From an uncultured virus (IMG/VR IMGVR_UViG_3300025617_001525) (Duplodnaviria > Heunggongvirae > Uroviricota > Caudoviricetes), in the IMG/VR virus record IMGVR_UViG_3300025617_001525: 20,000 bases of DNA. One strand, 5' to 3'. The translations under genes were made by a program, and so were the position numbers. This document shows positions 1 through 20,000 of this stretch, piece by piece. The notes beneath the pieces were generated by a model that worked only from the letters and a program-made list of their open reading frames with translations, did not search any database and was not told the origin of the DNA. How positions within the stretch are numbered: the first letter of the stretch is position 1; each line of letters opens with the position of its first letter.

Positions 1-1412
1 AAAACCTTAACACCTTTATAGTCTTTTACCATCTCGTGGTGTAAGTGACCGGTGAAAAATGCTCTGTGTTTTGTCTTAGCCCAAAGGTCAGCAGCTTCAT
101 TTGCCATCATGTAAGGAAGATCCTGAAGCTTCATTCCATCTCCATGTGTAAAGCCCATCAGAGTGTTTCCATAGCTGAAGTATTGTCTGAATTTATGACA
201 TCTAATAACATTTACATCTTCACAGTCTCTATAGTAAGCCCCCAGATACTGTAACAGCACGTGAGAGAGCTTAAAATCGTGATTACCTGCAGTGAGTATA
301 ATTTCAACTTCAGCAACTTGTCTAAGCATATCTAAAAATTCTACCATTAGCTGCTGGCCTTCTACCATGATCTGTATGAAAGTCCCATCACAATCTTGAG
401 GTGTACCTTTTGTTGTTGTTCCTCCCATGGTATCGACATGGAAAAAATCAGAACCAACGGGGACTATAATTTTCTCTATATTATACTTGATGATGTCTGG
501 GATAAGTTCTTTTGTTTTTTGCAACAAAAGATCCCTTGCCATTTGTCTGTTATATTCTTCTCTAACCTCCCCAGACCAAGCATACTTACCATAGTGGAGA
601 TCAAATGGTGACATTACCAAAGCATGCTTATCTCCGGATGGTAATTGTAATTTTGGAACTTTGTATTTTGCAAATACGTTCTCAAGTTTTTCTGCAAGCG
701 GGTTCAATGTCAAGCCCTTAAAAGCCCACCAGTTGTTTGCAGCATCCTTGATTAGCTTTTCTTCTTGTCTAGTGTACTTTTGGAAGAAAGAAAACTTTCT
801 TTTCTGCAAAGCATCCTGAACCATTTCCTCCTCACCCCTTGCGAACATTTCTTCGTCTGTGAATGGCTCAGAATCGTGTGTCCATCCCATGATAGACTTA
901 AGTGCAATAAATATGTTTCTTGGGATTTCAAAATTCCTACAAATTTCGTTTATTGTTTCCGGAGATCCATCTAGGTTAGAATACCTAGATTTCATATCTC
1001 TAATGATGGTACCAGTAAATTTGTAAGGCTTGTTCTTTATGTAGATAATGTAAAGATCTTTGGCCTCGTCAAAATAATAAGCAGCATTGTGCTTATATTT
1101 TTTGTAAGCTGTTTTTGCAAGCTCCTTTTCCTCAGATTCTTCTAATTCAACCTGGTCGTCGGTTACTTCATCTTCTAACTCAAACTTTTTTTGAATCTCC
1201 GTCTCCAGCTCTACATTATCATTTTCTTTTGGAGTTTGTAGATGGACTGATATTGCTCTACGTAAGCTGTCTATGTGGGAATCTCCTAGATCAATAGAAT
1301 TCTTTGTAACTATTTCCCTCGAAATCTCCGAGTGGTTTAACCCCCTTTTATGTAATTGGATTATTTGTTCCTCAAACTTTTTTACGATTTCTCTTAAGGA
1401 TAATTTGCTCAT
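1..1412 (-). CDS. Calcineurin-like metallophosphoesterase with a long N-terminal extension (putative HTH plus acidic linker); 3'-partial, runs off the window
   Basis: Absent from the ORF track because it has no stop inside the window. Manual translation from ATG at 1412 (MSKLSLREIVKKFEEQIIQLHKRGLNHSEISREI...) stays open for 470 codons. It carries the five MPP motifs in order: DLH, GSDFFHVD, GNHD, HGD, GHLHH. Confidence 0.88.
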   Translation of the reverse strand, partial: MSKLSLREIVKKFEEQIIQLHKRGLNHSEISREIVTKNSIDLGDSHIDSLRRAISVHLQTPKENDNVELETEIQKKFELEDEVTDDQVELEESEEKELAKTAYKKYKHNAAYYFDEAKDLYIIYIKNKPYKFTGTIIRDMKSRYSNLDGSPETINEICRNFEIPRNIFIALKSIMGWTHDSEPFTDEEMFARGEEEMVQDALQKRKFSFFQKYTRQEEKLIKDAANNWWAFKGLTLNPLAEKLENVFAKYKVPKLQLPSGDKHALVMSPFDLHYGKYAWSGEVREEYNRQMARDLLLQKTKELIPDIIKYNIEKIIVPVGSDFFHVDTMGGTTTKGTPQDCDGTFIQIMVEGQQLMVEFLDMLRQVAEVEIILTAGNHDFKLSHVLLQYLGAYYRDCEDVNVIRCHKFRQYFSYGNTLMGFTHGDGMKLQDLPYMMANEAADLWAKTKHRAFFTGHLHHEMVKDYKGVKV

Positions 1413-1461
1413 TAGTTTGTTATGATTTTGTCCCTATTGTTTAGATAGGGAATTTCTAAAA

Positions 1462-1489
1462 TATATGACGAATTCCCAAAAAAATTTCG
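1462..1489 (-). promoter_or_regulatory. Class A promoter-like motif CGAAA-N18-ATATA
   Basis: Minus strand CGAAA TTTTTTTGGGAATTCGTC ATATA, 50 nt upstream of the ATG at 1412 and just after a terminator. Same boxes and spacing recur at 3704-3731 and 14313-14340. Confidence 0.65.
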
Positions 1490-1529
1490 GCCCATCCATC
1501 TTTTTTATATACCACCAGTACAAAACCAC

Positions 1530-1560
1530 AAAAAAAAACAGGCTCAATCTCTTGAACCTG
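1530..1560 (-). terminator. Rho-independent terminator
   Basis: Minus strand CAGGTTCAA-GAGA-TTGAGCCTG (9-bp stem with one G-U, GNRA loop) followed by a T9 run, just downstream of ORF 1584..1850. Confidence 0.85.
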
Positions 1561-1583
1561 CTTGTTATTAACCCCTGAGTTTT

Positions 1584-1850
1584 CTATTCTTCTTTTTCTT
1601 TAGTGATAGCTCCCACTATTTTCATAAGACCGATTTCCTTCTCTAGCTCGTTAAAGTATTCAGTAATGTATCTACATTTCTCATACTCTTCCGTAGATTC
1701 GTAGTAGTCCAACAAAGATGTACGGATCGCATCTCTCTTTTTGAGAAGCCTTGGGTGAAGTATTGCTTTCGTACCCATTGTCTCCATCCTTTGAATTGCG
1801 TTCTCGTAGATGCTTCTCTCTATCTTTTTTGGTTCCTGGTCCAATTCCAT
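1584..1850 (-). CDS. Small protein with UVR-like motif (YYESTEEYEKC)
   Basis: 88 aa, last gene before the terminator. Shares the E-x-Y-E-x-C motif with two neighbours. Confidence 0.7.
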   Translation of the reverse strand: MELDQEPKKIERSIYENAIQRMETMGTKAILHPRLLKKRDAIRTSLLDYYESTEEYEKCRYITEYFNELEKEIGLMKIVGAITKEKEE

Positions 1851-1854
1851 TATT

Positions 1855-2052
1855 TTATATTTGTGGGTCTTTCTCCTCTGTTTTTAGTACTTCAAATAAA
1901 TCGTGGCATTTTTCATATTCCTCAAATTCTTCCAATATTATTAGACATTCTTTGGAGTTTTCAATCAAAATACTCTTTTGCCCGAACTTTATAATGTTCG
2001 AGTAAACACCGAGTGCCCAATTTAATTCATCTATAGTTCGAAGAGTTTTCAT
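1855..2052 (-). CDS. Small protein with UVR-like motif (LEEFEEYEKC)
   Basis: 65 aa, packed 4 nt from the next gene, preceded by an AATATATA motif. Confidence 0.7.
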   Translation of the reverse strand: MKTLRTIDELNWALGVYSNIIKFGQKSILIENSKECLIILEEFEEYEKCHDLFEVLKTEEKDPQI

Positions 2053-2068
2053 TATTTCCCATTCAAAC

Positions 2069-2076
2069 TATATATT
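2069..2076 (-). promoter_or_regulatory. Class B (T4-late-like) motif AATATATA
   Basis: RATAWATA octamer in a short intergenic gap upstream of ATG 2052. Also at 3962-3969, 4391-4398, 9458-9465, 12605-12612 and 14792-14799. Confidence 0.45.
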
Positions 2077-2080
2077 TAAA

Positions 2081-2305
2081 TCAACTCAAAAAAGAGAATG
2101 CTTCTACTCCCTTCTGAAATGGCATTCCTGCTCTATTTGGTGCGTTGTATTCAACCATAAGTAGCCTGTCCCCGTCCTTATTTCCATAGACGTTCAAAAC
2201 TTTTACGGTCATGTTTGTTGCATTTTCTCTAAGGATGTCTCCTTTTGTAACCTTTATCCCGCTTAGCATAGCGGAATTGATTAAGAAATATTCTCTTGTG
2301 TCCAT
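2081..2305 (-). CDS. Hypothetical protein
   Basis: 74-aa ORF filling the gap in a co-oriented run. No recognised motif. Confidence 0.6.
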   Translation of the reverse strand: MDTREYFLINSAMLSGIKVTKGDILRENATNMTVKVLNVYGNKDGDRLLMVEYNAPNRAGMPFQKGVEAFSFLS

Positions 2306-2598
2306 TGTTCGAATTCTTTTATTAAAGTTTTAATCTCTGAGCAGGTTTCGTATCTTTCGAGATCCTCAGACCACAAAAGATAGTTATTCAGGAAAGTCCC
2401 ATAATCCTCTTTCCTTATGATTATAGAATATCCATCTTCATTATCAAGTCCAGCTTCGTCTAAGTGGAATACAATTGAAAATGAATGTCTTTTCTCAACT
2501 CCTTTCTTTATCTTCTTATAAATAATTTGCCAAAAGGAGTCCTTCTCTTTAAAGGACATGTCGTCGCTGAAAATGAGATTGTCTTTTGAATCCTGCAT
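2281..2598 (-). CDS. Small protein with C-terminal UVR-like motif (WSEDLERYETC)
   Basis: 105 aa, starts 5 nt after the glutamine synthetase stop. Confidence 0.7.
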   Translation of the reverse strand: MQDSKDNLIFSDDMSFKEKDSFWQIIYKKIKKGVEKRHSFSIVFHLDEAGLDNEDGYSIIIRKEDYGTFLNNYLLWSEDLERYETCSEIKTLIKEFEQWTQENIS

Positions 2599-2603
2599 TG
2601 TTT

Positions 2604-3674
2604 TTATTTTTGTAATTCTACTTCCTCCATTTTTGGAGAGAGTATACTTCCTATAAATGCTGTTATCAGATAAGGGTCCGAGTTAGATCCAGGTCTTCTA
2701 TCTTCTAGATATCCTTTCCATTCTTTGGCGGTGTCTATAGGAACTCTAATAGAAGCCCCTCTATCACTTACCCCCCAGGAGAATTTATCTATACTCTGTG
2801 TCTCGTGATTACCGGTTAATCTTTGGTCGTTATCAGATCCGTAAATTCCAATGGCTTCTGCATGTCTATCTTCAAGATCACTGAGGACCATCTCGAAATA
2901 ATCCTTACCACCGGTCTCCCTCATCCTTTCATCCGAGAAATTAACGTGCATACCAGATCCATTCCAATCTTCTTCTTTGCCCATTGGTTTGGGGTGATAA
3001 TCTACATTAACCCTGTACTTTTCGGCGATACGATTCAAAATAAACCTTGACATCCAAAGGTCGTCTCCAGCATTTTTATTTCCCTTTGAGAATACCTGAT
3101 ATTCCCATTGTCCCAACATAACTTCTGCGTTGGTTCCTGTGATGTTAATACCGCAAGACAAACAAGCGTCCATGTGTTCTTCAACTATCTCCCTTCCAGC
3201 ACTGTAAGGATGACCAACAGAACAATAGTATTTACCCTGTTTTTCTGGAGGATCGAAGTTCTCAAATCCGAGTGGTCTGTTTTCATTTTTATTGAACCAC
3301 CTTAGTACGTACTCTTGCTCAAATCCAAACCATTGGGTTTTTTTATCAATTGAAATGTCAGATCTGGTATTTGTTTTGTGTGGGGTACCGTCAGGATTCA
3401 TAACTTCACACATTACCAAATATGAAAACCCATTTCTCAATGGATCCTGATAAAGCTTTACTGGTTTTAGAATACAGTCTGAGGAACTACCTTCAGCTTG
3501 GTTTGTTGAACTACCATCGAAAGACCATTCTGGTATATCTTTAAGCTTTGGCATTACCAATGCTAGAGGATTTTCTACGTCGGCTGTACCAAAGTCCATT
3601 ACCTTAACTTTAGATCTTAAGTTAGGTTCTGGATCATATCCGTCTAACCAAACGTATTCAAGTTTAATTTTCAT
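2604..3674 (-). CDS. glnII: Glutamine synthetase type II
   Basis: 356 aa (GSII length). Motifs EYVWLDG..LRSK, WSFDGSST.QA, WFGFEQEY, NAEVM.GQWEYQ, DWNGSGMH.NFS, RLTG.HET, RGASIRVP, GYLEDRRP.SN.DPY. Confidence 0.95.
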   Translation of the reverse strand: MKIKLEYVWLDGYDPEPNLRSKVKVMDFGTADVENPLALVMPKLKDIPEWSFDGSSTNQAEGSSSDCILKPVKLYQDPLRNGFSYLVMCEVMNPDGTPHKTNTRSDISIDKKTQWFGFEQEYVLRWFNKNENRPLGFENFDPPEKQGKYYCSVGHPYSAGREIVEEHMDACLSCGINITGTNAEVMLGQWEYQVFSKGNKNAGDDLWMSRFILNRIAEKYRVNVDYHPKPMGKEEDWNGSGMHVNFSDERMRETGGKDYFEMVLSDLEDRHAEAIGIYGSDNDQRLTGNHETQSIDKFSWGVSDRGASIRVPIDTAKEWKGYLEDRRPGSNSDPYLITAFIGSILSPKMEEVELQK

Positions 3675-3703
3675 ATACTAATCTATTTTTTCAATTCCTT
3701 TTT

Positions 3704-3731
3704 TATATACCAGGATGTTGAAAAATTTTCG
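3704..3731 (-). promoter_or_regulatory. Class A promoter-like motif CGAAA-N18-ATATA upstream of glnII
   Basis: Minus strand CGAAA ATTTTTCAACATCCTGGT ATATA, 30 nt upstream of the ATG. Confidence 0.65.
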
Positions 3732-3750
3732 ACTAATTGCTAAGAAAATT

Positions 3751-3939
3751 TTAGGACTGTTTTGATTGGAGGCCCTCAGCTTTTTTGCTGAAGTCTTCAT
3801 ATTGTATAATTTTCCCTGTAGTCCCCCTTTCTAAACCAAGGGATCCTTTCTCTGTTCCAAATGTTCTTTCGTCAAACCACTTTACAAAGTTGTCGACAGT
3901 CTTGAATTTTTCATTTGGTTGTACTATTGGTAAAGACAT
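3751..3939 (-). CDS. Hypothetical protein
   Basis: 62-aa co-oriented ORF preceded by GATAAATA (3962-3969). Confidence 0.55.
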   Translation of the reverse strand: MSLPIVQPNEKFKTVDNFVKWFDERTFGTEKGSLGLERGTTGKIIQYEDFSKKAEGLQSKQS

Positions 3940-3960
3940 AATAGATATAATTTCTTTATC

Positions 3961-4344
3961 TTATTTATCTATAAAGAACATTTTAGCCAAAATACCAACA
4001 AGTGCGGAGAATATAATCCAGAGTGTTTTGGTCACAGTTCCTTTCCATTTGACAAGCTCAGTGTGTTCGAGAATCATTTCCTTGAATTCTTTCTCTTCTA
4101 TTTCCTGGACTTCCCTGAATTTGGTATTTTCATTAACCTTGACAATAACCCCGTCATCAGGATCCAGCAATTTTTTTTTTAGGTCCGATAGATCTTTCTT
4201 CATATCGGCCTGAGATTGCCTTAGCTCCTCAATGCTCATCTGTATGACCTTTAGCTCCCCATTAGGTAGCTTGCTTTTCATAGTGGACAACTCGTCAAGA
4301 ATGTCCCTCATAAGATCGGTTATCTGTTTTCCGTTATCTGCCAT
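3961..4344 (-). CDS. Coiled-coil protein with a single C-terminal transmembrane helix
   Basis: Heptad-like segment IEELRQSQADMKKDLSDLKKKL and terminal hydrophobic segment TLWIIFSALVGILAKMFF. Confidence 0.7.
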   Translation of the reverse strand: MADNGKQITDLMRDILDELSTMKSKLPNGELKVIQMSIEELRQSQADMKKDLSDLKKKLLDPDDGVIVKVNENTKFREVQEIEEKEFKEMILEHTELVKWKGTVTKTLWIIFSALVGILAKMFFIDK

Positions 4345-4390
4345 TTCTTTACTTTAGTTCATTCCCCAACGACCCAAAATAAAGTTATTC

Positions 4391-4398
4391 TATATATC
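4391..4398 (-). promoter_or_regulatory. Class B motif GATATATA
   Basis: Intergenic RATAWATA upstream of ORF 3961..4344. Confidence 0.45.
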
Positions 4399-4444
4399 AA
4401 TTGTATATAAAAAGAAGCAGGACTAAATAAAGATGTGAGAAAAT

Positions 4445-4645
4445 TTATGCCGGATTTAGGTCGACTACAGAGTCTTCCAAAACTATAAAAGAGTCTACAG
4501 TTTCTCTTGGAGTTTCTATAATAAAGAATCCGTAGCATCCCCTTTTACTCACAGAATCTTTTACAATTGTAGACCCATAGAATTTTATCAAAGCACAAAC
4601 TTCAAGATGTGCTTGTGCAGAGAGTGTACGGACAGATATTTTCAA
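4445..4645 (-). CDS. Hypothetical protein (TTG start)
   Basis: 66 aa. Its start directly abuts the stop of the upstream gene, suggesting translational coupling. Confidence 0.5.
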   Translation of the reverse strand: MKISVRTLSAQAHLEVCALIKFYGSTIVKDSVSKRGCYGFFIIETPRETVDSFIVLEDSVVDLNPA

Positions 4646-4921
4646 CTATTCTAGTATTGCACGGGTTACGTCATCGATATGGATGACAATATACTCATCT
4701 GATTCTGTAAAATGAACTAAGACTTCCTCGGAGGTCATACTTCCTAAGAGGATTGCTTCTTTCTTCTCGAAGATGAAAGAGTTTCCTAGATGACTTGGTT
4801 CTAACTTGGATCTTCTTATCCATTTACTTTGATTTCTTACGAACTGATCCCCGTAATACTTTCTCATAGAGTCAGTTGGCTCTTTTATTCTCCTCCTTCT
4901 TTTTCCTTTTAAACTTGCCAT
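4646..4921 (-). CDS. Hypothetical protein with a basic N-terminus
   Basis: 91 aa, KGKRRRRIK near the N-terminus, abuts genes on both sides. Confidence 0.65.
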   Translation of the reverse strand: MASLKGKRRRRIKEPTDSMRKYYGDQFVRNQSKWIRRSKLEPSHLGNSFIFEKKEAILLGSMTSEEVLVHFTESDEYIVIHIDDVTRAILE

Positions 4922-5869
4922 TTAATTAAAATATCCTTTTTGTTTTAAACTATCTAAGTGTTGTATGATCTTTTCCAATTCTTGTTCCCTTTTTTCACCA
5001 TGCAGTACTTTAATCAACCTCTTGTCCTTTGGTATTTTATAGAAATCCCCACTTAAGGTATCCCTTTCCACCTCGGTTTCGAAGAAGTGTTTTACTGTTT
5101 CTAACCCGTCGTTAATGTTTATGTAACTCATAGGAAGTCCACCACCTCCATATTTCCATATTAGAACATTCATGGGAGTTTCGTCTTGGAAAGGTGAGTA
5201 ATGATAAACATCGACAACCTTCCACATAACATTTAAGAACTCTTCCAGTATGACAAGGAAGTTCTTACATTCCTTGTTAAATATAAATAGGTTTCCCGTC
5301 CTGTACTCATCCCTTTGTTCTAGGTTAACCTGTAGGAATTGCATCAGTGGCCATTCTAATGTTTTGGTAAGGTCGCATTCCGGCCAGCATCCTTCGAAGG
5401 GGTTTCCTCTCATAACACCATTATCGTCAGGAACCATCACAAATTCATGGGGGCCTTTTGTTGCTAAAGGAACATTTTTAATACCATCAGAATAAGAAAA
5501 TATCTCATCTATATTTGGACAAGCAATGCTATCCCCATCGATATAGCAGGCCTCGTCATACCCCATGTCTATAACTTTCAGACAAGCTTCGCTTTTCCTG
5601 GTCATTACTTGGAAACTTCTCGGATTTCTTCTATTAACATAGAAATTACCATTCGAGGTGTCTTGGAAGTTTTCCCCATCCTCGTGGATCTTATAATCTA
5701 TTCTATGAAATGTAACACCATCTGGCATTTCTAATCCCGAATCAGAAGGGAAATAGTTTATGCAGAATATGTTGATGTCGTAATTAGAATAGAGCTTCAA
5801 ACTTTTCACCAGCCAAAGTGTAAGATAGTGATAATTTTCGGTTGTTATTGAAACATAGGATCTTCTCAT
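4922..5869 (-). CDS. Putative GT-A fold glycosyltransferase (GT8-like)
   Basis: N-terminal Y....L.KSL..YS, DxD motif YIDGD, QDETPMNVL (GT8-type QD..LN) and C-terminal HG.K. Confidence 0.7.
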   Translation of the reverse strand: MRRSYVSITTENYHYLTLWLVKSLKLYSNYDINIFCINYFPSDSGLEMPDGVTFHRIDYKIHEDGENFQDTSNGNFYVNRRNPRSFQVMTRKSEACLKVIDMGYDEACYIDGDSIACPNIDEIFSYSDGIKNVPLATKGPHEFVMVPDDNGVMRGNPFEGCWPECDLTKTLEWPLMQFLQVNLEQRDEYRTGNLFIFNKECKNFLVILEEFLNVMWKVVDVYHYSPFQDETPMNVLIWKYGGGGLPMSYININDGLETVKHFFETEVERDTLSGDFYKIPKDKRLIKVLHGEKREQELEKIIQHLDSLKQKGYFN

Positions 5870-7407
5870 TTCTTTATCTGATATAATGCTATCTCTTTTT
5901 GACTAGAATCGAACACTCTTATTATGTCATTGTTTTGGAAGTTGTTGCTAGAAATCCAATATAACAATGTACGGTCTACGCTTATACTATCCCATTTAAG
6001 TATTTGATCATAACCCCTATACAGAACTAAAGTTATATCACCCAAAGAATCCACAAGTGATTTGTAATATACCCGATCTCCATCTAATTCCCACTTTCCT
6101 ATTTTTCCACCCACGAAGGGTTTAAGCAAAGAGATAATTTCAATCCTTTCATTGGTGCTGTATGATGTCACATGTGCTATAAAATCACCAGGCTCCCATA
6201 GGTTTTTATTTAGGTGAGGGAATGTATCAATCATATAAGGATTCTTTGTGGGCCAGAATCTGTTAAAAAGTTTTTCCTCTACCAAACCAATGCCATCTCT
6301 CCATCTATCTTTTTTAGAAGATATTCTTATCTGCCTCATTTCGTGATCAAACTCATTTATGTCCATCCCTTCGGGCCAATCTGGAGATTCCCATATTTCT
6401 GCCAAGAAATCGAGGGATTCCTGACAATTTTTTATTAATATCTGGGATGACATTATGTTATCCGTGTAAGGACTTCCGGTTAGATTATTATCAGGGGCTC
6501 CTCCTCCTTTGGGGAGTATAATAAACTTATCTTCCTGTATGAAAGACTCTAATTTAATAGAGGGGTTCATAATTAAGCAATCACAGTCAATGAAGAAAAA
6601 CCATTCAGATTCCCCCTTTTCTATAAGTTGCCTAAGGACCTTTATCTTTCCCCATTGAGGATTTCTCCCTTCTAGAAAATCATCGTCTATCCGGAATCCT
6701 ATGTGGTTATATCCATTCAATTGACAATAATCCTTAAAATTACTGTTTATTGTATGATCAGCCATTCTAGAATATCCCTCATCATACATAGATACAACAG
6801 ATATGTTTACACCTCTATCAAAGATAAAATTTTCTAAAATATCTGAGGTCAATTTGTAACCCAATGAGATGAGTCTGTTTTTCAGTTTATTAAAATCCTC
6901 ACTTGCATCATGCGCATAATGACCTTCACAATACTCAAATGCTATCTTATCAGGTAATACTTTTCCATAATCTAGCAATGAGTTTATTATCTCAATATCA
7001 ATACCCTCTAAATCTGTTTTAAATATGCCAATCTCCGTAATTGAATATTCTTCTATAATTTCACCTATAGTAACAGTCCTAACTCGTATCTCCTCATATA
7101 GATGTTGTAGGTTTCTTTCTTCCAACTCTCTTAATACAAATGGGTGTGGAGAACCCAACCTTGAACAGGCTCTTAACCAATTCGGGAGATTATAATCATT
7201 TACCTTTTTTTCGGGTAGGGTGTAAATGATGTCTTCCCCACTAGAGCTTGAAACAACCGCATTTAGCTTCTTTACATTTGCTCTATTTGGTAGTCGATCA
7301 AGATACTCTGGAATAGCTTCTATGCTCAGTCCACTTTCTTCATCCTTGCATGATTGGAGTAGGGTGGTGAAATCACACGTTCCTATTTCTATAAAATCAT
7401 ATCTCAT
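5866..7407 (-). CDS. Fusion of an FkbM-like SAM methyltransferase, a GT34 (GMA12/MNN10)-like glycosyltransferase and an unknown C-terminal domain
   Basis: N-terminal DFIEIGT.DF, SIEAIPEYL and KTDLEG.D are FkbM-like. The central part has YCQLNGY, PQWGKIKVL, FFIDCDCLIMN and WEPGDFIAHV, as in GT34. Confidence 0.72.
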   Translation of the reverse strand: MRYDFIEIGTCDFTTLLQSCKDEESGLSIEAIPEYLDRLPNRANVKKLNAVVSSSSGEDIIYTLPEKKVNDYNLPNWLRACSRLGSPHPFVLRELEERNLQHLYEEIRVRTVTIGEIIEEYSITEIGIFKTDLEGIDIEIINSLLDYGKVLPDKIAFEYCEGHYAHDASEDFNKLKNRLISLGYKLTSDILENFIFDRGVNISVVSMYDEGYSRMADHTINSNFKDYCQLNGYNHIGFRIDDDFLEGRNPQWGKIKVLRQLIEKGESEWFFFIDCDCLIMNPSIKLESFIQEDKFIILPKGGGAPDNNLTGSPYTDNIMSSQILIKNCQESLDFLAEIWESPDWPEGMDINEFDHEMRQIRISSKKDRWRDGIGLVEEKLFNRFWPTKNPYMIDTFPHLNKNLWEPGDFIAHVTSYSTNERIEIISLLKPFVGGKIGKWELDGDRVYYKSLVDSLGDITLVLYRGYDQILKWDSISVDRTLLYWISSNNFQNNDIIRVFDSSQKEIALYQIKK

Positions 7408-8199
7408 CTAGATGTTTTTTTGTTTTATGATTGCCTTTTGGCTGTTAAAACAATGGAAAGAAACTATGTGCATTGCATAGTAGCCCGGAACTACATTTTC
7501 CCAAGACGGGTCTCTCTTTTTCATTTGGTCTATAACCCACATTACCTTCCTGCAAGCAAGGTAAATGTCATCTCTAAAATGTCTCATGATGTCACAAGAT
7601 CTTATGAAATAAGATATGTGTAGAAAATCTCCCCTCCTCATGAAATGATATCCAATAGTACATGGAACTCTTTCATTGTGGTGAGCTCCAGTATCCTCTG
7701 GAAACCAAATGGGAAGAAATGCTTGCCTAGTAAATGGCTCTCTTTCTAAAAGATCTAAGACATCATTTAAATCTCCGTATTCATATCTTATACCCTTTAA
7801 GACCTGCTTGGTTAGTTTGCCAGTGGAGTTATTTATTGGTGCTTTTTTTGGCCAGATTCTTTCGGGGTAAGTGTGGGAGAACTTTTCTTCCTTCTTAAAT
7901 TCGCTATTTTTGTTCTGGTTAAAAGGCCACCATTCATTAGAAGGTGGAGGATTGAGTGGCAATCCACCAACTCTTTCATCTAAATGATCATCTGCCCAGG
8001 GTAGATTTGGTTTTACTTCTTCAACAAGCTCTTCTACAGTGTGTGGAATAAACATTTGGAAAGAGTGGTTCATTACTTCCCACATGTCATCCGGGGATAC
8101 TACACCTTGCCACCTTTCGGTTTTTACGACATATCCATAATTATAAAGTCTTTCTTTTGACCACTCGATTGCTTCTGAAGGCTTGTAAAATGTTTTCAT
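7408..8199 (-). CDS. Thymidylate synthase superfamily enzyme, dCMP hydroxymethylase-like
   Basis: TRQA, catalytic VPC, RSCD and SFHCF motifs. RSCDIMRHFRDD places Asp where ThyA (RSCDVFLGLPFN) has Asn and T4 gp42 has Asp. Confidence 0.8.
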   Translation of the reverse strand: MKTFYKPSEAIEWSKERLYNYGYVVKTERWQGVVSPDDMWEVMNHSFQMFIPHTVEELVEEVKPNLPWADDHLDERVGGLPLNPPPSNEWWPFNQNKNSEFKKEEKFSHTYPERIWPKKAPINNSTGKLTKQVLKGIRYEYGDLNDVLDLLEREPFTRQAFLPIWFPEDTGAHHNERVPCTIGYHFMRRGDFLHISYFIRSCDIMRHFRDDIYLACRKVMWVIDQMKKRDPSWENVVPGYYAMHIVSFHCFNSQKAIIKQKNI

Positions 8200-8255
8200 T
8201 AATTCTGTTATAGATCTCTTTATATTCGTATTTTATTTATGTTTCTCTTTTTTAT

Positions 8256-8795
8256 CTAAACCTCAAAGATTTGGTTTATCTCATTTTTTTTGTGTGGCTC
8301 TATGTTGGTTAATTCACCAAGAGGTTTGATATAGAATTCAGAAACTGATACAGTTTCATAGTGGATAAATCCATTACTGAATATTATCTCCTCCGATAGT
8401 CTCCTTTCCTCAGGATCTAAATATTGAACTGAGATTATCTCGGTTCCCCACCTCTCGGGGGAAAATCCTTTCAAGACACGGGATGGAAATTCTGTTTGTT
8501 TTATTAAGAATATTTTGATCTGAGGAACGTTGGTTTTCTCTAGAAACCCATCTACGGTATTTTCATCATCTTTCTCGCAATCTATTAATTTTGCAAGCCT
8601 CCTAAATATTCTTAACTTGTTGTATTTTTCCTCGTCTGGCTGAAGACATAATATCCTCCAATTTCTATCTTCAAACTCAAAAAGGTGGTTTTCAAAAGAC
8701 CAATCTTCTGAAGCTCCATATTCTAAACCACCATATCTATGTTTTACAGGATCTATTAATTCTATTAGTCTATCACAAATAAGTTTTTCGGACAT
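8256..8795 (-). CDS. Degenerate FkbM-like methyltransferase-fold protein
   Basis: GLEYGASED...FE..NWRILCLQPD resembles the FkbM pattern FVE.GA.DG..N...LE...W.G.LIEP, but the xIDxEG motif is absent. Confidence 0.5.
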   Translation of the reverse strand: MSEKLICDRLIELIDPVKHRYGGLEYGASEDWSFENHLFEFEDRNWRILCLQPDEEKYNKLRIFRRLAKLIDCEKDDENTVDGFLEKTNVPQIKIFLIKQTEFPSRVLKGFSPERWGTEIISVQYLDPEERRLSEEIIFSNGFIHYETVSVSEFYIKPLGELTNIEPHKKNEINQIFEV

Positions 8796-8834
8796 AAAAA
8801 AAGCAAGTTTACCTTTATACAGTAAACTTGCTTT
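8796..8834 (-). terminator. Terminator-like hairpin abutting the next start codon
   Basis: Perfect 13-bp inverted repeat AAAGCAAGTTTAC (8800-8812) / GTAAACTTGCTTT (8822-8834), 9-nt loop, T7 on the minus strand immediately before the ATG at 8795. Confidence 0.75.
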
Positions 8835-8854
8835 ATGTTTTCAGATATTTTTAT

Positions 8855-9439
8855 TTAATTACAAGATTCTATCTCGTAATCTCTAAAAGTAGGCTTGGAT
8901 GGTTTTTCATTTGGAAAATAGTAGCAAGAATGAATCTTTCCGTCGAGATATATTTTCTTCGTGAATCCACTAGGAATTGTTGCCCCTGTCGGAAGTACTT
9001 CAGAATTGATGTAATGGACTGTGATTGTTATAAATACCTCACCTTCATTTGCAAGATCCCTCTCATAAGCTTCAAGTAACCTCCAGTGAATCCTATTCAA
9101 GTCTTGGTGCTGCAGAGCACAGTTTAAGTAAGAAAAGGTTTTCTTTAACATCTCTTTGGTGCAATTGAAAGCTGCTGCCGGTGCCATGTGTCCCTTATCC
9201 CACACATTTGCTTTATAGTCGTTGTTATCTGAGGTGTGGATTGAATCGTTCTTATAGAAATCCATTCCCTTTCTAGATGCGCTACCATCAGGACAAAGTA
9301 CCTTGTATTGTACATTTAGTGGCTGCTCTAAAGCTTCAGAGTAAAGTACTGTGTAGATACCAGCATCAATTCTCAGAGTGTCATTCTGGGAAAAAACTAA
9401 TGTTGGCAAAAACAACAGAAGGAGTAAAAATTTCCTCAT
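8855..9439 (-). CDS. DNA/RNA non-specific endonuclease (NucA/Serratia family) with signal peptide
   Basis: MRKFLLLLLFLPTLVFSQ signal peptide, WDKGHMAPA (DRGH motif), TF.Y.N...Q...LN...W..LE. ATG at 9439 preferred over TTG at 9445. Confidence 0.9.
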   Translation of the reverse strand: MRKFLLLLLFLPTLVFSQNDTLRIDAGIYTVLYSEALEQPLNVQYKVLCPDGSASRKGMDFYKNDSIHTSDNNDYKANVWDKGHMAPAAAFNCTKEMLKKTFSYLNCALQHQDLNRIHWRLLEAYERDLANEGEVFITITVHYINSEVLPTGATIPSGFTKKIYLDGKIHSCYYFPNEKPSKPTFRDYEIESCN

Positions 9440-9475
9440 TCTCAATTTTTTTTCCTTTATATATTATTTCTGAGA

Positions 9476-11131
9476 TTAAGTCTTTCTAATGACTATATTA
9501 TTTATTACAAGAATATGGATTCCATTATTATAAAAACTATTTATGGCATCCGAAGGAGATTCAACCACAGGTTCTCCTCTTCCGTTGAATGATGTATTGA
9601 GTAAAAGAGGAATCCCAGACTTATCATAAAACTTGGAAATTAAGTCGTGATATTTCTCATTCATTTCTCTAGTTACTGATTGATATCTTGAGGTAAAGTC
9701 TATATGGGTTACTGCAGGAATTCTTTCCCTCCACTCTGGCTTTACCTTGGTTGTGATAAGCATATATGGAGAAAAACAATCAAGATCAAATATTTCTTTC
9801 CTGTGTTCCTCTAATACAGATGGAGCGAAAGGTCTATACCACTCCCGGTTTTTTATTTCCGAATTTATGTATCTCTCAGCCCACTTTGAAGATGGGTTGG
9901 CCAGGATAGATCTATTCCCAAGAGCTCTTGGACCCGTTTCACTCCCACCTTGGAACCAAGCTACAACTTTGTTTTCCATTAGTTCATCGCTCACTACATC
10001 CAGAAGATCTTCCCAAATTGGGTATTCTTGGAAAGACAAATTTGATATAGCAGTTCCCCAAAAATCTTTCAATACCTCTTCGTTTGTGTATGTTTTGCCA
10101 AGATATGGTTTCAGATAATTACCTTTGGGTAGATTCTGACCATACCAGGCACACCCCAGTGGTATACCGCTGTCATCAGCTGACGGAACATAATATTTGT
10201 TCTCGAATAGATCTGACTTCTCTATGAGTTCGTTCGAATTACAGTTTAGAAAGGATCCACCAGATACACAAAGATTTTCTGAATTAGTAATCTCTTTTGA
10301 TTTTTCAGTGAAAAACATAAGTAACCTTTCTTGCTCCCTCTGATAAACCCCGGCGGCGTTAGATTTTGTCTGGAAGTCTGAGAGATAGCTAACATCAGGG
10401 TCTATGAAACCATGAGGAATATAGACATCATTTTCCAAAAATTCTACGAAATCCGGGTGTTTTCCAACATATTCGGGATCAGCATATGAGGCAAGACCCA
10501 TCAATTTCCCAGCTTGCCAATTGTTTTTGTCTGCTTCATAAACAAGCTGCATTGCGCCAGTCCCATATAAAATACCAACAGAAACCCCACCACCCTTATA
10601 ACCTTCATCGGATAGTTTAATCCACTTTTTATATTTTTCTTCATACCCACCATCTTTGAAATGATAGATAGTTACCGCTTCTGCCAACCTGACATTAGGT
10701 TCTAACGAATCTGGATCTTTAGTAAACCAATCATTAGCTCTTGAACCCGGTGCTACTTCACTACCAGAAGCATCAACTACTAAAACAGCAGACTCTTCAA
10801 AGCCAGAACTGTAAAAAGTGCTGTAAGCATGTGCTAAATGATGTGGTATAAATTCAAGCTTATTACCTGATATACCTGTTATTTCTTCGAATTGCTTACT
10901 ATAATCATCGGGAAGTTCCGTGGTAGTATAAATGAATCTATCAATGTCGGAAAAGCTAATACCTGCATTCTCCACACAATATCTAATTGAAAGCTCCGGG
11001 AGTTGATATTTATAAGCTCCGTCATTTTTAATTCTGCTTAATCTTTCTTCAGTAATTCCTATCAACACTTCTCCGTCCCTGATGAGGACAGATCCCATGT
11101 CGTGACCAACTGATATTCCCAGTGAAATCAT
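9476..11131 (-). CDS. O-carbamoyltransferase, NodU/CmcH/TobZ family
   Basis: 551 aa. GHD, EERLSRIK, HHLAHA, GKLMGLASY, SGG..LNC..N, WFQG..E.GPRALGNRSILA.P, RPFAPSV, LLNTSFN. Confidence 0.93.
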   Translation of the reverse strand: MISLGISVGHDMGSVLIRDGEVLIGITEERLSRIKNDGAYKYQLPELSIRYCVENAGISFSDIDRFIYTTTELPDDYSKQFEEITGISGNKLEFIPHHLAHAYSTFYSSGFEESAVLVVDASGSEVAPGSRANDWFTKDPDSLEPNVRLAEAVTIYHFKDGGYEEKYKKWIKLSDEGYKGGGVSVGILYGTGAMQLVYEADKNNWQAGKLMGLASYADPEYVGKHPDFVEFLENDVYIPHGFIDPDVSYLSDFQTKSNAAGVYQREQERLLMFFTEKSKEITNSENLCVSGGSFLNCNSNELIEKSDLFENKYYVPSADDSGIPLGCAWYGQNLPKGNYLKPYLGKTYTNEEVLKDFWGTAISNLSFQEYPIWEDLLDVVSDELMENKVVAWFQGGSETGPRALGNRSILANPSSKWAERYINSEIKNREWYRPFAPSVLEEHRKEIFDLDCFSPYMLITTKVKPEWRERIPAVTHIDFTSRYQSVTREMNEKYHDLISKFYDKSGIPLLLNTSFNGRGEPVVESPSDAINSFYNNGIHILVINNIVIRKT

Positions 11132-11135
11132 ATTT

Positions 11136-11393
11136 TTATTTAACTTTTATGCCGTATGTACCTTCAAGCCAAGCCATTTCGACCTCAGCATTTCTCCTGT
11201 CTATTTTTGCTACAGACATAATTGAATTTACACCAAACTCAACCCATTCTAAATAGTCGTTTTTGCTTAGTGAATGTTTATAAAACCAATACGGATCTCT
11301 TTCAGCCCTTTCTCTACTCAGACCAGTGTATAGAAGGTGTCTTTCTTTCAATAAGGATATTACCTTTTCTTGACTTTTGGCGTCTATTTTCAT
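11136..11393 (-). CDS. Hypothetical protein
   Basis: 85-aa ORF tightly packed between mgsA and the carbamoyltransferase. Confidence 0.65.
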   Translation of the reverse strand: MKIDAKSQEKVISLLKERHLLYTGLSRERAERDPYWFYKHSLSKNDYLEWVEFGVNSIMSVAKIDRRNAEVEMAWLEGTYGIKVK

Positions 11394-11406
11394 CTTGTCT
11401 TTGAAA

Positions 11407-11769
11407 TTAAAATGTTTTAATCAATCTCTTTGCAGTTGAATAGTTTGTCGCTAAAGGGATATTGTGATGATCACATATCCTCATTAACATCTGTACATCA
11501 GGTTCGTGAGGATGTTTCCCCAATGGATCCCTAAAAAAGATTATCAGATCTATTTCATTCTGAGATGTCATTGCAGCAATCTGTGCATCACCCCCATGGG
11601 GACCAGATAACAATTTTTCCACATCCAGTCCTGCCTGTTCAACATGTGTCCCAGTCGTTCCAGTCGCAACCAGTTCCACGTCTTTCCTCTTAAAGAATTC
11701 CAGATTGTGCATAATGAAAGAAACCATGGATGCTTTCTTTCCGTCGTGTGCTATTATCGCTATTTTCAT
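11407..11769 (-). CDS. mgsA: Methylglyoxal synthase
   Basis: IAHD.KK, ATGTTG, SGP.GGD.QI, FF.DPL, PHEPDV..L.R.CD and P.ATN motifs. Confidence 0.95.
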   Translation of the reverse strand: MKIAIIAHDGKKASMVSFIMHNLEFFKRKDVELVATGTTGTHVEQAGLDVEKLLSGPHGGDAQIAAMTSQNEIDLIIFFRDPLGKHPHEPDVQMLMRICDHHNIPLATNYSTAKRLIKTF

Positions 11770-12155
11770 TGTTGTGAATCTCCTCTCCAGACTCTATACG
11801 AGTCGGAATCAAAATGTTCTGTTGAAACCTCATAAACCACTCCGTCCTTCAATGCTTCCAGCTGGTGTGGTTGACCAGGTCTTTGTCTTACTGAATCCCC
11901 CACTTTAAGTACCTGCTCATTAACTTCTGCAGTTTCTGTGTCTATCCATCTGTAAATGAATTCACCCTCCTGAACGTACCAGGTCTCGTCCTTTATCATA
12001 TGGTAATGCATCGAAAATTTCGCACCACTCTTAAAGCAAAGAAGTTTTCCACAATAGAGTTCATTATTCTCGAATATAATTTCGTGTCCCCAACCTTTGG
12101 GAACATTGCAGCTTGGACATTCGACTGCGTTTATAACTTTAGGTTTTTCCATCAT
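11766..12155 (-). CDS. Cupin-domain protein (sugar isomerase-like)
   Basis: PKGWGHE, SMHYH..KDETWYV..G, PG..H and EVST cupin motifs. Confidence 0.8.
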   Translation of the reverse strand: MMEKPKVINAVECPSCNVPKGWGHEIIFENNELYCGKLLCFKSGAKFSMHYHMIKDETWYVQEGEFIYRWIDTETAEVNEQVLKVGDSVRQRPGQPHQLEALKDGVVYEVSTEHFDSDSYRVWRGDSQQ

Positions 12156-12587
12156 CTATTTCGTAATTAAGCTATCTAACATATCCATGTACCTAGGAAG
12201 TATTCTAACGCTAGCCTCTTCATAATCCATAAACTTAGCATCGTTGATTTCTTCAATCTGTAGCATTGACTGTGGAAGTATTTCTTTTTTTAAACCTATT
12301 TCTTCCAGAGAATCTATGTAGCATTCAAAAATATAAACGGTTTTAAAAACCTTTTTACCCCTCGTATAGTGTATAATATGCTTTTTTCCTAATTGGTGTG
12401 GAAATATTTTTATACCTACCTCCTCATATGTTTCTCTACAAGCTGCTTCTACAGCATCCTCTCCTTTTTCTATATGTCCCTTTGGTGGCATATAACTTCC
12501 AAACCACTTGCTGTTCGAGCTATGACAAAGTAGTATTTTGTTGTCACATACTATAGCAATTCCAGAGGACTCTTCTATCTTTCCCAT
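12156..12587 (-). CDS. NUDIX hydrolase
   Basis: Complete Nudix box GHIEKGEDAVEAACRETYEEVG. Confidence 0.92.
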   Translation of the reverse strand: MGKIEESSGIAIVCDNKILLCHSSNSKWFGSYMPPKGHIEKGEDAVEAACRETYEEVGIKIFPHQLGKKHIIHYTRGKKVFKTVYIFECYIDSLEEIGLKKEILPQSMLQIEEINDAKFMDYEEASVRILPRYMDMLDSLITK

Positions 12588-12619
12588 TTCAAATTCTTTT
12601 ACTTTATTTATCTAGGGAA

Positions 12620-13453
12620 TCAAGAATTTGATACCGCTCTGCCCTTCATTTTTTCCCAGTCTTTCTCCGGTCTGACTTCAAGATTAGTTTTCCAACCTCC
12701 CTCGATGGAGTTCATCTTCAAGCCGTTTGATTCCGCAAATTTCAATATAGCATTCACATCTTTCGGAAAGCATGTTCCACCATACCCTAAACTTCCGTCA
12801 GGACCGGGAACATGCAAATGTGAATCTCCGATTCTACCATCAGAAGCAAATCCATTTAAGGCATCTTCCCAATTAACACCTATTTCATTTCCAAGTCTAT
12901 AGAATTCATTCATTATTGAAACCTTTGTAGCAAAGAATGTGTTATTCATGTACTTTGTATACTCTGCTGTCTTACTGTCAGTAAGAATGAAATTTCTATT
13001 CATGAACCTGTCCTCGAAGAGAGATTTTACCCTTTCTGTTAACCTATGATCTCCACCTAAGATTATCCTTGCCTGCGTTAACATATCTAGCTTAGCAGTT
13101 CTTTCAGTTAAGAATTCCGGGGAAAAAATTATCGCAAAATCTGGATATTTGTCTCCCATCAATTCAGTTGTTCCTGGGAGGACAGTTGATTTGATTATGA
13201 ATATCTGATCTACACTTGGAGATATAGTCCCAAAGAAGTTTTCGATGAATGAAAGGTCTTGTGTACCGTCCATCCTCATTGGTGTTGGTAAACAAACAAA
13301 GATAAATTCTTGCTCCAATGTTTCCTCCAAAGTGTGAGTTGCTTTAAGAGGGTCAATATCATATATTCTCACGTCAGCAATGGGAGAAAAAGCAAACGCC
13401 TGCGCTTCACCAACGAACCCGTTTCCTATAATACCTACTTTTTTCTTTTTCAT
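12620..13453 (-). CDS. UDP-glucose/GDP-mannose dehydrogenase family protein, short form
   Basis: GIIGNGFVG, CLPTP, KSTV.PGTT, SPEFL, K...N...A.K and GYGGTCFPKD (catalytic Cys). At 277 aa it lacks the C-terminal domain. Confidence 0.88.
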   Translation of the reverse strand: MKKKKVGIIGNGFVGEAQAFAFSPIADVRIYDIDPLKATHTLEETLEQEFIFVCLPTPMRMDGTQDLSFIENFFGTISPSVDQIFIIKSTVLPGTTELMGDKYPDFAIIFSPEFLTERTAKLDMLTQARIILGGDHRLTERVKSLFEDRFMNRNFILTDSKTAEYTKYMNNTFFATKVSIMNEFYRLGNEIGVNWEDALNGFASDGRIGDSHLHVPGPDGSLGYGGTCFPKDVNAILKFAESNGLKMNSIEGGWKTNLEVRPEKDWEKMKGRAVSNS

Positions 13454-14292
13454 AATAATGGTTTCAATTTTTGTGCCTCCTCTTGGAGGTTCTTTTTATA
13501 GTGTTTTATCCTTTCGTTTATTCCAAATTTTGGAGACCATCCTGGTAAAATTTTTTCTGTATCGGCACAGGTAAAAAATTGATATCCTTCTGGGATAGCT
13601 GAATGGTCAGTAAATGTGTATGGTATATTTAGAATATCCATAAATACCTCAAACCCAATTGGTGTTGTTGTTCCAATATCAAAGGTTCCTGTTGAACCTA
13701 TTTCCATTGCGTGTATGTTTGCGTTCACGATGTCGTCGACATGAATAAAGTCTCTCCTGGGATTTCCTGGAAAAAGTTCCATATACTCTATTGATTTCTC
13801 AATGTGGTATTTTTTAAAAGCCTGATAAGCTACAGAAGCCATCCGACCCTTTCTATCTTCGCCAGGACCAAAAACATTGAAGTACCTTAAAGAAATTGAA
13901 TTCTCATAGGTGTTAACGTATTTCTCTCCAGCATATTTTGACCATGCATACAAGTTAGCTGGCAATTTTCCATTAGTGCCGTAGTTAGCAGCAGAAGAAG
14001 AATAAACTATCCTTTTTCCATATTTATTACAGAGATCACACAACTTCCTTGTAAATTCAAAGTTGAGATGAAGCATGTAATTTACATCCTTTTCCAGTGT
14101 GTCTGAGCAGGCACCCACATGGAAAACACCATCAATACCTTTATCGAATATACTGATAAGGTGAGGTTCGCACTCAGAAGACATAGCATCATCTATTTCA
14201 AATCCAATTACAATATGTCCTTTGGATGTTAGAAGATCCTTGAGTCTTTTACCTATAAACCCCCGATGACCGGTTACTAAATAAGTTGACAT
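13450..14292 (-). CDS. gmhD: NAD-dependent epimerase, ADP-L-glycero-D-manno-heptose 6-epimerase-like
   Basis: TG..GFIG, FHVGACSDT, YSSSAANYG, P.N.YAWSK, LRYFNVFGPGEDRKGRMASVA and RDFIHVDD, typical of RfaD/HldD/GmhD. Confidence 0.82.
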   Translation of the reverse strand: MSTYLVTGHRGFIGKRLKDLLTSKGHIVIGFEIDDAMSSECEPHLISIFDKGIDGVFHVGACSDTLEKDVNYMLHLNFEFTRKLCDLCNKYGKRIVYSSSAANYGTNGKLPANLYAWSKYAGEKYVNTYENSISLRYFNVFGPGEDRKGRMASVAYQAFKKYHIEKSIEYMELFPGNPRRDFIHVDDIVNANIHAMEIGSTGTFDIGTTTPIGFEVFMDILNIPYTFTDHSAIPEGYQFFTCADTEKILPGWSPKFGINERIKHYKKNLQEEAQKLKPLL

Positions 14293-14312
14293 AGATTAAT
14301 TTTAATATTATC

Positions 14313-14340
14313 TATATCGGAGTAAACCTAAAAAATTTCG
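14313..14340 (-). promoter_or_regulatory. Class A promoter-like motif CGAAA-N18-ATATA upstream of the gmhD-like gene
   Basis: Minus strand CGAAA TTTTTTAGGTTTACTCCG ATATA, 21 nt upstream of the ATG at 14292. Confidence 0.65.
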
Positions 14341-14354
14341 TGGTGTTTGTAATT

Positions 14355-14786
14355 TTACCAATCCAATGTATCTGGATCAATCTCTACGTCGTCATTATAA
14401 TTATAAGCGCCCATCGTAAATTCATATTTCTCATCAAAGGTAGTTGCGCTCACAAAGCCATCTCCTGCACGATCACCATAGCCTCCATCAAAGTCATCAA
14501 AGAAAATAACCTCGTTTTTACCGTCGGGTCTCATAATTTCGAACCAGTGTGTGTCGGAAGGGATTTTGTAATTCTGACTGTCAATATTATTCCAACTAAG
14601 ATAGTGGTCAAACCATCCCTTTTCTTTATGATACTTTTTGATAAGATCTATAATCTCATCTCTATCATCAACATGACTAAGGGTCCTTATGACTTTTACC
14701 CCTCTGTTATGCTTTTGCTTTGGCCACCTAGAATATTTTCCCCTAGGAAAATTACTGAATGATTCAAAAATATCTACATATTTCAT
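14355..14786 (-). CDS. Hypothetical acidic protein, possibly virion-internal
   Basis: Second ATG (14786) preferred because the class B motif overlaps the first. N-terminus MKYVDIFESF. Confidence 0.65.
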   Translation of the reverse strand: MKYVDIFESFSNFPRGKYSRWPKQKHNRGVKVIRTLSHVDDRDEIIDLIKKYHKEKGWFDHYLSWNNIDSQNYKIPSDTHWFEIMRPDGKNEVIFFDDFDGGYGDRAGDGFVSATTFDEKYEFTMGAYNYNDDVEIDPDTLDW

Positions 14787-14854
14787 TGCCATATATATTT
14801 AATGGCAGGAATGTTATTACACATATTTTCTGATTAAAAATCTCGATTCGGATT

Positions 14855-15466
14855 TTATAACAAAAACCTCAATATTTTATCTTTTACTCCGCTTTGCTTG
14901 ATTCCTTCCCAATCTCGTGGTGTCCAAACAAAGTTTTCTAGTCCCCAATCCTCCCGGTCAAATGGACCGTAGCTACTTGCTTCAACATGGATTCCCATAT
15001 GTAAGTCGTCAATTGCGACCCAATGAGTAACTTCAGGATGGTCTCTTAACCATCTCTTAATTTCAAAGTGTCTTTGCTGCTCAAGGTCTTCGTGTCTATT
15101 CCAAGGGAACTCACCATGGTCTTTGATAAAACCATCAACTAACCAATCCTTAAAATGAAACTTTTCGGTAACATCAATCGGTCGCTTAATAATACCCTGA
15201 GACTCGTAGTAATCACCAAGCTCTTCCAGGTTTGCATGAAATCTCCAATCTGATGATACTACTATCTCCGCTCCTGTTTCATCTAAGATTTTATTTAATA
15301 CATTAACTGACTTTTGGTCAAAGTTATCAAAACGATATTCAAGCGGGATTTCTCTTCCACGCATGGATAATTTCATTCCACCCCACTTCTTTTGTTTCTT
15401 GTGGCGTGAACCCCAATTATTTGCTAAACAAATAACCCCATCATTATCTAAGAATATTACTTTCAC
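14855..15466 (-). CDS. HAD-superfamily protein (Swiss Army Knife RNA-repair-type HAD domain)
   Basis: KVIFLDNDGV (DxD), IVVSSDWR, R..EI..WL and WVAIDD. Confidence 0.85.
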   Translation of the reverse strand: MKVIFLDNDGVICLANNWGSRHKKQKKWGGMKLSMRGREIPLEYRFDNFDQKSVNVLNKILDETGAEIVVSSDWRFHANLEELGDYYESQGIIKRPIDVTEKFHFKDWLVDGFIKDHGEFPWNRHEDLEQQRHFEIKRWLRDHPEVTHWVAIDDLHMGIHVEASSYGPFDREDWGLENFVWTPRDWEGIKQSGVKDKILRFLL

Positions 15467-15897
15467 TATATTTCAAAAGTATCTCCCTGCAAATCCTGTC
15501 CCTCTTTGGGATCAATTTGCTCACTAAGATAATCACAGAAGTAATTACTACAGGTCTTTGGCCTTATGTCGTGAACAGTACAAAATTTGAGTGCTGTGTT
15601 GTAGAAAATACAAGGGAGCTTTGGGTGATGAAAGTTTACCCTTAGAGCTGGATAATTTTCGGGGTTTTGCCAAGTACTTTTGTCTGGGAAAATTTGGCTA
15701 CCTGCTTCAAAATCTATAAAAATATCCTCATATCTAATGCTTCTGCCAAGATGACTTTGGAGTCTTTCAATGAATTCATCAGTATCTGTTATTTTTCCAA
15801 TGATATAATCTCTATCTTCAATAGAACAACAGCTTCCGTCATATCCATCTATCCCGAAGCATTTATTAGAACAGATATCACAAATTGAACTACCCAT
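15466..15897 (-). CDS. YkgJ-like cysteine-cluster (Zn/Fe-S-chelating) protein
   Basis: C..C...C........SCC followed by PCIFY......C.VH..RP..C..YFC. Confidence 0.8.
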   Translation of the reverse strand: MGSSICDICSNKCFGIDGYDGSCCSIEDRDYIIGKITDTDEFIERLQSHLGRSIRYEDIFIDFEAGSQIFPDKSTWQNPENYPALRVNFHHPKLPCIFYNTALKFCTVHDIRPKTCSNYFCDYLSEQIDPKEGQDLQGDTFEI

Positions 15898-16265
15898 TAT
15901 AATTTTAATTCTCCCAGGTTGACCCTACTGTCCAACATCTTGTGTAGCAAGAATTCACCGCTGGGATTAACTTTCAACACAGCGTTTTCTATGTTTGGGT
16001 TTTTCTCGTTACCAAATCTACCATCCATTTCAAAAAGAACATATACGTCTTCACCTATTGAGCACGACAACTCTTTAATGCTATCTATAGATTCAGTAAC
16101 GTCTAAGTCACCAAACCATATTTTTTTCCCACCAGCAAAAAGATTTGCGTTGAATATAACAATATGATCTGGGAATGCTCTAGCGTAAGAGCTTTTGCTT
16201 GCTGAGATCATTTTCCCGGGATATCCAAGAATATCTTGGGCTACTTCAGAATATAAATTTTCCAT
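15897..16265 (-). CDS. Hypothetical protein
   Basis: 122 aa. Its stop overlaps the next start (TAATG). Confidence 0.7.
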   Translation of the reverse strand: MENLYSEVAQDILGYPGKMISASKSSYARAFPDHIVIFNANLFAGGKKIWFGDLDVTESIDSIKELSCSIGEDVYVLFEMDGRFGNEKNPNIENAVLKVNPSGEFLLHKMLDSRVNLGELKL

Positions 16266-16298
16266 TGGTATTTTTTTATTTTATAGCATACCTAGATT

Positions 16299-17390
16299 TT
16301 AGTTTCCACTATGAATGCTAGAAATGAAATCCGAATCCACTGATTTAAGAAATTCTACATAGAGATTAATGGCGCTTTGAACGTCTTTTTTGTGAGCCAT
16401 CTCAACGGTTGTATGCATATATTTTAAAGGAGTTGCTAATATAGCAGTTGGAATGTTTTCCAAGAAAAATGCCATAGTATCATTTCCATAAGACCCAACT
16501 GTAAGCTGTAGGGGGATGCCATTATCTTTAGCTACTTCTCTAAGCTTAGCATTGATCTTGCGGTGGTTCTGTGCAGTGTATTCAACACATGGCCCCTTCC
16601 CACCTTTGACGTCTCCATCTTTTGCTTTTTCTATTCTAGGTGTGTTTGTATTATGACAAACATCATGAACTAGAGCAAGATCAGCATTGAGCTTTTTTGC
16701 AACCATTTTTGCACCATACAAGCCAACCTCTTCTTGCACTGAATTAACAACTATCAGATTAAATGGGAGATCTATTTTATCTTCACGGATTCTTCTCGCA
16801 ACCTCAGCAATAATATATCCTCCTATTTTATTATCCAGTGATCTTCCTACCCAATAATCTCCAATCTCTCTAAGTTTATCGTTGAACGTCACGAGACACC
16901 CAACTTCTATTTCTGCGGATAATACATCATCCTTGTCTTTCATTCCAACGTCTATCCAAAGATCGTGTTGGTCTGGACCCTCCTCAACATAACTTTTCCT
17001 TGTGTGTATTGCTGGCCATCCAAAAACTCCGGGGATTTTTAAACCTGTATGTGTATGTATAATCACGTCCTTAGAAGGGGCTATCATATTGTCAGATCCT
17101 CCATGTCTCTTGACCCTGATATATCCCTCGTCCTCTATATGAGTTACTATCCAGGCAATTTCATCGCAGTGTGCTTCTATAACAATGTTGGGACTGTTGG
17201 GATTTCTAAGTTTTCCATCTCTTGAATATAATGTTGCAACAGCAGTTCCGTATGGATCCGTTGTAACCTCGTCTACATATTTCTTTATCTCCTGAACCCA
17301 TATTTTTTGTCCTTCAGACTCTTGTGCAACCGGTGCGTATGCATTTAAATATCTGTAGATAAATGGGATTTCTGCAAGTTTATCTTCCAT
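16299..17390 (-). CDS. M42 family (TET/FrvX-like) metallo-aminopeptidase
   Basis: EAHCDEI, GG.D, DLWIDVG, SLDNKIG, VQEEVGL.GA, HDV and P.KYMHT; metal ligands present. Confidence 0.92.
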   Translation of the reverse strand: MEDKLAEIPFIYRYLNAYAPVAQESEGQKIWVQEIKKYVDEVTTDPYGTAVATLYSRDGKLRNPNSPNIVIEAHCDEIAWIVTHIEDEGYIRVKRHGGSDNMIAPSKDVIIHTHTGLKIPGVFGWPAIHTRKSYVEEGPDQHDLWIDVGMKDKDDVLSAEIEVGCLVTFNDKLREIGDYWVGRSLDNKIGGYIIAEVARRIREDKIDLPFNLIVVNSVQEEVGLYGAKMVAKKLNADLALVHDVCHNTNTPRIEKAKDGDVKGGKGPCVEYTAQNHRKINAKLREVAKDNGIPLQLTVGSYGNDTMAFFLENIPTAILATPLKYMHTTVEMAHKKDVQSAINLYVEFLKSVDSDFISSIHSGN

Positions 17391-17404
17391 GTTTATTTTA
17401 ATTT

Positions 17405-18199
17405 CTATAATGTTTTGGTTTCTGTATCTGGCATTATACCGGAAAGGTATTCTTTTGGTCCAAGAATTATTTTTTCACAATTTTTCTGTGATGACATTTC
17501 ATCAATCCAACCATCCCAATATTCATCGAGGAGTTTTATAAAAGACTCTGGGTTACCGCGGAGCTTAAATCTATTAATATATTCTTCCTTAATAGATCTC
17601 TCAGGGTAAACGAGAACAAATGGTATCTCGTGATAATCCAAAGCATCTCTAAGTGTTTTGTGGGAAGATACTAGAATAAAATCAACTTCAGGATCCTCTA
17701 TTTTTTCCTTAATGTGCTGAATATAATTTTCCGGGAAGTTTTCCTTATCAAAATCAGAGCTATCTAGGTCAATTACATTAAGTCCGGAAATCTCGCTATA
17801 GGTAGATTTTCCAGTCCCCGGAAAAGCTGAATAAACTTTTATCTTAAACTCATTTTTGTTACCTTCGTCATCATAAAGTCCCATTTCTTGGTCCAACCTC
17901 ATCATTTCGGTAAGAGCTTTTTCCCTCAGATTCTTTTCTTCAATTTCTCCGTCTCTTGCTATTCTAACAGCATTCAAAAGGATTTCACGAAGATTGTTGA
18001 ATTCTATTTCGGTGTGTGGAGAGTTATAGCATTCAAATTCAATCCTATCGACAGAATTATCCCGAAGACCTACGACATGATAGTCATCCATCTTCTTTTG
18101 CAAATCTTCAAAAGCTATTTCCTCTATTTTTTTGGAATCAATGGATCCAAGAGGAAACCTAACTACCAATATTGGTTTTGTTATTTTCTTTTTTGACAT
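17405..18199 (-). CDS. Composite protein with an unknown N-terminal part and a C-terminal P-loop (NMP-kinase-like) domain
   Basis: Walker A SAFPGTGKST starts near residue 125, followed by DLDSSDF, FP.NYI.HIK, LVSSH and Y..R...RGN. Confidence 0.7.
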   Translation of the reverse strand: MSKKKITKPILVVRFPLGSIDSKKIEEIAFEDLQKKMDDYHVVGLRDNSVDRIEFECYNSPHTEIEFNNLREILLNAVRIARDGEIEEKNLREKALTEMMRLDQEMGLYDDEGNKNEFKIKVYSAFPGTGKSTYSEISGLNVIDLDSSDFDKENFPENYIQHIKEKIEDPEVDFILVSSHKTLRDALDYHEIPFVLVYPERSIKEEYINRFKLRGNPESFIKLLDEYWDGWIDEMSSQKNCEKIILGPKEYLSGIMPDTETKTL

Positions 18200-18209
18200 A
18201 TTTTAAGAT

Positions 18210-18374
18210 TTAGTCCATATCTTCTTTCGAAGGGTGGTTGTTTGGTCTTCCCATGAAGTCAGTTCTTTTACCCTCCCTTTCTTTGTCGTGTCCGCATTTA
18301 AAAAAAGAGGATATAACAGCTAAAACAGTAAAAGCACACATTATAAGTAAACCAAGTAGTTCAATTTCAATCAT
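18210..18374 (-). CDS. Small single-pass membrane protein (54 aa)
   Basis: Below the ORF-track cutoff. Manual translation: MIEIELLGLLIMCAFTVLAVISSFFKCGHDKEREGKRTDFMGRPNNHPSKEDMD*. Its start overlaps the HNH stop (ATGATTGA) and it fills the gap. Confidence 0.7.
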   Translation of the reverse strand: MIEIELLGLLIMCAFTVLAVISSFFKCGHDKEREGKRTDFMGRPNNHPSKEDMD

Positions 18375-18723
18375 TCTTAATTCTATTTCTTTTTAGTAAC
18401 TCCACTCTAGAGATTGCCTCTAGATTTTCTGGAGAATCATTATACTTATCACCATCTATATGATATATGACATATCCGTCGGGGATGGGACCAAAATTTT
18501 CTTCATAGACCAACTTAGGTCTTCTTTTTCTTTTACCCACTCCATCCCAATAATGGACGCAGTCGTTTTTTGGTTTTTGCACACCACCCTTCCAGCTAAC
18601 GTGGGATTCACCCCGGTGAGATTCACCCTCTTTAAAGGTAGTCTCCGGACTTGGACAAAATCCCTTCCTGCCCTTATTCCACGGTGTTTGTCCTTTCACA
18701 AATTGTCCTTTATTATTTCTCAT
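18367..18723 (-). CDS. HNH endonuclease with N-terminal NUMOD3-like DNA-binding repeats
   Basis: GQFVKGQTPWNKG, FKEG, WKGG, then VYE..FGPIP.GYVIYHIDGDKYNDSPENL. Confidence 0.82.
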   Translation of the reverse strand: MRNNKGQFVKGQTPWNKGRKGFCPSPETTFKEGESHRGESHVSWKGGVQKPKNDCVHYWDGVGKRKRRPKLVYEENFGPIPDGYVIYHIDGDKYNDSPENLEAISRVELLKRNRIKND

Positions 18724-18733
18724 ATTTTATTAG

Positions 18734-18805
18734 TAGCCCCGCCAGGAATCGAACCTGGATCAAAAGTTTAGGAAACTCCCATTCTATCCGTTGAACTACG
18801 GGGCC
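18734..18805 (-). tRNA. tRNA-Arg (anticodon CCU)
   Basis: GGCCCCG TA GTTC AACGGATA GAAT G GGAGT TTCCTAA ACTTT TGATC CAGG TTCGATT CCTGG CGGGGCT A folds as a cloverleaf with A20 and a TTCGA T-loop. It is followed by CTA, so CCA is not encoded. Confidence 0.93.
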
Positions 18806-18812
18806 TTTTTAT

Positions 18813-19625
18813 CTAAAAACTCTCTTTAACAATTTCTGGTATTTCAATTAAACCACTTGATTCAGCCAATGTCGATTTGAAATGATTTACAAGCTCTTCT
18901 TCCGAAAAAATCTTATTGTGTGGTGCAAATGCTGACTGCCATGGATTAATAGAAAGATTTTGGTATCCTTTTTTCTTTTTGTTGTGGAGATTTAAATCGA
19001 AATAGTGCAAATGTAAAAGATACAGACCATCTTCGTGATTTGGTTTTTCAGTTTCGTTTATTCTGTGTGGATTTCCTTCTTCATCCTCGAAATAAATATT
19101 ATCATATTTACATTCGTGAAATCCAGGGTTCCAACCCATAGGTACTTTGGAAATTAGAGTCTTATCATATCCCCGGTCTTTTAGCATATATTTTCTCTGC
19201 AATAGAATTGGTTTATTAAGATCTATAGGATCCTCCTCATCAATATTATGATAAACATTATATCCATGGGTCGTAAAAAATCTTTTCTCAGATCCACTAA
19301 TGGAAGCTAGAAAATCACCTAGAGTTCTTCCATCTTTGGGAACTATAAATTCATCAACATCCGTGTATATTACATATTCATACATTTCAATAAGTTCTTC
19401 GTGCAAAGAATTCACCCGATTTGCTATTGAAGCATAATCTAAAGAGTACTCAAGGTGTAGAGGAATTATGTTACACTCCAGATTTTCTGTACTACCGTCT
19501 ATAGAATCATTATCCAAAACATAAATATCCTTCATCGGGATGTGCTTTGAATAATATCCAATCCACAGTGGTAAAAAGTGAGATTCATTTTTGACACATG
19601 TTATAATAGCGAATTCTCCTTTCAC
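18813..19625 (-). CDS. Glycosyltransferase family 2-like protein
   Basis: TCVKNE..FLP.WI.YY, YVLDNDSIDGS, YTDVDEF, GFH and LLHLH motifs; GTG start. Confidence 0.85.
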   Translation of the reverse strand: MKGEFAIITCVKNESHFLPLWIGYYSKHIPMKDIYVLDNDSIDGSTENLECNIIPLHLEYSLDYASIANRVNSLHEELIEMYEYVIYTDVDEFIVPKDGRTLGDFLASISGSEKRFFTTHGYNVYHNIDEEDPIDLNKPILLQRKYMLKDRGYDKTLISKVPMGWNPGFHECKYDNIYFEDEEGNPHRINETEKPNHEDGLYLLHLHYFDLNLHNKKKKGYQNLSINPWQSAFAPHNKIFSEEELVNHFKSTLAESSGLIEIPEIVKESF

Positions 19626-19629
19626 GTGA

Positions 19630-20000
19630 TTAGATATAAGATTTTCTAAATAATTCTATAACATCTTTTGCGTCATCCACAGCATCGTGGGTTACAACAT
19701 TATCCAAGCCAGCTCTTTCTTTGCAGAGACTAAGACCTGGAAGCGAATCATCGTTTTTCCAATCTGTAAATAATACACTTGGATCTAAAACCCTTTGTCT
19801 AATTCTCACTAGTTGCTTCCATCTAGGAAGTCTAACTAAAAACTTCATATCAAAAGTAGCAAAGTTTTTCCCGGCTGCTGATATAGTAATCGGTCTTGTC
19901 TTATTAGTAATTGCTGGTAGCATTTTCCCATTTCTCCTCGTAACATAACCGCCAGACCCAGGATCGTTCAGTTCAATAAAATCATTCTCTGCTAACCAGT
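19630..20000 (-). CDS. DEDDh 3'-5' exonuclease, 5'-partial
   Basis: Frame is open to the window edge (WLAENDFIELNDPGSGGYVTRRNGKMLP...). ExoII-like GKNFATFD..FL and ExoIII HDA..DA. Confidence 0.8.
   Translation of the reverse strand, partial: WLAENDFIELNDPGSGGYVTRRNGKMLPAITNKTRPITISAAGKNFATFDMKFLVRLPRWKQLVRIRQRVLDPSVLFTDWKNDDSLPGLSLCKERAGLDNVVTHDAVDDAKDVIELFRKSYI

What the first reader, a model, noticed from the sequence alone, without database searches (positions are those of the whole stretch)
4922..11131. Candidate cytosine hypermodification pathway: dCMP-type TS homologue with glycosyl-, methyl- and carbamoyltransferases
Seen: the TS-family gene (7408..8199) directly abuts an FkbM-GT34 fusion, which overlaps a GT8-like gene. 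A second FkbM-like gene and an intact NodU/CmcH carbamoyltransferase lie just upstream. Known: T4 gp42-type enzymes make hm5dCMP that is later glycosylated, and phage NodU-like enzymes linked to TS-like genes have been reported to convert 5hmC to 5-carbamoyloxymethylcytosine. Inference: this phage may build a modified cytosine that is carbamoylated and/or carries a methylated sugar, a combination I do not recognise as described. Alternative: the GT, FkbM and NodU genes decorate virion or host-surface glycans and are merely neighbours.
Basis: partly seen in the sequence, partly recalled or inferred. Interest (0 to 1): 0.8.

Follow-up and report, generated by a model that had tools for sequence, protein, structure and literature searches.

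The report
Cytosine-type enzyme beside swappable sugar genes
A large uncultured phage carries an enzyme that probably alters cytosine for its DNA, but the sugar-, methyl- and carbamoyl-transfer genes next to it come and go independently and most likely decorate surface sugars, not DNA.

Summary
The genes are real and intact, but they are not one pathway. The TS homologue (7408-8199) has the dCMP-type Asp at E. coli position 177 and its own signature (R143, H173). It is a core gene of a jumbo-phage clade that also carries a normal ThyA and a T4 gp56-like dCTPase/dUTPase, so a replaced cytosine is likely; the product is untested. The neighbours are accessory. The carbamoyltransferase is missing from 9 of 9 near-complete relatives. 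It keeps the TobZ residues and groups with TS-free phage enzymes, away from the TS-linked clade. The GT-A gene is missing from 8 of 8 near-complete relatives, and its family occurs in other jumbo phages without this TS, beside collagen-like fibre genes. The scan reached nearly the same reading on another genome (e1-5610757). What stays open is the chemistry of this TS branch.

The parts
4646..4921 (-). Conserved small ORF (91 aa), the usual downstream neighbour of the TS gene in the clade; marks the end of the insertion site
   Evidence: follows TS within 400 bp in 38 of 56 clusters where it was seen
4922..5869 (-). GT-A fold glycosyltransferase (GT8/GT6-like), DxD-type motif D111-G-D113; accessory
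   Evidence: pLDDT 94; LgtC Z 16.5, rmsd 3.5, 226 aligned
5866..7407 (-). FkbM methyltransferase (N-terminal) fused to GT34 glycosyltransferase; accessory, the FkbM half is often absent
7408..8199 (-). Thymidylate-synthase-fold enzyme of dCMP type: C180 (=Ec146), R177 (=143), T181 (=147), D203 (=169), H207 (=173), D211 (=177); core gene
8256..8795 (-). Divergent, possibly FkbM-derived protein (179 aa); found only in the closest relatives
8800..8834 (-). Conserved hairpin with U-tail (terminator-like) between the nuclease gene and the 8256-TS-GT block
   Evidence: z -4.5; present in 4 of 4 relatives folded, z -2.7 to -6.2
8855..9445 (-).
9476..11131 (-). Intact NodU/CmcH/TobZ-type O-carbamoyltransferase with W392/G405/R407 (=TobZ W408/G421/R423); single-gene insertion between the 85-aa ORF and the nuclease
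11766..14292 (-). Cupin, Nudix, truncated UDP-glucose dehydrogenase and ADP-heptose-epimerase-like genes: sugar-nucleotide supply genes of the same variable region
18813..19625 (-). Further GT2-like glycosyltransferase, with no match in the 142 TS loci

Best explanation
Two unrelated systems sit side by side. (A) The TS-fold gene is a core, pre-replicative cytosine-modifying enzyme. It binds dCMP through Asp211, activates C5 through Cys180 and most likely transfers a folate-derived one-carbon unit, giving 5-methyl- or 5-hydroxymethyl-dCMP. A gp56-like pyrophosphatase elsewhere in the genome removes dCTP and a normal ThyA makes dTMP, so the phage DNA carries a replaced cytosine. Shown: residues, core status, co-occurring genes in relatives. 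Inferred: activity, product, incorporation into DNA. (B) The sites on both sides of the TS gene are insertion hotspots for glycan-tailoring genes. The GT-A and GT34 enzymes build an oligosaccharide, FkbM O-methylates it and the carbamoyltransferase O-carbamoylates it. The likeliest acceptor is a virion fibre or capsid protein, or a host surface glycan. Shown: patchy presence, kinship with TS-free glycan islands. Inferred: the acceptor.
For: TS: C146, R143, D177 in 54 of 55 aligned sequences, the 55th being a partner-type paralogue; dN 0.035 against dS 1.1 versus L001. Canonical Asn177 ThyA in 4 of 5 relatives, the fifth a 42% fragment. Pyrophosphatase in 18 of 19 relatives, 8 of 8 near-complete, in 0 of 3 complete jumbo phages lacking this TS, and like T4-type dCTPase/dUTPase. 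dCMP deaminase in 5 of 5. In small phages the same TS family lies in a cassette with a dUTPase/MazG gene, a kinase-type gene and PolA in 5 of 5 annotated records, with a deaminase annotated in 3 of 5. Island: carbamoyltransferase in 2 of 21 records, 0 of 9 near-complete; near TS in 4 of 43 clusters with 3.5 kb or more upstream; absent at this site in L002 (86% TS identity). GT-A family in 8 of 19, 0 of 8 near-complete. The same interval holds unrelated GT2, GT11, DegT, GNAT, CmcI and FkbM genes in other relatives. 44 of 46 carbamoyltransferases with Thr at TobZ 423 have a TS in the fetched flank; of 85 with Arg (window included), besides the window only five loci of this clade, fetched through the TS, do. 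The window enzyme groups (SH-aLRT 100) with 8 TS-free loci, and joining it to the Thr clade is rejected (p-AU 2.6e-18). GT-A relatives occur in 16 records with no TS of this family, 4 of them near-complete, fused to FkbM, GT4 and GT9 domains and beside collagen-like genes.
Against: No nucleoside data for any phage with this TS branch were found. The TS-fold partner gene that precedes this TS in small phages is absent from 4 of 4 near-complete jumbo relatives (positive control found), so the jumbo enzyme may work differently or not at all. No dedicated dNMP kinase was found. gp56-like proteins are annotated dUTPase in some hits. Within the clade, all 8 full-length GT-A copies lie just downstream of the TS gene, and GT8-like enzymes do occur in DNA pathways (GT14I, GT43I; 10.1101/2023.12.21.572611, passages). 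Collagen hits in the nearest relatives are weak or absent (G001, G003 E about 2e-5, G002 none; all fragments). The sequence of the one characterised 5hmC carbamoyltransferase was not available; Xp15, Effie and BF503P2 served as proxies.
Confidence: 0.66

Rival explanations
1. The TS makes 5hm-dCMP clade-wide, and in one sub-lineage the GT-A gene (with or without GT34) glycosylates that base after replication; the carbamoyltransferase is still unrelated.
For: All 8 full-length copies of the GT-A gene in the clade lie between TS and the 91-aa ORF. GT8-like enzymes resembling the PBCV-1 capsid GT act in 5hmC pathways (passages). The GT34 domain's best PDB hit is that same PBCV-1 protein, but only at E 0.3.
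Against: The GT label needs 3 changes on the TS tree. The family thrives without this TS, in loci of which 9 of 11 tested have GATC under 0.4 of expectation. No TAGT match in 5 records. Position 143 is Arg, not the Asp/Glu typical of hydroxymethylases (PMC13326640, passage).
Confidence: 0.12
2. One reading: TS, GTs, FkbM and carbamoyltransferase together make a carbamoylated and/or methyl-sugar cytosine.
For: Physical closeness. The carbamoyltransferase sits at the same site in 4 close relatives (L001, L105, L109, L150). The chemistry exists (PMC8670742, sections 11-12).
Against: Wrong carbamoyltransferase clade and residues. Absent from all near-complete relatives. FkbM, GT34 and carbamoyltransferase vary independently among the nearest relatives: L109 has the carbamoyltransferase without GT34, L002 the reverse, L150 lacks the FkbM half. 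A nuclease gene and a hairpin lie between. The eLife paper reports GT-flanked carbamoyltransferases in unmodified contigs.
Confidence: 0.05
3. The TS homologue does not change the DNA. It feeds dTTP synthesis (5m-dCMP, then deamination), acts on RNA or a free nucleotide, or has another role now that its partner is lost; the neighbours are a glycan island as in the best explanation.
For: Partner and dedicated kinase not found. Deaminase present; the deamination route is proposed for Xp12-like phages (10.1101/2024.12.05.627091, passages).
Against: A canonical ThyA makes a bypass redundant. The gp56-like gene tracks with this TS. 0 of 34 clade loci strongly avoid any 4-base palindrome, against 5 of 8 and 21 of 40 control loci, with no Dam or C5-methylase match in 19 records. 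That signal is weak: the loci are kin, and 19 of 39 TS-linked control loci also avoid sites.
Confidence: 0.17

Closest known systems
T4 hydroxymethylcytosine pathway (gp42, gp56, gp1, td, alpha/beta-glucosyltransferases)
   Same: Asp177 TS-fold enzyme plus a separate canonical TS plus a gp56-like pyrophosphatase
   Different: Family profile hits gp42 (1b49) only at E 5.5e-4, below ordinary TS and MilA; Arg143/His173; no gp1-like kinase found; no AGT match (no positive control)
5hmC carbamoyltransferase of MetaGPA (PMC8670742); proxies Xanthomonas phage Xp15, Acinetobacter phage Effie, Bacteroides phage BF503P2
   Same: Same Pfam domains, and a D177 TS within a few kb
   Different: 23-26% identity to the proxies; they have V/I, C/G, T at TobZ 408/421/423 where the window has W, G, R; separate clade; their TS is a different, gp42-closer branch
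Deaminase-linked N177D TS homologues, Xp12/PaMx74 5mC pathway (10.1101/2024.12.05.627091)
   Same: Small-phage members of this TS family sit beside a deaminase, a pyrophosphatase and PolA; 5 of 7 such TS tested in that paper made 5mdCMP
   Different: Whether any tested enzyme belongs to this Arg143 branch is unknown (bioRxiv supplements closed); in the jumbo clade the deaminase is more than 100 kb away
Nol/NodU-like carbamoyltransferases and glycan islands of cyanophages and pelagiphages (PHROG1601)
   Same: Best cultured hits, 30-33% identity; HTVC008M has GT, methyltransferase, carbamoyltransferase and UDP-glucose dehydrogenase together, as here
   Different: The window's nearest kin (about 50%) are uncultured large phages; I found no tested substrate for any (0 papers)
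5-hydroxy-dCMP synthases of RB69, DLP3, RL38JI (PMC13326640)
   Same: TS fold, Asp177
   Different: Diagnostic D169N is absent: Asp in 55 of 55

Membership tests
dCMP-accepting TS homologue | Catalytic Cys146 and Asp at position 177 | tested here: met
   C180, D211
dCMP-accepting TS homologue | Makes a C5-modified dCMP | not testable with these tools
   needs in vivo or in vitro assay
T4 gp42-type hydroxymethylase | Asp/Glu at position 143 | tested here: not met
   Arg in 54 of 55; rule from PMC13326640
T4 gp42-type hydroxymethylase | Second canonical TS and gp56-like dCTPase in the genome | tested here: met
   in relatives only; the window's own genome is not held
T4 gp42-type hydroxymethylase | Phage dNMP kinase | tested here: inconclusive
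   only adenylate-kinase-like and other P-loop genes
5hodCMP synthase | D169N | tested here: not met
   rule
5hmC carbamoyltransferase | Falls in the TS-linked clade | tested here: not met
   (clade defined by proxies)
5hmC carbamoyltransferase | Differs from TobZ at W408/G421/R423 | tested here: not met
   window keeps all three. The paper's text names the positions, not the substituted residues; the figure was not seen
5hmC carbamoyltransferase | Conserved co-occurrence with TS | tested here: not met
5hmC carbamoyltransferase | Activity on 5hmdC | not testable with these tools
   needs enzyme assay
TobZ/NodU/CmcH O-carbamoyltransferase | Both domains full length, His/Asp motifs aligned with TobZ | tested here: met
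GT8 (4922-5869) | GT-A fold with DxD | tested here: met
GT8 (4922-5869) | Pfam GT8 match over cut-off | tested here: inconclusive
   9 of 76 family members hit, best E 0.0016; window protein none; Foldseek ranks GT6 first
Known DNA glycosyltransferases (TAGT, AGT) | Family match in window or relatives | tested here: inconclusive
   no match; no control passed the cut-off
FkbM (8256-8795) | Full PF05050 domain | tested here: inconclusive

The most novel reading that the evidence does not exclude
The Arg143/His173/Asp177 branch of the TS fold, conserved from cultured small siphophages to a widespread jumbo clade, does not make 5mC or 5hmC. It traps a different, probably anionic nucleophile at the C5 methylene and so makes an undescribed cytosine. 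In the jumbo clade it does so without the TS-fold partner that small phages need, and the adjacent GT-A gene may add a sugar in one sub-lineage.
Probability: 0.17. Interest if true: 0.75.

Novelty: new variant of a known kind. Interest (0 to 1): 0.34.

Why it matters
The proposed five-gene pathway does not hold, so the headline novelty falls away. What remains is testable: a TS branch with its own active-site signature, carried by more than 90 cultured phage records with at least 80% coverage and by a jumbo clade, with no product that I could find in print. Cultured members (Gordonia, Mycobacterium, Serratia, Streptomyces phages) make a nucleoside analysis easy. The Arg/Thr difference at TobZ 423 gives a simple way to sort phage carbamoyltransferases into TS-linked and other types.

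Tried and rejected
No whole genome is held for the window, so genome-wide tests use relatives. Single-sequence fold of the GT failed (pLDDT 33); the alignment fold replaced it. The MetaGPA supplement 3 shows only an enrichment table in the part held (part 1 of 400 read), so the characterised enzyme's sequence was not obtained; bioRxiv supplements are closed and may hold the tested TS sequences. Literature searches for a tested member of this TS branch found nothing: (listings); term searches in PMC11269248 and PMC7775415 gave 0 hits; PMC6893835 and PMC12884076 proved irrelevant. Palindrome avoidance is kept as weak support only. The P-loop ORF 17405-18199 was considered as the missing kinase but is in only 3 of 21 records. 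Promoter scan was below chance (14 against 24.7). RNA run X13 has short contigs over several genes, but contigs do not show transcription. PDB searches for 8256-8795 and for the pyrophosphatase gave nothing useful. No complex was predicted. The host was not determined. Locus clustering used ungapped identity and is rough.
Full report
Setting. The window is a piece of a large phage: all long ORFs lie on the minus strand, with one tRNA-Arg. Relatives with the same gene order reach 434 kb. Runs holding 0.2 or more of the sampled words are labelled marine, seawater or estuary metagenomes; two are flagged as possible sources. No genome is held for the window, so whole-genome statements refer to relatives.

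Observation. The four main genes are present and intact at the stated places. The TS gene abuts the FkbM-GT34 fusion, which overlaps the GT gene by 4 bp. The GT gene has no library hit, but a model from a 76-sequence alignment (pLDDT 94) matches GT-A enzymes: LgtC Z 16.5, rmsd 3.5 over 226 residues; Foldseek ranks GT6 first. The second FkbM-like gene is only weakly supported. Between it and the carbamoyltransferase lie a nuclease gene and a hairpin with a U-tail, kept in 4 of 4 relatives folded.

The TS gene. In E. coli ThyA numbering it has C146, T147, D169, H173, D177 and R143. In 55 aligned sequences C146, R143 and D177 are present in 54; the exception is a partner-type paralogue. The register is confirmed against the N229D mutant structure. 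Asp177 marks dCMP use (PMC8670742 section 11; PMC13326640 passages and section 28). By the latter paper, Asp/Glu143 goes with hydroxymethylation, Leu with methylation and Asn169 with hydroxylation; Arg143 fits none, so the product cannot be read from the sequence. Selection is strong (dN 0.035, dS 1.1). Relatives also carry a canonical Asn177 ThyA (4 of 5 records), a dCMP deaminase (5 of 5) and a gp56-like pyrophosphatase beside the polymerase and ribonucleotide reductase genes (18 of 19). That gene was not found in 3 of 3 complete jumbo phages that lack this TS. In cultured small phages the same TS family lies in a cassette of kinase-type gene, dUTPase/MazG, an unnamed gene, TS and PolA (5 of 5 records opened; deaminase annotated in 3). 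The unnamed gene keeps a Cys and an Arg-x-x-Glu/Tyr pattern suggestive of a TS fold (my reading, not folded) and was not found in 4 of 4 near-complete jumbo genomes. No dedicated kinase was found. The clade does not avoid 4-base palindromes (0 of 34 loci under 0.4 of expectation, against 5 of 8 and 21 of 40 controls) and gave no Dam or C5-methylase match in 19 records. This fits protected DNA but is weak: the loci are kin and longer than the controls, and 19 of 39 TS-linked control loci and 7 of 20 small-phage loci do avoid sites.

Linkage. Of 142 TS loci, 122 were assigned to the jumbo clade, giving 78 clusters after leaving out L102, which matches the window. The 91-aa ORF follows TS within 400 bp in 38 of the 56 clusters where it was seen; a GT34 gene was seen in 6 and the GT-A gene in 11. 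The full FkbM-GT34 fusion is in L001/L103, L002/L106 and, cut by the contig end, L113. L150 keeps the first seven residues of the fusion (MKYDFVE) and then runs into the GT34 half. Other relatives fill the interval with up to 9 kb of GT2, GT11, DegT, GNAT, CmcI, PglD-like and FkbM genes. A carbamoyltransferase was seen in 4 of 43 clusters with 3.5 kb or more upstream, one of them a 29% paralogue 7.8 kb away; L105, just under the cut, has it too. Genome-wide it is in 2 of 21 records and 0 of 9 near-complete ones; the GT-A family is in 8 of 19 and 0 of 8.

The carbamoyltransferase. PMC8670742 (abstract, passages, sections 11 and 12, part 1 of supplement 3) says the enzymes of modified contigs form their own clade, co-occur with TS, PRA-PH and dCMP deaminase, and differ most at TobZ W408, G421 and R423; those of unmodified contigs lie by glycosyltransferases. 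Counting along the 3ven alignment gives W414, G427 and R429, six above those numbers, which I take as a tag offset. The window keeps W, G, R. Three cultured small phages with a neighbouring D177 TS have V/I, C/G, T. Among 130 full-length enzymes from 136 loci plus the window, 44 of 46 with Thr423 have a TS in the fetched flank; of 85 with Arg423 only the window and five loci of its own clade do. Position 408 varies in both groups. On a tree of 73 of these 131 rows, the Thr clade is one branch (SH-aLRT 100) and the window groups (100) with eight TS-free loci from other large phages; one of these lies in a GT cluster beside a collagen-like gene with an S74 chaperone domain. A 21-row AU test rejects joining the two (p 2.6e-18; the group was named after the first tree was seen). 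The characterised enzyme itself could not be placed.

The glycosyltransferases. Of 33 viral loci with the GT-A family, 9 have this TS nearby and 24 do not. Sixteen records from the 24 gave no match to the TS profile, four of them near-complete (no positive control in that call, but the single-protein search found its two controls). Those four have one TS match each; three show Asn177 and the fourth was not read. There the domain is fused to FkbM, GT4 and GT9 domains, and in L329, L333 and L346 lies near collagen-like genes. Against this reading: within the clade the GT-A gene always lies downstream of TS, and GT8-like enzymes are known in 5hmC pathways (10.1101/2023.12.21.572611, passages). 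Collagen matches occur in 11 of 12 clade records, over the cut-off in 5, but are weak in the nearest fragments.

Verdict. A probable modified-cytosine enzyme flanked by a swappable glycan island (0.66). Earlier scan notes on other genomes reached similar readings; I read them after forming this view, and they supplied the leads to the dCTPase, the partner gene and the deaminase paper, which I then checked. No paper on the product of this TS branch turned up in searches, and none joining phage carbamoyltransferase, FkbM and glycosyltransferase terms in one search; the library lacks most subscription journals.

Noticed in passing
L063:4877-5938, L064:5141-5980, L065:5192-6001, L066:5214-6047, L067:5045-5935, L041:5853-6794: Unnamed gene directly upstream of this TS in small phages, with a conserved Cys and Arg-x-x-Glu/Tyr; possibly a TS-fold partner forming a heterodimer. 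Not found in four near-complete jumbo relatives.
   Followed up: partly
window 8800-8834 (-): Hairpin kept in four relatives with changed pairs and a TATAAA-like word in the loop region; terminator or a regulated promoter.
   Followed up: partly
L150:10793-11755: GT34 gene that keeps the first seven residues of the FkbM fusion, suggesting a clean loss of the methyltransferase domain.
   Followed up: partly
L093:1456-3075; L227:6668-8260: A second, distant carbamoyltransferase in the nearest relative about 17 kb away; tandem carbamoyltransferase pairs beside ClpP-like genes in L227, L228, L229 and L232.
   Followed up: partly
L062:9434-11400: The TS gene is interrupted next to the catalytic Cys by an insert of about 1.1 kb (intron- or intein-like).
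   Followed up: no
L079:7577-8383 and 10457-11137; L193, L207, L225 and kin: Small phages with the TS-linked carbamoyltransferase carry two D177 TS genes, one with Asn at 169 in several loci (hydroxylase signature): a possible carbamoylated 5-hydroxycytosine.
   Followed up: no
window 2604-3674, 11407-11769, 16299-17390: Host-like metabolic genes: glutamine synthetase, methylglyoxal-synthase-like protein, M42 aminopeptidase.
   Followed up: no
window 17405-18199; L019:7663-8121: P-loop protein (PHROG4182) that overlaps the TS start in L019; present in only 3 of 21 records.
   Followed up: partly
window 12620-13453: UDP-glucose dehydrogenase-like gene of 277 aa without a match to the C-terminal domain.
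   Followed up: no
L060:4060-6469: A member of this TS family followed by a C5-methylase-like and an asparagine-synthetase-like ORF (read by eye).
   Followed up: no

Follow-up and report, generated by a model that had tools for sequence, protein, structure and literature searches.

The window, meaning the whole stretch of 20,000 nt analysed here, is part of the genome of its phage, and statements at genome level are drawn from the records of relatives. It contains an ORF of 263 aa, designated TS1, whose product has the fold of thymidylate synthase (TS). Its features are given below by position and strand.

7408–8199, minus strand: TS1, TS-fold enzyme of predicted dCMP type, 263 aa (ORF, profiles, AlphaFold model and alignment)
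5866–7407, minus strand: FkbM-methyltransferase/GT34 fusion, its start abutting the TS1 stop
4922–5869, minus strand: ORF of 315 aa following FkbM–GT34, with no Pfam, PHROG or NCBIfam match
4646–4921, 3961–4344, 2281–2598 and 1584–1850, all minus strand: small ORFs of no family, the first three without a Pfam match
9476–11131, minus strand: NodU/CmcH-type carbamoyltransferase, two genes and 1.3 kb upstream of TS1
11407–11769, minus strand: methylglyoxal synthase, a host-type metabolic gene
2604–3674 and 16299–17390, both minus strand: glutamine synthetase and M42 aminopeptidase, host-type metabolic genes
11766–12155, 12620–14292 and 18813–19625: sugar island, comprising a cupin, UDP-glucose dehydrogenase and epimerase, and a GT2, respectively
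18733–18805, minus strand: tRNA-Arg(CCT), adjoining an HNH endonuclease gene at 18367–18723, minus strand

The window neighbours of TS1 are not fixed partners. The most constant of them are the four small ORFs, which follow TS1 in 32–41 of about 42 jumbo-phage loci, probably as backbone synteny. The FkbM–GT34 fusion and the 315-aa ORF belong to a variable sugar-gene island and were rejected as partners, being absent from both complete genomes examined. The carbamoyltransferase, which keeps W..G.R at positions flagged as differentially conserved in PMC8670742, was likewise rejected: it occurs in only two of 40 related records, is not beside TS1 in the 86 % relative and is a 96-codon piece in the 87 %-identical relative L297. 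Methylglyoxal synthase lies near TS1 in 21 loci including the window, often just upstream; it was considered as the supplier of an electrophile and discarded on account of its absence from the complete genome G005.

The TS1 gene most probably comes from a T4-like jumbo phage, to judge from the gene order and length of related contigs, their Gp23/portal/gp32/PolB set and the marine origin of matching runs. The closest relatives are IMG/VR contigs of up to 434 kb that share the gene order and encode TS1 proteins 63–92 % identical to that of the window; one complete relative encodes the Gp23 capsid protein, T4-type portals, gp32 and PolB. Five public runs contained at least half of the stretch, all of them marine metagenomes and two of them possibly its source, and RNA contigs from one marine metatranscriptome covered parts of the TS1 gene, which is no measure of expression. 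The family is viral, GTDB genomes giving only eight loci, all on MAG contigs. It is also large: 3977 clusters at 90 % identity were matched, 91 phage records cover at least 80 % of the query, and the clade includes Muddy gp46. Cultured members, at 37–47 % identity, are Muddy, the Gordonia cluster CT phages, Zuko, Serbin and PMBT14. The window and five related contigs have a low CpG odds ratio (0.55–0.72) and too few CATG sites (0.63–0.81), and palindrome avoidance was mild; these statistics are non-discriminating, since the controls T4 and Xp12, whose DNA is modified, also avoid sites. A search of the full-text literature, which leaves most subscription papers outside its coverage, gave no study of modified bases in cultured members of the clade.

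TS1 is a real, conserved TS-fold enzyme with a catalytic cysteine. It scored 19 bits against Pfam PF00303, under the cut-off of 24.3, and matched PHROG 160 with an E value of 3e-24. The AlphaFold model (pLDDT 80) gave only TS-family folds among the structural matches listed, namely AfhB (9iqu; Z 17.4, rmsd 3.2, 199 residues aligned), MilA (Z 16.6) and human TS (Z 16–17), whose scores are largely tied; MilA and AfhB were the top Foldseek matches, AfhB being first and tied with TS chains. The fold, the PC nucleophile and RSxD of the TS superfamily are present, together with an HxY-type motif in which Tyr is replaced by Phe. The dN/dS ratio against four orthologues was 0.023–0.033, indicating strong purifying selection, and D211 (121/121 close and 92/93 distant homologues) and H207 (121/121 and 85/93) are conserved, so the active-site changes described below are not due to chance. 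Mobile insertions, which we take to be intein-like at the catalytic Cys and LAGLIDADG-like before the HTY motif, were seen in the homologues P0122 (636 aa) and L062 and in P0133, P0163, P0165, P0172, P0180, P0184 and P0216.

Residues were placed by alignment with E. coli ThyA, T4 gp42 and the Xp12 TS, with which profiles to PDB chains and hhalign agree; this register is based on sequence and profile alignment and is firm for residues 143–251 but less secure over the N-terminal half. The following motifs were delimited.

7567–7602, minus strand: R200-S-C-D-I-M-R-H-F-R-D-D211, with D211 as the predicted cytosine reader (alignment and homologue census)
7660–7671, minus strand: R177-V-P-C180, with the catalytic Cys (alignment and homologue census)
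7723–7728, minus strand: R158-Q159 (alignment, profiles and homologue census)
7867–7875, minus strand: H109-T-Y111 (hhalign and PMC6400193)
7447–7455, minus strand: H249-C-F251, the HxY motif with Tyr replaced by Phe (homologue census)
8005–8007, minus strand: N65, aligned in a lower-confidence register to the folate-activating Glu (gp42 E60/ThyA E58)

The initial annotation had described a TS-family enzyme with Asp at the specificity site, an HFRDD motif, His in place of a conserved Gly and an HxY motif reading SFHCF, and each of these features was recovered. D211 corresponds to ThyA N177 and gp42 D179 by sequence alignment, profile alignment and hhalign, and HFRDD closes the R200–D211 motif. 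H207 stands at ThyA G173/gp42 G175, and S247-F-H-C-F251 places H249 at H207/H216 and F251 at Y209/Y218 of the two enzymes. C180 is equivalent to C146/C148, and R200, S201 and D203 to ThyA R166, S167 and D169. The more telling changes were absent from that annotation: Arg177, His109, Arg206, the missing C-terminal tail and the AsnB-like gene of relatives. Arg177, three residues before the catalytic Cys (Cys-3), is invariant in 121/121 close and 93/93 distant homologues, at a position where ThyA has L143 and gp42 its water-activating D145. His109, in place of gp42 S94, was found in 86/93 distant homologues, and is followed at two residues' distance by Y111, the equivalent of gp42 Y96; R206 takes the position of gp42 F174. 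The chain ends 14 residues past H249, compared with 57 in ThyA, 63 in the Xp12 TS and 30 in gp42, and the ThyA-type C-terminal tail is absent. At the position of N65, in the lower-confidence register, Asn occurs in 121/121 close homologues. R158 keeps the R126 equivalent (deoxy type; Lys in MilA) and Q159 replaces the R127 equivalent. Also retained are D203 (Asp in 121/121 close and 90/93 distant homologues, where RB69 gp48 has Asn) and, in close relatives, R209, the equivalent of gp42 R177. The H147 position holds Thr/Ser, as in gp42 and MilA, and the acidic residues E75, E113, E168 and D169 (numbering of TS1 itself) are invariant. Small phages without AsnB carry the same Arg/His site.

The substrate of TS1, read from these residues, is very likely dCMP. 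Asp at position 177 is the tested determinant of dCMP (cytosine) recognition (PMC13326640, PMC6400193) and gp42 Y96 contacts the cytosine amine, N4 (PMC6400193); TS1 has D211 and Y111 at these sites. The suggestion made earlier, that the enzyme has a cytosine nucleotide as its substrate and does not make dTMP, is thus upheld, and a separate ThyA in relatives speaks for it too. The doubt then raised about the sugar can be largely withdrawn. K133 and A176 make MilA prefer CMP (PMC5175136), and both sites are of the deoxy type in TS1 (R158 and S201), so that the sugar is probably deoxyribose and CMP is an unlikely substrate. The change of Tyr209 to Phe takes away one 3′-OH contact.

TS1 is very probably not the dTMP synthase of its phage, because a separate canonical ThyA (Asn177, full tail) is encoded in nine of nine near-complete jumbo relatives; this gene, the presence of which had been put forward as a check, was found in 20 of 24 related records altogether. 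The 92 %-identical contig carries it some 12 kb downstream of TS1, past the edge of the window. Of four cultured small-phage members tested for ThyX, Zuko and Strzyga have it and Muddy and Serbin do not. It is accordingly very unlikely that TS1 acts on dUMP, whether as a redundant TS or as a uracil modifier with AsnB turning the 4-oxo group into an amine. Such a role would suit the dCMP deaminase gene, which is present in 10 of 10 near-complete genomes and beside TS1 in almost all loci, as in hmU phages, but it conflicts with the tested role of Asp177 (PMC13326640, PMC6400193) and with the ThyA or ThyX of relatives.

A dCTPase was the other gene to be looked for. A dimeric dUTPase/dCTPase-like gene was found in 21 of 24 related records at E values up to 0.01, although only one of these matches was over the Pfam cut-off; matches by a custom HMM and PHROG were stronger. 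The family presumably includes T4 gp56. Candidate parts of a T4-style pathway (pyrophosphatase, kinase and ThyA) are seen in the genomes of relatives, with the dCTP specificity being predicted.

The initial annotation had named hydroxymethyl, methyl and hydroxyl as possible products, a list that may be too narrow, as none of the three published signatures was found in TS1. Methylation relies on a hydrophobic residue at position 143 and on closure of the folate site by a C-terminal tail, and TS1 has Asp211 for Asn177, Arg177 for Leu143 and no tail. It also lacks the ThyA-like folate site and C-terminal tail of the Xp12-type methylase, a list of features taken here from the Xp12 sequence and not from a published definition, though Asp177 is present. 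We consider it distinctly unlikely that TS1 is an Xp12-type dCMP methylase forming 5mdCMP, with a deaminase feeding dTTP. The small-phage members do have the pyrophosphatase–TS–deaminase–PolA layout known for 5mdC-making enzymes, a likeness by layout; five of seven tested Asp177 TS enzymes in this layout made 5mdC (bioRxiv 10.1101/2024.12.05.627091). There is also a weak match of TS1 to a short methanogen TS model (E 2.8e-6), which shows that short TS-family proteins do get annotated as methylases. However, the Xp12 TS, to which TS1 is 17 % identical, keeps G173, HxY and its 63-residue tail, all lost in TS1, and has a DHFR-like neighbour, whereas no DHFR over the cut-off was found in 13 small-phage TS1 records; the jumbo relatives, moreover, already have ThyA.

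The signature of dCMP hydroxymethylases is Asp/Glu at Cys-3 together with Ser/Thr94, and either D145N or S94N abolishes the activity of gp42 (PMC6400193). TS1 has the gp42-type Asp179 and Tyr96 sites (D211 and Y111), but Arg177 in 93/93 and His109 in 86/93 distant homologues replace the two signature residues. That TS1 is nevertheless an ordinary dCMP hydroxymethylase, converting dCMP to 5hmdCMP with CH2-THF by means of other water-activating residues, with AsnB, TS2 (see below) and glycosyltransferases acting later or independently, is rather unlikely in our view. The invariant acidic residues E75, E113, E168 and D169 could serve as the base, and the absence of the tail, the Thr/Ser at H147, the top Foldseek matches and the retained D169 and Y96 equivalents would all fit, as would loci with neither AsnB nor TS2. 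The carbamoyltransferase upstream belongs to a class that acts on 5hmC (PMC8670742), but its rarity among the relatives and its fragmentary state in L297 count against a link, as does the loss of two residues each of which gp42 needs.

Hydroxylation tracks with D169N, and RB69 gp48, a hydroxylase, is flavin- rather than folate-dependent (PMC13326640); TS1 has D203 at this position. An activity of the AfhB or RB69 gp48 type, flavin/O2-dependent hydroxylation of dCMP, would explain the first rank of AfhB (Z 17.4, tied with TS chains), the loss of G173 (Val in RB69 gp48) and of the tail in both, and the glycosyltransferase-like genes flanking the window gene. Such an activity is highly improbable given the near-invariant Asp, and the two complete genomes examined both lack the flanking FkbM–GT34 and 315-aa genes. 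Lys133 and Ala176 of MilA/BcmA are likewise absent from TS1 (R158 and S201). The text of the supplements to PMC8670742 and PMC13326640 gave no match to the motifs of the TS1 clade.

Relative to gp42, then, the folate/water pocket carries Arg for D145, His for S94, Arg206 for F174, His207 for G175 and probably Asn65 for E60. The Gly at the H207 site is gone from the flavin-dependent RB69 gp48 as well. Lined by conserved Arg and His, it looks, from sequence, as if built for an anion. Arg177 could merely replace the lost phosphate-binding Arg21/Arg127, and the kept D169 and R209 are compatible with folate binding. The pocket appears rebuilt far beyond those of the tested relatives, and the product is probably an undescribed base.

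A clue to its nature may come from a partner gene. The window gene falls in the large-phage branch, which has a compact AsnB-like amidotransferase (450–470 aa) with intact glutaminase and ATP sites, keeping Cys2, NGEIFN, SGGLDS and GDGADELFGGY. It was found in 12 of 24 jumbo records, in nine of nine near-complete ones, and in seven of 31 further, mostly fragmentary records. It was not found in the three contigs closest to the window (32–43 % complete), so that its presence in the window's own phage is predicted from the other relatives. In both jumbo genomes inspected AsnB directly adjoins a dNMP-kinase-like gene, with AsnB and TS1 about 100 kb apart in jumbo genomes; the run kinase–AsnB–TS1 is contiguous in four loci of smaller T4-like phages, and its frames abut or overlap in the two of these loci that were examined closely. 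A reciprocal search from AsnB gave TS1 in one of 25 records, the only near-complete one, and carries little weight since the other 24 are fragments and the two genes are so far apart. CmoY, a phage AsnB homologue, amidates a cytosine C5 carboxylate, which an active-site Arg of CmoX binds (PMC12783734, where an untested glutaminase-bearing cluster is also mentioned). None of 10 near-complete jumbo relatives gave a match to PF00145, the C5-methyltransferase family with the CmoX fold, and the likeliest substrate of AsnB in these phages is therefore the TS1 product. On the tree the AsnB link is essentially confined to one clade, with L052 and L060 as outside cases. In these two loci a C5-methyltransferase-like gene (L052:10828, L060:4060–5178), which may be CmoX-like, lies between TS1 and AsnB, and it may be the real partner of AsnB there.

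AsnB could also act by supplying nitrogen. The exocyclic methylene formed from CH2-THF might capture a nitrogen nucleophile, either ammonia released by AsnB or an amino acid bound at Arg177/His207, to give 5-aminomethyl- or aminoacyl-methyl-dCMP. Amino-acid:DNA transferases set a precedent, as their capture of an amine at an exocyclic methylene on C5 is well established (PMC8989533); the glutaminase domain of AsnB is intact, and Arg replaces the water-activating Asp. The full ATP-dependent synthetase site of AsnB nevertheless implies a carboxylate substrate and the folate-activating Glu has apparently given way to Asn (121/121 close homologues), which makes this reaction unlikely.

Small phages show a different arrangement, in the order kinase, pyrophosphatase, TS2 (a second TS-fold protein), TS1, deaminase and PolA. 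TS2 keeps an invariant Cys, Arg and Asp, and its model (pLDDT 91) matched MilA, gp42 and AfhB at E values of about 1e-5 to 1e-6; hhalign of TS1 with TS2 and a PDB sequence search with TS2 gave nothing, the TS fold being seen by fold search alone. Among 74 further loci, TS2 was nearby in 32, AsnB in six, neither within the flank in 36 and both in none. Of 40 whole records, 13 have AsnB and 15 have TS2, with no overlap between the two sets; most of the TS2 matches had contributed to the TS2 model. As a partner in jumbo phages TS2 was rejected (absent from 24 records and, in a further search, from 20, seven of them common to both; a very diverged copy could escape). In two T4-like records (80 and 77 % complete) the kinase abuts TS1 and neither AsnB nor TS2 was found, so TS1 may work alone. 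Third TS-fold genes were observed in small phages, at L045:9298–9996, where the catalytic Cys is missing and position 177 is Asn, and at L210:7083–7883, the latter a second TS2 copy. A ‘QueC-like’ Muddy protein mentioned in PMC6884629 was not located in the Muddy annotation.

From the fold, residues and conservation of TS1 and the gene co-occurrence in its relatives we infer a substrate, cosubstrate, product and role for AsnB as follows. The explanation we prefer, with rather less than even confidence, is that TS1 is a dCMP C5 enzyme installing a carboxyl-bearing handle that AsnB amidates. As in T4, modification of dCMP, here at C5, would precede replication: the pyrophosphatase would remove dCTP, the phage kinase would phosphorylate modified dCMP, the phage polymerase would incorporate it and the separate ThyA would make dTMP. 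By homology, Asp211 and Tyr111 would hold dCMP while Cys180 adds to its C6, and the C5 carbanion would take an electrophile. The basic, rebuilt folate/water pocket suggests a C5 group other than methyl or plain hydroxymethyl, one that bears a carboxylate; candidates are 5-carboxy, or a small acid derived from an aldehyde or keto acid. The glutamine-dependent AsnB-like ligase of the large-phage branch would then turn the carboxylate into a neutral amide. More tentative is the wider possibility of a folate-independent TS branch that joins C5 of dCMP to a small anionic electrophile (CO2/bicarbonate, an aldehyde or a keto acid), followed by amidation by AsnB or processing by TS2, which in small phages such as Muddy would handle the carboxylate in place of AsnB. 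Among 147 shared genes scanned, no enzyme stood out as supplier of the candidate electrophile.

The modification of dCMP by a TS homologue is a known strategy, and recent work has extended the chemistry of the TS fold beyond one-carbon transfer, to flavin-dependent hydroxylation; the active-site signature of TS1 and the logic of its partners are undescribed in the literature searched. No study of a TS1-clade enzyme or of a TS homologue paired with AsnB was found in full-text literature, subscription papers being mostly outside its coverage. The clade is large and annotated plainly as ‘thymidylate synthase’. If the rebuilt pocket installs a new C5 group, this would be a new reaction for the TS fold and a new base in phage DNA, and if the anionic-electrophile reading is true, an undescribed cytosine analogue would occur in the DNA of many phages, with a bearing on restriction and CRISPR resistance, including that of the therapy phage Muddy. 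The question of the TS1 product is directly testable, since cultured members and an established E. coli in vivo assay exist.

Among characterized enzymes, TS1 resembles T4 gp42 (which works with gp56, gp1 and td) in the TS fold, the equivalents of the Cys, Asp179 and Tyr96 and the short C-terminus, and its relatives carry, as T4 does, ThyA, a dimeric pyrophosphatase, a dNMP kinase and a dCMP deaminase. It differs from gp42 in being only 17–19 % identical and in having Arg for D145, His for S94, Arg for F174, His for G175, Phe for Y218, Gln for R124 and probably Asn for E60; unlike in T4, an AsnB-like gene co-occurs and no glycosyltransferase is a fixed neighbour. With the Xp12 dCMP methylase and the deaminase-linked TS enzymes of MetaGPA it shares Asp177 and, in small phages, the gene layout, whereas the Xp12 TS has Asn at Cys-3, Gly173, HxY, a full tail and DHFR. 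AfhB (PDB 9iqu/9iqc), the top-ranked structural neighbour, and RB69 gp48 are similar in Asp177, the loss of G173 and the lack of a tail, but have N169 and an acidic Cys-3 residue where TS1 has D169 and Arg. The CMP hydroxymethylase MilA has the same fold, Asp at 177 and Thr after the Cys; its K133 and A176 (ribose preference) and Asp at Cys-3 contrast with R158, S201 and Arg in TS1. Within the clade itself, the ‘thymidylate synthases’ of Muddy (gp46), Gordonia cluster CT, Zuko, Serbin and PMBT14, in part PHROG 160, are 37–47 % identical to TS1 over most of its length, and an 11-residue active-site signature is identical in four aligned members; unlike the window branch, these Muddy-type small phages pair TS1 with the second TS-fold protein and PolA and not with AsnB. 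The closest analogy for the proposed chemistry is CmoX/CmoY of Synechococcus phage S-B43 (PMC12783734), which combines Cys–C6 chemistry, a C5 carboxylate, an Arg and amidation, although CmoX has a C5-methyltransferase fold and acts on DNA with Cx-SAM, whereas TS1 has a TS fold and would act on a mononucleotide.
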